From: Somniosus microcephalus
Taxonomy: Eukaryota
Direction of reading: 5' to 3'
NCBI GenBank assembly: GCA_052327205.1
Contig: CM126208.1
Location: 193,068,001-193,132,000, forward strand
Length of the DNA stretch: 64,000 nt
Part shown: one piece after another, positions 1-64,000 of the stretch
Numbering within the stretch: position 1 is the first letter of the stretch
Layout of the letters: each line of letters opens with the position of its first letter
Position numbers and translations under genes: made by a program
Notes under the pieces: model-generated
What the model saw: only the letters and a program-made list of their open reading frames with translations
Database searches by the model: none
Told to the model about the DNA's origin: nothing

Positions 1-180
1 ACTTGTTACTTGTCTGGCATTAGTCTGAATAGAAACTGAAAAATCTATGAACTATGCTAAGGAGGCAAGAAATATTTTTCACAAAACTTAGTTTTGAAAT
101 TCTGCAAATATGTCTGGTTTCCCAGATAACATTACATTCCCTCAATGACCTACTAACTACATTCTATTCTCAGAAACATC

Positions 181-2101
181 GGGGGAAGATTTTTGGGGAT
201 CAGCAGGCATGTTTGTTGGCAGGTCGAGTGGGAAAATGTTTTTTTTTTGACAGGTCAGGAACCTGCTGTCAACCCGCCGCCATGCGGCTTTCCCAAATGT
301 TGTGTCTGTTAGCACTGAACAGACCCGACATGCACTGGCGGGAAAGCCAATTGAGCCAATTATTGGCTTGTTTAGAAGCTCTTAACAGTGATATTTTACT
401 CACCTTTGAACGTTATCAGGTCACCCATGGATTTCACGTTGCTCTTGGACACTGTCTGTTCATCTGAGGCGGAGTTTAGTGGCCATTGAAGCAGATGATT
501 GGTGACAGCATTAAAACTTGTATAAAACCTCACAATTTAAACCTGCACACTTTCCAAACACTTGTGCTTTATGCTGGCTGCAGGTCATTGTAGCAAACTC
601 TCCAGCCAGGCTCACCTCATTGCAGCAAACTCTCCAGCCAGGCTCACCTCATTGCAGCAATCTCTCTCACCTTTGACAGAGTCATCTCACCTTCAACTGG
701 TATCTATTCAATCAGGATGGGAACCATTTACACTCTGTCACCTTGGATCTCAGAATCTGACCATGATCAGTCCCAACACTAGCATCACCAGGCACACCAG
801 CAGCACCAACAACAACATCAACCTTCTCCGCAATCAACTGATGCTGCGCAGGATACAGGACATCAGTATCTGACCACATTGCTGTCTGGGACACCAGGGA
901 TGGACTCACCATGGCCAGATTTAGTTCACTTGACGCTGTACACCCTGGCTGCCACATGATGCGCCAGGTTGGCACCAAACCACACCAACACCATACAGCA
1001 TTGCTACAATGTCCAAGCCATTCCTTTCACACTCATGACTATTGCGGGGGGGTACTGTTATTTCTCACCATTCACTGCAACTCACTAAGCACTTCAAAGG
1101 TGCACACAGATCTGTCCAAGAACGCAAAGTATTGAAAATAAAGGTTTCAATGTTTGACACCATATCAACAGAAACTTTACAAGAACATTGGCTAAAACAC
1201 CCAAGTGTCTACCCTTGTGTGTTGTTAGTTGGTATGATTGGACAAGGATGAGGGTGAGTGTGACGGGTGGCTAGTGAGATGGGGAAGTGGTAATGTAGAT
1301 AGAGCGGGGTGGGTGGAGGTGCAAGGTAAGTTGGTGTGAGAAAGGATGTGCAGGAATAGGGTAGGGAAGGCACAGTCATGGGGATGTGATGAGTGGCACA
1401 GCAGGAGGAGGTTGAGTGTGGCTTTGCAGTAACGTTTAGCGATCTACTGAGATCATTGAACAATGTAGAAAATCCGACAACCATATCAAAAAATCGCTTA
1501 AGACTTCAAGTAAACTACTTTTAACCAGAACCCGAAACTTCTTCAAAAACAAGTAATACCAGTGCAACGCCAGTCCTATTGGCACTCTAATAACTCCTCG
1601 TCTTCACTTGACGTTATCCAACCAAATAATGTCATAATCCTTATCCACAGTCTTCAACCTTTCCACAGAAAAGAAGCCGACCACTTGGTCCTCCTGCCAG
1701 GCTGTGTTGATCTCCTGGAGAGGTCTCTTCCGCCCATGGGAAGGGAAGAGGACCTCCCTGCGTGCTGCATATGGAGCGAGTCATGGGAGAGCCTGGGTGC
1801 AGCCGTACACCTCTGTGCAGTGCTTGTCAGTGTTTGCAGCACTTCAATGCTGTAGAATACTGACAACACAACTGTCAAAATCAATTTGCGCATGGTTCCT
1901 TTAAGGTAACTAGCTGATGACGCATCATCAAATGACATTATCAGACTCGCTTCTTTTAATTGGCCGGAAAACACGGGCTGGCTTAACAAGCCCAATCAGG
2001 GTAAAATAATTCTATACAATGAGCTGGAACCAGCAGTGGGGTCGGGACACCCCACCGACGTCACCTGCCACAGACCCGCCAAGGTAGGGGAAATCGTGGC
2101 C
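181..2101. mobile_element. Degenerate non-autonomous Harbinger-type element (same family as 38343-40150)
   Basis: Extensive similarity to 38343-40150 (e.g. 763-870 vs 38926-39060). Myb/SANT remnants on - strand (AAPRLSHDSL..., FNDLSRS). Degenerate terminal inverted repeats flanked by ATC/ATC. Confidence 0.65.
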
Positions 2102-3259
2102 ATCATATTTCAAAGCCATGAATTCCTGTGATTTGTTTGGTTTGCTGTTAGATACAGAGAAAAGCATGATTATTTTACCTCCTTCGTCTGTTAATAACGT
2201 GGACATTGAGCGTCATATCGAGTTTGCATTTATTGCAAATCAGTCATTGATACATGCTCTTCAATATTTTGGAAGACATCTTCTTTCCTTGTATGTATTG
2301 AATCTCTGAACCGCATCATCACTTTTGATCTTGCTTTATCAGGTACAGAGGGGGTGACTGTATAAATTTCCATTTGAAGTCAAATGATCAAAAAAATACC
2401 TTTCAGTGTCCAAAATCTTTGATTTCAATAAGTTAATGAACTTCATCCTCGTTATATTAAGTTAATTTAAGTGCTTTTCCACAAACAGTGTTGCTGTGAA
2501 TGATGCAAACCTGAAGATTCAGCATGTGTTCTGGCACAGTAGTGGATTATACAGTTATCATATTGGTGAAAACCTGCAGTCCCTAGGACAACATTGAGCT
2601 ACTGAAGCTCACAATTTTGTCGCAATCTATTTATTAGCAGCTCTAAAGAACATTTCGCTCCATTTTCCTCTGGTAGTCCAGCATCTCAGTAACATATTTA
2701 ATTAGCTCTACAGCACCCAGCATAGAACACATTGAAGCTTCATTATAGTGATATGCAAAAGCAAGGAATACAGTATGAAATAAGTAATGGAAAAAGACTA
2801 GAACAAAACATAGTCATATAAAATTATTGTGCTATTTTAACTGAGATATGAGCTGTTTAATTTTAATGTGTTAATACCTCTGTTAAAATAGCAGTGATTT
2901 CATACAACCTTGTGAAGCATTTGTAAGCTATTATCGCAGAGTGTAATTTCTAGCCTTGCAACAATTACTACAACTACTTCTGAGCATTTGATTTTTTCAA
3001 AAAAGATTAGTAATCATAAGCCTTCAAGCTTTACTGACATCCAACAATTAAAACAAATTACTGCCATTTTCCATTTAACAAATTTTAGCATAATCATTCA
3101 TTTACTGACTAAAAGTTACTCACTGCATTTAAAAAATACCCTACTGCTTTCAATTAATAATTAAACTATTCACTAAGTTTAAAAAAAATCATTTTTATGA
3201 ATCAATAAGTTCCTCACTACAGTCAATAAAGATAATTTTTTTAATTGATCTTATCAATC

Positions 3260-3640
3260 AGAGGGATGTTTGTCCTCCAGAATGGAATTCTTCCCACTCC
3301 AGGCCAGGTGTAGCACAGCCAGACGCAGAGGAAAACTGTTTCTATTTAGCCCTAACCTCAAGAGGAAACACGACCACACCAGTGTGACATTGTTTCTCCC
3401 AATTTTCCACACCAGCCATTCTGTGGCCTCTTGGAGTAAGATTACCAATTGGTGTCAAATTAGAGAGAGTTTGGGCAGTAGGTCCATGGTCGCTAGGAAC
3501 TGGAATGAGACTGCCCAAACTCAGTTTACAGAGGATCCTTACAGCTAACACACAAGAGGTGACTTTCATCCCATCAATCTGGATTTGAACCCAAGTCCTA
3601 GAGGTAAAAGGCTAGTGTCTAATGCACTGGTCACCTGGGT
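3260..3640 (-). mobile_element. Ancient tRNA-derived SINE, LF-SINE-like
   Basis: Minus strand has a tRNA-like head (GCCTTTTACCTCTAGG...GGGTTCAAATCCAG, B box) followed by GTCTCATTCCAGTTCCTAG, resembling the LF-SINE consensus as recalled. Ends approximate. Confidence 0.5.
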
Positions 3641-4592
3641 TCTGATAATAATTTATGACATTTTCATCTGAAATTATTAATTTCAACAAATCTGCACCAT
3701 TTGCCCATGAGCAATGCTATGGGAAATCATCAAATTTTTTTTAACATCTTTCTTTTTATTTTTGTTTATTAGAGATTTAAATGTGACGAGAAAATTAATG
3801 TGCTATCTTGCAAAATCATACTTCAGGAAGTTCATTTTCAAACACTTATTACAAATTAAAATTCTGTTACTATCCAGTGGTTCAGTCTACCTCTACAACT
3901 ATTGCAGTGTCATGTGAGACTAGACTTCATTTTAATCAAATGGAAATGTCACGATTGCTGGCTGTTTAATTACAGCAGCAGTTCTGACGTCTCACGCACG
4001 GATTGAATCTGTCACACAAGACTAATTAAATGTAGCAAATGTACCTGCTTTAGAGTGTGGAGACATAAAAACTTTGTTATACAGAGTATCAACTGCCATA
4101 TATGAGACTAATCCTCTCACTACTTCAAATAGTTTAACAAAAGAATTCGGGAATGCTGCCCTGAATTGTAAAAACTGCTAAATGGTGAGGACTGTTAGTC
4201 AAATTATATGAACAGGAGGCAACAAATAAATCTGATGGTCTAGAGCATCTTTTATGCTGAAGATGAAAACCAAGTAATCCTTGAAGCTCCCATATGAGAT
4301 CAATGTTAAAAAATACTTAAACCACAATATAGATGATCCATTCCCTTTTCTGTGGTGATCTATGTACAAGCAAATATGTCTAAATTGAAATTAAGTTAGC
4401 TGTTATGTTATTTCACATGCTAACGCATTAGTATAAATCAAATTATCAAAGTTATGGCTGAATATATGTAGTGTGAGTGTAACTCCTGGCATAGGAGAAA
4501 ATAGTGTTAAGCTTTTGAGATGTGCCAAATACATTCGACAAGGAAATAAATCATTTTTCTTGTGCAGGGACTGTTCCCATCAGAAATAATTA

Positions 4593-4913
<321 letters not shown>

Positions 4914-7341
4914 TTAAATCAACAATATTGCTGACTAAAAACTCATTCTAAACACAAATTATTTAATCTTAAAATGTAACAACCTTTGACAGCTTAACCC
5001 CTAAAAAACCTATTAAACATAAACTATTAAAAATTATTGTTTAATATACTCAAGGCTATATACAAGATACCCTTCATAGTTTCATCTTGAATATCATTGG
5101 ATGGCTCATTTTTCTTAAAATCACTGATTCCCGATGTACAACCTAAATATGAACGTCACATCTTGATAGAATATATTGGGATAGATCTTATGAATTAACA
5201 TTCGCAGCACAGAGCTTTGCATAACAGGAGCGCATATCATGAATTTGAGCATGGGAGTTAATGTACCCTGCATATTTTTCCATTCATTAAATCGCAAAAC
5301 TATTATTTTTGTCAGAGCGTGATAGAACTGTTGTGCATTTCTAGCATTTTCTGTTTTTATTTCAGCAACACCGTTATTTTGATACAGAATGAGTTGGGCT
5401 AAGTTCTTTCTTATTCCTTTGTGTTCTTACAGACTGCCATGTTAAAATGGCATACAGGGGAAAATATACCTACAATTTCACCTTGGGGAGCTCAGTTGAA
5501 GTCAATAAACCACACAAGGTTTGCATCTGAGCTGATCTATTTTAGTTTTGTTTTTCACTCCAACTTTTTTAAACGCCTAATGAGGTCCTCTTTTCCCTAT
5601 GATTTCTCCTGCGAGACCATTTCTGTTGCAATGCCACTATTATTAGCTACCATAAAGCAACCTGTCGAGACTCCCCATTTGACACTTTTTCTTTCAGTGG
5701 GAATGTAACTGTCCTCAGCTTATCAGCTTCTCATAACACAGGTAGGGTTACAAACACAGCAATGCAGGACTCACCCCTGTACCCAATAGGTCCTGGCAAT
5801 GCAGGCTGTGCTCTAGCATGCTGCATCACTGCTCAGTCTGTTCTGGTCATTAATTTCTATATTTGTGCCTGATGCGGAATATATAAGAGACACAAGAGTA
5901 AATTTTGCAAAGCGAGGGTCTCGCTTGACAGAAAAACGATTGGAGAATTGAGCATGGAGGTCAGCACATTTCATAGAGCTCCAGGTTTTCTGGTTATTAA
6001 AATTAATGACTGGAAAGTGGAGCATCACAAATCAAGCACACTGACCTTCGTACTCCCATCATAAGCACAGCCTCACAAAATATTCCTTTTCAGTAAGAGC
6101 CAAGATAACATGATTGTTTAAAACACTCAAGACTTTGAAGAACAAATGTGCGCTTGTTCTCAGTCCAATGACTTCCCATGTACAATAATTTGAATACATG
6201 CTAGACTTAATCCCTCTAAATTCATCATAAATACAACTGGAGGTGGAAGTCTTCATTTTTTTGGCAATTCTGCCTGGGTAGAAAGGAAATAGGACAATCC
6301 TTTGCTAATGAATGCTCAGCCAAAGAATGCAGTGGTTCGGAAAAGTTAGATAAATGTTGAGGAAACGTGACCTTAAAGTTCAATTCTATTAATTCTGAAA
6401 CCATGACTGTTCAGATATCAAATGTAATCTTCTCTCTAAATGAACTTGACAAGTAATCACACAGTAGTCTGGGTCACACTAGTAATCGTCTTACATTTAT
6501 CCTCATCAGCTGTAGAAGGTGCAGATAAGTAAATATTTTTACATTCAGGAAGTTACTCTAACAACGTTTCTGTGTTTTTTAATGCTTTTACCCTCAGTAA
6601 CCCTCAGCTACATAAAGCAATCAAACTAATGGTGCTTCATCAGTTTTCCCCCCTGCTGAGTAGAGAATACATCAATTTATACCACAAATATGATCCGATA
6701 ATAGATCTTTTTGGATCATTAACTCCACCTGCGGTAGCACTAACCCCAACACCTATAGGAACCAACTCCCATAAGGATTCCAGTGTCCTCTGATGGTTGC
6801 CAAAGTCTTTTTACTATCTCCCCACTCCTTCCCTCTACGTCCCTCTTATAACCACACTTGAATTTTGCTGTTCCTTTTTCACCTAACAGATTTTTTGTTC
6901 CTCAGCTTCCAGTTTTCTCTCCTGCGTTTCCTTCCCCTTTCCTTCAAAACTGCTCAAGGTATTAGGAGGGCTGTTTCTACTGAAATGTATTGTGGCAAAT
7001 ATGGCTCAAGGAAACACCCATTTAATCATTGGAGACCTGAATCGGTTAGTATGCTTCAGAATGCTGCCCTATCATCAGGTGAAAATCCAGAGCAGTACTA
7101 GCTTCCAACACTGTGCATCTATGTCTGGAGGGCACTACACAAGGCTATCAACAAGCCACTGGAAGTGCAGTGTTAGATCTGCCTGTCTCCTTTTACATTA
7201 CAGCTGTAGCAGCCTCTTTGGGGTAGATATTCATCTCGGGCAGTGGCACAAAATGGGAGGTACTGGATCGACCACCCGTTATATGCAGCGCCTGATATTT
7301 AATTCCATTAACTGCAATGGAACTGAATATCAGGTGCTGCG

Positions 7342-7402
7342 AATAAGAACATAAGAAACAGGAGCAGGAGTAGGCCATTTGGCCCCTCGAGCCTACTTCT
7401 GC
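7342..7402 (-). mobile_element. CR1 LINE 3' tail fragment
   Basis: Reverse complement of the CR1 tail at 59760-59825 (ggcctactcctgctcct...ttcttatgttcttat). Confidence 0.7.
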
Positions 7403-8438
7403 TAATGGGCGGCCGATCTGATACCGCCCATTTTGCGCCGCCTCCCGAGACGAATTTCTATCCCTTTGTCTTTTGTTCTCTCAAAAACCATGAATATAAA
7501 AGTTCAACCTAAAGATTCACAACTTATCATTGCATCTGATGCACCCAAAACCATATTACATTCATCTCTATACTGCTGGGCTCTTCTGACTACAGTCTTA
7601 TACCTGCCTCTTCAAAAACTCCCTGCCAGGAAGATGCAGCCCTGTATTGTTTGACATTATACACCAATTGTGATTCCCTGTGAAGTGCAGCTTGGAATGG
7701 CCATCTACTAGTGCATATGGGGATTTGGGAAATCTGGTTTATAACTTACATTTTAAGAAATATGGTCACTGGATCCAATGTAGCATGCCAATTTCTTGAC
7801 CCATTGGTGAACAGCCAAGTGACTGATTTGGCATGCAACACTGGTAGTGGCTTGGAAAAAATAATGACAGGAAGAGGACTGCCTGTGGTAGAGGGTGCCT
7901 GTAGGTTGGCCTCAAGGAGATGGTGTAGTTATTTGACAGCTTCCCTTGTGAAGGGACGTACCAGAGAGGTCCCCTTTCATCTGCACAAGAAGAGCTGTTT
8001 AGCTCAGCAACTTTAGTCAGGACATGTGTGTAACTAATGCTCAAAGTGCAGTCACACCTTGAAGTTCATTGAAACCCCCAAACGGAATATAAGGGTGAGC
8101 TGCACAATGGAAGAGGAGGAGGAGGAGGAGGAGGCATTTCAAAATACATGAGGCTAGAGTTTCCTACACTAGCAAGGTGGGATAGTGACAGAAACTGCAG
8201 GAGAATGAAGCAGTGAAACCTGCTGCCACCTCCATGCCCGAACCTGGATTTCCCACTGATCATCCCTTCCATGCCCACTGAATGAAAATGCTGATGGTGT
8301 AGTGGGGGGTGGGGGGGTGAAGGCCTTCTTTCTCTCAATTATTCCCCATACACCTACCCTTTTAGGCCTCTGTCTCAGCCAAGGCCTAAAAGATGTTTCA
8401 TTTTGTCTTCAGAGCTCTTTTGCCCCTTGTGAAACTCA

Positions 8439-9798
8439 GGCCTAGAAATTCAGTTGCTTGCGCCAGCCGGTAGCGCCTTAGGAGGAGGAGATGTTGGGCG
8501 CTAGGCGGCTAGCGGCCGGGCGCAGCGCGATCTGCGCCTCTCCCCAACTTCACTAGAGATTTAGCGTCGGCGCAAAGTCTTTGCGCGCGCTCAGCTGCGC
8601 GCGCAGATCCTGACGTCATTTCATCGTGCAACGCCCTTTGTGCGCCCCAACCGGAACTTCAGTGGCGCCGCCCTTCTTTGCGCCTGGCACCCCCAGCGAC
8701 TGGTAGAGGGGAACGGTCCCCAGTCGCTGCGGGGTGCGGGGGGCGCTATTTAAAGGGGACTCCTCCTGCATTATAAGTGACAGCCATTTTGTGCCAATCC
8801 TTCTGTGTGAGAGACAAAGGCAGAGAGCTTTCTGCTTTGACTCAGCGCTCGCACAGGTACTTCTGGCTTCAGGCCAGAGCTTTGCACTTGGATTTCACTT
8901 TCAGTGCCATAGCCTTGAGTCGCCACATATACTGTAATGGGGGCTACAATGGGTGGAAACGTTGGCTTTCTGCATTGCATTCAAAGGGATCAGAGACGCC
9001 GTGAGAGAGTGCCAGTCATGGCCAGACGGAGAAGGGCCAACAGGTGTCGGCACAGGAGGCCTTACCCACCCAGGGTATACCGCCAGCAGTTCTCATATCT
9101 GAACATGTCTGAGGAGCAGTGTGTTCGGAGGCTGCTATTCAGAAGGGAGGTGGCCACTGAGATCTACCACCTGCTTCGCAGAAATCTGCAGCCACAGCTG
9201 AGGAGCAGGACGTCTCTGTCGGTGGCAGTGAAGGTGACAGTGGCTCTCAACTTCTATGCCACCGGCTCCTTCCAATCCGCTACTGGGGACATTGCCAACA
9301 TCTCCCAGTTCGCGGTACATTGCTGCATCCGACAGGTGAACAATGCCCTTTTCAGAAGGAGACGTCAGACATCTCCTTCCCCATGACCCTGGACAAGCAG
9401 CAAGAGCGTACAATGGGATTTGGAAGAATAGCGGGCTTCCCCATGGTCCAGGGCGTAGAACTGATGAACCAGCATTGGTCAGGCCTTGCTTCAGGGCTGC
9501 AGTGCATGGCAGTCAGAGAAGTCCACCCTCCCCCTTTAAGAGCTGACCGGCGCCAGAGTGTCTGCCGTCAAGCAGCAACTCGCCGCACCTGCGCTGCGCC
9601 CGCCCTCGGGGGTATCGCCCCGGACCGCCGGCTTAGCGCCTAATGATAGTCGTGCATCGCCTGTTTTAGCGCAGCAGCAACCTCTTGGGGCGATGCGACT
9701 GAATATCGGTGAAGGTGGCGCGAACTTGCGCCAGGCGCAAACTTTAGCGGCCGCCCGACTGTAGCGCCCCGAACGTGGCTATACTGAATTTCTAGGCC
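8439..9798 (+). mobile_element. Harbinger internal-deletion derivative (element A)
   Basis: Perfect 16-bp TIRs GGCCTAGAAATTCAGT and TSD TCA/TCA. The 5' part of the transposase is joined at about 9455 to a right end homologous to 24540-24867. Confidence 0.92.
8937..9455 (+). pseudogene. Truncated HARBI1-like Harbinger transposase
   Basis: VKVTVALNFYATGSFQ...ISQFAVHCCIRQV, then a frameshift, then GFGRIAGFPMVQG; stops before the first catalytic Asp. Confidence 0.9.
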
Positions 9799-10169
9799 TC
9801 AGTGCTTCAAATGGAGCATTGCAAAATATACCCTCGTAAGTTAGCCATCTGAGAATTCTTTTATTTCCTTCCTCTGATTCAACTATTGCTTTCACTCCGC
9901 TAACCCTTCTATCTGTGCCTGTGAAATAAATGGCAGTATTCTAGCTGGCACAGAATGCATCGTAACTCACTCTTACCCTTCCGTCAGGTCTGGTATTATA
10001 TCTTGGTTCAATCATGCCTGTTATTCTTCTGTGTCTCATAAGAAAGCTGTCTGTTGCTCCTGGCGTCTTGATCAATTCAAACATTTTGACCAACATCAAA
10101 TTGATTCACTCGCTCGACATCTGGTATTAATGGCACCCTCTTATCAATCTCAAGATATGTAACTCTGAA

Positions 10170-10596
10170 CTTACTGCTGTCCTATACCATCTTTTCAATC
10201 AACCTTGCCTTGTCCTAGGAAATTTGTTCCTGTTCAGCAAACCTAAGAAAAGTGATCCTTCTCACCCTTCTAACTCCCACCTTTTTTGCCCTTACATCAA
10301 TAACTCTTTAAATTTCTGCAAGTTGCTGCTAATTCTCAAATTATTTATCACTTTTGCAAAATGTTCTACTGGTGAGCTTGTTTCCTGCATTACACACCTC
10401 TGGAATGATGCTCTTCAACACTTTGGTTAATGATCTGTCATTGCCTTGGACATCTCCAAACCCTTTGAAGGGTCTGGCATCATGCTCTTCCAAGCAAGTT
10501 ACCATTATTTAAAATCTGGCCAAAGCTATGTTCATAACTATCTACTTTCCTTTTGCATCACTGCACCAATGCCACAGCTGATAGTTTGTCTTCTAG
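10170..10596 (+). mobile_element. Old L2/Crack/CR1-group LINE RT remnant, part 1 (split by Harbinger B)
   Basis: Degenerate PKKSDPSHPSN, STGEL..ITHLWNDAL and IALDISK motifs. Resumes at 28474 with GVPQG and FADD. Confidence 0.65.
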
Positions 10597-10957
10597 GGGG
10601 GAGAAATTCGGTATCGCCCCATCTGGGGCGCAATTATCGGCCAGGCGCAAAGATTAGCGCCTGGCGCTTATTATTGCCTCCGGCAGCAAACTTGGCTTTT
10701 ATCGCCCCTGGAGGTGATTGGAGCGCTAAATCAGGTGCTACACAACTCTCTTAAGGCGCTAAGGCCGAGGAGCGAGGCGCTACCTCAGAGGGCGGGCGCA
10801 GCGCAGGTGCTGTCAGTTAGCGATTGAACACAGACACACTGGCGCCGGTCAGTTCTTAAAGGGGAGGGTCGATCTTGTTCTGCAGCCACACCCTGCTCAT
10901 TGGAGCCTTGAATCTCAGCCTGGGCAGACCTGTGGCTAAATCTAGCAGCCAGACACT

Positions 10958-12758
10958 ATGGAAAGGGCCAGGGAGCGAGCACAGCGCTTCTGCGAGCGGG
11001 CTTTGGAGGCTCTGGCTCACGGGGTGGAGCGCAGAGGATACATTCTGTACCCAGAGAGTGGCAGGAGACCTTTGCCACGCGAGTACAGAAAAGTGTGGAG
11101 GGAGGTGGCTCAGAGAGTGTCCTCAAGTAGCATGGTGCCTAGGACCCATGTGCAATGTAAGAAAAAGTTCAACGACCTCACTCGGGTTGTCAGGGTGAGT
11201 GCCTTTTTTTCAAAACCTCTTCATCCCTCCATCTCAACCTCACTTTATGGCCAGAGGGTCTTGAAAGCCCCAATGCCCAACACTCATCCAACACCTATGG
11301 CCCTTTCATCAAACACACATGCACATTCCACACTTTGCATACAGTAAGGGCTATTCAACCATGGGAGGCATTTCAGGCAAGATCATGGCTGCATACAGCG
11401 AGGGCTATTCAACCATGGGAGGCATTTCAGGCAAGATCATGGCTGCATATTTACTCAGACGCCGTCCTTTTTCTTGCAGGCCAAGCTGTCTCATAATAGG
11501 AGACAGCAGCAACGGATCGGTGGAGGGCGGCCTCACCTTCAAGCCCTCAGCGATCTTGAGCAGTGCGTCCACAGGATTGTGGCAAGCCGGGTGATTGGTC
11601 CCGTCGCCACTGGAGATGCCGACCCCGTTCTGGACAGCAATGGTAAGGTCATCACCTTTTTTCCTCTCTCCTTCCACTTGTTCCTCACAACAGCAGCCTT
11701 TGACACTTTCAATCAATATCACTAAATCGCTGCACTCATGCCTCCCTTGCTGCCACCCTGTCCTCATGCTAAAGCCACTCTTGTACCTTCCTGCTTTCAG
11801 ATGGTGATTCACCAGGTGAGGAGACGGGCCCTCAAGCTGCCAGTGAGAGTGAAGCTGAAGGCGAGGAGGAAGAGGAAGCCGGACCATCAGCGCCACCCTC
11901 TACTGAGGCAGCCCATGCCCATACTGGGGACATGCCTTCCCTGGAGGGGAGCAGGGGGGGAATGGTCTGATGAGGGTGAAGCTCCAGGACCCAGTGGGCT
12001 GCAGCAATGCGAGGGGGGGTAGGGAAGCTCGGGGGCCTTCTCCCCAGAGGGAGAGTATGGCCTCGAGTCCTGCTGCACTGGACGCAGATGAGGAGTGGGT
12101 CCTCGCTGAAATGAGCACCCAGGCGGAGCGAAGGCACACTGAGCTCATGGCTGCAGTGGCAAGGATGCCCGAATCCATTGAATCACTGGCAAGGAGTGTG
12201 GAGCACTTCGCTGTAGCACAGGTGGCTGCCACACAAATGCTAAGTGCTGCAATGCAGTCAGTGGCTGGTCTCATGCAGACGCAGATTGAGGCCACGCGAG
12301 CACTGACTGCTGCCACCCTCGCTGGATCGGGCAGATTTCCCCGGGTTCTCACCGCGCCGCAGCAGGCCAGCACTCTGTGCTCCATCAGATTGTTCCGGAT
12401 GCTGAAGTGCTGCCCCGTGGGAGTGCCAGTGTGTCGGTTGAGCAGGGAGTTGCTGTACTCTCTCAAAATGACAGCATTCCTGCTGCTACCACTGGCACTT
12501 CTCCACTGCAGATGCCACCAACTGTAGGAAAGACTGCTGCCGTCCATGCAGAGTTGGAGCAGTCAGCAGCCGGGCCCTCCAGGCCCAGAGTTGGTCCAGG
12601 CCGTCCCTCAAGGGCATCTGCAGTCTCAGTTTCTGACACTCAGCAGCCTTCCCCCCAGCCTTGCTCCAGCCACTGGGGTCCCATTACAGAGGAGCTACAG
12701 GGTGGGAAGGGGGGAATTTTGCAAGGGAAGCAGATCACCCTCAAAGGGCAAAAAGTAG
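10958..12758 (+). pseudogene. Harbinger Myb/SANT (trihelix) DNA-binding protein gene, 3 exons (10958-11194, 11480-11642, 11801-~12750)
   Basis: MERARERAQRF...W..VA..V...QCKKKFNDL. GT-AG introns; exon sizes 237 and 163 nt match element C. Frameshifts in exon 3; 3' end approximate. Confidence 0.88.
11337..11449 (+). repeat. 54-bp tandem repeat x2 in Myb intron 1
   Basis: GCATACAG(TA/CG)AGGGCTATTCAACCATGGGAGGCATTTCAGGCAAGATCATGGCT is duplicated. Confidence 0.95.
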
Positions 12759-13265
12759 GAGGTGTGGCAAAATGTTTTTCATTGTTTTATTGAAGGCCGA
12801 GGTTCGTGGTCAAATTTTTGTTACTGTTTTGGACATTGTCTCCAGGTTGTGAGAGCCAGTTATGTGAATGTCTGCTTTTTTTTGTGTTTCTTTCTATTAC
12901 TTTGTCATGCGGAAATGAGACACAGTTTGTGAAATAAAGAAGTGTCTGTATTCAAAATGTACATTCCTCGAAATGCCCACTTTGAAGAAGTTCTGCTGTT
13001 CTCTCCGATGGGATTTCCGTTTGTCTATTCAACCTTGTTCATCTTCCTTGCTTTCAGTTTTACTTCTCGTGTTTGATCAGGTATCTGCCAAGACTCGGTT
13101 TCACAGCCACATCTCTTTCCTCAGTAACTGTCTCCGGTTCAGAGTTATTCCACGTGGATTCCAACTAAGCTTCCACCCTTCATGTTTCGGATCCACCCAG
13201 GATTACAAATATCTCCTCGATATTCATCGTTCCTCGAACTACTGCTCTCGCCGCATCTTGAGGTC

Positions 13266-13554
13266 TGATGTGCCTCAATAATTCCGAGACTCGATGTTAG
13301 CGAAACAAAACAAGGCTTTTATTAACTTAGAAGGTAACACGTAGTGGAGAGAGGTATCTTCCATCCGGAGGGCTGCAGTACTGGATATGAGGCCAGACTG
13401 AGCTTGCTTACATAGGGGCCAGGTATGGGTGGAGCCCTACACACAACACATTCCAATATACAATACAATGGTGAGGAAACGGAACTGGGGGAAGGGAAAT
13501 GAAACTGAAACCGACCACAGTCACAGGCAGTGATGAATGGGATATTTCATCACA
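13266..13554 (-). mobile_element. Solo LTR (289 bp)
   Basis: TG...CA termini and 5-bp TSD AGGTC/AGATC. Removing it restores the Penelope ORF (RILRSTLNGM). AATAAA on - strand. Confidence 0.8.
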
Positions 13555-15511
13555 AGATCCACGCTCAACGGCATGTGCCGCCACATGAACAATGTCGACC
13601 TTTCTCTTCAGCAGCACCGATGCACTCTATTTCAAAGCTGTCCGGGTCCACAGTTCCATTTCATCCTTCGACTCATCCGACGCTTCAACAAAAAACTTTT
13701 TTTCTTCCTTTCTGATGTCAAGGATCGCAAGCTTCATCAACTCTTGGACACTAACGCCCCTTCAGAACCTTCTTCCCCGTTACTTTCCTCTGATCCCATC
13801 CCTTCTTCCAATCTCACCCCCTGTCGTGTTTTCACTATCCCCTCTGACCTTCCCCTCTCTGACCCCGAACGATCAGTCCTCAGCAAAGGCCTGAGCTTCA
13901 TCCCCTTACGCCCCCATCTGAATGAATTTCGAGCTCGGCATGATGCTGAGCTCTTCTTCCATCGCCTTCGTCTCCGTGCCCACTTCTCTGGCCAGGAGTC
14001 TAACACTTTAACAGTTTCCAGTTTCCTGACCCCAACCATCTCCTTTTCACGATGGACATCCAATCCCTCTACACCTCCATCCTCCACCAGGACGGCCTTT
14101 GGGTGCTCTGTTTCTTCCTTGAACAGAGGCCCACCCAGTCCCCATCCACTACCACCATCCTCCGCCTGGCTGAACTTGTTCTCACATTCAACAACTTCTC
14201 CTTTGACTCCACTCCCTCCAAATTAAAGGTGTTGCTATGGGAACCCCCATGGGCCCTAGCTATGCCTGCCTGTTCATGGGATATGTGGAACATTCTTTGT
14301 TCCAGTCCTACTCAGGTCCCCTCCATCACCTCTTTTTCCAGTACATCGATGACTGACTGTATTGGTGCCATTTCCTGCTCTCGCCCTGAACTAGGTAAGT
14401 TCATTCACTTTACCTCCAATTTCCACCCTTCCCTCACCTTCACATGGTCCATCTCCGACTCTTCCCTTCCCTTCCTTGACTTCTCCGTCTTCATTTCTGG
14501 CGATCGGTTTTCGACAAACATCCACTACAAGCCCACCGACTCCCACAGCTACCTGGACTACACTTCCTCCCACCCCGCTTCCTGTAAGGACTCTATTCCA
14601 TTCTCCCAGTTTCTCCATCTCCGCTGCGTCTTTTCTGACGATGCCACCTTCCATACCAGTGCTTCCGACATGTCTTCCTTTTTCTTCAACCGAGGATTCC
14701 CCTCTACTGTGGTTGACATGGCCCTTGACCGTGTCCGTTCTATTTCCCGCACTTCTGCTCTCACCCCTTCCCCTCACTCCCAGAACCACGATAGGGTTCC
14801 CCTTGTCCTCACCTTTCACCCCACTAGCCTCCACATTCAACGGATCATCCTCCGCCATTTCCGCCACCTCCAACGTGATCCTACCACCAAACACATCTTC
14901 CCCTCACCTCCCCTTTCAGCATTCCGAAGGGACCACTCCCTCCGCGACACCCTGGTCCACTCCTCAAATCACCCCCAACAGCCCTTCTCCTACACCTGGC
15001 ACCTTCCCGTGCAAGCGCAGGAGATGCAACACATGCCCTTTTACCTCCTCCCTTCCCACTGTCCAGGGCCACAAACACCCCTTCCAGGTGAAACAGCGAT
15101 TTACTTGTACATCTTCCAATTTAATATACTATTGTGGCAGAGCCACTGAGGGAATCTGAACAACTGTACATAATTCCCTTTAATGATGTGTTAGCTACAG
15201 ACTAAATCTGTACCATTGTATATACTGTTTGCATGTACAGTGTGCGGCCCCTTTAAGAACGCGGGCAAACGCAATGACGTCATGCCGCTAATCACGTGAT
15301 CACCCAAACACGGGAAAAAGGTGATGACGTCATGACGCCATCCACGGGACCGCCCAAGCAGTCCTCGTGGAGCCTCCAACCTGTTAAGACCTGTATTCAT
15401 AGTTCTCTTGCATCAATCTGTTTAAACTCGTTAGTTTGACATTAAAAACCTTTTTGATTGATTGCCTGTGTCGAACTCAATCTCTAGATAGGAATTTGAC
15501 CATTCCTACAT

Positions 15512-15524
15512 TGGTGACCCCGAC
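15512..15524 (+). promoter_or_regulatory. Primer binding site, tRNA-Trp
   Basis: TGGTGACCCCGAC 1 nt downstream of the 5' LTR, complementary to the tRNA-Trp 3' end. Confidence 0.85.
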
Positions 15525-15557
15525 TTTTGTGAACGGATTTCGCAAAAGGAATGCAGC

Positions 15558-18500
15558 ATGGAGGCAAATGCCGTTTCCTTGAAGCTGCCGCAGTTCTGGG
15601 AGCAACAAGCAACCTCATGGTTCATCCAAGTTGAAGCCCAGTTCGCCCTGAGAGGCATCATTGAGGATCAGACCCGATACTTATACGTGGTCTCCGCACT
15701 CGATGGCTCTACCGCCTCGTGGATCGTCAGTCTTCTCGGGAATCCCCCAACTGACAGCAAGTATGAGACCCTCAAGGCGCGGTTGCTACAGGTTTTCGGG
15801 CTCACAAAATCAGAGTGCGCCCGTCGGCTGCTCGCTATGCCCGGGCTCGGGGACTCCAAACCTTCCGAGCTGATGAGCCAAATGCTCACACTCCTCGGCT
15901 CCGAACCAGAATGCTTTCTCTTCAGAGAGTTATTCCTCAGCCAATTACCGGAGCAAGTGCAAGCGGCCTTGGCGAGATCCGAGGTCGAAGACTGCGCAGC
16001 GCTCGCTGCCGAGGCAGACAAAATATTCGCAGTTACGCAACAGTACTGCGCTGCCATGAGGCGCCCATCCCCCACAGACGCCGCCCCAGCTCCTCAGCCC
16101 ACGGGGCTGTGCTTCTACCACACGTGGTTTGGCGTGAAGGCGAGATGTTGTCGCCCTCCCTGCAGCTTCTCTCAAAAAAAAAACAACAACTCCGTCCAAT
16201 GCAGAACGGGTCTAACGGGTGCCCCGCGGCCGCGATGGCAATGCAGGCAAGCTGCTCTTCATCACAGATACCCTCTCCGGTTGTCGGTTCCTGTGCGACA
16301 CCGGAGCACAGTGCAGCATTCTACCAGCGTCAGCTCTGGATGTACAGGCCGGGAAGCACGGCCTCCCCCTCGAAGCGGCTAATGGTGGAGCTATTCGGAT
16401 CTTCGGCAGACGGCGGGTCTAGGTGTGCTTCGGCGACCAGCGGCTTTTCTGGGAATTCGTTATGGCCAAGGTTTCGCAAGCCATTCTCGGTGCAGATTTC
16501 CTGTGCGCCAACGGCCTCCTGGTCGATGTAAGGAACCGGCGGCTGATCAACGCGGCCACGTTTCACTCTATCATTTGCCACCATAGTAACACCATGTCGC
16601 GCACCGTCTCCTGCGCTTTCCCGACTCCGAATGAGTTCGCTCGCCTGCTAGGCGAATTTCCAGACCTGACCAGGCCCACGTTCTCCTCCGCGGCCACGAA
16701 GCATGGTGTGGAACACCACATCACCACCACCGGCCCCCCGGTCCACGTGCGGGCCTGCCGCCTTGAACCTGGCAAGCTAGCGGTCGCGAAGATGGAGTTC
16801 GCTACAATGGAACGCTTAGGGATTATTCGCAGGCCGAATAGTCCCTGGTCTTCACCTCTTCACATCGTTCCAAAACCTGGCGGAGGATGGCGGCCCTGCG
16901 GCGACTATCGGCGCCTAAACGCCGCCACCACTCCTGATCGATACCCGATCCCCCACATTCAGGATTTCTCTGCCCATTTGGCAGGAAACAATTTCTTCTC
17001 CAAGGTCGACCTCGTCCGGGGCTACCACCAGGTCCCGGTGCACCCGCAGGACATCCAGAAGACCGCAGTCATCACCCCATTCGGCCTTTTTGAATTTCTG
17101 CGCATGCCTTTCGGCTTAAAGAACGCTGCCCAGGCTTTCCAACGCCTGATGTATTCCGTGCTGCGGGACCTCAACTTCATCTTCATCAATCTGGATGACA
17201 TTTTGGTCGCCAGCCCCACCAAAGAGGAGCATCTTTGCCATCTGCGCACCCTTTTTCAACGCCTCAGCCAACACGGCCTGATTATCAACCCGGCTAAGTG
17301 CCAGTTTGGCCTGCGACAAATCGATTTCCTGGGGCATCGCATCACCGCAGAGGGAGCAGTTCCCTTGCAGGCGAAGGTGGAGGCGGTGATACACTTCCCA
17401 CACCCGCAGAACAGAAAGGCTCTGCAAGAATTCCTAGGCATGGTGAACTTCTTACCACCGTTTCGTGCCTAGGGCAGCACTGCTCATGCAGCCCCTGTAC
17501 GAGGCCCTCAAGAGCAAGTCCAGCAAGGATCCGGTGGGCTGGACAGTTGACATGGACCGGGCATTCACCGACACCAAGAGCGCCTTGGCCAACGCGACCA
17601 TGCTGGTGCACCCGCTACCAGGAGCCACCATCGCCCTCACCACCGACGCGTCCGATTACGCAATCGGCGCCATTCAGGGGCAGTGGGTAAACGGGACGTG
17701 GCAGCCGTTGGCATTCTTCAGCCGTCAACTGTGGCGTAATGAGCGGGCGTACAGTACTTTCGGCAGGGAGTTGCTAGCCCTTTTTCTGGCCATCCGCCAT
17801 TTCCGGTTCTTGTTGGAAGGCCGTCCTTTCACCGCTTTCGTCAACCATAAGCCACTGACTTTTGCCATGGCCAAGACCGCCGAACCGTGGTCACCTCGAC
17901 AACAACGTCAGCTGACATACATCTCCGAATTTACCACAGATATTCAGCACGTGGCCAGTAAAGACAACCTGGTGGCAGATTGCCTCTCCCGCGCGACCGT
18001 GCATGCGGTCCAGCTGGGCATCGACTACGCCCTCATGGCAGCAGACCAAGTCTCAGACCCAGAAGTGCAGGCTTACCGCACCAACACCACTAGCCTCCAG
18101 TTGGCCGACGTCAGGTTCCATTCGGCTGGTACCACGTTGCTGTGTGACGTCTCTGTTAGGGACCCTCGCCCTATTGTGCCGGTCGCCTGGCGCCGCAAGG
18201 TGTTTGACGCCATACATGGGTTGTCACACCCAGGAATGAAGGCTTCTCAGAAGCTTATGTCATCTAAGTTCATTTGGTGGGGCATGCATAAAGATGTCCG
18301 TGACTGGGCCAACACCTGCGTGGTCTGCCAAAAGGCCAAGGTACAGCGCCACGTCAAGGCTCCATTGGCCACCTTTGCAGTTCCTGAGCGACGGTTTGAC
18401 CACGTTAAAGTGGACCTGGTAGGAGCACTTCCACCTTCCCATGGTTTTATGCACATCCTGATCATAGCAGATCACACCACCAGATGGCTGGAGGTGGTTC

Positions 18501-19374
18501 CCCTGTCATCTACTACATCGGCGGACGTGGCTAGGGTGTTCATCTCTTCATGGGTCGCCCATTTTGGAGTGCCTGCTGACATCTCTTCGGACCGGGAACC
18601 GCAGTTTTCCTCTGAACTCTGGAATGCGGTGGCTCAGCGACTCGGTGTCAAGTTACACCGCACCACAGCCTACCACCCACAAGCGAACGGTCTGTGCGAA
18701 CGTTTTCACAGATCACTTAAGGCCGCACTGAGGGCCAGCCTCCAAGACGCTGGATGGGCAGACAAGCTGTCGTGGGTCATGTTGGGCCTTCGCACGGCCC
18801 CCAAGGAAGATCTTCGCTCTTCCGCGGCAGAGCTCATTTATGGTCAGCCACTGCAAGTGCCAGAGGATTTCTTGCCAACACCAACGGAGCCATGGTCCGC
18901 CTCACGCCAGCTTATCAGTCACCAGGAAGCAGCCAGATGTTTCGCGCCGGTTCCCACATTGCATCACGGGTTTCAGGGCTCTCACGTTCCAGCGGAGCTG
19001 AACCAAGCTGACTACGTGTTCACCTGCCACGATGCTCACCAGGATCCACTCAAGCCCCCATACACTGGTCCTTTCCGCATGTTAGAGGCAGGAGACAAAA
19101 CCTTCAAGGTGGATGTCGGTGGTAAACCGGACCACATTTCGGTCGACCATTTGAAGCCGGCACACCTGGACCTCGACCGTCCCGTCGAGACTGCACAGCC
19201 ACCGAGACGAGGTCGGCCGCCCACCGTCGTCACGCCAGAACAAGTGCAACCACCCGCCAGTCCGCCCGCCGTCCAACAGCTTCCGCTTCGGGAATACAGG
19301 AGTCGTTCTGACAGGCTTGTCAGACCCCCTCACCGTTTGACTTTTTCCGTTAAAGACAATTCTGGGGGGGCGCA
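15558..19374 (+). pseudogene. gag-pol (Gag, protease, RT, RNase H, integrase) with a stop and frameshifts
   Basis: LKLPQFW gag start; CFYH...CRPPC; LCDTGA; LDDILV; TDASDYAIGA; HGLSHPG...CVVC; TTAYHPQANGLCER; PYTGPF. TAG at 16420-16422 and frameshift near 17455. Confidence 0.93.
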
Positions 19375-20194
19375 TGTGGCAGAGCCACTGAGGGACTCTG
19401 AACAACTGTACATAATTCCCTTTAACGATGTGTTAGCTACAGACTAAATCTGTACCATTGTATATACTGTTTGCATGTACAGTGTGCGGCCCCTTTAAGA
19501 GCGCGGGCAAACGCGATGACGTCATGCCGCTAATCACGTGATCACCCAAACGCGGGAAAAACGTGATGACGTCATGACGCCATCCACGGGACCGCCCAAG
19601 CAGTCCTCGTGGAGCCTCCAACCTGTTAAGACCTGTATTCATAGTTCTCTTGCATCAATCTGTTTAAACTCGTTAGTTTGACATTAAAAGCCTTTTTGAT
19701 TGATTGCCTGCGTCGAACTCAATCTCTAGATAGGAATTTGACCATACCTACACTGTATTCGCTGCTCACGATGCGGTCTCCTCTACATTGGGGAGACCAA
19801 ATGCAGATTGGGCGACCGCTTTGCGGAACACCTCCGTTCAGTCCGTAAGGGTGACCCTGAGCTTCCGGTCGCCTGTCACTTTAATTCTCCACTTCACTCC
19901 CACTCTGATCTCTCTGTCCTCGGCCTATTACATTGTTCTAATGAAGCTCAACGTAAGCTCGAGGAACAGCAGCTCATCTTTTGATTAGGCACTTTACAGC
20001 CTGCCGGACTCAACATTGAGTTCAACAATTTCAGATAATAATCCCTGCCCCCATTTTTCATGCAGTATGATTTTGCCATTCCCATTTGCAACATTTTCAC
20101 AGCATGTTCTTTCAATTCCTTCCTCCCCTCCTAAACCACACCCCCCCCACCTGTCTCTGCACCTGCTTAATATCTGTTACATTTCCAGCTTTTT

Positions 20195-20236
20195 CCAGTT
20201 CTGATGAAGGGTCCCAGACCTGAAACGTTAACTCTG
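20195..20236 (+). ncRNA. Minimal type I hammerhead ribozyme in the Penelope 3' repeat
   Basis: AGTT-CTGATGA-stem II (GGTC/GACC)-GAAA-CGTT-AACT; palindromic stem III; GUU cleavage triplet. Confidence 0.75.
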
Positions 20237-20883
20237 TTTCTCTCTCCACGGATGCTCAAATCAAAAAATCAAATCAACTTTTATTGTCATTGTTAGTGCA
20301 CAAGTGCAGTACAACGAAATGTAGGCTTGCAGCTCCCAAGAGTATACATTTAGATTAAGACATTTAAACATTCAACATACATAGGCCTAGAAATTCAGTG
20401 GGTTGCGCCAGCCGCTAACGCCATAAAAGGGCTATATTTCCGGCGCTAGACACTTAGCGCCTGAACGCAGTCCGATCTGCGCCGATGCCCAAATTCAGTT
20501 GACATTTAGCGCCGGCGCAAAGTGTTTGCGCCCGCTCAGGTGCGCGCGCAGCTTATGACGTCATATCGTCGCGCAACGCTGTTTGTGCGCCCCAAACCGG
20601 AAATTCAGTGGCGCCCGCCCAATGTGGGCGTGGCGCTGCTAAGAACTGTGAGGTGGAACGCAAAAGAGGCCCTGTGGGCCTCAGGGAGCGCAAATTAAAG
20701 GGCACTTACACTGACCTATAAAGCCCAGCCATTTTGCTGCAATGACTTTACTGCTTTGGATTTCTGGACAGAGACCAAGGGACAAAGGTTACAGATTTGG
20801 GACAACATAGGAGAGGTATTTTTGGCTTCTGGCCAGTGCTTTGACATTTGATTCATTGTGATTTATCTGTTCTCAACTTTATT

Positions 20884-22029
20884 ATGGGGGCTGTATGGGG
20901 GGCCAACCCTCAGTTGCAGCATTATGTGCGAAGGGCTCGCAGACGCTGTGAGAAAGGGCCAGCCATGCCGAGACGCAGAGGGGCCATCAGGCGTCGGCAA
21001 CGTAGGCCTTACCCACTCAGGCAATACCGGCAGCAGGTGTCCTATCTCACCATGACTGCGGCGCATTGTGTGAAGAGGCTGCGCTTCAGAAGGGAGGTGG
21101 TTGCAGAGATCTGCCAGCTGCTTCACACAGATCTGCGTCCACAGCTGATGTGCAGGACGTCTCTCTCGGTGGAAGTGAAGGTCACGGTGGCTCTGAACTT
21201 TTATGCAAGCGGCTCCTTCCAAGCCGTTGCTGCGGACATAGCGAACATCTCCCAGTTCGCCGCGCATCGCTGCATCCGGCAGGTCACCGATGCACTTTAC
21301 GCGAGGAGACACCAATTCATCTCCTTCCCCATGACCCGACAGAGGCAGGAGCAGTGTGCAGTCGGATTTGGCAGGATCGCGGGCTTCCCCATGGTGCAGG
21401 GCGCCATTGACTGCACGCATGTGGCTATGCGGGCACCTATCCACAATGCCGAGGATTACCGCAACCGGAAGGGCTACCATTCCCTAAATGTACAGCTGGT
21501 GTGTGACCACAGGCAGCGCATCCTAGCTGTCAATGCCCACTTCCCAGGAAGCAGCCACGATGCATTTATCCTGCGCCAGACTACTGTGGCTGACATGTTC
21601 CAGGCACAGCCTCCACCAAGGGGATGGCTTATCGGGGACAAGGGCTACCCTTTGTGTACATGGCTCATGACCCTGCTCCGCGCGCCCAGGACCCCAGCGG
21701 AGGAGGCATACAACGAAAGCCATCAAGCCACAAGGAACATCATCGAGCAAACGATAGGCGTCCTCAAGTAACGGTTCCGCTGCCTGGATCGTTCCGGAGG
21801 ATCTCTTCAGTATTCGCCGGATAGAGTCTCCCAGTTCGTCGTCGTGTGCTGCATGCTGCACAACCTGGCTATCCGCAGGACTCAGGCACTGCCACCTGGC
21901 ATTGCACCACCACCTCAGGAGGACGAGCAGGAGGAGGAGGAGGAGGAGGAGGAGGAGGAGGACCAGCCCAGGAGGGAGCGACAAGGGCCAAGGGCCGTCC
22001 GCCGGGGACTTATTGATCGACACTTCTAG
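20884..22029 (+). pseudogene. Harbinger DDE transposase with a single nonsense codon
   Basis: GAIDCTH, GSSHDA, GDKGY, IEQTIG and CCMLHN all in one frame; TAA at 21769-21771 replaces Q of LKQRF. Confidence 0.93.
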
Positions 22030-22434
22030 GCCCCCTGTCAGGGAATGGCCTGTGGCAATGAACGCACCTGAGGCAGCCGCTCCGCAAGCCCTCAGCCGGT
22101 AAACGCAACAACCACTTCAAACATGACACCTGGACATGCTGAATAAATCAAAAGCTTTATTTCACAAACTCAGGGCCCTTCCCACATGAAACAGAAAAAC
22201 AGACAAGACCCCCAAAAAACAGTCAAAAACATCTGTCACTCCCAAAACCTGGGGAGGATTAACAAAACTTGCCCATCCAAAAGGCCTTCAACAGCGGCCT
22301 TACAAAAATAAGCCCCCCCCACAACAGAGACACCCCCATGAAAACAAAAAATGCCTTGATCCTCGGCCTTAACAAAATAATGCCCCCCACAACACAAGCC
22401 CCCCCAATATAAAAGAAACCGCTCTCACCACACT

Positions 22435-24506
22435 CTAATGGGTGTGCCGAGAGGGCGAGTCCTTAGACAGGCTTCTCCGGCCCCTGGCTGACCTGCTGCT
22501 CCGCCTCAACCTGGGCCCTGTGGGTGTGGCGAGGCTGGGGGAAGGCTCATGAGGGCCACAAAGCGTGTCGGCAGATGCCCTTGGGGGTCGGCCTAGACGA
22601 GGCCTGGCCCGGGAGGGGCCAGCTGCTGACTGCTGCAGCTGTGGCTGGGCAGCATCAGTCTTAGCAGCAGCTCGTCGCACCTTGGCTGGGGGAGTGGCAG
22701 TGTCGGCAGCACCATTGGGGGCAAGCTGGCTGATGGCAGGTGCGCGCTGCTCGCCAGAGACACTGGCACTCGGCCGGGCTGGCAGTGTAGCAAGCGCAGC
22801 AATCTGGGGGAGGCCAGACCGCTGTGCTGCAGCAGGGCGGCGGGTGCCATGGCGATGCCTCCGTGCCACAGCGAGTGGCAGAAGTGAGTGCCCGAACTGG
22901 CCTGGTATGTGCCCGCATCAGCTCTGCCAGTGTGTGGACGGCACCACTCATCTCGCGAGTCGCGTCCTGCGTTGCCGCCAGTTGCTGCACACCCGCGTCC
23001 TGCGCTGCCGCGAGTTGCTGCACACCCCTGTCGTGCGCTGCGGCCAGTTGCTGGACACCCCTGTCGTGCGCTGCCGTGAGTTGTTCGAACCCCCTGGCCT
23101 GTGATTCCCCGAAAGCCACCACACTCTGAGCCAGGGACTCAATGGCGTGAGGCATCTGTTCGACCACCCCCATGAACTCTTGGTGGCGCCGCTCAGACGC
23201 CGCCGACATCTCATCGAGGACGCGCACCTCCTGGGCGAGGACCGTGTCCGGACTGGAGGGCGGACTCTCCCTCCGGGGAGAAGGCCGCCGAGCTGGCCGA
23301 CCCTTCCCGCGTGCATCAACCCCACTTGGGCCAGGTTCTGCCCTCCCCTCCAACACCTCCCCCCTCTGGGCAGAAGGCCGGCGTGCTGCCGGACCCTTCC
23401 CGCGTGCGTCCACCCTACTGGGACCAGCTTCGGCCCTCCCCTCCAACACCTCCCCCGGCTCTCCTGCAGGCCAGACGTCTCCCCTCCATTGCCATCCCCT
23501 GGCGCGGAGGAGGGATCCCCCGATGTGCCGCCTTCCTCCTGGTCCTCGACGTCCTCCTCCTCCAAGGGCCTGGCTCTCTGCGCTTCAGGGACCACCTCCT
23601 CCTCACCAGCTGAAAGCAGGAAGGCACAAGAGTAGCTTTAGAGTGAGGACAGGCCGTCAGCGAGGGAGGCCTGAGTGGTGCATTATGCGCATTTGTCGGT
23701 CAGTGGGAAAGGATGTAGATCTGAAGCGCGAGGGCAACGAGAGAGGTGTAACCGGTCATGTCCTTACCAGTGGGTACCAGTACAGGGTCCGCCTCACCGA
23801 TCGCGACAGGGCCAGTCACCCGGCCACGCATGAGTCGTGCCACGCTCTCTTCCAGATCAGTGAGCGCCTGGTACTCGGGACGGCCTCCACCAGTGACAGC
23901 CTGGCTCCTTACATTGCTCGCCAGCTTGGCCTGCAAGAGAAAGGACGGCCTCTAAGAACAGTGTGGTGCCCTGTCGCTGTGTGCACTGCCTCCCATGGTG
24001 GAATAGCTTGGCCAGTGTGGTGCCCTGTCACTGGGTGCACTGCCTCCCATGGTGGAATAGCTTGGCCAGTGTGGTGCCCTGTTGCTGGGTGCACTGCCTC
24101 CCATGGTCGAATAGCTTGGCCAGTGTGTTAAGTGCAGAAAGTGCTATTGATGAACATGCAAGTGCCATTGCTGCGGGAGGAGGGCTGCCCATTAGGCCCT
24201 TGAGGTCCCTTTGCCCATAATGTGAGGTGCACATGCAAGGATGAGGGGGACACTGGAAAGGGTACTCACCTTCACCATCCGAGTGAGGTCGTTGAACTTC
24301 TTGCGGCATTGGTCCGCACTCCTGGGGACATCACAGGTGGATGACACCCTGCGGGCGATTTTGCCCCAGGCTCTCCTGTACTGGCTCCTGGGAGCCTTCC
24401 TGCCACTGTCCGGGCACAGGATCTCTCTTCTCTTCTCCACACCATGAATGAGCACACTCAGAGCATGCTCTGAGAAGCGCTGCGCTCGCTCACGGGCCCT
24501 CTCCAT
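22435..24506 (-). pseudogene. Harbinger Myb/SANT gene, 3 exons (24506-24270, 23930-23768, 23609-22435)
   Basis: MERARERAQRFSE...QCRKKFNDL; canonical splice sites; two frameshifts in exon 3; 33-bp and ~90-bp coding repeats. Confidence 0.88.
23959..24126 (-). repeat. 54-bp tandem repeat x3 in Myb intron 1
   Basis: CAGTGTGGTGCCCTGT...GTGCACTGCCTCCCATGGTGGAATAGCTTGGC repeated three times. Confidence 0.95.
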
Positions 24507-26808
24507 TGCTCCAGGTGCTATTTTGGCACACCAGTAGTGCGGAGGCCTAGCTGCAGGGCTCCAGTATGCAGGGCGTGGCAGCAGTCAAAGTTGACCCTTC
24601 CCCCTTTAAGAGCTGGCCGGCGTCAGAGTGTCTGCTGTCAATCAAAACATGACCGCACCTGCGCTGCGCCCGGCTTCGGCGTTATTAGGCCGCATCGCCG
24701 GCTTAGCGCCGGAACACAGCATTTCAACGCCAGTTTCAGCGCTCGGCCAAACTTAGGGCCAACTCTACTGAATTTCGGCGATGTGGCCTACACTTTCCGG
24801 CGGCCGCTAACTTTAGCGAGCGCCCGACTTTAGCGCCCCAAAAGTGTCCAGACTGAATTTCTAGGCCATAATGTATTCAGCTTGTAATACATTAACATAA
24901 ACATAATCATAATAAAGTGCATTGGCAGATGTGCAGGCTTTAGAGTTTATTTGTGGAGTTCAGTAGGATGACAGCCCTGGGAAAGAAGCTGTTCCTAAAT
25001 CTGGTCGTACGGGTGCGAATGCATCTGTAGCGTCTCCCAGATGGCAGGAGGGCGAACAGACTGTGGCTGGGGTGGGTAGGGTCTTTGATGATGGACCGTG
25101 ACCTCCGTAAACAGCGTTTCTGGTATATGTGCTCTATGGTCAGTAGCCGGGTGCCGGTAATGCGTTGGGCAGTTTTGACTACCCGCTGCAGGGCTTTCCG
25201 GTCATAGTAGCTACAGCTGCCATACCATACTGTGATAGTTTGTCAGGATGCTCTCTATTGTGCAGCGGTAAAAGTTAGAGAGGATCAGGGGTGACAGGTT
25301 ACATCCCTTCAGCCTCCTTAGGAAATATAGGCGCTGCTGGGCCTTCTTCACCAGAGAGGAGGTATTGAGGGACCAGGAGAGGTCTTCCGTGATGTGGACT
25401 CCGAGGAACTTAAAGCTGTCCACCCTTTCCACCACAGCCCCATTGATGTGGATGTGGGTGTGACTTCCGCCTTTAGACTTCCTGAAGTTCACAATGATTT
25501 CTTTGGTTTTCTTGATGTTAAGGGCCATGTTGTTATCGGCGCACCACTTCACGAGATGCTGGACCTCCTCCCTGTAGGCTGACTCATCGTTGTTGGTGAT
25601 CTGGCCTACTACCGTGATATCATCTGCAAACTTGATGATGGTGTTGGAACCATGAACAGCCACACAGTCGTGGGTGAAGAGGGAGTAGAGGAGGGGGCTC
25701 AGCACACATCCTTGTGGGGCCCCCATGTTCAGGGTCGGGGGGGGGGGAGGTGTGGTTACCTAATTTGACAGACTGGGGTCTGTTTGTTAGGAAGTCCAGG
25801 GTCCAGTTGCAGAGGGAAGTGTTCAGGCCAAGAGTTTGGAGTTTGGTGGCCAGCTTGTTGGGGACGATAGTGTTGAATGCTGAGCTGTAGTCTATGAACA
25901 GCATTCTGATGTAGGTCTCCTTACCATCTAAGTGATTCAGTGCCGAGTGTAGAGCAGTTGTGATTGCATCCTCCGTTGATCTGTTTGCACGATAGGCAAA
26001 CTGGTGTTGGTCAAGAGAGGCGGGAACACTGGCTTTGATGTGAGCCAGGACCAGTCTCTCGAAACACTTCATTATGATGGGTGTGAGTGCGACAGTTCGA
26101 TAGTCGTTCAGGCACGTCACAGCTGTTTGTTTTGGCACAGGAATAATGGTAGCGGTCTTGAAGCATGTAGGGTCTACTGCCTGGGCCAATGACAGATTGA
26201 AGATGGCGGTGAAGACATCAGCCAGCTGATCAGCACATTCCTTGAGTACCCGTCCAGGGATGCTATCCGGTCCAGCAGCCTTTCGTGTGTTCACTCCGCG
26301 TAGAACACTCTTTACATCGGAGGTCGACAGAGCGAGCACCTGGTCTTCCAGGGGTGGCAAGCCTTTGGTAGCCGGCTCCCTGTTGTCCCTGTCGAAGCGA
26401 GCGTAGAAGTTGTTAAGCTCCTCCGGAAGGGAGGCATCGCTAACCGGGGGGCTGGTGTTTTTGCCCTTGTAGTCAGTGATGGACTGGATGCCTTGCCACA
26501 TGCGCCGGGGGTCCGAGTTGTTGTGGAAATGATCCTCTATCTGCAGTGTCTGTTTCCTTTTGGCAGTCCTGATACCCTTTTTTAGGTTGGTCCTAGCTGC
26601 ACTGTAAGCCGCCGCGTCGCCAGATTTAAATGCTGCGTCGCGTGCTTTCAACTGCCTGGCCTGCTGAGTATATCCAGCATTTTCTGTTGTTATTTCAAAA
26701 TGTACATGTTTGGTCTTTGCACTCATTGTTGCCTTGACCAGCTTAGGGGTTGCGGGATGGTTTCATTCAGGTTGTTTGAATGGCAGAAGCCATTCCCTCA
26801 GAGGGGGC

Positions 26809-27952
26809 CTAGAAGCGACTTGCTATGAGCCTTTGACGGACGGCCCTTCCACTTTGTGCCTCCCTCCCACCTTGGTGCTGCTGATGATCATCCTCCTCAT
26901 CTTCCTCCTCCTCCTCCTCCTCTGCTGGTGCTCCAATGTCTGGTGGCATTGGCTGGGTCCTGAGGATTGCAAGGTTATGCAGCATACAGCACACAACAAC
27001 GAAGTGGAAGACTCGCTCAGGCGAGTACTGCAGGCCTCCTCCAGAATGGTCCAGACAGCGGAACCGTTGCTTGAGCACGCCGATTGTGTGCTCAATGATG
27101 TTCCTGGTAGCTTAATGGCTCTCGTTGTATCGTAGCTCAGCAGGGGTGCTGGGCGAACGGAGCGGTGTCATCAGCCAGGTACACAGAGGATATCCCTTGT
27201 CCCCGAGAAGCCAACCTCCTAGGTGATGCGGTGCCTGGAGAAGGTCTGCAACAGAAGTCTGGCGCAGGATGAAGGCATCGTGGCTGCTGCCTGGAAAGTG
27301 GGCATTGACAGCGAGTATCAGCGGTCTGTGGTCACAGACCAACTGGACGTTTAAGGAATGGAAGTCCTTTCGGTTGCGGAAATCCTCGGCATTCTCTTGC
27401 GGCGCCCGCAAAGCCACATGTGTGCAGTCAATGGCGCCCTGCACCATGGGGAAGCCCGCTATCATCGCAAAGCCCATTGCGCATTCTTGCTGCTTGGCCG
27501 GGGTCATGGAGAAAGAGATGTACTCTCGTCTCCTTTTAAAGAGGGCATTTGTTACCTGACGGATGCAGCAATGCACCGCCAACTGGGAGATATTGGTGAT
27601 GTCCCCAGTAGCTGATTGAAATGAGCCGGTGGCATAAAAGCTGAGAGCCACTATTATCTTCACTGCCACTGACAGAGACATCCTGCTCCTCAGTTGAGGC
27701 TGCAGATCTGGCTGAAGCAGATGGCAGAGCTCAGTGACCACCTGCTTGCTGAATCGCAGCCTTCGCAAACACTGCTCCTCAGACATATTAATGTAGGAGA
27801 ACTGTTGGCGAGAAACCCTGGGAGGGTAAGGTCTCCTGTACCGAGGCCTGTTGGCCCTCCTCCGTCTGGCCATGATTGCCACACTCTCTCCGTCTCTGTG
27901 CCCTCCGAATGTGATGGAGAAGGACGACGTTCCCATTCATTGCAGCCCCCAT
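26809..27952 (-). pseudogene. Harbinger DDE transposase of element B with a single nonsense codon
   Basis: GAIDCTH, GDKGY, IEHTIG and CCMLHN in one frame; TAA at 27112-27114 replaces Q of SHQATR; small frameshift in the N-terminal extension. Confidence 0.93.
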
Positions 27953-28473
27953 AGTATCTGGGCAATCAAAGTTATGAAGGTCAAAAAGCAAAGTACCTGC
28001 AAAGTTATGGTCAGAAGCCAAAACTACCTCAGGCAGCGTTGACTCAATGCAGAAGTCTGTCTTTCTCTCTTTGTCTCTCTGCAAATCTCTCTCTCTCTCT
28101 CAGAACGAGTGGTGCAAAAATGGCTACCACACAAAAGCCAGGAAGAGGCCCCCTTTAAATAGCGCCCCACCAGCCCCACAGCGACTGGGAAGCGTTCCAG
28201 TCAACCTGTCGTTGGTAGCGCCAGGCGGAAAGGAGGGGGCCACCACAGAATTTCCGGTCCGGGGCGCCCCAAGAGCGTTGCATTCTCGAATGACATCAAG
28301 ATCTGCATGCGCGGGAGATCGGGCCGTATTGTTTAGCGCCGCCGCAAAATGTCTGGTCAATTTCGCGAGAGGTGCAGATATCGCCGCGCCCGGGCGCTAG
28401 TTGGTTTGCGCCCCACTTGGCGCCCTCTTAAGGCGCTAACGGGTGGCGCTACCAACTGAATTTTTCCCCCTAG

Positions 28474-29990
28474 GTCTTTTTGTAGTTGTGCAGGGGTTCC
28501 CCAAGGTTGTCTCATCTGTTTCCAGTTCTTGACTTCCCCCCTCTAACCATTCAATCCAATTATCCTTTTGCTGATGATTTCACTCTGCAATCATGAAATT
28601 CCTTTAGATTGCATGCCCTCTATACTTTCTGCTTCCAGATCTCAATACAATGGCCCAGAAATTCGGGTCTCAACGCATGAGTACGCACGGGGTACTCACG
28701 CGTAGGCCCAACGAAAGTGCCGATTTTGTGCATGCACTGTGCATGCGCGAGAAACCGGCACTTCCGTTCCCCTGAAAGAAGGGGTTCAGAAGTTCAACGC
28801 GTGCACCGGAGAGGCGGCGCGTGCGCATCGAACTTACGTTTTTTTTGCAGGTTTCTCCAGGAGGGTAAGTCTCCAGCAGTTACACTTTTAAAAAGCAGAA
28901 CAAGGTAAGTGGTGAATTAATGAAAATTAAAACATTTTTTCCACAGGTTTATTATTTTTAAATACTTTAAAGGTAAGTTTATTTTTAGCCCTGTTAGAAA
29001 ATGTAATTAATTTTTTCAAAAATTTAAATTATTGTTTAAAATAGTTATTTCATGTAATTTATAGTTATTTTTAAAATGTGAGGTTTTTAAAAAAATGTAT
29101 TTGAAGTTTTAGTGATGTTTTGGGGCTTATAGTATTTATAGATTTGACAGCTCTTCCTGTCAAACTTATGAATGAAGCATTCCTGCTACGATTGGCTCTC
29201 CATGGCCCACGTGATCCCAGGGGACGCATCGAACTAACTGCGCCCCTGGGATACGCAAGCACTGCGCGCTGGCAGTTGGAGGAGGCCCAGGATCGGAATC
29301 CCACGCGGGCCCACAGCTCAACGGCCGACGCGCTAGGCAAGTGCAGGTCGGGGGCTTGCACCCGCGGGAAGCCCCCGACCCGAATTTCTGAGCCATTGAC
29401 TAAATCATTGACTTTGATCTCCTTCAAGCCCTTCAATGGCACAATTGAAACTGCATTTCCTTCAAATCTTTGAAGATGTGATTCTTTGTATATCCAAGTC
29501 TAACCTACAGTTCCCACCTCCACTTTAGCTCTTCTTCCTCTAGTGAAATTCTTAGCCTGTCTCTTTTGACCTCCAATTAAACCCTATTTTCTTCATTCCT
29601 GAAACTGGATCCAAGGTCAGTTTCATCTTGTGTACCAAACGTGCTTTTCCTTTCAATAGCTTCATTCTCCACAAAGCTCAAGTTTATCCAAGATTTGGAT
29701 ATTAGTCTCATAATTGGGGACACTCTCCTACCCCTTTTGCAAAAACTGTAAGATGCAGCTCACCATCTGATACTCAGTTCATCTCTCTGCTCTATCCTCT
29801 AACTTCACTTGTGCTCTCTCTCCGTTGCAACCTTTCTAGTCATCCTCCTACAATCTTCAAACTTTTAAAACCCAAGTTTGGCATTGCCTACTCACTACTT
29901 CTTGATTTATCTCATCCTTTTCCTACTACGGTGGCATTTTAAACTATGGCTCTCGGTCCTTCCTCTTAGTTTCTCCATTAAGGAAAAAAG
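28474..29990 (+). mobile_element. Old LINE RT remnant, part 2 (interrupted by MITE 28652-29394)
   Basis: GGGGTTCCCCAAGG (GVPQG) and TTTGCTGATGAT (FADD) continue 10170-10596; highly decayed, end approximate. Confidence 0.5.
28652..29394. mobile_element. Harbinger-type MITE
   Basis: TIRs GGCCCAGAAATTCGGGTC / GACCCGAATTTCTGAGCC, TSD AAT/ATT, GC-rich ends with an AT-rich core. Confidence 0.8.
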
Positions 29991-31962
29991 TGATGTCGTT
30001 TTCAGGAAAAATGTTTGTATTGCAAGATGATTTTACAATTGAGAAGACACCAGCGAGGCTATCACAACTGTTCCACAATCCATACCTTGTTTGATTCCCA
30101 TTTAAACTGAACCTTTAGTGCATCAGCACATCCAAAGAAACAGAAAATCCTTGTAACGGCCATTTAAGTCGTCAGTTCAGACACCGAAAGAAAGCTTATT
30201 GTTGCAGTAAAGCTATGCAGAACTCAGGAATAGCTTTATTGACCACATACAACACTTAAAATGAATTTGAAATAACAATTAAAAATTAAAATGCTTTACA
30301 TCTGCTCACCGCAATTCATGGGTAAAATTAAAGTATTTTCCCTTGATTCTTAAGTCTAAATGTCCTTTTTGGAGGCAATGAAACATTAAAAATGACTGAT
30401 TTCTGATTGGCAGTCAGTAATTCCAATGATTGCTTTTGCTACCAATTGTTGATTAATATAATTAATGCTGGCATGTGACCTTTTGTTGCGATCTTTACAG
30501 GTCTTGAAATACTTGCAGCCCCATTGTGACCAGACAAAACAATTTGTCTGTAGTACGGTGAGGATTGAAATGACATCTGCCTTATGATTTTACTTTCCAG
30601 TGTGCGGTACAAATAGAATACAGGATAAGAAGATGTGGGATACAATCTTTATCGCACTTGTGGCACTTGCTGTAGAATTTGTGTCTCCCAATCATGTCAA
30701 TTCACTTGCAAGATATCCAAGGTATCCTACCACTCCTGGATACGTGGCATCCATATCTCAAATAGTATTTCAAATTCCAATGTAATAGCCATCAAGAACA
30801 GCTTCTAAGAATTGATTTGTTCTCCATGGGTATTCTCAAATGTGCAACTGGAATCATTGTACGATGTCAACAAGAACCAAAGCATTTTCAAACTTGCACG
30901 GTTAAGTAAACTCCATTATAGTACTGTACGCAGGAAGTTTTAGACTATACTGGATCTTTATTTCAGTTCATTCATTAGAAGCTGTTCTTGTTGCTTAAGG
31001 AGAAATTTTCAATATAAATGTAGGAAGAGATTTTCCTTGAGTCTGTGCGCAGGTTCACTGGATGATGTGGGCACAGGAAATATTGTAAAATCAAGCAGTT
31101 GTGTGCACCTTGCTTGAAAGATGTGCAATATTTTGAAGGTATTTTGAAAATTATACAATGGAAAATCTACATTTGACGTGAACTCTTATTAAAGAAGTAA
31201 ATATTATTTTTAAATACTACTTCCCTAATATTACATATAACCTACTGAAGAGGTGAATCCCTACTTTAAGGTTAAGTTTTGTATAAAAATTAAACTCAAA
31301 TATCTGATCTCAGCCACAGCAGCTGTACGCTCCTGCAATTTGTCTCAGTGCAGTTTGGTTAAGGAAAGAAAAATAATTGACCAGGGCTCTGTTAAGTATG
31401 TGTATTGTATTGAACAATTAACACAAAGACTTAAACGTATAACTCAAACAGGTCTTTACTGGTTGGAGGTAGGGACTATACATAGGTCTTTACTTCATGC
31501 CCACAGGCGGGAACTGAGGGGAGATCAGTACCCACAGTACTATTTATACCCCTATGGCCAGGAGTGGTACTGCGTATCACTACGCCCAACAAGTAGTGCA
31601 GTCCTGTCCATAGGTTCAAAGTAGCACACATATTACATACACAACATTCCTCCCTTCCTAGCTTTACAGTCATCTCCCCATTTAACATAACGTAATAACA
31701 TATATACATATATAACTTCAGGTTTACATAACAGAATAACATAGATACATAGATAACTTCATGTCAAAACAGATCACAGATTCAGTCTCTGCGGAAAACA
31801 GTTCACAGATTCAATCTCTGTGGTGGAGTCGGTTCACGTTGCTGGAGTGACTCATTCAATAGTCCTTCCATGGATTTAACAGTTTGAACTTCCGAACTGA
31901 ATTGGCTCCGTTCGGAGGGACCACGTGTGTGATCTGGTAGAGGTAATAATGGTTCAGATGGG

Positions 31963-34161
31963 TCATCTTCTGTTTCGACTTTTCCTTTTCTGCTTCTTGG
32001 AGACTCTCTGGGCTCCACTGTCAGCTGCCAGCTGCATGCGCAGTTCCTCCTTCTCTCCCTCCTTTTTCCGTAGTAGAGCCACCTTCTCCCGATGTTCCGT
32101 AGACTTTCGGTGCTCCTCCATGATTTCTGTATGGTGGGAGTCGAAGTTACAAGTTGGGCAGGACAGGACATAGTAATATTCGGTGTCGTCCCGATCTAGG
32201 CCAGCGAGAGGGTCTTCTATTTCCTCCATACCCAGCTGGGCGTTAGCCAGCTTTTGTTCCAAGTCCAGACATCTTTCCTGAAGAGACTTCTTCATGCGTA
32301 CCTCTTCATCCAGCTTTTTCTGGGCTTTCAGCAAGTCGTTTACTAATGACCTCATTTGAGATTTTACTACTTCAACTTCTTTTGGAGATTGATTGATCGG
32401 ACTATTCAATCCCTCTACCGGAGCAGCTGTTTCAGCGGTCTGTTGTTCTACGTTGACGTGAGTCAGCGTACTTTTGGCATCCAAGGGCTGCTCTGTTGCA
32501 GTCATCTCAGTCTGTGTTGCCACCTCAGCTCTTCCAATAACCTTTGAGAGCTCCGAACCCCTTTCGTTTGAATATTGAAGTTCGTGTTCAAGTTTTTCCC
32601 ATTTCAGAGTCCTGTCCTTCAGCATATGCAGGAGTTGGCTGACCGTTAACTCCTCTGACATCAGACGTTTTGTGTGCTCCTGCTCCATTTTCTCCATCAG
32701 CTGCTTCTGTTGTCTTTCCAGATTCTCCAACTCTATATCAAAGAACTCTTTCGTTGCATTCAACTCTTGCTCACAACGGCGAAGCATTTGTTCTAATTGC
32801 TGTTGTAGTTTGAAATGGAGTTGAGTTCGAGCCCGGTGTCCCTCAGAAATGGGCACATCAGTAGACTTGCCAGACTCAGAATCCACAGTTAAACTATGTT
32901 GTTGTTGCTCAGTGGAATTCTGTGCTGAAACTTTGTCTTTTGCACCCGAGTTGGGCTTACCATCATCCGTTCCAGAGTCTGGGCCGACTATCTTCACCGA
33001 GTTCTCACTCGTTATTGTTTGTAGGAAATGCCAGTCCATATTCATTTTCCTAATCCACTCCCGTCCTAGTAGTGGAGAACCTCCTTCAGATATCACATAT
33101 AAGTCCATTATTTGACTGTCTTCGCCCTTGTGGACCACTGCAACCTCTATTTTCCCGATGGGGTACACTCTTTGCCCCGTGTATGTTTTCAATATAATCC
33201 CCGTATCCTGTAGGGGAATATGTTGGAATAACTTTCCGTAATCTTTCTTATTTATGACTGTCAATGCCGATCCAGTGTCCAATTCCAGTTTTACTTGGAC
33301 TCCTTCTATCTGAAGAGTGACCCAAATTGTCTGGAGGTCTGCACCCTTACCAGCGTTGAGTACTCTTAAGCTAGCCAGTTCATTACAGCTTAAGCTAGCC
33401 AGTTCATTACTGCTAGCGTCTGAATCGGACTCCTGTTCGGTCACCTTGTGTACCTTTGCGTATTTTCCTTGCGGTGACTTCTTGTTGCTGGTCTTCTTCC
33501 CTGACCTGCATACTCTAGCTATATGTCCAAGCCTACCACAAGTTCTACATTCTTGGTTTTTAAACCAACACTGGTTCTGATCATGCGTTGTCTTTCCACA
33601 ACGATAACATTTGCCAGAACTCACACCCAATTTGTGTGCACTGAGCTCCGGTGACCGTAGCTGCATTACTGCCGTGCCTCTCGCTGCGGCTTCGTGTGCT
33701 GCTGCCATAGTGACTGCCTTCTCAAGCGTCAGCTCATTCTCCTCTAGCAGTCGCTTTTGTGTATCCTGTTTAAATAAACCACACACAAATTTGTCTCGAA
33801 GTGCCTCTGTCAGTCCCGTTCCAAACTGGCAATATTTCGCTAATTTACGCAATTCCAGCAAATAATCAGCATTGCTTTCATGCTGTAGCTGCCTTCTGTC
33901 GTAAAATTTAAATCGTTCCGCTAGCATCAGCGGCGTGGGGTTTAGATGATCTTTCAGGACAGTAACAATCTCATCGAACGTCTTATCCGCCGGTTCATCT
34001 GGTGATAACAGGTGTTTCAATTGCCCGTATGTCTTCGCACCCATTAAATTTAATAATGTTAGAGCTTTATCTTGGTCATGAATTTTATTGGCCTTACAAT
34101 AATTTTTTACTCTTTCAACATATATGGCCCAATCTTCGAGGTCACTATCAAAGGTGCTCAT
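31963..34161 (-). CDS. Gag-protease fusion with STK10/SLK-like coiled coil, optineurin-like segment and U1-type zinc finger (732 aa)
   Basis: Uninterrupted ORF. Mag gag ([20 protein letters not shown]), two CCHC knuckles aa185-218, LDTGS and LLGREW protease motifs, then non-pol coiled-coil segments. Confidence 0.9.
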
Positions 34162-34747
34162 ATTCCCGTGTTTAGGTATTGTAGATTTGCAATTTCTCAG
34201 ATTTTATTTTGTTTACTTGTTATCAAAGATGGCGGCTTCCCGCTCTTGCCGTCGTCCTCCGCCCACAAAATGGCGGTTTTCCCGCGCTTGGCGGTCTTCA
34301 CCCGTCCCCCGACGCCGTCTCCCTTCAGCCCCCGAGTGCGGCCCTTATCTTTGGTTCCGATCGCTGGCCCACGCTGCGCCTCGCACTTGAAGCGGCTCCC
34401 GGCCTCTGGCTCACCCGCTCGCGCGGCTCTTGCTCGCTCCCTCCCGGGCTCTGGCTTACCCGCTCGCGCGTTTCACCGCGGCTCTTATCAGGGATTGCGA
34501 TCGCCCTTATCTTCTCCAACTTCCCCAGCCCTGTCTTTGCAGCCGACACTGCACGGCTTACCCCACCACCTAGGTTGAACAAGGAAACTGCAGAAAGACT
34601 TCTGTCAGTCGCTGGAAGCTGTCAGGATGTTTGCTGCACTCCAGTGCTCAGTCGCTGATGGAGGCTTCAGAGTCCTAAAGCCTGTCGCTTCTAGTGGGGT
34701 GGTGATGTTTGAAACCTCTCTTCAACTGCCGCAGGGTAAGAACCTGA

Positions 34748-34757
34748 CTCGTCGCCA
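34748..34757 (-). promoter_or_regulatory. Primer binding site, tRNA-Ser(GCU)
   Basis: TGGCGACGAG 1 nt after the 5' LTR. Confidence 0.8.
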
Positions 34758-35357
34758 GTGTTAAGTATGTGTATTGTATTGAACAATTAACACAAAGACT
34801 TAAACGTATAACTCAAACAGGTCTTTACTGGTTGGAGGTAGGGACTATACATAGGTCTTTACTTCATGCCCACAGGCGGGAACTGAGGGGAGATCAGTAC
34901 CCACAGTACTATTTATACCCCTATGGCCAGGAGTGGTACTGCGTATCACTACGCCCAACAAGTAGTGCAGTCCTGTCCATAGGTTCAAAGTAGCACACAT
35001 ATTACATACACAACAGGCTCCATCTCCTAATCACCAAACGGCAATCCTGTTCAAAATACTTGGGGAAAGGATCAGCCACGATACCTCTAATGGTCAAAAC
35101 GCATGCTGATACACAACATCTAACCTTGCCTATGAATAATGGCCACTTGGACGAGGTACCTGTTACCCACTGAATTGTATCCCAGCACATACTCATGACA
35201 CACATTAAAGAGATATGGAGAAAGAAAGGAGGAAGAAGGGAAAAATTAGTGGAAAAAGGAGGACAAAATAGAATTGTAGAATTGACTGAAACTGTATGTC
35301 TCAGTTAATAGTTTTTATATTTTATACTTTCATGCACAGGACAGTTTTCTGTATAGT

Positions 35358-35470
35358 TTCTCCTTAAGTGGCTCAGCGTCAATTTTTTTGTGTTATAATA
35401 CTCCTGTGAAGTGCCTTGGGACGTTTTACTATGTTAAAGGTACTCTATAAATACAAGTTGTTGTTGTTGT
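35358..35470 (+). mobile_element. L2 LINE 3' tail fragment
   Basis: TGTGAAGTGCCTTGGGACGTTTTACTATGTTAAAGG...(TTG)n; same tail as 53695-53755. Confidence 0.65.
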
Positions 35471-36589
35471 ATAGAGATTTTTATTAAATTGTATAATAAA
35501 GTCCATTATGCCATTGTGTACAAGGTGTAAAATTCTTCTGAAGTTATTGTATGAACAGCTCTATCTGTGGTTAAGATAGTCAGTTGGCTCAGTTGCTTTT
35601 ATTGCCTCATACAATATGCATTGGCAAATGTTATTGTTTAACTGCAGAGCTTTGACCCACCATGACAGCAAAAAGGATTGCCTGTTAAACAATAGCACAG
35701 ATATAATAATCATTTTGTGATCAAATCATCATGATCTGTAAATATTGATTGCTCATATAATAGACTGTGACCTACTTCCATTAATGGAATTCAGGCTCTT
35801 TGTTCAGTTTTCCTACAAGAGAATCTTGCTGATTTTTGAAATAAAAACAAAATAAAATCAGCATTACAAAATTGTTGTAATTTTTAGAAACAGTAGTTTT
35901 AGTCTGAATTACAAAGAAAATAGTAATATTTTTAGTTTTCCAACCTACTGCTATTTGCCACATCTGCGTATAAGATTGCTCACAAAATATTTAAACTCTC
36001 AAAGGGTTAGTCATCAATAAAATGTATTTGACTGTTTTCTAAAGTCGAGCATTTAGAGGTCTATGTGGATCCATGTGTAATGCCTGAAAATAAGACTAAT
36101 TACAAAGTAAAAAGGGTCAATTACGGAAAATATCCTTTAGCAGACAGGATAGAGCTCCTACCAGTCCGGAAACTACTACTCTTTGCTTAATGGAAAAATG
36201 AATTAACTAATCGACTTTAATAAATTATATAACTTGCAACAGGCAATTCCACTAGGATATTTCACATGGCATTGCTCGCAGAGAGTCTGAGGTCTTATTA
36301 GAATGCCAGTGTTATGCCAAGTAGTATTACTTGCAATCTGGGAAGGAGGCCTAGGATCTGGTAGTACTGTGATAGGGTCTCAGGGCCTGAGAGCCCTGGG
36401 AAGGGGGTCTCTGTGTTTTCAAGTACACTCAAAAAGGATATTCTTGGAAAGCTAGGGCAAGTCCTGGGATCTGTAATCATGGGTATGGAGGTGTAAAGAT
36501 CTGGGAGCATTGGCGAGAGAGGCCTCAGAGTCTGGGAGCACTGGAGCATTCTAGGATCAGGGAGCATTTGGAATGTTGTGCTCATTGAG

Positions 36590-38125
36590 AGGATCCCAAA
36601 TTCTCAGAGGGTTGGGGAATAGAACTTGGGAAAATAAAATGGACAACAATATTGGCAAACAATGATATAGAACAGCAATGGGAAACATTTAAAACAGGGT
36701 TCAACAGAGTCCAAGAAAAATATATTCCGCTAAAAGACAAGAATAAGCTAAACACTAATGAGACACCAAAGGATGAATAAAGACATAAGGGAAACATTGA
36801 GGGTAAGGAAAGAGGCATACACTAAATAAGTGGACAGCAGGGGAGCATGACAAGGGAGAATACGATGAAATTAGGAGAGAAGCCAAAAAAACAATTAGGA
36901 TAGCAAAGAGGAACTATGAAATTAAATTATCAAGGAACATAAAACAAAATAGTAAAATATTCTACAGGCACATAAATAAAAAAGGAAAGTCGGGATGGGA
37001 ATGGTCAGGATAAAATCGCAGGCAGCGATAGCGAAATGACAGAAATAGTAAATAATTACTTTGCTTCAGTATTTGCCAGGGAAACAGATCAGGTGGACAT
37101 GACATCGGAAGATGAGATTAGAAATGATATAATCACATTTAAAATAAAAAGGGGAAAAATATTAAATAAATTAATCAAACTCAAAGACGATAAAACTACT
37201 GGTCCGGATGGATTACATTCAGACATTTTAAAAGAATCTAGGGAAGAGATTGCAGAGGCACTATTACACATTTTTAATAATTCATTAGATAAAGGTGTAT
37301 TGCCAGAGGACTGGTGGATAGCTAACGTAATACATATATTTATGAAGGGAGATAGAACATGCCCAGGGAACTATGGACCAATCAGCTTAATGTCGGTGGT
37401 AGGAAAAATTGTGGAATACCTACTAAAAGAAAAAAATAGAAGAATATCTAGAAACCAAAAATATAATATAATAAATAGTCAGCATGGATTTCAAAATGGA
37501 AAGTCTTGCTTGACCAACCACATTGAATTCTTTGAAGAGGTAACAAAGAGAATAGACAAGGGAATGCAGTAGATGTAATTTATTTAGATTTCCAAAAGGC
37601 CTTCGATAAGGTACCACATAATAGACTAATGAATAAGGTCAGAGAATCCAGAGTCAGGTGACAAGTAGCAGAATGGATAGCAAGCTGGCTTCAAGACAGA
37701 AAGCAGAGAGTAGGGATAAAGAGTAGCTATTCAGAGTGGCAGAAGGTAGAAAATGGGGTCCCACAAGAATTAGTGCTGGAACCACTGTTGTTCATAATTT
37801 ATATTAATGATTTAGACTTTGGAATCAAAAACACAATCTCTAAATTTGCGGATGACACCAAATTGGGGGGATTGTCAATCGTGAGGAGGACCACAACAAA
37901 TTACAAGAAAACATTAGAGACTGGTGAGAATGTGGAACTCACTACCACAGGGAGTGGTTGAAGCAAATAGTATAGATGCATTTAAGGGGAGGCTAGATAA
38001 GCATATGAGGGAGAAGGGAATAGAGGGTTATGCTGATAGAGTTAGATGAGGAAAGATGGGAGGAGGCTCAAGTGGCGCATAAACGCTAGCATGGCCTGTT
38101 ACTGTGCTGTGTATCCTATGTAATA
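36590..38125 (+). mobile_element. CR1 LINE ORF2 fragment with internal deletion and 3' UTR
   Basis: [63 protein letters not shown]; stops and frameshifts. Confidence 0.9.
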
Positions 38126-38342
38126 TCTAGGAGTGTGATACTGGAGTTCAGCAGACCTGGTGAGGTGGTTTCTGAACATTGAGGATTAGATCTGGCAGTA
38201 TGAGGGTTTACTGGGATTTAGCATTATTGGGGGATACAGGGTCTAGCAGACTTGTGGGGTGGTGGGCAAGGATAATTGGGCCCAAACTATCTTCCTAACT
38301 TTTGAACCATCTGATTCCAACCACCCACCACCCCCACATAAT

Positions 38343-40150
38343 GGGCTAAATTCTGCCAGCGCTCAGAGTGCGGGTTTGGAGGCGGGTCCACTGTGAAAAT
38401 CGAAATGTTGACATCGGGATGGGAACCCGCTCCGAACCCGCCTCCATGTAAGTTTCCAAAGTGTCAGGTCTGCAATTTCAGAACAGACCCGACACCAAGT
38501 GGCGGGGTAGGCAGTTAAGATATTTAAATGCTTGCTAACTACTATTTTGCCAGCCTATTTCTATTTTACAACTTTTTGTACGAGGTTCCCATCGCTCGGA
38601 GATCACATCAGGTAAGTAGGTCAAGTTCTCTATGTCTCCCCAATGCTATGAATAGGTGACAGCTGCAAAAGTGGTATGAAAGCTACCATTTCATGGCTGG
38701 TCACTTTCCAATGTCAGAAGCTTGAGCTTTCAGGACTTGGAAGACACTTTTGAGCTGTATGCAGTTTGAAAGTGTTTGGAGTAAACTCTCTATCCACTGT
38801 CACCTCCTTGGAGCAAGCTCTCTCAGCATTGACAGATTGCTTCTGTCATCTCAACTTCAGCTGCCATCTATTCCAGCAACATTGGTGCACTTGAAAAATC
38901 TCATCTTGGTCGTCTGAATCGCTCCATGATCAGCCCCAACACCAACATCACCAGGCACACCAACATCACCAACAACAATACCAACAACAACATCAACAAC
39001 AACACCAACCTTCTCCGCCATCACCTGATGCTGCACAGGACACAGGGCATCAGCACCCGACAACATTGTTGCCCAGGAGGCCAGCGATGGCATCACCATG
39101 GCCAGATTTACTTCACTTGACGCCGAAAACCCTGGCTGCCATATGATGCGCCAGGTTGACACCATCCCACACCAGCACCATAAAGAATCCCTACAATGTC
39201 CAAGCCATTCCTTACACACTCATCACAATTGGGGGGGGGGCGGGGGGGAGTTATGTCTCAACATTCACTGGAACTCACTAAGACACTTCCAAAGGTGAGC
39301 ACAGATCTGTCCGGTAATGTAAAGTGTTGTAAATATAGATTTCAATGTTTGACAACACATTAACAGAAACTTCACATGAACATTGGCTAAACCACTCAAG
39401 TGCCTACCCTTGTGTGTTGTTAGTTCGAATGCTTGCAGTAGGTTGAGGGTGAGTGTGAGGGGTGTCTAGTGAGATGGGGAAGTGATAATGTAGATAGAGA
39501 GGGATGGATGGAGGTACAAGGTAAGTTGGTGTGAGTAAAGATGTGCAGAAGTACAGTAGGGAAGGCAGAGGGTTGTGGATGTGATGAGTGGCACAGCAGG
39601 ATGAGGTTGAGCGTGATTTTGCAGTAACATTTCATCATCTGCTCAGATCATTGAAAGTTTTGCGCCACTGCAGCCTGGTCCTCCTGACGACATCCCTGTT
39701 TGTGCCCTCCTGTGCAATGTGCAACCAGGCTGCATTGGTGTCTTGGGAGATCTCTTCCGCCCATAGGAAGTGAAGAGAACCTCTCTGCGTACTGTGACTC
39801 CCTCCATAAGCATATAGAGGGAGTCATGGGAGAGCCTGGGTGCAGCCATCCACCTTTGTGCAGTGATTGTCAGTGTTTGTAGCACCTCAATACTGCAGAA
39901 CACTGACAGCAGAACTGTCAAAATGAATGTGGCCATGTCCCCTTTAAGGAAACCGGCTGATGTCACATCATCAAATGACGTCATCAGATCCACTTCCTTT
40001 TAACTGTCCGGGAAATGCGCAGGACGGGCTTAACAAGCCCCATTTATGTAAAATCACTTGGAGCGCGCGGTCTGGAGCCAGGAGCGTGACCGGGACCCGC
40101 CAACCACCTGTCCCGCCGCGATCCCGCCTCTGCTGGTGAAATCGCGGCCC
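38343..40150. mobile_element. Degenerate non-autonomous Harbinger-type element
   Basis: Paralog of 181-2101. Myb exon 1 remnant on - strand (AAPRLSHDSLYMLMEGVTVRREVLF); degenerate TIRs. Confidence 0.65.
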
Positions 40151-40419
40151 ATGTGTTCCTGCCTGACGGACTCCTCCCTTACCCATCTTTTGTGCCTTCA
40201 GATACTAACCCACCTGAACCACTGCTTTCCACATTGTCAGCTGGTTCCTATCTAGTAAAACACTTAATTGTAAAGTTTCTGCTTCATAAAATTAATGGAT
40301 GGAAAATCATAGGCCACAGGAGCACAATTTTGCAATATATGCTCCAGACATGTGCCAGAACCACAGAAGTGGAAAATCTACCCTTTAGTGCACTAACTGA
40401 TAAAGTTTTTAATGAACTT

Positions 40420-40830
40420 CGCGGCAAAATTCGGGTGCTTTGCACCTCCCGTTAGTGCCCCGGCTGTAAACTTGGGTCGTGCCCGATGGCGTACCACTAG
40501 ACGCTATGTCCGACAGGGTCAGAGGGGCGTACTTGTGGCCGGGTGGCGATATTTAAGGGGGAGCTGCCGGGTGGCCATTTTTTTTTGTGGGCCACCTGCC
40601 AGCACCTGCACCCTTTGTCTTCCTCCCGTGGGGTGCTGGACGCGATCCGTCAGCCCGGCACTCCTCTTGAGTTCCGGACTCTTTTGCCGGCTCCCTGCTC
40701 CCTGGTGGCCCAGCAGGGCCCCGCTTCGTGCTGCACGAGGCCCCTCCCCTTTAATAATGGCAGGTCAGGGATACAAAGCTCTTCTATTTTGTGATACTGC
40801 ATTGGAGCTGCTTGAGCAGGAAGTGCAGCA
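40420..40830 (+). mobile_element. Harbinger MITE fragment (family of 59856-60581)
   Basis: Shares GCTTTGCACCTCCCGTTAG, GACGCTATGTCCGAC and GCCCGGCACTCCTCTTGAG with 59856-60581. Confidence 0.7.
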
Positions 40831-41827
40831 AAAAAAGGGTCGCTCTCTTTGGAACCCCAGGTCAACCTCCCCATAGGAGTTCTAGCCAGTCTGTTTGGCA
40901 TGAGGTGGCAGACAAAGTCAATTCTGTGCTGCAAATCTAAAGGACATGGGAACAAATGACAAATGTCTGCCAAGGTGTATTGCACTATATCAAACTAGAA
41001 AATCTGCCTTCATATGCATTGTAAGCATTTTTATTGCTGATTTTTTCTCCTCTTCTGAAAGCAGTGACTCACACTGGAGTATAATTCTGGCATTCCTCTT
41101 ACACCTTGCCCTGAGTGATCATTCTTCATGTGTGAGCCTAAATAGTGAGCAAATTATGCATGACACAATGAGTTTCCTTTCAGTTTGGTAAAATATGACT
41201 GAAGCAGTGCCCTAAACTCTCAGAAAACAGCTCTTTCCAAACTTCCTGTCCTTGTCGACACTGCAGCAACTTTAATACCACTACTTCAAACTGGAATGGT
41301 TATTTTATTACCATTTGAAAATGTGAGCTCACAACGCAACCATACAACACAACCGAGCTGATTCACATCTGATTGCGAACCAAGTGAATCCATATATTAA
41401 TTTGCCCACACAAGTTGGAATATTTGCCTCTCATTCCTGATGTACACTTCAAACTTCCAATTTGCATTTCTGCTTCCATGATTCACCAGTGTATAACAAG
41501 CGGTGTACTCGAAAGGGAGGAGGGACCTTTCAGTCAGTTTGCATAGGCTATGTTCAATATTCTGGGGCTCACGAATGAAGCTGCAGTGAAGCTGCAGATC
41601 TTATCAAAGTTCATAACTAGTACCATTCTTTTCCTGTTATTCTTCTTTCATTCCTTTATTTTCAGCTTTCAGTATGTCCTCACGACATACATTATTAGCT
41701 ACATATGCTCCATTTTAGGAATGTCTTGTGACCCCAAGGAACATTTGAAGGTCCCAATTACACTCAAAAAGCTAGCACCTCACAGAACTAAGCTTCAGTC
41801 GCTTCTTCTGTACCGAGCACCACAATA

Positions 41828-41985
41828 GGGGATTGAATTTCTGTGGGGGTTTTCCTGATCGCCCACCATAACTTTGGGGGTAGGTCCGCGGAATCTCCAC
41901 AGAAATAGCATAAACTGAGAGTTCCGCAGATCTTCTACTGAAGTTATGGCAGACAATTGAGAGAACTCCCAGGTATGTACACCCC
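41828..41985. mobile_element. Short degenerate MITE (long imperfect inverted repeat)
   Basis: Left arm ...CCATAACTT is mirrored by AAGTTATGG...CCCC. Confidence 0.45.
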
Positions 41986-42681
41986 AGGGGATTTAGATAA
42001 TCAGTTTAAGGGGGATCACCAAATGAGGTGCAGAGCATGAATGAGCTGGAGCAGGTGGTAGTGATGGTGGCAGCAAAGACCGACCAGGAACCCAATACTC
42101 AAAGGACAAACTCACATCCTTCCTCAGCTGCAGTGCCCAGGGATTCGGGTCTCACAGGGCTTGTATTTATAAGGAAAATGCTATCTGAGCACCAGTAGTT
42201 CTTGCTGTCATTGAAGAATGAATCAAAAACACCGCATGATCTGGTGGCAACTATGGAGGAGTCCACTATCCACTTATTTACAGTTGTACAGTTCAACATA
42301 GAGTGCATTGCAACTTCAAGGCCATTTGCAACAGACTCCTGAGTGAAAAAGATCCGTCCATCTTAAAGGCACATTCGCCAACCCTTATTTTCTAGAACGA
42401 CCATTTCATTTCCAACCTTCACTTTTTCCACACATCATTGCTAACTAAGTATACACTCTACTCTTCCCATTACTGCTTGCTCAAGTCTTGCCAATCTGCT
42501 TTCTATTCCACCCATATTGAGACTGTCCTGGTAACAATTAGCAATGACATTCTGGATGATGAGGTTGTGGGAGGCTGTTCCCCATGATACTTCTGCTACC
42601 TTTGACACATGGTGTGGAGATGCCGGAGTTGGACTCGGGTGGACAAATGTCTGTAGGTGTCCTCCAACAGCTTTATTTGAA

Positions 42682-42720
42682 ATCACAAGCTTTCGGAGCG
42701 CTGCTCCTTCGTCAGGTGAA
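42682..42720 (-). ncRNA. Minimal hammerhead ribozyme (inverted copy)
   Basis: Exact reverse complement of 43914-43952. Confidence 0.75.
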
Positions 42721-42783
42721 GTGGAGAAATGCATAAAGACACAGCTTATATAGTCAGAGAATCATGTTAGATGTTTACAGGTA

Positions 42784-43567
42784 CAGGTTTACAGGACACC
42801 TACAGACACTGAAAGACGCCCTTGTAAGAACGGGATATGACGCTCGACTCGTCAATCGACAGTTCCGACGGGCCACAGCGAAAAATCGCATAGACCTCCT
42901 CAGAAGACAAACACGGGACACAACCAACAGAGTACCATTCGTCATCCAGTACTTCCCCGGAGCGGAGAAACTACGCCATGTTCTTCGCAGCCTTCAACAT
43001 GTCATTGATGATGATGAACACCTCGCTAAGGCCATCCCCACGCCTCCACTACTTGCTTTCAAACAGCCACCTAACCTCAAACAGACCATCGTTCGCAGCA
43101 AATTACCCAGCTTTCAGGAGAACAGCGACCACGACACCACACAACCCTGCCACAGCAACCTCTGCAAGACATGCCAGATCATCAACACAGATACCATCAT
43201 CACACGTGAGGACACCACCCACCAGGTACATGGTACATACTCATGTGACTCGGCCAACGTTGTCTACCTCATACGTTGCAGGAAAGGATGCCCCGGAGCA
43301 TGGTACATCGGCGAGACCATGCAGACACTGCAACAACGGATGAACGGACACCACGCAACAATCACCAGGCAGGAGTGTTCCCTCCCAGTCGGGGAACACT
43401 TCAGCAGTCAAGGACATTCAGCCTCCGATCTTCGGGTAAGCATTTTCCAAGGCGGCCTTCGAGACACACGACAACGCAAAATCGTCGAGCAGAAACTGAT
43501 AGCCAAGTTCCGCACCCATGAGGACGGCCTCAACCGAGATCTTGGGTTCATGTCACGCTACATGTAA
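42784..43567 (+). pseudogene. Penelope RT thumb / GIY-YIG endonuclease C-terminal fragment
   Basis: Open frame ending GLNRDLGFMSRYM; N-terminus missing. Confidence 0.85.
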
Positions 43568-43913
43568 CCCCACCTGATGCAGGGTCATCCAGACTCGAGT
43601 TGACATTGGCTTGTTCTCTCTACACAGATGCGGCCAGACCTGCTGTGATTTCCAGCAAAAAAAATGTTTTTTGTCTGTTTTTTTGTTTTTCATACAGACC
43701 CCAGCATCTGCAATATTTGATCCCTTGTGACCCCACCTCATTGTTCTTTGATGTAATGTTTTCCTGACTGACCTGTTTGGACACCATTCACACCTTTGAT
43801 TGCTGTGATTATCTCTCTGCCGAGGTGTGATAAATGGCAGTTGGAAACATTACCTGTAAACATCTGACATGATTCTCTGACTATATAAGCTGTGTCTTTA
43901 TGCATTTCTCCAC

Positions 43914-43952
43914 TTCACCTGACGAAGGAGCAGCGCTCCGAAAGCTTGTGAT
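43914..43952 (+). ncRNA. Minimal type I hammerhead ribozyme
   Basis: TCAC-CTGACGA-A-GGAGC/GCTCC-GAAA-GCTT-GTGA; stem I TCAC/GTGA; palindromic stem III. Confidence 0.8.
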
Positions 43953-44847
43953 TTCAAATAAAGCTGCTGGACTATAACCTGGTGTTGTGTGACTTCTTAC
44001 CTTTGACACAGTTAACACTATCATGCCTGGTAGTGCATGACATGCATTTCTGGGTAGCGGATGACGGAAACCTCTGCTTAAAACAAGAGATTCATTTTAA
44101 TAACTAAACGATGCAGGAGCACTGTGTCTTTCCTCCCAGAACACCATGTTTATAAAGAATTGCATAGAATTTATAGCATAGAAACAGGCCATTCTGCCCA
44201 ACTGGTCTATGTCGGTGTTTATGCTCCAGATGAGTATCCTCCCACCTATCTGCATATCCTTATATTCCTTTCTCCTTCATGTACTTATCTAGCTTCACCT
44301 TAAAGGCATCTCTGCTATTTGCCCAACTATTCCTTTTGGCAGCAAGTTCTACATTCTAACCATTCTCTGGGTAAAGAAGTTTCTCCTGAATTCCTTATTG
44401 GCTTTATTATCTTATATTTATGGCCCCTAGTTTTGGACACCTCTGCAAGTGAAAACATCTTCTCTACGTCTACCCTATCAAACCGCTTCATAATTTTAAA
44501 GACCTCTATCAGTTCACCCCTCAGACTTTGCTTGAGAAAAGAGCCCACGACTGTTCTGTCTTTCCTGATAGTTATATCCTCTCAATTCTGGTATCATCCA
44601 TGTAAATCTTTTTTGCACCTTCTCCAGTGCCTCTATATCTTTTTTGTAATAGGGAGAGCAGAACTGTACACAATACTCCAAGTGTGGTCTAACCAAGCAT
44701 CTATACAAGCTTCACATTAGCTCCCTGCTTTATAATTCTATTCTTGAAATTAACCCGAGTGCTTTGTTTGCATTTTTATGGCCTTATTAACTTTTAGTGC
44801 TTTGTGGCTGTGTACCCCTAGATCCCTTTGCTCCTCTACCCCATTTA

Positions 44848-46259
44848 GGGGGAAAAATTGGCTCACGCCACAGTTGGGGCACGAGCTTTGCTGGGGCGCT
44901 ACTCCCAAAAAAGTTAGCACCCCCGTGCCCGAAATTGAATGGTAGTGCCCCAAGCCGGAGGTGGGGCGCTACTGGAAGCACTCCCCCTCCCTCTTGGGGC
45001 ACTCTCATTGAATATTGCGGCACTATGTGCAGCAGCACCATGCGCATTGGCATGTAGTGCCACGGTACTGCAGGCCTCCCGCCCCTGAATAAAGGGGAGG
45101 GGCCTAGCGCAGCACACACCGGTGCTCAGCTGGATCACCGGGGAGCGGGGTGCAGGCAAAAGGTCCCGGCACTCAAGGGGAGCGCCAGGCTGAGCGATCG
45201 CGTCGGCAGCTCGCAGGAGGCGGCGAGAGGGGGCAGGTGCTGACAGGTGGCCCAAAAGCAAAGGCCACCCGGCACCTGCCCTTTAATTTGCGCTGCCCCG
45301 GCTGCAAACATGGCACACTGACCCTGTCGGGCATAGCGTCTGGTGGGAGGTCAGGGGGCGTGAGCCAAGTTTGTGGCCGGGGTGTTGCGCACGGTGATGG
45401 CGCCATTGCCGGAGGCGCAGCGCCACGGGGCGCTACTGGCTACTGCCGCCGCTAACCTCCTGCTGAATTTTGCAGGAGGCATTAGTGGCGCCGCGCCCAA
45501 GCGCTAGTGCCTAGAAATTCGGTGGAGGCCCAAAAGGGGCGCCAAGCTCGCCTGGGTGCCGGAATTACTGCTGCGCTCGGAGCCGTTGCGCCTGCCAGAA
45601 ATTCAGCTTGAGCGCCCCAAGAGGGACACGGGGCGCTGCTCGAGGCGCCCCGTGTCCCTCTTGGGGCGCTGAAACTGAATATCGCAGCGCAACGTGCCGC
45701 AGTGTGTGGCGCGCTGCGGTACTGCAGGCCTTCCTCCCCTTCTTAAGGGGGAGGGGCCTGCACCAGCGCGATGACCGATTGTGAGTGCCGGCAAAAGAGC
45801 CCGGCACCGAGGAGAAGTGCCTGGATCTCGGGACACAGCCGGCACTGCCCGGGGGGGGTGGGGGGGGGATCAGGAGGCCGGGGACAGAGGTGCTGGCAGG
45901 CGGCCACCGGAAAAAATGGCCGCCCCGCACCTCCACCTTAATTTGCGCCACTACTGCCACAGGTAGGCCCCGTGAACTGGGCGCAATTTGCGAATGGCGT
46001 TACAGAGGCGGGCGCTACCAAATATCGCGATCGGGGTGGTAGCGGGGCGCTGCGCACACCGATGACGTCATCGGTGGCAGTGCAGCGCCACAGGCTAACG
46101 CCGCCATTAGCGCCCCGCTAAATATCGCGGGAGGCGTGGCCAGTGGCGCTAAAGCCACTGAGTGCCCTCTTTAGGCGTTAACTGGTGGTGCAGCCCACCG
46201 AATTTCTAGGCCTAGGTGTTTTGCACCCGGGAGTTGCAAAGAAACCAAATTTTTCCCCC
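44848..46259. mobile_element. Harbinger MITE
   Basis: TIRs GGGGGAAAAATT / AATTTTTCCCCC and TSD TTA/TTA. Confidence 0.85.
45508..46212. mobile_element. Harbinger MITE nested in a related MITE
   Basis: TIRs TGCCTAGAAATTCGGT / ACCGAATTTCTAGGCC and TSD TAG/TAG. Confidence 0.88.
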
Positions 46260-47934
46260 TTATTTTCCAAGGAATATGTGGCCTCCTTATTCCTCCTACC
46301 AAAATGCACCACCTCACACTTGTCTATATTCAAATTAATTTACCATTTACACCCCTATTCTGCAAGTTTATTAATGTCTCTTGAATTTTGTCACAGTCTT
46401 CCTCAGTATTAACTATACCCCCAATTTGGCGTCATCCACAAATTTTGAAACTGTACTTCTGGTTCCTGAGTATATGTAAATAGTGAACAACAACGCCAAT
46501 CCCTGTGGAGCACCACTTCCCACCTCCCGTCAGTCTGAGTAACTACCTTTAACTCCTACTATCTATTTTCTATTTTGTAGCCGGTTTGCTATCCATTCTG
46601 CTCCTTGTCCCTGACTTCATATGCTCTGACCTTCGTCATAAGTGTATTATGTACTACCTCATTGAAGTATATTACATCTCCTACATTATCCAAGTCTACC
46701 CTTTCCGTTACTTCTTCAAAAGAATTCAATCAGGTTAGTCAAGCATGACTTTCTCTTTTGAAATCCGTGTTGACTATTCTATATTATATTTTCGGTTTCT
46801 GGATATTTTTCTATTACATCTTTGAGTAAAGATTGTATTATATTTCCTACCAACAAAATTAAGCTAACTGGTCTATAGTCCCTTGGACTTGTTCTATCTC
46901 CCTTTTTAAATATAGGAATAACATCAGCTGTCCTCCAGTCCTCTGGGGAAAGCATTCCTTCTCCTCCTGGCTCATTAGGAATGCTCTAAAATGCACTTAC
47001 CTTGTGCAGCTGGTTGCTCCCATCTCCATTTTTTGCTGCTGGTTTTCCCAAGCCCAACCGACAATTGTGAAATTTAAATCAGGTTTCCAACTGCACTGTG
47101 GGAACCTGATTTAAATATTATAATGACGTGTCCCGCCTTTCCAAGATGGGACACAGGCACGCCACACAAGCCGCCACCATAAAAATGGTGGCAGGTGCAT
47201 ACACAGTGGGCTGGGGTCGCTATTCACATTTTTAACATCTCAAACCTCTCCCGTGGGCAGGGGGCGCAGCTAATATCGACCCCAGTTTGTTTGTGAAACA
47301 AAAGTAAAGCTGCAACCAGATAAAAAAGCTACTGACTAGGTTATGAATAGGAGACATCATTACACCAACCACAATATATAAGTGACACCTGTTTACATTT
47401 GGAATCAAACCCAGAGCCATGTTGTTTTCTATTTATACAATGATAATTTTAGTAATATTATCGTTTTAAAATGTTTTAAAAAATTGTAGTGAAGTCTTTG
47501 CTTATTGGTGAGTCACAGAGGAGGAATATGACACTTCTGCTTGGTGATTATGTAAGTTTGGGCGATTGCGAATTATGGGTGGTTGATTTGAAATATGGTT
47601 AGAGAAGGTTTACCTTTTTTTAAAAATGGTTTTATTACCATTCATAGTTCTAAAAAATATAGCATTATTTTGGGTTCCTAGAATGTGGCGTATGAGGCTA
47701 ATCTAATAAATTGCTAATTTGGTTAACATCCAACAGGCAGAAATTGCCACCCAGGTAAGAGGGCAAAACATTGTATTTACCCACGACTATACTCGTTTTG
47801 ATTTTAATATCCAATTTGCTAGCAGCAAAGCTTGTGATCCAGAGATTGCGAGTAAAACTGTGTCTACAAGACTGCTGCCAGACTCTCAAAACTGGATTTA
47901 AACAGCATAAATACTGAGAAAAACAGCAGGGATT

Positions 47935-48135
47935 TCTCTAGAACGTCCTGGCTAATATATCTCCTCAATTAATAGCACCAAAACACAGATCAACTGGTCA
48001 TTCATCTCATCTGGTTTTGAGAAATGACAAGTGCAGAGAGGCTCTTGCACTTGCTGACATATGTTGCCATGTTTCAAAAAAATTATTGATCCTGTGAAGC
48101 ATTTTCGACATGTAATGCACTATATAAATGCAAAG
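47935..48135 (+). mobile_element. Deu-domain SINE fragment (AmnSINE/SacSINE-like)
   Basis: GTCCTGGCTAATATATCTCCTCAA...ACAGATCAACTGGTCATT and tail CTATATAAATGCAA, matching the recalled DeuSINE consensus. Confidence 0.55.
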
Positions 48136-49014
48136 GTTATAAATGAAACTTTGCATTTTAACTGTTGCATTGCTTGTCTATTTGTTACGACATTTTGCAT
48201 TGTTTTATTTTGTAAGGGGTTCGGAGTTGGTGGGGTGATAGAGTCCTTTATTTATGTGTATCTGCAGGAGAAAAATACAAAAACAAGAACTGCAGAGAAA
48301 AGGTCAATTTGAAGACTGGAAATCCTGGTCGGACTGTATCAGTAGCATCTTGGAAGGTCTGTACCATCAGTCAGGGCAGGAGGGGACCTCTGTAGAACAA
48401 TGCCCAGGGGCTGTTAAGTAACACTAAGATTTATTGCAGAGATGCTTAAACAGATGCAATTTGTTTTTGATGGCCACCTTCGAGCTCATTGGAACAGAAT
48501 TGTTATTCGATAATTGTAGATGTGTATTATTTCCTCTCCCTTTCTCTCTCTAAGGTATTACAAATTTGTACCCCTAACCATGCAGGAAGGAATTGAAAGG
48601 CAGATCATATAATGAGAGAGAGAGAGAGAGAGAGAAATCAAACGAGAGAATAAGAAAAAATGTAGCAGCATGGTGCAAAGTGTCAATTAAAACCAAACAG
48701 ATTGATAGTGGAAAGTTAAAGGCCTAGAAATTGGATATGGCCCAAGAACAGGCGGTGTCACGTGCCAGCACTATTTGGCTGTGGACGTTCAAAGTGGTGC
48801 AGGCAGCACGTAAAATTTGTGCTGCCTGTTCAATTATATGATTGTAATGCTGGTCTCAGTGCTAAATGCGCCACTGGTTGGCTTACCATTCAACAGGTAG
48901 GCCAATGTTGGGTGCAGTCTAATGGCCAGTAATGTTTGGCCTAGTCTCTCTCTACAAGTTAAAGAGGAGGTGCTTTGATGCAGCAGCACTTCATTGGCAT
49001 TGGAATTGGAAGAC

Positions 49015-50831
49015 ATGGCTCAGCAGTAAAACAGGGAACGAGCCAGAAGGTTCTCCGATGCAGTTCTCGAAGCATTGGTAGTGGCAATGGAGGGAAGGTG
49101 GGGTGTCCTGTTCCCACAGGGTGGCAAGAAGCCATCAAAGCACACTTCCAGAAGGCTGTGGCAAGAGATAGCTGGGTACGGCACAGCCAACAGTGTCGTA
49201 ACGTGGACATGGATCCAGTGCCACAAGAAATTTAATGACCTCACATAGCAGGTCAAGATGAGTGAAGGCTTCAGCAAATGCCATATCCCACCATCTGCAC
49301 CACAAGCCTCACACACTGCTCAATGCACCTCACCACATCAATCACCTACCAACAATCGCTGCCTATCACCACTTACACCTCATAATTATAGCTTCACTTC
49401 ACCCTCACCACTGCTGCAACAATCACATCCGACACCATGCACACACTGACAGTTATTCAACTATGGCAGGCACATCACCCAAACACATTGCAATACACTT
49501 ACTGAAACACTTCCCTTTCTCTTGCAGGCCAAGGTGACTCACAGCCGCCGTGAGCAGCGGCAGATGGGAGGAGGCCAAGCCGCTTTACAGGCCTTGAGCC
49601 AACTGGAGGCGACAGTGCTCGACCTCATTGGAGGGGAAGTCAATGAGGCCATAGCAATGGGCGAAGTTGAAGCCCTTGGTCATTCCTAATCCTTCGTCTC
49701 ACATCCCATTTCACCTCATCCCACAATCTCTTCTCACTTAGCTGCTAATGGTGTATGCATGGATATCTTGCGTTCCCCCCTCTCCCCTCACCATAACTCG
49801 GCTCTTGTGCCTTTCTGTTTTGAGATGACCAAGAAATGCCACCAGCACAGCCTGTCCCCGAAGTCATGGAGGAGAATGGAGATGAAGAAGAAGGCTCACC
49901 GTCACTGCATCTGACACCAGCTCAGAAACTGGCACTGCGCAGAATTTAGAGGGTAGTATAGAGGCAGGATCTGCACATCGTGAGACATTGGGCATGAGTG
50001 GGCTGCAGCAAGGACAGGGGAAAGAATAGCTTGGGGGCCAGTTCCCTGGAGGGCGAGTTCACACACGAGTTCTGCTGCACAGGATTCAGATGATGACCTC
50101 AATGAGGCAGTCTTCAGAAGAAGAGTGATGGGCATGCACATGGAAATCCTAGGTGCAATGGCTGGCCTGCCAGGGAGCCTCTGGCAGAAAGCTCAATGTC
50201 AAGGAGCATGGAGGAGTCCGGCTCCAACATTGGACGGGGCTTTGTGCAGAGCTTGGCGCACATGATTTCCAGGATGGAAATGATGGACAACTCCAGGAGA
50301 GAACTTGTGGACCCAGCCATGATACTGCATGTGACAGGTGATGTCGCGGCTTCCATTGCAGCACAGGTGGAAGCAATGCAATGTCTCACAGCTGCAGTGG
50401 GAGCTCAGGCTGTTGCCATCGTGGCTGGGTTAATGAGTATCGAAAGGCGCTTGCAGTGTGTTGCAGCAGGCCAGCAATCTGTCCTCCAACAAATTGCTAG
50501 GAATGCTGAGGCACCACCCTGGGGGAGTGGCAGTGGGTCAGTGAAGCAGGAACCTGCTGTCCTCTCTCAGGATGACAGCATTCCTACACCCACCACTGCC
50601 ACTCTGTCATTGCCCTTGCCACTGACTGTCAGCCAGCCAACCCAGACTGCTGCCGCCCATGCCGAGGTGGTGCAGTCTACAGCCGGGCCATCTAGGTCCA
50701 CAGCTGGTCGAGGTTGTCCTGCAAGGCCATCTGTAGTCTCCCCCATGGAAACTCAGCAGCCTTCCACCAGCAATGCTGCAGCCACTGGGGGAACACTGCG
50801 TAGGAGCACCAGAGTAGGAAAGGGCAAATGA
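49015..50831 (+). pseudogene. Decayed Myb/SANT gene of element E
   Basis: RERARRFSDAVLEAL, QCHKKFNDL, acceptor at 49527, VLSQDDS, QSTAGPSR, LRRSTR; multiple stops. Confidence 0.8.
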
Positions 50832-51039
50832 ACAACAGACACTAAGGGATTGCACAAGTGTGATTAGTTCATATTGTAATGTTAATTGAATACTGATAAA
50901 TTTATTAACTTTGTTTGGAATGTTTGTTTTGTGGTGGCTCTCATTTCAGCTTTGTGCACAGGAGGAAGCTGTGAGATTCCATGACAAAGGAATGGTATCA
51001 TGGGCATGTGGTTGATGGGGATGTGGTGAGCAATGAGAA

Positions 51040-52231
51040 TCTGAGGTTTCATTCACTCAAATCAGAGTCTGATGAGAGGTTCATGGACAGCACGTCCGGA
51101 AGGGGGATTTACTGCCTGCCTCCTCCCTTCCACCTCATCCTCCTCTTCTTCCTCTTCCTGTTACTTCTCTCCCTCTTCCTCCTCCTCTCCCTCATCCTCA
51201 TCCTGAGGTGATCCCGCAATCCCTGCTGGCAAGGGATGCACTCTCATGATTGCCAAGTTGTGCAGCATGCAGCAGACCACCACGAAATGGGACACCCACT
51301 CCGGCGAGTACTGGTGGGCTCTTCCTGAGTGGCCAAGGCAGCAGAACCATTGCTTCAGCAGGCCGATGGTCTGCTTGATGGTGTTCCTGGTGGTAGCATG
51401 GCTCTCATTATATGAGTGCTGGGCATGAGTGGTGGGGTTGCGGAGGGGAGTAATCAGCCAGGTGCAGAGCAGATAGCCCTTGTCTCCGAGCAGCCAATGT
51501 TGAGTTTCATGTGGTGGCTGGAAGAGTGGTGCAGGATGAAGACATTATGACTGCTGCCAGGATAGTGGGCATTGACCATCAGGATGCACTGGGCATGGTT
51601 GCATAACAACGGCATATTGCGTGAGTGGTAGCCTTTGCAGTCATGAAAGATCTCAGGATTGGTATTCAGCGCCCGCAAAGCCACGTGGGTGCAGTCGATG
51701 GTGCCCTGCACCATGGGGCAGCCCGCTGTCCTGTCAAAGCCACATGCAAGCTCCTCCTGGTTCTCTCTGTTCAGAGAGAAGAGAATGTAGCCCCTTCTCC
51801 TAGACTACAGAGCCATCTGTGACCTCCCGTATGCAGCAATGGATGGCAAACTGGGAGATGTTAGCTATGTCTGCTGCTGCAGACTGGAAGAATCTACTGG
51901 CGAAGAAATTGAGGACCATGGTGACCTTGACTGCCACTGGGAGAGCCGTGATCACCCTGCTCTGAGGCTGTAGGTCTGGTTGCAGGAGGTGGCAGAGTTC
52001 TGTGACCACCTCCTTGTTGAAGCGGAGCCTCCTAATTCACTGCTCCTCGCTTAAGTGGATATAAGAGAGGTGCTCTCTGAAAATGCTAGGTGGGTAAGGC
52101 CTCCTGTTGATATCCCTCCTGGCCCTCCTCCTCCCTCTGCAAGTATCTTCTCATCTTCTTCGCTGCCTCCGCTCCCTCTCCCAAAGTACTCGAGTGTGAG
52201 GGGGACTGCAAGTAGAGCCCCCATGACTATG
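51040..52231 (-). pseudogene. Decayed Harbinger transposase of element E
   Basis: VTELCHLLQPDL, VQGTIDCTHVALR, GSSH, GDKGY and CCMLHN remnants; ends approximate. Confidence 0.85.
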
Positions 52232-53499
52232 AGCAAGTGATGTGAGCAGAAGCCTTTAAATAAGAATGAAGGTGTTCTCCACTTGCAACAACACTCCATC
52301 ACCTCAGGCACTTGAAACAAGTTTAGAAAGCTGCTAGAGTTGCACAAAGTTACACAGAGTCAGTCAAACTAAACAAGCATGTCAGGTGCAAGTTGTTGCT
52401 GACAATCCCTTTAAATAATGCTGCTGGAGGCTCCTTCCTGCTTGTGAATGCTTGGCCAGCTGGTCATAATTAGGCCAATAAGTGGAGCGGTGAACTCGAA
52501 AATGGCAGACCAAGTGTCAGGTGAGCGTTGCACCCTCACTGACATCACGATCTGCATAATCTACATATCCCCAGCGAGTGCGGACATCGGCAGCGCAGCC
52601 GCCCAGCCAAAAATGGCGGCGGCCGCAGGACCCACCGGCATCAGGCAGAAGTGAGGCGGCTGCCATGTTTTTTCCAAAATGGGCCTGAACAGCCAGTGCT
52701 AAACCCTAGAATTTCTAGGCCAAAGTTCTTAACCCTCTCTGTGACCAAAGTATTAGAAATATTTCAGTAAAAATGTTTGTAAGTGATTTCTGAAAAAAAT
52801 ATAGGTGCAGTGAAGCAGGTTTCACCTGCAATACACAACTGGGTGATTAGTCACAGCAGGCTCTGCCACAGAAAATGTTTACATAATCAAACATCTCTTA
52901 ATCACTCTGACTGCTTGTGTTGCTGCAACTATATTTTATGAAGCCCTTTTAATAAGTATCTTTATTGCACTGTAGTTAAAAACCAATCTCTTGTCTGTAG
53001 TTTCCTGAGACAAAATGATAGTCACAGTTTTCACAACGGGGAGGCTGGAGTTGTGCATGATGCAATGACACTTGATTTTGTTGCTTGCTTTCAGTAAATC
53101 TAAATTAGTAATAGTTCTTTAGTAAAAAGAACTGTCAAGTGGGAAACCTGCATCTACAGCATCATTGGTTCTTTTCTGAGGAGGATACCTCAAAATAATT
53201 AAAACAAAAATGAAAGGGGCTGAAAGGAAAATATATGCACATGAAATGGAACCATTGGAAACTTTGACCAGTAACAGTGGAAAAACAAAATAAATGAACT
53301 CCCAAGTAGCAGACAAGAACAGAGGAAAACAAGTAGCTTTTACATTTGACCTATTGAAAAAGACAATACCACCTGGCTTGCTGCTTGTCAAATTTTAAAA
53401 CATTAGGAACTAAAAAAAAATAAAGCACATTAAGTGCAAAAGGCTTTTTTTTAACCTGCATTCTCTGTAACCAGCTCCAGCTCAAAAACTCCCTTCCTG

Positions 53500-53755
53500 A
53501 CCTCTCGATTCCTCCCTTCCACCAACCATTGGCAGCCGTGCTTTCAGTCACCTGGCTCCATGCTCTGGAATTCTCTACCTAAACTCCTGTGCCTCTCCAT
53601 CTCCCTCCTGTCCTTTAAGACCCTTATTAAAACATACCTCTTTGACTAAGCTATTGGTCATCCCTCCTAATATCGTTAATTGTTTTGATTATACCTCCGT
53701 GAAGCACTTTGGGATTGTTTTCTATGTTAAAGGTACTATATAGGTACAAGTTTTT
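53500..53755 (+). mobile_element. L2 LINE 3' end
   Basis: GSRAFS.LAP.LWNSLP...FKTL.KTYLF remnant plus L2 tail. Confidence 0.75.
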
Positions 53756-55531
53756 TCTCTACAGTTTTACTTTATGAATTTTTTTCTCTGAGCAAACAAG
53801 CAAGTCAAGGGTCTAGGTATATTGCATTGATGCAAAGCTGTTAAGCTGGTGTATCCAAGTGAAATCAAAAGTATAAGTAGGGTGTTAGGTCACTGGTCTG
53901 ATTATCAAGTACACTGAAACAGAGTGTAATTTGACTTTGGATGGAGTAACATTAAATCCAGTCTGGTGACAAGCCATGTTTTAAAAGTACCCAGGTGGCC
54001 CAGTGGACCTCCTGGGAATTTTATACATTTATTTTTCCATCTTTCTGTGCTCTCTCAACATTAGTCAACTGGGCAGCAGAGGCATGTGCATGAGTCCAAG
54101 AATGCAAGCACAGTGCTCTTTTCTCATTGAGCTCCATGTGATCCACCCCTGGTGGTATAATTCTGATTTGACTTGTTGAGGGTAACATGCTTGAGTTACT
54201 GGTCTGAGGTCATACAGCTGAATCTGTGATCAGGTGCTCCCTGTAAAGAATAGGGCTCAGAGTGCTGTCAGATTGGGCAACTATGGGCCCACAGCCCATC
54301 TATTGTGGATCGAGAAATCATAGGCTATGGCCCAACCTCTACATCTCACTGGGGTGCCAATTCATGGAATCAATCCTCATATCTGTAATTTAAGTACAGC
54401 CAGGGATGTCTTTGGAAATCTATCCATAAAAGGTGAGTGCAGTTTGAAAATCTGCTGCAGTGTAGCTAGTTCAATCCATAACAGAAGATCTCACAGTTGG
54501 GTAAATAAATGTCATCATTTGGAGATTAGAGCTGCAAAATTGAATGATTAAGTCAAACGAGTTTTAATGTAGTACTAAAATAGCAAATCTTAATGTTTAA
54601 ACTTGCATTGTCCATTTGGTCAGTTTAATTGACATGGTATGTGATTGAATTGTCAATCTGTCAGACTAGAGGACCAATCTTTTATGGTTAATCATGGAGA
54701 AAAAATGTTTACGCCCCTCTGACACTGCTTTTCTAAAACATTTACCATTATTTACCGCTCACAGCTCTTCTCAACAAATTCAAATTTGTATCTCACATAT
54801 CCAATAATCTATCCTGTGTCACCTCTGCACAGTCAAGCCTTAGTGGTTCTATGTCTATTTTGTTTGTGTTTATTGTGCAACAGGCCAATGCGCCCTCAAG
54901 AAAACATCTGATTCACTGGCCCAGAAAAATTCTGTAAGATCATTTGACCTTTTTTGTGCAGGCATTACATTTTCAGAAAACTGAATGCCACGTTTGAGTA
55001 GACAAAGTGGTATGCTGAATCATAAATGTAATAAATTGGGTATTATAAGGAGCTGCAATAGAAACCTGTGAGACCCAGGGACTAATCAGTACTGAATGTG
55101 AAATGTGTCGAGTCACTATTGAAGGACTCTTGCAGTCAGCGCTAGACATACCTAGAGAGAGGCTATAGCCAACCATGAGGGACATTTTTTTCTGATCTCA
55201 TATAGAGTACGATGGTTGTCTGCAGACAGATCACTGCAGCTGAGAGCGGGTGCTAATTGCCAGTGGGCTAAATAGGAACTTCATTGGGAGAAGCTTGACA
55301 CAAACTTAGGTCAGATCGACACATCCTTAAATGCCCCTCTCAAAAGTAACGAACGTTCCGTAGCTACTATTTGAAGGATGCAGCACAGCTTGTCCCATAA
55401 TATTTACGTTATCAAACATTATAATTTATCAGGGGTTCAAAAGAACTTTTCATCATGCCAAGTGCCATCAAACACTCCTGGAAATGAGCTCTCACTCCCT
55501 ATGAGACAAAATGTGAGTCTCTAGTAATATG

Positions 55532-56831
55532 GGCTGGAATTCTTACCTTTGAGTCGGGTTGTGTGCATGTGGGCCACGTGGCCGGTCGCCATTACGAACG
55601 TTTCATCAGCGCGTTCTCCACTGTGCGTTTAACTGAATTAGATCAATTGAATGAGTTATACAGGTTTCCTGACTAGTTACCTGGAGCGGGTCTGATGACA
55701 TCATCGATGACTCGCCTTCAGCCCAGATATTTAAAGGAGCCTTGCATACATCACAGTTGTAGGTTGTTGTAGGAGGCTCAGAGGTGGTTGGGAGTGCTGC
55801 CTGTGCGTATCCATCCAAGACTTGGTACGAATCTGAGGTCCAAGGTGAAACAGCATAAGCGGCACCCACGCTGATCTGATACATGCCAGGTAAAGTGGAG
55901 ATCCTTCAATCTCTGCTTCTTCTTCTTCTCTTCTTAGGCAGTCCCTCGGAACCGAGGATGACTTGCTTCCACATTAAAAATGAGTTCTCAGGTGACTGAT
56001 TAGTCCAATGCGGGACCTACAGTCTCTGTCACAGGTGGGGCAGACGGTGGTTGAAGGGGCGGGTGGGTGGGGTGCTTGGGTTGACGTGCGCTCCTTGCGC
56101 TGCCTGCGCTTGGCTTCTGCTTGCTCCCGGCGAAGAGACTCGAGGTGTTCGGCGCCTTCTCGGATGCTTCTCCTCCACTTTGTGCGGTCTTGAGCCAGGG
56201 AGTCCCAGGTGTCGGTGGGGATGTTACAATTTTTCAAGGAGGCTTTGAGGGTGTCCTTGAAGCGTTTCCTCTGGCCACTTGGGGCTTTCTTGCCGTGCCG
56301 GAGCTCCGAGTAGAGCGCTTGTTTTGGGAGTCTCGTATCGGGCTCGTACCACAGATCCTTCAATGTACTACTAGTGACTAGCAATGTGGTGAGAGTGGTT
56401 TCTAAGGTTGCAGAAATTACCTGCAAATTCCTGAAAGCAAAATCTCTGCACAAAATCGTGTCAGCAAGAGCCTTTCCCTTAGGCAAGGAATCAAGTGTAA
56501 GGTGTGTGTATTTAAGTGATTTTTCCAGCTTTCACTTAAATGACATACCACAATGGCCACTGAGCTCCCACTTTGCCTTCACAGGCGAGCTTCACGAAGT
56601 CCATGAATCCCATGCACAACCCATTTAAAGGTCTCTCAACAAGCAGCTAATTAATTCAATAAGGTCGCCCGCCTCTCCTGGGTGGGTCCGTGGCGCGCTT
56701 CGAACCGCACCCCAGTTAAATGTGGAAATTGGTGGGATGAAGGCGGGTTCACGACATGCTGTTAATTTCAGCACTTTTAACAGCCAACCTGCTCCCAAAC
56801 TCACACTTTCTGCAATGTGAAAATTCCAGCC
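55532..56831. mobile_element. Harbinger-type MITE containing an RTE insertion
   Basis: TIRs GGCTGGAATT / AATTCCAGCC and TSD ATG/ATG. Confidence 0.7.
55911..56352 (-). mobile_element. RTE LINE 3' fragment
   Basis: PDTRLPKQALYSEL...GQRKRFKDTLK...CPTC.R.CRSRIGLISHLRTH; (AAG)n tail; 12-bp TSD AGATCCTTCAAT. Confidence 0.9.
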
Positions 56832-56984
56832 ATGATGCTTACTGGGGTTAATCAGAATTTTTTGTTACTGTAAATAGCCACTGAACTACCACACATCCTA
56901 TTCTGTTCTCCTACTCTTCAGATAGAAGTAAACTGGAAGGCTATCTGTACAATGATAGCTTAATATGCAGTAGTAAACATGGAA

Positions 56985-57700
56985 CTGAAAGGAACATCTT
57001 TCCTGACAAGCCTTCCTGACTTCTTTTGAGGATGTGACAACCCTGTTTTTCTGTGGAACGCCGTAAACTTCTGAGCAGCATTTGACAAAGTTCCACAGGA
57101 TAGCTAACCGTTAAACTCAAAGGTGTGGGGATTCAGGGTAAATCTTGGGAAGAGGCAAGAACTTGACTGAAGGGTAGAATACAAGAATTTATTGCAGGAA
57201 TAATAATTGAGATAGGGATAAAGAACTGAATGGGGTACCCCAGGGATTAGTGTTGCAACTATAATACTGCTAATAATTTACAATGATTTGGATTTAGAGT
57301 CAATACCAAACTAGGAGGAGGGGGTTCACAAATTACAGAATGAGTTGGAGAAAATATATATGTGGGCAAAACAATGACTGATGAAATTTAACTCAGACAG
57401 GTGTAAATACAGCACATAGAGAGGAAAAATGGGCAACACGGAATCCATGAACGGTGTTAAAATCGCTAAAGATGAAATTGGAAAAGCCCAAGGAGTCTTA
57501 GTAGATGCTACACTAAATATGTCCAACCAATGTAGAGCAGCAATCAACAAAGCCAACAGAATATTGAACTCTATAGCCAAAATGGTAGAATGCAAGTTGG
57601 AGGAAGTAGTGATCAAATTGTACAGCATTCTTGTCAGACTGCATCGGGTATTGTGTACATTTCTGGCCAAGACACAATGGAAACATTTAAGCCATGAGTC
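56985..57700 (+). mobile_element. Decayed CR1 LINE fragment
   Basis: AFDKVP, GVPQG and QCRAAINKANRIL remnants. Confidence 0.65.
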
Positions 57701-57709
57701 GGACTCCGA

Positions 57710-58860
57710 GGGTGCAAAATTGGGCTCAGTAGTGCCCATTGTTTGGGACACCATGGGTGCTGTTCGGGGATCAACATGGCGTCCGCTGTGCACGCGCACA
57801 ATTCTGCCGCGTATCACGCTGGACACCTTCTTGGTGAATGCGTTTGCACGCATGCAGCTAACGTTGGTCAGAAGTATGCAGAGTAGGCAGATCATGACGT
57901 CAATCGACGTGCCAACGTCCTCTTTAACTTCACACAGCTGAACACACATTAAGCAGCAGGAAGGACTCCCCACCAGCGCTATTTAAAGTATCATCAACTA
58001 CTTACAGGTTAGTTGCTGGTTGATTTCTTCTGGCTTGTTCTATGATTCTACAAGTGTTTGGTGCTTTTCGTAATTGTTTCAAGTTGCAAAAGTCTACAGG
58101 GATGGTGATGAAGGACTTTTTGCTGACTTCAAAGCTTCTGTACAAATCAATTGCACTCAGAGATGCGGCACTAGTAGGTATTCCCCTTGGTATGTGGCAT
58201 GACTGGGAGAATGAGCAAAGGCCATACAGAGCAGGACAAGCTGCTAGAAGAGGGAGGAGGAGGGAGAGAAGGACTCTCAGCAGGAGGCCACATCCGCAGA
58301 GGGTCTTTAGGGAGCAGATCTGTTGCAGAATAGATTGCAGGAGCCCTGATGGCAGTAGTCTGATATTCCACTGCAGCACTCAGATGTTGGCTGGCTGTTG
58401 CTTGTCCTGCAATGGAAGCTGCCACATTGGCCATCAGACACTACATCACGGTTGGATCCTCAAGTGTGCTAACGGAGTAGGCCACCAGTTCCATGCTGGA
58501 AAGGATGGGCTCTAACCTCTGTGCAAAGCTCTGTGTCAAGTTGGTGCTGGACTCCTCCATACTCCCGGACATTGAACGCAGGCTTTCTGGCAGGATTCCC
58601 AATGCACAAAGCCTTTTGTTGTGCATACCCATCAGCATTCTTCTGTAGACTGCCCCATTGAAGTTCTCATCTGAGTCCTCTGCAGCAGAACCAGTGTGCA
58701 ACCTCGCCCTCTGGCAAGCTAGCACCTGTCCTGGCTGCAGCCCACTCATGCCCAGTGTCTCACCACTTGCAGATCCCGACTCTAATATATCCTCTAAGAT
58801 ACATGCACTGTCAGTATCTGAGCTGGTGGCTACGAGAGTGAAATCAAGTGACTAAGTCTT
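57710..58860. mobile_element. Decayed Harbinger deletion derivative
   Basis: TGACGTCA and GCGCTATTTAAAG followed by the transposase 5' part (RRPHPQRVFRE, +), joined to the Myb exon-3 part (-) homologous to 49900-50420. Confidence 0.65.
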
Positions 58861-59164
58861 CATCCACTCTCTTCAAAAAAGTACTTAGACTGAAATGCAC
58901 AAGACTTAACTTTCTATGGTAACTTTAGTTTGTATCTATCGCACAAATACAGCAACTTCACACAATTCAATGCATTTCAAGGGTGAGCCAGACAGCGAGA
59001 TGCCGTTTTTGCGAAACTAATGGAGTGGCGCAATGCGTACATCAACTTTTGAATACTTGAGTTTAACTAAGCATATGCACCTCATCTGAAGTTGCAATAC
59101 CATCAACGCATAAATAACAGTGAGCACCAGTAACCTCACCGTTATTTTGACAGCAAAATCTGGG

Positions 59165-59825
59165 ACATACTTGCTCTCGAGTCAGTACAAAAAAGGTTCA
59201 CTCGGTTAATCCTGGGGATGAGGGGATGGACATATGAGGAGAGGTTGAGTAGATTGGGACTCTACTCATTGGAGTTCAGAAGAATGAGAGGCGATCTTAT
59301 TGAAACATATAAGATTGTGAAGGGGTTGGATCGGGTGGATGCGGGGAGGATGTTCCCGATGATGGGTGAAACTAGAACTAGGGGGCATAGTCTTAGAATA
59401 AGGGGCTGCTCTTTCAAAACTGAGATGAGGAGGAACTACTTCACTCAGAGGGTGGTAGGTCCCTGGAATATGCTGCCCCAAAAAGCTGTAGAAGCTACAT
59501 CATTACATAAATTTAAAACAGAAATAGACAGTTTCCTAGAAGTAAAGGGAATTAAGGGTTACGGGGAACGGGCAGGAATTTGGACATGAGTCTAGGTCCG
59601 GATCGGTCATGGTCCTGCGGGTAGCAGAGCGGGCCCAGGGGCCGTGTAGCCTGATCCTGCTCCTATTTCGTGTGTCTAATTCTGTTAGATTCAGGAGATG
59701 GTTCTGTGATAGTGGATTGGCGGTTAGGATCAGATCAGCCATGATCTTATTGAATGGCGGAGCAGGCTCGAGGGGCCGATTGGCCTACTCCTGCTCCTAT
59801 TTCTTATGTTCTTATGTTCTTATGT
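59165..59825 (+). mobile_element. Young CR1 LINE 3' end
   Basis: YEERLSRLGLYSLEFRRMRGDLIETYKI...TRGH; tail (TTCTTATG)n. Confidence 0.92.
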
Positions 59826-59855
59826 TAACATTTTCCTTAGAATCATGAATGACTA

Positions 59856-60581
59856 GGGGGAAATATTTGGTTGCTTTGCACCTCCCGTTAGCGCCCTAAG
59901 AGGGCACTAACGGGACGCAAAGGAACTAGCGTCTGGGCGCGGCACCGCCAGCGCCTCCCGTGAAATTCAGCGGGAGGTTAGCGGCGGCGGTAACCGTTAG
60001 TGCCCCACGGTACTGCGCCAACGGCAATGATGTCATCACCGTGTGCAGTGCCCTGCTCGCGCCCCAGCCATGATCTTCGGTGGCGCCCCCCGACTTACCA
60101 CTGGACGCTATGTCCGACGGGGTCAGGGGGGCCTACCTGCGGCCGGGGCGGCGCAAGTTAAAGGTGAGGTGGCGGGCAGCCATTTTTGTTGCCGGCCGCC
60201 GGCCAGTACCTGCCCCGTTGCCGTCCCCTGTGAAGCCCCCCCGCGGGGTGCCAGCTGCTCTCCATGAGCCCGGCACTCCTCTTGAGTGCCGGGCTTGTTT
60301 GCCAGCACTATCGATCCCTGGTGGCTCAGCTGGGTGCCGGGACACGCTGCACCAGGCCCCAAGAAGGGGAGGAAGACCTGCAGTACCACGGTGTGACGTG
60401 CCGCGATAATCCCGCACAGCGCCCCAAGGAGGAAGCGGAGCGCTACTGGAAGTGCCCCGCTTCCCTCTTGGGGCACTACCATTCAATTTCGGCCATGGCG
60501 GTGCTAATTTCTTCGGGGCGCTCAAAGTAGCGCCCCAGCGAAGTTACCGACCCAAAGGGGGCGCGACTCAATTTTTCCCCC
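59856..60581. mobile_element. Harbinger MITE
   Basis: GGGGGAAA / TTTTCCCCC termini; 3-bp TSD (TAG or CTA); opposite orientation to 44848-46259. Confidence 0.85.
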
Positions 60582-61021
60582 TAGATCTTTGGGTGAAATG
60601 GCCAAGTTCAGCTCTTGGTAGACCTTCCAGGTATGATGATGTATGTCCATCCATTGAATTCAGATCCCCTGCCAAGACTAAAGCTGTGAGAAATCTCAGT
60701 ACTTATTAAGTCCAAGGACCTCTGGTATCTGAGCTGTCAATCTTCTATGCCATTAGAAGCCCTGATACAGCAAATTATCCTGATATTTAAGCCTTTAAGG
60801 ACTGATACCACCTCATTGTTTTTAAATATTGTACTTTGTGTATTGGCTTCTGTGTATTCTGTATTATTTAACTTATTAATAAATATGAGCAACTAGTTGG
60901 TCTGGTAGCATGGTATTTTTTCTCCTTTTGGAAAAAACATGTAGGCATTCCACATAATCTCTAGTGAATATATTTCAATTGGGTTTAATTGTCAAATTGG
61001 GCTTGGTACCCAATATTCTAT

Positions 61022-61698
61022 GGGGGAAAGATTCAGTATCGCCCTGTTTGGGACGCCATTATTGGCCGTGCGCAAAGTTTAGCGCCTGGCGCTAATTATT
61101 GCCTCCGATGGCAAACTTGACTTTTATCCCCCCTGGAGGTGATTGGAGCGCTAAGTCAGGCGCTTCACACCTGTCTTAAGGCGCAAAGGCCGAGGAGCGA
61201 GGCACTACCTCAGAGTGCTGGCGAAGCAAGGAAGGGCAAATCAAAATAAACCTGCAAAGTGCTGCTCAGTACCCAAAACTCCTTCACACAGCGTTGAATC
61301 TCTCCAGAAGTCTCTCTCTCTCTCTCTCAGAATACGTGGTGCAAAAATGTCACCAACAAAAAAAGGCAGGAAGCGGCCGCCTTTAAATAGTGCTCCCCCG
61401 GTCCCTTTCTGACTGCAAAACGCTCCCCTCAACCTGTCGTTGCTAGCAGCAGGCGGTAAGGCAGGGGCCGCCACTCAATATTCGGTCTGGGGCGTTACCG
61501 GGGTATTGCGCACTCGACTGACGTCACGATCTGCCGGCGCAGGAGATCGTGGCGGTAGTGTTTAGCGCCACCACAAAATGTCTAGTTAATTTCGCGAGCG
61601 GCACAAACATCGCCGCGCCCGGGCGCTAGTGGCTTTGCACCCCATTAGCGCCCTCTTAAGGCGCTAATGGGAGGCGCAAATAACTGCATTTTCCCCCC
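61022..61698. mobile_element. Internal-deletion derivative of the Harbinger B family
   Basis: Left ~190 bp matches 10597-10790 and right ~420 bp matches 28035-28470; TSD TAT/TAT. Confidence 0.88.
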
Positions 61699-62719
61699 TA
61701 TATATTTAACAGGAGCAGGTTTGTGATCACAGTAGACTGCTTATAGAAATTGGTATTTTACGAATATAAAAAAAAAAGCAACGGAAAGGAGTCATCAACT
61801 TTTAAGGCCTAACCAAAATTTTCAAACCCTAATTTTAATGTACGGCAATGTTTAATTTGCATACACAAATCACTGCACTTTAAACAACTCATAATATGAA
61901 TATCTTAAGCAGTTGTGCACTAATCTGAACATATGAACACCAATATAAGGCCAAAGATGTTATGAACAGAACATTCCAGAAAAGTCAATTTAATTAATTG
62001 CCATGACACAGACTGCAGCCACTTTTATAAAATTGAAAGGATTAATAAAATGTATGATTCCAATTGTCAAAACTACAGGGAGGATAATCCATTTGCTTAA
62101 ATTTTCATTATAGTCCCCATGCTTCATTTATAAATTAAAGAACTGTGGTTAGTTAATGAGCTGGAGTGAATGATGATCATATGTCAAAAAAATACCAAAA
62201 TTAGAATTATGTACAAAGCAAAATAAAATCATCCTACTGTAGTACACACTAAACCATACATACTGGCAAGTTGACAGGCAGTAGAATGTAATTAATAAAG
62301 TAACAAATTCTGGACCTTCAAAGCTTTGCTTATTTTTGTGAGGCAACAAAGCTAGAAATTGAAAGAGTCATTCCTATTGATTTGCACATTGAATGGTCAT
62401 ATAATCTCACATTGCACAAAATAAATTTCACTTCCTTCAAGTGCGAATCTCTGCATCTTCAGAAGTGCATTAAATAAAGGCTGGGAAGTAGCAAAAAGGA
62501 ATATAACCACAATGGTACTCCAATGAAAAGATCCCGATAGACACTGAATGCCAAGTAACTCTAACATGCATTCACGTGCAGTTATCCACCTGATGTCAGC
62601 TATTGTGCACAGATCTGACTAAACATTAGGAAGACCAAAGGCATCTTTGGCCCATGCCACAAGCTCTGTACCCTTGCCACTGTTTCCAGGCTCCCCCTTG
62701 CCCTAACCCAGATCCCACA

Positions 62720-62826
62720 GGGGAAAAATTTGGTTGCTTTGCGCCTCCCGTTAGCGTCCCGGGGAGGGGGGGCACTAACGGGGTGCAAATCACCCGGGCA
62801 CGGCGCTGCTAACGCCTCCCATGAAA
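62720..62826 (+). mobile_element. Harbinger MITE left-end fragment
   Basis: GGGGAAAAATTTGGTTGCTTTGCGCCTCCCGTTAGCG, as in 59856. Confidence 0.65.
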
Positions 62827-62827
62827 G

Positions 62828-64000
62828 GGGAGGGTTTAAACTAAGTTGGTAGGGGGATGAGCACCAGGATGTAGCATTAGAAAGGAGAAACAAAGGGCAC
62901 AAAGGATTGGGAGAGACGGATAGCACTAAAGTAAGAAATAGTAAGCTATTAGGTGGGGTCAGACTAAGAGAGAACACAGGATGGTCTATAATAGGTTTAC
63001 AGTGTATGTATGTGAACGCACGAAGCGTAGTAAACAAGGTTGGTGAGCTGTAGGCACAAATAGCCACATGGGAATATGATGTTGTGTCAATAATGGAGAC
63101 CTGGCTCCAAAAAGGGCAGGATTGGGTATTAAGTATTCCTGGATATAAATTGTTCAGGAAAGATAGGGAAGGAAAGATAGGAGGTGGTGGGGCAGTATTG
63201 GTTAAGGAGAATGTTACAGTGCTGGAGAGAGAGGATGTCCTGGAGGGGTCAACGACAGAATCTATTGGTTAGAGTTAAGAAATAATAGAGATGCCATTAC
63301 ACTACTAGGTGTATTCTATAGGCCACCAACTAGTGAGAAAAATATGGAGGAGCAAATTGCAGAGAAATTACAGAGAGATGCAAGGACTACAGAGTAGTGA
63401 AAATGGGGGACTTCAACTATCCTAATATAGACTGGGATAGTAATAGTGTAAAGGGCAGAGAGGGGTAAGAATTTCGGAAGTGTGTTCAGGAGAACTTTCT
63501 TGAGCAATATGTTTCCGGCCCAACGAGGAAGGAGGCATTGCAGGATCTGGTTCTGGAGAATAAGGTGGGTCAAGTGGAGTAAGTGTCAGTAGGAGAACAT
63601 TTAGGGATCAGTGATCATAGTATCATAAGGTTTAGATTAGCAATGGAAAAGGATAGGGAGCAATCTAGAGTAAAAATACTTAATTGGAGAAATGCCAATT
63701 TCAGTGGGATGGGAACGGATCTGGCCCGGGTAAATTGGAATCAAATTGACAGGCAAAACTAATGGAACAATGGACTGCCTTTAAAGAGGAAATAGTTCAG
63801 CTACAGTCGAGGTACATTCCCACTAGGGGGAAAGGTAGGGAAACTAAAGTCAGAGCTCCCTGGATGATGAAAGAGATAGAGAGTAAGATGAAGCAGAAAA
63901 AGAGCGTGTATGACGGATGTCAGGTCGAGAATACATTTGAGAATCAGGCTAAATATAAAAAGTTTAGAGAAGTGAAAAAGAAAATAAGAGGAGAAAAGAG
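62828..64000 (+). mobile_element. CR1 LINE, end of ORF1 and APE endonuclease part of ORF2 (decayed, runs off the window)
   Basis: YVNARSVVNK, METWL, GYKLFRKDR, GGGAVLVK, GVFYRPP, MGDFNYP.IDW, GISDH; in-frame stops. Confidence 0.9.

What the first reader, a model, noticed from the sequence alone, without database searches (positions are those of the whole stretch)
31390..35015. Very young Gypsy (Mag-type) LTR element in which pol is replaced by an in-frame chimera of host-like gene segments
Seen: identical 257-bp LTRs, perfect GGCTC TSD, intact PBS and PPT, and one uninterrupted 732-aa ORF with Gag, two CCHC knuckles and an intact-looking protease (LDTGS, LLGREW). About 350 aa follow with no RT, RNase H or integrase motif. 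Established: Mag-type elements normally continue straight into RT. Inference: a non-autonomous, recently mobilised element keeps a Gag-PR-cargo polyprotein built from two or three captured cellular mRNA pieces, analogous to gag-onc transducing retroviruses but in a vertebrate Gypsy retrotransposon. All junctions are in frame, and a 24-bp duplication ([15 protein letters not shown]) also preserves the frame, which suggests the cargo is under selection.
Basis: partly seen in the sequence, partly recalled or inferred. Interest (0 to 1): 0.92.

Follow-up and report, generated by a model that had tools for sequence, protein, structure and literature searches.

The report
Shark retrotransposon carrying captured circular RNA
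This is one of thousands of copies of a shark jumping-gene family that swapped its own copying enzymes for one full turn of a circular RNA from a host gene, later added pieces of two more host genes, and kept them all in one readable protein, which shows step by step how a circular RNA can be written into a genome and spread.

Summary
Observation confirmed. The element (31390-35015, minus strand) has identical 257-bp LTRs, a 5-bp TSD and a 732-codon Gag-protease-cargo ORF without RT or integrase. The cargo comes from three host genes: STK10, optineurin and the DNAJC21 zinc finger. It is not a lone copy: 3,760 exact marker matches for its subfamily and 10,666 for the lineage. Sister subfamilies preserve the history. 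The simplest replaced pol with exactly one turn (1,245 nt) of STK10 exons 8-12, including a nucleotide-exact back-splice junction (855 exact copies). It entered and left at the same microhomology, shared with a pol-bearing parent family found here. Optineurin and DNAJC21 pieces and frame-keeping deletions followed. The family is transcribed. The open frame looks selected; amino-acid constraint on the cargo is modest (dN/dS 0.5-0.6, borderline). 'Very young' is overstated, and the 24-bp duplication lies in the Gag linker, not the cargo. LTR-mediated gene capture and circRNA-derived pseudogenes are known, and this scan noted amplified RBM25 and SUDS3 captures in other genomes. My searches found no report of a one-turn, in-frame circRNA capture amplified to this scale. 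New variant of a known kind.

The parts
31385..31389 (.). target-site duplication GGCTC
31390..31646 (-). 3' LTR, 257 nt
   Evidence: termini TGT..ACTTAACA shared with subfamilies A and B
31647..31664 (-). polypurine tract
31769..31855 (-). remnant of the parent's pol C-terminal tail (..PPQRLNL*), beyond the ORF's stop
   Evidence: ORF 31803-32171; matches the 3' end of pol-bearing parent copies
31851..31971 (-). remnant of STK10 exon 8 end and exon 9 start, out of gene order (downstream of exons 11-12), now untranslated: relic of the captured circle
   Evidence: 85-87% to the host exons
31963..34161 (-). single ORF, 732 aa, Gag-protease-cargo; 27 of 30 copies start six codons further upstream (738 aa) and this copy lacks that start
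31970..32218 (-). DNAJC21-derived JAZ-type zinc finger (C-x2-C-x12-H-x5-H, aa 668-690) and basic tail [11 protein letters not shown]
   Evidence: intermediate copy L165 finds DNAJC21 (best 83% identity, E 4.5e-16); window piece 43% identical with AQRVSK shared; zf-C2H2_jaz above cut-off in L170
32219..32670 (-). spliced optineurin coiled-coil segment (four host exons, about aa 222-384 of shark optineurin)
   Evidence: 72% aa identity, E 9e-51; 81-92% nt to host exons on G000:C17
32663..32844 (-). STK10 exons 11-12 (start of the PKK coiled coil), spliced
   Evidence: PF12474; 91-93% nt to host exons on G000:C8
32840..33010 (-). two pieces of STK10 exon 9 (linker)
   Evidence: 86-87% nt to host
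33037..33321 (-). aspartic protease (DTGS .. LLGR)
   Evidence: dN/dS 0.29 against subfamily B over Gag-PR
33365..33412 (-). 24-bp tandem duplication in the Gag-protease linker
   Evidence: absent from subfamily B and E copies
33508..33609 (-). two CCHC zinc knuckles
34180..34747 (-). GC-rich 5' leader
   Evidence: internal repeat D4
34748..34757 (-). primer-binding site TGGCGACGAG, shared with subfamilies A and B
   Evidence: tRNA-Ser as primer is recalled, not tested
34759..35015 (-). 5' LTR, 257 nt
35016..35020 (.). target-site duplication GGCTC

Best explanation
A non-autonomous Gypsy lineage built by serial reverse-transcriptase template switching, starting from a circular RNA. Step 1 (junctions shown, route inferred): a single-ORF Gypsy parent packaged a back-spliced STK10 circle (exons 8-12, 1,245 nt, 415 codons, no stop). 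RT copying the element's 3' end jumped onto the circle at a short match (TAGATGAG / TGGATGAG), copied exactly one turn, and jumped back to the start of pol at an 11-nt match to the same circle site. The likely reason for exactly one turn is that RNase H had destroyed the template behind RT (inferred). All three sites encode L-D-E in frame, so Gag-PR, circle and pol tail form one 848-codon ORF (subfamily A). Step 2 (shown): spliced optineurin replaced the back-splice region (B), a DNAJC21 zinc-finger piece was added (D), and frame-keeping deletions gave E and C, the window's subfamily. Step 3 (inferred): each subfamily keeps LTR ends, PBS, PPT and its own Gag-protease, and borrows RT and integrase from pol-bearing relatives; Gag-PR was probably renewed by recombination with such helpers. 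The cargo most likely works as in-frame filler that keeps the RNA translated almost to its 3' end as a soluble coiled-coil polyprotein, with modest amino-acid constraint (about 0.55 for this part; a specific role is the first rival).
For: Exact junction of the exon-12 donor end to the exon-8 acceptor start, with GT and AG next to them in the host gene; present in 29 of 30 A loci and 855 exact genomic matches, control 0. The two LDE sites lie 1,245 nt apart, the circle's length, in 23 of the 25 A loci where both were found, of 30 examined. The host holds one collinear copy of these exons in the 120 kb read. Parent family: 10 of 10 fetched anchors (of 17 found) run on into pol and match A at 93-100% up to the junction; 2 of 4 fetched parent 3' ends match A at 97-98% from the exit site, one into the LTR, the other two at 88-90%. 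Microhomologies at the later junctions. Copy numbers: 3,760, 8,731 and 10,666, controls 0. About nine frame-keeping junctions and deletions on the path to C. Gag-PR dN/dS 0.29, CI 0.21-0.38; cargo against host 0.51-0.64, Fisher p 0.012-0.031 for the window's copy. Synonymous distance C-B 0.65 in Gag-PR against 0.145 in cargo, p 4e-14. About 10,000 reads in each of two RNA runs, one strongly strand-biased.
Against: The STK10 circle was not seen as RNA; the window's own copy has lost the back-splice junction, so its circular origin rests on descent from A. Microhomologies of this length are expected by chance (0.8 shared 11-mers); only the reuse of one site is informative. No pol-bearing element shares C's 24-nt protease-end marker exactly (4 of 3,760 differ at the tested places and look like indel variants from their letters), so the present helper is unidentified. 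Cargo dN/dS intervals reach 1.0 for some copies and settings. A and B loci were top protein hits and so biased to open frames. The RNA comes from organism label B, not shown to be G000's species; no protein evidence.
Confidence: 0.8

Rival explanations
1. Same origin, but the cargo has a specific job for the element: the coiled coils stand in for the lost RT/integrase as a dimerisation module for the protease or as a particle scaffold, and the zinc finger with the basic tail binds RNA or imports the protein to the nucleus and is adapting.
For: Every retained piece is coiled coil, linker or zinc finger. The four zinc ligands are kept at 43% identity to DNAJC21. The nonsynonymous rate in the zinc finger is about four times that of the other cargo (28/95 against 50/591, p 1e-7) with no synonymous excess (p 0.57). 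B, D, E and C all end in a K/R-rich tail, from two different sources.
Against: dN/dS above 1 in the zinc finger is not significant (2.0, p 0.16; 3.3, p 0.11), rests on 42-84 codons, and may be relaxed constraint. Most of the cargo was deleted along the lineage, and one copy type (L173) lacks the STK10 part at the protease junction.
Confidence: 0.3
2. The cargo acts on the host, as a decoy of optineurin or STK10 that blunts autophagy or innate sensing of the particles, or as a domesticated product.
For: Abundant transcripts. B and D copies carry DSFVEIRM, which I recall as optineurin's LC3-binding motif.
Against: That motif is deleted in E and C; no kinase, TBK1-binding or ubiquitin-binding region was captured (domain limits recalled). 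Singleton changes within C look neutral (ratios 0.64-1.34), as for a selfish family. No fixed single copy was identified.
Confidence: 0.1
3. The permuted STK10 order came from a linear RNA with repeated exons (trans-splicing or a genomic tandem duplication), not from a circle.
For: A linear 8-12-8-12 transcript gives the same junction and two copies of the homology site 1,245 nt apart; DNA alone cannot exclude it. Dong et al. (PMC4897178) note that non-colinear junctions can have other sources.
Against: No duplicated exons in the host locus. Back-splicing is by far the commoner source of such junctions (general knowledge). A circle with a destroyed template explains why both jumps use one site.
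Confidence: 0.07
4. Assembly chimera or a single neutral retrocopy.
For: None found.
Against: Thousands of dispersed copies with separate TSDs; 12 runs of 6 studies hold half or more of the cargo's words; a contig of run X11 bridges the STK10-optineurin junction.
Confidence: 0.01

Closest known systems
LTR-mediated retrocopies of metazoans (Tan et al. 2016, PMC5131818; abstract, section 5 and 24 passages read; supplements not read)
   Same: Internal ORF replaced by spliced host RNA, microsimilarity at switch points, multi-gene chimeras, sense transcription, further rounds as non-autonomous elements.
   Different: That paper's main text has no occurrence of 'circular' or 'shark' and its examples have one or a few insertion sites. 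Here the donor is a back-spliced circle taken for exactly one turn, fused in frame to an intact Gag-protease, amplified about 10,000-fold through at least five structural subfamilies.
circRNA-derived pseudogenes, e.g. 33 LTR-flanked circRFWD2 copies in mouse (Dong et al. 2016, PMC4897178; main text read; supplements not read)
   Same: Exon order reversed at a back-splice junction; association with LTR sequences; multiple copies.
   Different: Those are pseudogenes and the paper calls the mechanism 'mysterious'. Here parent, both switch points and the full turn are visible, the frame is open, and copy numbers are far higher.
Maize Bs1 (as described in passages of PMC5131818; primary papers not read)
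   Same: An LTR element carrying fused pieces of three host genes, with shared switch points among copies.
   Different: One to five copies, in a plant; no circular donor reported in the passages seen.
Acutely transforming gag-onc retroviruses (recalled)
   Same: Helper-dependent; pol replaced by a Gag-fused host sequence.
   Different: No envelope, no sign of infection, a Gypsy retrotransposon; cargo is catalytically empty fragments.
Single-ORF Gypsy elements annotated 'K02A2.6-like'; Mag clade label recalled
   Same: Gag-PR 42-47% identical to the best 15 of 53 polyproteins of about 1,300 aa with RT, RNase H and integrase; 5-bp TSD; short LTRs.
   Different: RT, RNase H and integrase replaced by cargo.

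Membership tests
Ty3/Gypsy LTR retrotransposon | LTRs with TG..CA, TSD, PBS, PPT | tested here: met
Ty3/Gypsy LTR retrotransposon | pol order PR-RT-RH-IN | tested here: inconclusive
   absent in the element; parent copies go from protease into RT-side pol and end in the integrase-side tail, but their middle was not read
Mag clade | single gag-pol ORF with CCHC knuckles (features recalled) | tested here: met
   two knuckles; nearest relatives are single polyproteins; subfamily A ORF runs from the gag start to the pol stop
Mag clade | RT phylogeny with named Mag references | not tested
   no named reference set was fetched; PMC3587641 passages give no diagnostic features
Non-autonomous LTR element | cis signals intact, RT and IN missing, dispersed copies with separate TSDs | tested here: met
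Non-autonomous LTR element | identified autonomous helper | tested here: inconclusive
   parent of subfamily A found; none shares C's marker exactly
LTR-mediated retrocopy (Tan 2016) | intronless host exons replacing the internal ORF, with microsimilarity at switches | tested here: met
   for STK10 and optineurin; the host DNAJC21 zinc-finger exons were not read
circRNA-derived retrocopy (Dong 2016, high confidence) | exact non-colinear exon-exon junction | tested here: met
   subfamily A:
circRNA-derived retrocopy (Dong 2016, high confidence) | back-splice junction in the window's own copy | tested here: not met
   replaced by optineurin; only the permuted exon order remains
circRNA-derived retrocopy (Dong 2016, high confidence) | the circle exists as RNA | not testable with these tools
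   needs RNase R data; A copies carry the same junction
Transducing retrovirus | retroviral origin, env, infectious spread | tested here: not met
   no env-sized ORF in the element; Gag-PR relatives are Gypsy polyproteins

The most novel reading that the evidence does not exclude
A circular RNA's endless reading frame was fixed as a functional domain of a retrotransposon polyprotein. The lineage then kept shuffling host exons into a new coiled-coil and zinc-finger protein that is selected for a job in the element's life cycle or against host defence, and this gain drove an expansion to about 10,000 copies.
Probability: 0.3. Interest if true: 0.9.

Novelty: new variant of a known kind. Interest (0 to 1): 0.72.

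Why it matters
It gives a nucleotide-level record of how an LTR element captures a circular RNA, a mechanism Dong et al. left open: one turn, entry and exit at the same site, parent still in the genome. That predicts a signature (cargo length equal to circle length, flanked by a short direct repeat) that can be searched in any genome. It is fossil evidence for a specific circRNA where heritable insertions arise. A dated series of subfamilies with thousands of copies lets one separate selection for an open frame from selection on a new chimeric protein. In practice these copies will appear as huge false expansions of STK10, optineurin and DNAJC21 in shark annotations and inflate their RNA counts.

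Tried and rejected
PDB sequence search of the cargo: 0 hits. Atlas search of the C-terminal 88 aa: only scores of 0.86, generic zinc fingers. Representative-library search of the same piece: 4 weak hits, none naming the source; the source was found only through less diverged sister copies. Search for the helper with a fish RT piece: 30 fetched of 150 scored loci were other families, 63-72% to this Gag-PR, apart from one neighbouring A-type gag. Exact-marker search for a pol-bearing partner of C: 4 hits, taken as indel variants from their letters, loci not examined further. My idea that the non-STK10 anchors were empty pre-capture elements was wrong: they are the pol-bearing parent. First optineurin dN/dS values were partly misaligned because the host exon shows frame anomalies; for C only one search is used, and B-versus-optineurin values are not relied on. 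No RNA holder was listed by the index; RNA evidence rests on two added raw-read runs. The host DNAJC21 gene was located (G000:C1) but its zinc-finger exons were not read, so splicing of that piece and the direction of the frame change between D and E/C stay open. No fold or complex job was sent: a coiled-coil dimer would pass under every hypothesis. ARAGORN found no tRNA in the window.
Full report
Observation. The element is as described: 257-nt identical LTRs at 31390-31646 and 34759-35015, GGCTC on both sides, PBS and PPT, and one 732-aa ORF on the minus strand with two CCHC knuckles and a protease but no RT, RNase H or integrase model. The genome (G000) is a shark's: the best protein matches are shark optineurin and STK10. 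Gag-PR is 42-47% identical to the best 15 of 53 single-ORF Gypsy polyproteins found; the 'Mag' label is recalled and was not tested by phylogeny.

The cargo. Residues 385-499 are STK10 (linker and start of the PKK coiled coil), 497-648 optineurin. I located both host genes, read 120 kb and 80 kb of them, and found the cargo to match separate host exons without introns at 81-93%. Residues 649-732 gave only weak generic zinc-finger hits. Less diverged sister copies identify the source as DNAJC21: nearly all of the 120 listed hits (of 327) are so named, best 83% identity, and the window's piece keeps all four zinc ligands and the tail AQRVSK. STK10 exon numbers follow my recall of the human gene; the exon edges are from the host sequence.

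A large family. The whole element has 37 of 37 scored full-length matches at 99-100%. Of 30 fetched, 29 have their own 5-bp TSD, 27 a 738-aa ORF, 2 a broken ORF, and 13 identical LTRs; mean pairwise distance is 0.41% among the 26 copies compared. The window's copy lacks the upstream start used by 27 copies and has 7 private substitutions, so it is a typical copy, not an especially young one. Whole-genome counts, each with 0 in the reversed control: 3,760 exact matches to a subfamily-C protease-end 24-mer, 8,731 to the optineurin-DNAJC21 junction with up to 2 mismatches, and 10,666 to an STK10 exon-11 22-mer found in 106 of 107 loci tested.

The history. Searches with STK10 and optineurin returned Gag-PR-fused, intronless copies in 60 of 60 loci fetched. 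Subfamily A carries STK10 mid-exon 9, exons 10, 11, 12, then exon 8 and the start of exon 9, at 98-99% to the host. The 12-to-8 join falls exactly at the donor and acceptor sites, in 29 of 30 loci and 855 exact genomic copies. Exons 8-12 total 1,245 nt with no stop. A pattern for A's anchor not followed by STK10 found 17 places; 10 of 10 fetched run into pol, and 4 fetched 3' ends hold the pol tail, two at 97-98% to A and two at 88-90%. The parent shares TATTGGATGAG with STK10 exon 9 at the start of pol and T-GATGAG with the same site at the end of pol. In A these sites are 1,245 nt apart in 23 of the 25 loci where both were found. Matches of that length are expected by chance; use of the same circle position twice is not. 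I infer one pass of RT round a circle whose template RNase H had removed behind it. A's ORF is 848 codons in 7 of 10 full-length copies. In B, six optineurin exons replace the back-splice region, with microhomology at both ends. D adds DNAJC21; E and C follow with deletions. The window keeps the permuted order as an untranslated exon 8/9 remnant after exons 11-12. PBS, PPT and LTR termini are shared by A, B and C.

Selection. Four junctions and about five cargo deletions on the path to C keep the frame (75 or 93, 69, 258, 60, 30 nt); naive chance is 5e-5, less extreme if microhomology favours in-register events. The exception is the frame change at the DNAJC21 tail, whose direction is unresolved. 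Gag-PR is conserved (dN/dS 0.29, CI 0.21-0.38). Cargo against host over 245 codons gives 0.51-0.64 for 3 copies at two settings, with upper limits 0.84-1.07, p 0.012-0.031 for the window's copy: modest constraint. The zinc finger changes faster (p 1e-7 against the other cargo) but dN/dS above 1 is not significant. Singleton changes among 27 C copies look neutral. Synonymous distance is far higher in Gag-PR than in the cargo (0.65 against 0.145, C-B), which suggests backbone exchange with helpers. C's helper was not found. The 24-bp duplication is in the Gag linker.

Expression and range. Twelve of 24 listed runs, from 6 studies and organism labels A-D, hold half or more of the cargo's words; one may be the assembly's own source. 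Two RNA runs of label B laid 10,253 of 16.7 million and 10,565 of 14.4 million records on the element, with depth in 30 of 30 bins; X23 is strongly biased (for example 792 against 35), which is the sense strand if the library is of the usual kind, while X24 is not biased. These are family-level reads, not this locus, and say nothing on protein.

Comparison. LTR-mediated capture with microsimilarity, multi-gene chimeras and secondary spread is known (PMC5131818; abstract, section 5 and passages). circRNA-derived pseudogenes with LTR flanks are known, with the mechanism called 'mysterious' (PMC4897178; main text). Supplements of both were not read and may hold closer cases. Searches for this family found nothing relevant by title and abstract: 4 papers; 1; 0; 3; broader searches were seen as listings only. 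The library lacks most subscription papers, and repeat databases were not available. This scan's notes describe amplified RBM25 and SUDS3 captures in other genomes (unchecked), so capture with amplification is not unique; there were no notes on this genome or sequence.

Verdict. Real, and a new variant of a known kind. Origin by one-turn circRNA capture and serial template switching: 0.8. Cargo as frame-keeping filler with modest constraint about 0.55, a specific role for the element 0.3, a host-directed role 0.1. Interest 0.72.

Noticed in passing
G000:C17 host optineurin, loci L103-L105 (exons coding about aa 218-326): The host optineurin gene in this assembly shows two frame anomalies and a few odd substitutions around one exon junction, where the element copies and other sharks read through. 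Assembly error or a damaged host gene.
   Followed up: partly
L061:1722-2600: The optineurin piece of subfamily B starts about 8 nt into one exon and ends within a few nt of another exon's end, so it may also come from a circle of six exons; not testable here.
   Followed up: partly
L165, L168, L170, L163: D copies read the DNAJC21 basic stretch out of frame and run on to the pol tail through two different deletions, while E, C and L168 read it in DNAJC21's frame and stop early. Both routes end in a basic tail.
   Followed up: partly
L173: A copy in which protease joins optineurin directly, without the STK10 exon 9-12 part.
   Followed up: no
L145, L149, L155, L164, L089, L042, L046: Several cargo elements sit inside or beside other repeats, including related Gypsy gag or pol sequence; possible nesting preference.
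   Followed up: no
window 15492-19447 (+): An unrelated Gypsy element with DUF7041 Gag, RT, RNase H and integrase in separate frames.
   Followed up: partly
window 20845-21771 (+); similar ORFs at 8919-9386 (+) and 27112-27936 (-): DDE_Tnp_4 transposase (Harbinger-type label recalled), with related fragments and GC-rich companion ORFs nearby.
   Followed up: partly
window 25211-26762 (-), 36976-37920 (+), 14004-15149 (+), 42737-43567 (+): Non-LTR retroelement fragments: RVT_1 at 25623-26762; the others had no Pfam hit and look CR1-like or Penelope-like from recall.
   Followed up: partly
window 32240-32452, runs X23 and X24: About half of the RNA reads share a set of linked differences in the optineurin segment: a second expressed subfamily close to C.
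   Followed up: no

What the first reader, a model, noticed from the sequence alone, without database searches (positions are those of the whole stretch)
32662..32844. Cargo segment 1 resembles the STK10 (LOK)/SLK coiled-coil (PKK) region
Seen: aa 440-500 [57 protein letters not shown]. From memory, STK10 reads EEHRNQTQL...[42 protein letters not shown], which is a close colinear match. There is no kinase domain, so only an oligomerisation or targeting coil was captured. The Ser-rich linker aa 385-439 may come from the same gene (weak).
Basis: partly seen in the sequence, partly recalled or inferred. Interest (0 to 1): 0.75.

Follow-up and report, generated by a model that had tools for sequence, protein, structure and literature searches.

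The report
Shark retrotransposon carrying captured circular RNA
This piece of the STK10 gene most likely entered a shark retrotransposon as exactly one turn of a circular RNA, and that lineage went on to pick up pieces of three more genes and spread to several thousand copies, which shows step by step how a circular RNA can be written back into a genome.

Summary
Confirmed and extended. Window 32662-32844 (minus) is STK10 exons 11-12 (Pfam PKK; 80% to shark STK10; 90-93% nt to this genome's STK10). It lies inside a young non-autonomous Ty3/Gypsy-type element (31390-35015; identical LTRs, 5-bp TSD), whose single ORF is Gag-protease-STK10-OPTN-DNAJC21; 3,837 pattern matches genome-wide.

An ancestral sister family carries STK10 as exon 9'-10-11-12-8-9', 98-99% identical to the host exons. 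Exon 12's donor is joined exactly to exon 8's acceptor, and entry and exit fall on the same host site (12-nt and 7-of-8-nt microhomology to a pol-bearing parent). That is one full turn of a 1,245-nt, stop-free exon 8-12 circle. Intermediates survive: deletion, OPTN capture (which overwrote the back-splice), DNAJC21 capture, and a titin-like side branch. The window copy keeps the permuted order and the exit junction. The cargo is transcribed.

Not shown: the host circular RNA itself, or any function of the coil (dN/dS 0.6-0.7, not distinguishable from neutral). The coil is most likely a passenger left from a 415-codon capture. LTR capture of mRNA and LTR-flanked circRNA pseudogenes are known; my searches found no full-turn, in-frame, mapped case at this scale.

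The parts
31390..35015 (-). Whole non-autonomous LTR element (family B), 3,626 nt, TG...CA ends, 5-bp target-site duplication at 31385-31389 and 35016-35020
34759..35015 (-). 5' LTR, 257 nt, 100% identical to the 3' LTR
34748..34757 (-). Primer-binding site-like motif one base inside the 5' LTR; its match to a tRNA-Ser 3' end is recalled, not tested
31963..34161 (-). Single ORF, 732 aa: Gag, protease, then host cargo; no RT, RNase H or integrase
33457..34161 (-). gag with two CCHC knuckles; 89-90% nt to pol-bearing subfamily L105/L106/L110, dN/dS about 0.2
33037..33321 (-). Aspartyl protease (Pfam hits below curated cut-offs; 91-93% nt to the protease of pol-bearing L105/L106/L110)
32840..33010 (-). 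Two remnants of STK10 exon 9 (3' part), 87% and 86% nt to host
32662..32844 (-). The finding: STK10 exon 11 (part) spliced to exon 12 (part), start of the first PKK coil, 93% and 90.5% nt to host
32219..32670 (-). Optineurin cargo, four spliced host exons, 81-92% nt to host; 72% aa to shark OPTN 226-384
31972..32217 (-). DNAJC21-derived piece with a decayed C2H2 (jaz-type) finger; assigned through the family C copy; host exon not located
31851..31971 (-). Remnants of STK10 exon 8 (end) and exon 9 (5' part) lying AFTER exon 12, ending at the same exit junction as in family A; out of frame with the ORF and almost all past its stop
31647..31659 (-). Polypurine tract next to the 3' LTR
31390..31646 (-). 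3' LTR

Best explanation
A back-spliced STK10 circular RNA (exons 8-12, 1,245 nt) was co-packaged with the RNA of an autonomous Ty3/Gypsy-type element. During minus-strand synthesis the reverse transcriptase left the element near the end of integrase, landed on the circle at a 7-of-8-nt match in exon 9 and copied once round through the back-splice joint. It came back to its landing site, where RNase H had probably destroyed the template, and returned to the element at a 12-nt match just before RT. RT, RNase H and integrase were replaced, in frame, by one turn of the circle (family A). The product was copied in trans by helpers and remodelled by further microhomology switches: deletion of STK10 aa 479-618 (A'); capture of spliced OPTN, which erased the back-splice joint (D); capture of DNAJC21 (C); more deletions and a gag-protease swap with another helper subfamily (B, the window). 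SHOWN: the sequences, junction positions, microhomologies, shared junctions, copy counts and transcription of cargo-bearing elements. INFERRED: the circular template, co-packaging, RNase H run-off, the order of events and mobilisation in trans. The PKK coil is most likely a passenger kept because an unbroken frame is favoured, not because the coil works (about 0.65 within this reading).
For: Permuted, intronless STK10 (aa 379-707, then 290-387) in 46 of the 47 top-scoring genomic places; the remaining one has a shorter second piece. Cargo of copy L039 is 97.6-99.4% identical to host exons 8-12. The joint sits at exon 12's GT donor and exon 8's AG acceptor in 10 of 10 copies examined, which were chosen as best STK10 hits; 1,105 genomic matches to the joint, 0 for the reversed control. 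Exons 8-12 sum to 1,245 nt with no stop over two turns. The host locus has one copy of each exon. Pol-bearing parent copies L107/L108/L112 are 97.8-98.1% and 96.6-97.6% identical to the two arms. The entry match is the only 12-mer shared by the parent's pol region and the circle; the exit is at the same host site although 91 shared 8-mers were available. No cargo-free deletion form was found (0 matches). All 6 junctions aligned to both donors show microhomology. Intermediates A', D, C and E exist. B shares the deletion joint, the exit joint and 2 of 2 testable non-host letters with A/D/C. By my reading of the translations, 11 of 12 junctions across the lineage keep the frame; 5 of 5 shared indels among 45 B copies are in frame against 6 of 13 private ones.
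Against: The host circle was not observed. Back-splice reads in two RNA runs (76 and 60) come with only 0-4 reads over the exon 9-10 and 10-11 joints, so they are best explained by deleted elements, not by the host circle. Introns 7 and 12 share no inverted repeat at E 1e-5. No paper with the term circSTK10 was found. In the window copy the back-splice joint itself is gone; its circular origin rests on descent. Frame retention can partly follow from microhomology between coding sequences, and the indel contrast is small. The parent has similar motifs at both junction sites, so the entry-exit coincidence need not come from RNase H run-off.
Confidence: 0.85

Rival explanations
1. The template was a linear STK10 RNA with an exon 12-8 joint, from a tandem duplication of exons 8-12 in the gene or from trans-splicing between two pre-mRNAs.
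For: It gives the same joint at exact splice sites, and the circle was not seen directly.
Against: One copy of each exon in 180 kb of host locus; the 11 best-matching STK10 proteins are 966-1062 aa, with no room for a 415-aa repeat. On a linear repeat nothing ties entry to exit, yet they coincide within about 12 of 1,245 nt.
Confidence: 0.08
2. Ordinary linear STK10 mRNA, scrambled by an extra template switch that happened to land on two exon borders.
For: This lineage switches templates often.
Against: The joint has only 2 nt of ambiguity, against 4-12 nt at the other junctions, and it hits a donor and an acceptor exactly; my rough estimate for two such hits by chance is about 1 in 1,000.
Confidence: 0.02
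3. Circular RNA origin, but by a DNA route: a circular cDNA recombined into an already deleted element at one microhomologous site.
For: Would also give entry equal to exit; the parent has similar motifs at both sites.
Against: The predicted cargo-free deleted element has 0 matches at up to 2 mismatches; absence in one assembly is not proof.
Confidence: 0.05
4. On function, compatible with the circular origin: the STK10 and OPTN coils are kept because the Gag-protease-coil protein does something for the element, such as oligomerising in helper particles or binding host STK10/OPTN partners.
For: Two coiled-coil cargos survive several deletions in frame; OPTN piece dN/dS 0.42-0.52 against family D (p 0.004-0.04); stop-free frame of 700 aa or more in 15 of 20 pattern-picked B copies; B is the most numerous type counted.
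Against: PKK piece dN/dS 0.62 against A (p 0.49) and 0.73 against D (p 0.71), while gag is 0.18-0.20. Shared and private variants in the cargo do not differ (Fisher p 0.40-0.74; gag-protease shows no such contrast either, so the test is weak). A Cys replaces Phe inside the coil. A sister branch carries Ig repeats instead, so the cargo type is not fixed.
Confidence: 0.25

Closest known systems
LTR-mediated retroposition by template switching (Tan et al. 2016, PMC5131818; I read sections 8 and 10 and search passages)
   Same: Partial spliced host RNA between discontinuous LTR-element arms, microsimilarity at switch points, multi-gene chimeras, sense transcription, in-frame ORFs, secondary retroposition.
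   Different: Their model and examples, in the parts read, use linear mRNA; the word 'circular' has 0 occurrences and 'Rfwd2' 0. Here the first template is permuted and the lineage numbers thousands with intermediates preserved.
circRNA-derived pseudogenes, mouse circRFWD2 (Dong et al. 2016, PMC4897178; main text part 1 of 2 and three supplement passages read)
   Same: Non-colinear exon junction in genomic copies; 33 high-confidence copies; LTR-rich flanks, with MMERVK10C-int sequence marked in Fig. S1A.
   Different: They state that the mechanism 'remains mysterious' and report no switch points, no full-turn geometry and no fusion ORF in what I read. Here both switch points, the parent element, an in-frame Gag fusion and later captures are mapped.
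Maize Bs1 (as described in PMC5131818 section 10; primary papers not read)
   Same: LTR element carrying pieces of three host genes, with shared switch points among copies.
   Different: One to five copies per genome; no circular template described in that passage.
STK10 (LOK) kinase, PKK coiled-coil region
   Same: Source gene; 80% aa over 64 residues.
   Different: No kinase domain; only about 50 of 139 positions of the first PKK repeat; fused behind Gag-protease.

Membership tests
LTR-mediated retrocopy (Tan et al. 2016) | Intronless partial host sequence between two arms of one LTR element | tested here: met
LTR-mediated retrocopy (Tan et al. 2016) | Microsimilarity at switch points | tested here: met
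   6 of 6 junctions aligned to both donors, 4-12 nt; DNAJC21 and Ig junctions not testable, host exons not fetched
LTR-mediated retrocopy (Tan et al. 2016) | Secondary retroposition as a non-autonomous element | tested here: met
   3,837 matches; distinct 5-bp TSDs read in 15 of 19 copies
LTR-mediated retrocopy (Tan et al. 2016) | Transcription, mostly sense | tested here: met
   Element-type joints in two RNA runs; about 95% one strand over exon 12 in X23, near even in X24; sense is inferred from library convention
circRNA-derived retrocopy (Dong et al. 2016) | Non-colinear exon-exon junction at true splice sites | tested here: met
   Met in families A, A' and E; in the window copy the joint is overwritten but the permuted order remains
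circRNA-derived retrocopy (Dong et al. 2016) | Cargo confined to the circularised exons | tested here: met
   Copy L039 matches exons 8-12 only; no STK10 sequence outside aa 290-708 in the places beyond ragged ends
circRNA-derived retrocopy (Dong et al. 2016) | The parent circular RNA is expressed by the host | tested here: inconclusive
   Back-splice reads are explained by element RNA; host STK10 is barely expressed in the two runs
Ty3/Gypsy LTR retrotransposon | Parent pol order protease-RT-RNase H-integrase, LTRs, PBS, PPT, TSD | tested here: met
Mag clade of Ty3/Gypsy | RT phylogeny; two CCHC knuckles and gag-pol in one frame (features recalled) | tested here: inconclusive
   Two knuckles and a 1,321-aa single frame seen; no RT tree with reference elements was run
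STK10/SLK kinases | N-terminal kinase domain | tested here: not met
STK10/SLK kinases | Complete PKK coiled-coil repeats | tested here: not met
   Profile positions 1-51 of 139, one stretch; host has two

The most novel reading that the evidence does not exclude
The lineage is an RNA-capturing parasite of its helpers in which cargo is selected as protein: a stop-free, translatable host circular RNA was turned into a linear Gag-protease fusion, and successive coiled-coil captures (STK10, then OPTN) raised copy number by changing particle assembly or by titrating host STK10/OPTN partners, with thousands of copies out-expressing the host gene. Full-turn capture forced by RNase H run-off would then be a general, searchable signature by which in-frame circular RNAs become new mobile protein-coding modules.
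Probability: 0.2. Interest if true: 0.9.

Novelty: new variant of a known kind. Interest (0 to 1): 0.78.

Why it matters
How circular RNAs get reverse-transcribed and inserted was left open by the paper that described circRNA pseudogenes (PMC4897178). This case preserves template boundaries, both switch points, the parent element and four later stages, and makes a testable prediction: one turn, with entry equal to exit. It is also fossil evidence for a specific circular RNA in the shark germ line or early embryo, an unusually complete record of serial exon shuffling by an LTR element in a vertebrate, and a practical warning: in these sharks reads on STK10 exons 8-12, and their 'back-splice' reads, come mostly from elements and would be miscalled as STK10 expression or circRNA.

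Tried and rejected
PDB sequence search with the whole cargo: 0 hits at E 1. First OPTN genome search failed on the server and was replaced by a search with the uncaptured half. The PF21884 search found a locus with no match to cargo 3, read as DNAJC2 from recall. The DNAJC21 locus was found at C1:2.65-2.68 Mb but its zinc-finger exon was not in the 70 kb fetched, so those junctions are unmapped. Inverted repeats between introns 7 and 12: none. Cargo-free deletion form: none. The run search listed no indexed RNA holder; the two RNA runs were added by species label. In one search the row 'B PKK vs host' is void (wrong exon 10/11 border) and the script stopped early; the corrected row is (dN/dS 0.42-0.56, p 0.17-0.35, and it includes host-side changes). 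In one search the OPTN-versus-host row covers only 91 codons because of imperfect exon borders, and the pooled copy comparisons are not independent; neither is used. One search left out L131 and L001 (partial) and tandem copies L028-L030; it is limited to 19 and 45 copies because no further genome stretches could be fetched. SLK exons were not fetched, so no STK10/SLK tree was built; 98-99% nt identity of family A to STK10 settles the parent. No structure or complex was predicted: a 60-residue coil fragment would not have changed my odds. Earlier scan findings: nothing by place, words or sequence. Literature searches found no report of this family or of a full-turn capture (listings and abstract starts only, apart from the three papers opened); the library lacks most subscription journals and bioRxiv supplements were closed.

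Full report
OBSERVATION. The segment is real. Window 32662-32844 (minus) encodes aa 440-500 of a 732-aa ORF. It scores above the curated cut-off for Pfam PKK, is 75-80% identical over 64 aa to the 11 best database hits, 9 of them named shark or ray STK10, and passes composition-corrected BLASTP at E 3e-25. I located the host STK10 gene at G000:C8:167,166,244-167,279,477. The segment is exon 11 joined to exon 12 without the intron, 93% and 90.5% identical; the linker in front is two pieces of exon 9. The host is a cartilaginous fish by these matches; the genome is 6.4 Gb.

THE ELEMENT. The ORF lies in an LTR element at 31390-35015 with 257-nt LTRs that are 100% identical, TG...CA ends, a 5-bp target-site duplication, a primer-binding-site-like motif and a polypurine tract. 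It encodes Gag with two CCHC knuckles and a protease but no RT, RNase H or integrase. After the STK10 piece come optineurin aa 226-384 (72% aa; four spliced host exons) and a DNAJC21 zinc-finger piece, assigned through a less decayed copy (E 9e-8). A pattern specific to this type (family B) has 3,837 matches, control 0. Of 19 further copies, 18 had an LTR pair (17 of them at least 98% identical) and 15 gave a readable 5-bp TSD.

THE SURPRISE. Searching the genome with full-length STK10 returned, above the host gene, dispersed places with STK10 aa 379-707 followed at once by aa 290-387 (46 of 47 scored). Ten such copies (family A) are LTR elements with LTR pairs 97.5-99.6% identical and the layout Gag-protease-STK10-integrase tail. 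In copy L039 the cargo is exon 9 (3' part), 10, 11, 12, 8, 9 (5' part), 97.6-99.4% identical to the host. The 12-to-8 joint falls on exon 12's GT donor and exon 8's AG acceptor in 10 of 10 and has 1,105 genomic matches. Exons 8-12 total 1,245 nt and have no stop over two turns. The host has one copy of each exon. This is the signature of a back-spliced circular RNA as defined in PMC4897178.

SWITCH POINTS. A pol-bearing family (15,122 pattern matches across its subfamilies) includes copies 97.8-98.1% and 96.6-97.6% identical to the arms of A (3 of 11 fetched), with RT, RNase H and integrase domains in L107. Parent and STK10 exon 9 share 12 nt at the entry, the only 12-mer common to the parent's pol region and the circle; the exit uses the same host site with 7 of 8 nt, although 91 shared 8-mers exist. 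The cargo is therefore one turn. On a plain linear mRNA, leaving and returning at one site captures nothing. No cargo-free deletion form was found.

LINEAGE. Of 20 joint-bearing copies taken in genome order, 3 hold the full circle and 17 share a deletion of STK10 aa 479-618 (A'); 8 of the 17 also carry an I-set Ig-repeat cargo whose best solved relatives are titin (family E). The deletion joint of non-B type has 2,571 matches. In family D, spliced OPTN aa 131-428 replaces the back-splice joint, in one frame of about 950-1,050 codons (9 of 10 copies fetched; the tenth keeps a shorter OPTN piece). One family C copy adds DNAJC21. B shares the deletion and exit joints and both testable non-host letters with the others, has lost more STK10 and OPTN, and has gag and protease closer to another pol-bearing subfamily (89-93%) than to A's parent (80-83%). 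Its exon 8-9 remnant still sits after exon 12, at 31851-31971. All 6 junctions aligned to both donors have 4-12 nt of microhomology. The order of events is inferred from nested shared junctions, not from a tree.

EXPRESSION. Laid on host exons 8-12, two RNA runs of a species whose DNA runs hold the element (identity with this genome's species not established) gave 76 and 60 back-splice reads, 195 and 134 deletion-joint reads (47 and 17 at the register expected for B), but 0-4 reads per exon 10 joint; 96-99% of reads carry the non-host letter at two sites where host contigs show the host letter. So element RNA dominates and host STK10 is barely seen. X23 is strongly one-stranded, which argues against DNA carry-over; X24 is not. 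The host circle was not demonstrated. The joints also occur in contigs of two other labelled organisms.

FUNCTION. Gag is under clear constraint (dN/dS 0.18-0.20, p below 1e-10), the PKK piece is not distinguishable from neutral (0.62 and 0.73 against A and D), and OPTN is intermediate (0.42; 0.52 after a transition correction, p 0.04). Among B copies, shared and private variants do not differ in the cargo, but they do not in gag-protease either, so power is low. The frame is kept more clearly: 11 of 12 junctions by my reading, 5 of 5 shared indels against 6 of 13 private ones. I conclude that the coil is probably a passenger in an ORF whose continuity is favoured (RNA stability or packaging of the translating RNA; inference). 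A protein role is not excluded.

COMPARISON AND NOVELTY. It is a member of the LTR-mediated retrocopies of PMC5131818 and its ancestor meets the sequence criteria of circRNA-derived retrocopies of PMC4897178, whose mouse circRFWD2 copies have LTR-rich flanks with MMERVK10C-int sequence; a review reads that as a hint of LTR mediation (PMC5408686, passages). New in my searches: a full-turn capture with both switch points and the parent mapped, fusion in frame to Gag-protease, thousands of copies, and preserved intermediates of three further captures. Verdict: new variant of a known kind; interest 0.78.

Noticed in passing
L142, L147, L151, L153, L154, L156, L158, L159: Sister branch of the same lineage with an in-frame I-set Ig-repeat cargo (best PDB matches titin) inserted 70 nt into STK10 exon 8; host gene not located.
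   Followed up: partly
L074-L083 and L062: Families D and C keep the part of optineurin that holds its LC3-binding motif (motif recalled); family B has deleted it.
   Followed up: no
L065/L066, G000:C3:354,658,271-354,658,948: Separate intronless copy of the STK10 3' end (aa 756-980), 98-100% identical to host exons, no gag nearby: a different, probably LINE-made retrocopy.
   Followed up: partly
L027-L030, G000:C3:263,216,090-263,226,376: Four family B copies spaced 3,368 nt apart, about one LTR plus the internal part: a tandem array probably sharing LTRs.
   Followed up: no
L062, G000:C8:167,309,170-167,313,894: A family C copy sits about 30 kb upstream of the host STK10 start codon, on the opposite strand.
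   Followed up: partly
L050:3264-3682 (STK10 intron 10): The intron inside the circle has a GC donor (GC-AG).
   Followed up: partly
window 15558-19447 (+): Unrelated Gypsy-type element in three frames with RT, RNase H and integrase domains.
   Followed up: partly
window 20884-21771 (+) and 27112-27936 (-): Two DDE_Tnp_4 (Harbinger-like, name recalled) transposase ORFs, with possible partner ORFs nearby.
   Followed up: partly
window 25211-26726 (-), 13537-15159 (+), 42764-43567 (+), 37036-37572 (+): Non-LTR retroelement fragments; only the first was confirmed by Pfam RVT_1, the others are recalled resemblances to Penelope-like and CR1-like elements.
   Followed up: no
L103, L140, L141 and family D 3' ends: Derived families carry 3' tails resembling a second pol-bearing subfamily, so arms are swapped between helpers repeatedly while the cargo persists.
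   Followed up: partly

Follow-up and report, generated by a model that had tools for sequence, protein, structure and literature searches.

The optineurin (OPTN)-like segment in the window, by which we mean the whole stretch of 64,000 nt analysed here, lies in a non-autonomous Ty3/Gypsy LTR retrotransposon, and there is practically no doubt that it was captured from an mRNA. The founder of this retrotransposon family very probably replaced its pol region with a captured circular RNA of host STK10, to judge from its junction sequences, and later members of the lineage gained and exchanged pieces of further host genes. The circular-RNA founder is the surprise of the family, together with the serial swapping of cargo. 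Our full explanation comprises this founder, serial capture, the spread of the window's subfamily (named D, and defined by its junction pattern and by the deletion of the LIR stretch of OPTN) and a coiled-coil role in cis for the OPTN piece. We lean towards this explanation as a whole with slightly better than even confidence; the capture, the spread and the recombination history are read from the copies themselves, whereas the cis role is what we infer.

The ORF that encodes the OPTN piece sits within an LTR element extending from 31390 to 35015 on the minus strand (Table 1). Paired LTRs, a target-site duplication (TSD), a primer-binding site (PBS), a polypurine tract and a Gag-protease frame, together with the missing pol, identify this element as a non-autonomous Ty3/Gypsy retrotransposon; no reverse transcriptase (RT), RNase H or integrase was detected in the ORF by Pfam. 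We take the PBS to be of the tRNA-Ser type and, from this site and the two zinc knuckles, presume that the element belongs to the Mag clade. The original prediction placed an OPTN-like segment at 32215..32658 on the minus strand, and this interval indeed corresponds to the stop-free aa 502-649 of the ORF that runs from 34161 to 31960, with a translation that agrees. Optineurin is present at this location, but the true extent of the piece is 32670-32218, so that it starts four codons earlier, and ends one codon earlier, than had been proposed.

Table 1. Features of the D element in the window. Positions are those of the window.
Feature	Position	Strand	Basis
5′ LTR, TG...CA, 257 nt	34759..35015	-	Sequence identical to 3′ LTR
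3′ LTR, 257 nt	31390..31646	-	LTR pair
5-bp TSD, GGCTC on +	35016..35020, twin 31385-31389		Flanking sequence
Primer-binding site TGGCGACGAG	34748..34757	-	Same as autonomous subfamily 2
Polypurine tract	31647..31659	-	Sequence
Single 732-aa ORF: Gag, protease and host cargo	31960..34161	-	ORF list, Pfam
Two CCHC zinc knuckles of Gag, aa 185-218	33508..33609	-	Pfam zf-CCHC below curated cut-off; motif visible
Aspartyl protease, DTG motif, aa 281-375	33037..33321	-	Pfam (weak)
Remnant of STK10 aa 400-478 (from the front of the circle), with an in-frame deletion	32845..33009	-	Sequence comparison
STK10 PKK coiled coil, approximately aa 616-676	32662..32844	-	Pfam PKK E 1.1e-7; shark STK10 best matches
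Optineurin aa 226-384, four exons of spliced mRNA	32218..32670	-	BLASTP, host exon alignment
Zinc finger of C2H2 (jaz) type with basic tail, derived from DNAJC21; highly divergent, all four zinc ligands retained	31981..32214	-	Homologue search
STK10 aa ~325-388 remnant (rear of the circle) and parent integrase-tail remnant, out of ORF frame in the window's subfamily	31803..31980	-	Sequence comparison

Several other features were noted in the window. A second, unrelated Gypsy-like element at 15133-19674 has LTRs that are 98% identical and gag/pol in several broken frames. Repeated transposase frames occur at 8919-9643, 20845-21771, 27112-27936 and 51161-51544 with ORFs nearby, some as long inverted pairs; we assume that these four frames are Harbinger-like and that the nearby ORFs are Myb-like. 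The frame at 42737-43567 lies between 121-nt inverted repeats at 42663-43971, and we take this frame and the one at 13537-15159 to be among Penelope-like RT and GIY-YIG-like frames.

The likeness to optineurin seen in the original prediction is borne out by homology. A homologue search with element aa 495-660 gave 21 matches among 625 candidates, every one of them a shark or ray optineurin (best E 5.9e-51), and BLASTP comparison with sawshark OPTN found 114 of 159 positions identical (72%), with element aa 498-648 corresponding to OPTN 226-384. The piece holds a 7-residue (21-nt) deletion relative to host OPTN. The OPTN gene of the same genome resides at G000:C17:85.87-85.91 Mb, and mapping onto its exons established that the piece equals four exons spread over 5.5 kb of the host gene, which in the window are joined end to end without introns. 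Three of these are 92%, 87% and 89% identical to the host exons at the nucleotide level, and the fourth reaches 81% because it carries the 21-nt deletion. As four exons are joined without introns, the source was a spliced mRNA, in keeping with the capture that had been suggested. In the host gene itself, two frame-shifting 1-nt insertions in short homopolymers near C17 85884780 and 85885358, relative to the aligned element copies, are probably assembly errors.

The piece had also been said to lack the TBK1-binding, LIR and UBAN parts of optineurin. Solved OPTN structures map to aa 29-106, 144-178, 504-591 and 636-667 of the sawshark protein, stretches that we take to be the TBK1-binding, leucine-zipper, UBAN and zinc-finger parts, respectively, and the window piece lies outside all of them. 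An LIR-type motif at approximately aa 184-189 of sawshark OPTN is located upstream of the captured stretch, and the piece starts at a 9-nt overlap where OPTN 131-225, including the LIR, was deleted. By these positions the TBK1-binding, LIR and UBAN parts are therefore absent, as claimed. Unlike vertebrate optineurin, and without the features of a functional OPTN-type autophagy receptor (the N-terminal TBK1-binding coil, LIR, UBAN and zinc finger), the element's version is restricted to OPTN 226-384, carries the 7-residue deletion and is fused into a retroelement polyprotein. The last 40 residues of the piece (window 32335-32218) overlap sawshark OPTN 345-462, a stretch matching NEMO in PDB 3CL3; the NEMO part in that structure presumably binds viral activators. 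A PDB search with the cargo gave no matches, the 'longer' homologue search was likewise empty (0 of 96), and a structure prediction combining the window fragment with sawshark OPTN 220-400 scored 0.18 (mark 0.34).

Members of D are numerous and similar to one another in structure. The D-specific junction pattern is matched 4,307 times in the 6.45-Gb genome, against no match for the reversed control. Thirty D copies taken in chromosome order include two that are truncated; in 22 of the remaining 28 the frame stays open as far as the common stop, and a stop or frameshift within the OPTN piece was seen in none of the 28. Twenty copies were tried for LTR comparison and 16 could be measured, of which 15 have LTR pairs that differ at 0-5 of 257 sites; distinct TSDs were likewise present in 15 of the 16. 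D is a young family that has spread recently to approximately 4,300 copies. Because pol is missing and the copies are flanked by TSDs, this Gag-protease-cargo element is likely to have multiplied using enzymes supplied in trans.

Transcription was assessed with two RNA runs, X7 and X8, whose species label also holds the element and may be that of a sister species. Reads from both runs cover all 30 bins of the element. In X7, 34,052 reads of 16.65 million records were placed on the element, of which 5,719 reached at least 99%, and first mates lie mostly on the plus strand, which is the element's sense under the usual stranded protocol; X8 reads run in both directions. The allele of the window's sub-lineage accounts for 17-19% of the plus-direction X7 reads at two sites, and the rest derive from other sub-lineages, older types or the host. 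At the RNA level, then, the family is transcribed.

The origin of the family is preserved in relatives of the founder type, which carry STK10 alone as cargo. A search with STK10 aa 479-616 gave at least 98 matches (150 of 191 candidates scored), approximately 75 of which cover the whole query without an intron. In founder-type copies the STK10 sequence runs from aa 388 to 704 and then from aa 291 to 388. The 704-to-291 join connects the GT donor at C8:167191933 of the host STK10 gene, which is on C8, exactly to the AG acceptor at C8:167198433 of an exon 6.5 kb upstream, with 98-100% nucleotide identity, and this back-splice join is exact in all 18 founder-type copies examined. The insert amounts to one turn of a circle, with 1,245 nt and five exons, in 14 of the 18 (two inner exon borders were off by one base in the comparison of window and host STK10 by dN/dS; independent checks again gave 1,245 nt). 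There is no stop across the back-splice join. OPTN has since overwritten the join in the window copy, where no more than the permuted STK10 order survives; in relatives this order places aa 388 onward ahead of OPTN and aa 315-388 after it. An intronless copy of STK10 aa 753-977 at C3:354658271-354658948 (L104), 97% identical to sawshark, has no match to the LTR family and is a separate processed retrocopy.

The autonomous parent was recognized from a junction pattern that is matched 5,355 times; one copy examined by Pfam has RT, RNase H and integrase in the order PR-RT-RH-IN. A founder-type copy is mostly 95-97% identical in nucleotides to parent subfamily 1. Sequence resembling one STK10 site occurs twice in the parent, first after the protease and again in the integrase tail, and the overlaps measure 12 and 8 nt. 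An 'empty' precursor, in which the two element flanks are joined directly, was predicted, but all 20 parental loci inspected continue into pol, and a double switch on the full parent is therefore preferred. An autonomous Gypsy element very probably shed its RT and RNase H domains and the greater part of its integrase as RT switched onto the STK10 circle and back. Specifically, RT may have left the integrase tail for the circle, run out of template after one turn and re-entered the element after the protease. Forced copy choice would probably account best for the exact one-turn length: RNase H would destroy the circle behind RT, so that the template ends at the point of entry.

A linear scrambled transcript, arising by trans-splicing or from a tandem exon duplication that has since been lost, could also account for the permuted STK10 order, and alternatives of this kind to circular RNA are noted in the accessible part of Dong et al. 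(2016; PMC4897178). A linear transcript with repeated exons would yield the same junction, and given the likeness of one STK10 site to both parent sites, the two ends of the insert could be set by nothing more than overlap. In RNA reads, transcripts of founder-type copies would look like the host back-splice. However, each of the five circle exons is single in 100 kb of the host STK10 locus in this assembly, and founder copies have no sequence from outside these five exons. The entry and exit points, moreover, coincide after exactly one turn. We give the linear transcript very little credence and retain a captured circular RNA as the very probable source of the founder's insert.

Subsequent captures can be followed in relatives that carry OPTN. 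OPTN aa 1-223 as a query yielded 4,941 first-look candidates, a figure not to be read as a copy number, and the ten OPTN-bearing loci examined are longer elements with OPTN 131-384 or more and an intact LIR motif. In older copies six OPTN exons are joined without introns, five of them 93-99% identical in nucleotides to the host and the exon with the 21-nt deletion 85-87% identical. The cargo ahead of OPTN in relatives has shark STK10 as its best matches, and some subfamilies carry a jaz-type C2H2 finger behind OPTN. Matches to this finger region were named DNAJC21 in six of the eight cases looked up; atlas search matches for the finger were generic. The zinc-finger exon of host DNAJC21 was not found in a genome search that was swamped by element copies; one upstream exon was located, and the next 20 kb (500 N) do not hold the finger exon. 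PF21884 matches lie on C17, where a zuotin homology domain in two exons at C17:58361008-58366411 (L068, L069) probably belongs to DNAJC2 rather than DNAJC21. In the window (32214-32040) and its relatives, the finger has changed stepwise over at least five sub-lineages, losing basic residues and keeping C, C, H and H.

The slot occupied by OPTN is not reserved for it. Among 25 copies picked by their zinc finger, 12 have OPTN (with the LIR motif in all 12), two have STK10 only and 11 have a different coiled coil in the same slot. The replacement is 218 aa long, unrelated to OPTN and matches Pfam Myosin_tail_1 (E 4.8e-16); our guess is that it is cingulin-like 1. The STK10 back-splice join is intact in 10 of the 11 copies of this sister subfamily (L105, L107-L109, L200-L202, L205, L206, L211 and L215; for example L109:739-1392).

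Junctions in the family show raw overlap lengths of 12, 8, 4, 9, 13 and 9 nt, plus another of 8 nt, one of the 9-nt overlaps being that at the LIR deletion of D. The reading frame is kept at 13 of the 14 traced junctions, the exception being the end of D, which reads the basic tail of DNAJC21 and then a stop. After the founding event, template switches at such short overlaps brought in spliced OPTN mRNA that covered aa 131-384 or more and still had the LIR, as well as the DNAJC21 zinc finger and, in the sister line, the myosin-tail-like coil. D then lost the LIR stretch and acquired the gag-protease region of a second autonomous subfamily. The gag-protease of D is approximately 92% identical in nucleotides to this second subfamily and approximately 82% to the direct relatives of its cargo; D is therefore a recombinant. 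No autonomous copy with D's own LTR was present among 20 fetched, and a helper for D is suggested by the shared PBS and LTR ends.

We examined substitution patterns in the cargo. Between the window piece and host OPTN, dN is 0.087 and dS 0.194 (NG86). A codon model fitted to eight copies gave omega values of 0.49 for the OPTN piece (p=0.007), 0.35 for gag and 0.51 for protease, and neutral simulations with transition and CpG bias gave p=0.008-0.044 for the OPTN piece. The piece is under moderate purifying selection, as measured with a tree model that ignores the evident recombination between subfamilies; because the codon model excludes stops, the value of 0.49 goes beyond mere stop avoidance. 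Older copies compared with the host over the same stretch have omega values of 0.5-2.8 on few changes, and the purifying signal therefore lies mainly on the window's branch. Amino-acid-changing differences from host OPTN number 28.5 in the window piece and 7-16 in older copies. For the LIR stretch, omega is 0.38 and not significant in six copies picked by their zinc finger; the low omega of copies chosen for their likeness to OPTN is biased and was disregarded.

The STK10 pieces have omega values of 1.2 and 2.2 among copies, which are not significant, and of 0.41-0.42 between window and host (NG86). The zinc finger has dN 0.63 at dS 0.33, and all four of its zinc ligands are among the 13 invariant sites of 37 (p=0.011). 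Positive selection on the finger was not established (omega 1.7-1.9, p=0.11-0.14; site model p=0.06), so that adaptive change in the DNAJC21 finger is possible and not significant.

The nucleic-acid evidence leaves evenly poised the proposal that the OPTN piece is an interchangeable, in-frame coiled-coil arm of the Gag-protease polyprotein that is selected in cis. It may be kept as a folded extension that serves as a spacer or an oligomerising arm in the place once held by Pol, in which case other long coiled coils could replace it and no OPTN-specific decoy would be involved; the unrelated coil in the slot of the sister subfamily points to such interchangeability rather than to a decoy. Being codon-repetitive, coiled-coil mRNAs could be captured in frame unduly often even with no selection. 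The cargo might instead be useless, with selection acting only for an open frame (through RNA stability, long 3′ UTR decay or packaging length) and against misfolding. The interchangeable identity of the cargo is in line with this, as are omega values of at least 1 among copies for the STK10 pieces, the repeated tolerance of large in-frame deletions and the early frame end in D, which left its spread unharmed. Less readily accommodated are an OPTN omega below what stop avoidance requires and the invariance of four zinc ligands in a finger that has otherwise diverged so far. The pure passenger considered in the original prediction is thus somewhat disfavoured by the constraint over eight copies and by a frame that stays open, and we think it unlikely.

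The original prediction had also raised the idea of a decoy or dominant negative, whereby a released OPTN coiled coil would pair with host OPTN and blunt autophagy or TBK1/interferon signalling against element particles. Purifying selection on the OPTN piece, loss of the LIR in the youngest subfamily and transcription of the family would all suit such a role, and restriction of L1, Alu and Ty1 by autophagy is reported in the available part of PMC4982230. According to the accessible text of a preprint (bioRxiv 10.1101/2024.05.31.596776), a truncated human OPTN (217-577) may form oligomers with the endogenous protein; the ubiquitin-binding domain was still present in this construct, however, and its effect was to promote autophagy. 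We found no positive support for the decoy. The founder multiplied with STK10 alone as cargo, the OPTN slot is filled by the unrelated coil or by STK10 alone in 13 of the 25 finger-picked copies, and subfamilies that retain the LIR are abundant too, both among the first-look candidates and among the finger-picked copies with OPTN. The window piece is further from host OPTN than are older copies, which is opposite to what a mimic would need, and a benefit conferred in trans would be common to all elements and hence weakly selected. A decoy is in our view very unlikely, and we favour the coiled-coil arm acting in cis.

LTR-mediated chimeric retrocopies of animals have been described previously (Tan et al., 2016; PMC5131818). 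To the extent that the accessible text of that report allows comparison, the shark family has in common with them the replacement of the internal ORF between LTRs by spliced host mRNA, short overlaps at switch points, several parental genes and repeated non-autonomous retroposition; its OPTN and STK10 pieces are intronless (four to six exons and five exons, respectively), and the host cargo replaces part of the internal ORF with overlaps and was retroposed further. The retrocopies of Tan et al. occur as single or few copies, and 'circular' is absent from the main text of their paper as available, whereas the shark family has thousands of copies, at least four serially captured host genes, an in-frame fusion to Gag-protease and cargo on which selection was measured. 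Maize Bs1 and HERV-K/FAM8A1 likewise are LTR elements in which fragments of one to three cellular genes replace part of the element's own genes; no circular-RNA origin is described for them in the accessible part of the same source, and the scale and serial cargo swapping are larger in the shark (PMC5131818).

Copies derived from circular RNA are represented by the mouse circRFWD2 pseudogenes, for which an exact genomic back-splice junction, tens of copies, no poly(A) and an LTR association are given in the accessible part of Dong et al. (2016; PMC4897178), who termed the mechanism mysterious. Founder-type relatives in the shark similarly have a junction of downstream donor to upstream acceptor in 18 of 18 copies and no exon duplication within 100 kb of the host STK10 locus in this assembly. 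The shark founder differs from circRFWD2 as described there in that both of its junctions with the parental pol can be read, that the insert makes exactly one turn in frame with Gag, and that the lineage kept capturing genes. The openly accessible papers searched, supplements aside, contained no description of the shark family or of one-turn capture of a circular RNA by an LTR element.

A broader interpretation, which we offer tentatively as a possibility, is that this Gypsy lineage is a protein-shuffling platform of about ten thousand copies. It would have been founded by one in-frame turn of a circular RNA through RNase H-forced switching, and would sample host coiled coils (STK10, OPTN and the myosin-tail-like coil) together with a zinc finger; selection would act on these domains to the benefit of the element itself, adaptive change in the finger included. 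If the less likely decoy reading were true, the OPTN piece would be relevant to counter-defence by retroelements. In the shark, thousands of transcribed OPTN, STK10 and DNAJC21 fragments are a source of distorted annotation and expression estimates for these genes. The family offers a case of host-gene capture in a vertebrate germ line at thousands of copies, with readable intermediates and measurable selection on the stolen domains. As the parent, both switch points and the exact one-turn insert are preserved, it also presents a concrete route, testable in vitro, by which circular RNA may enter genomes.
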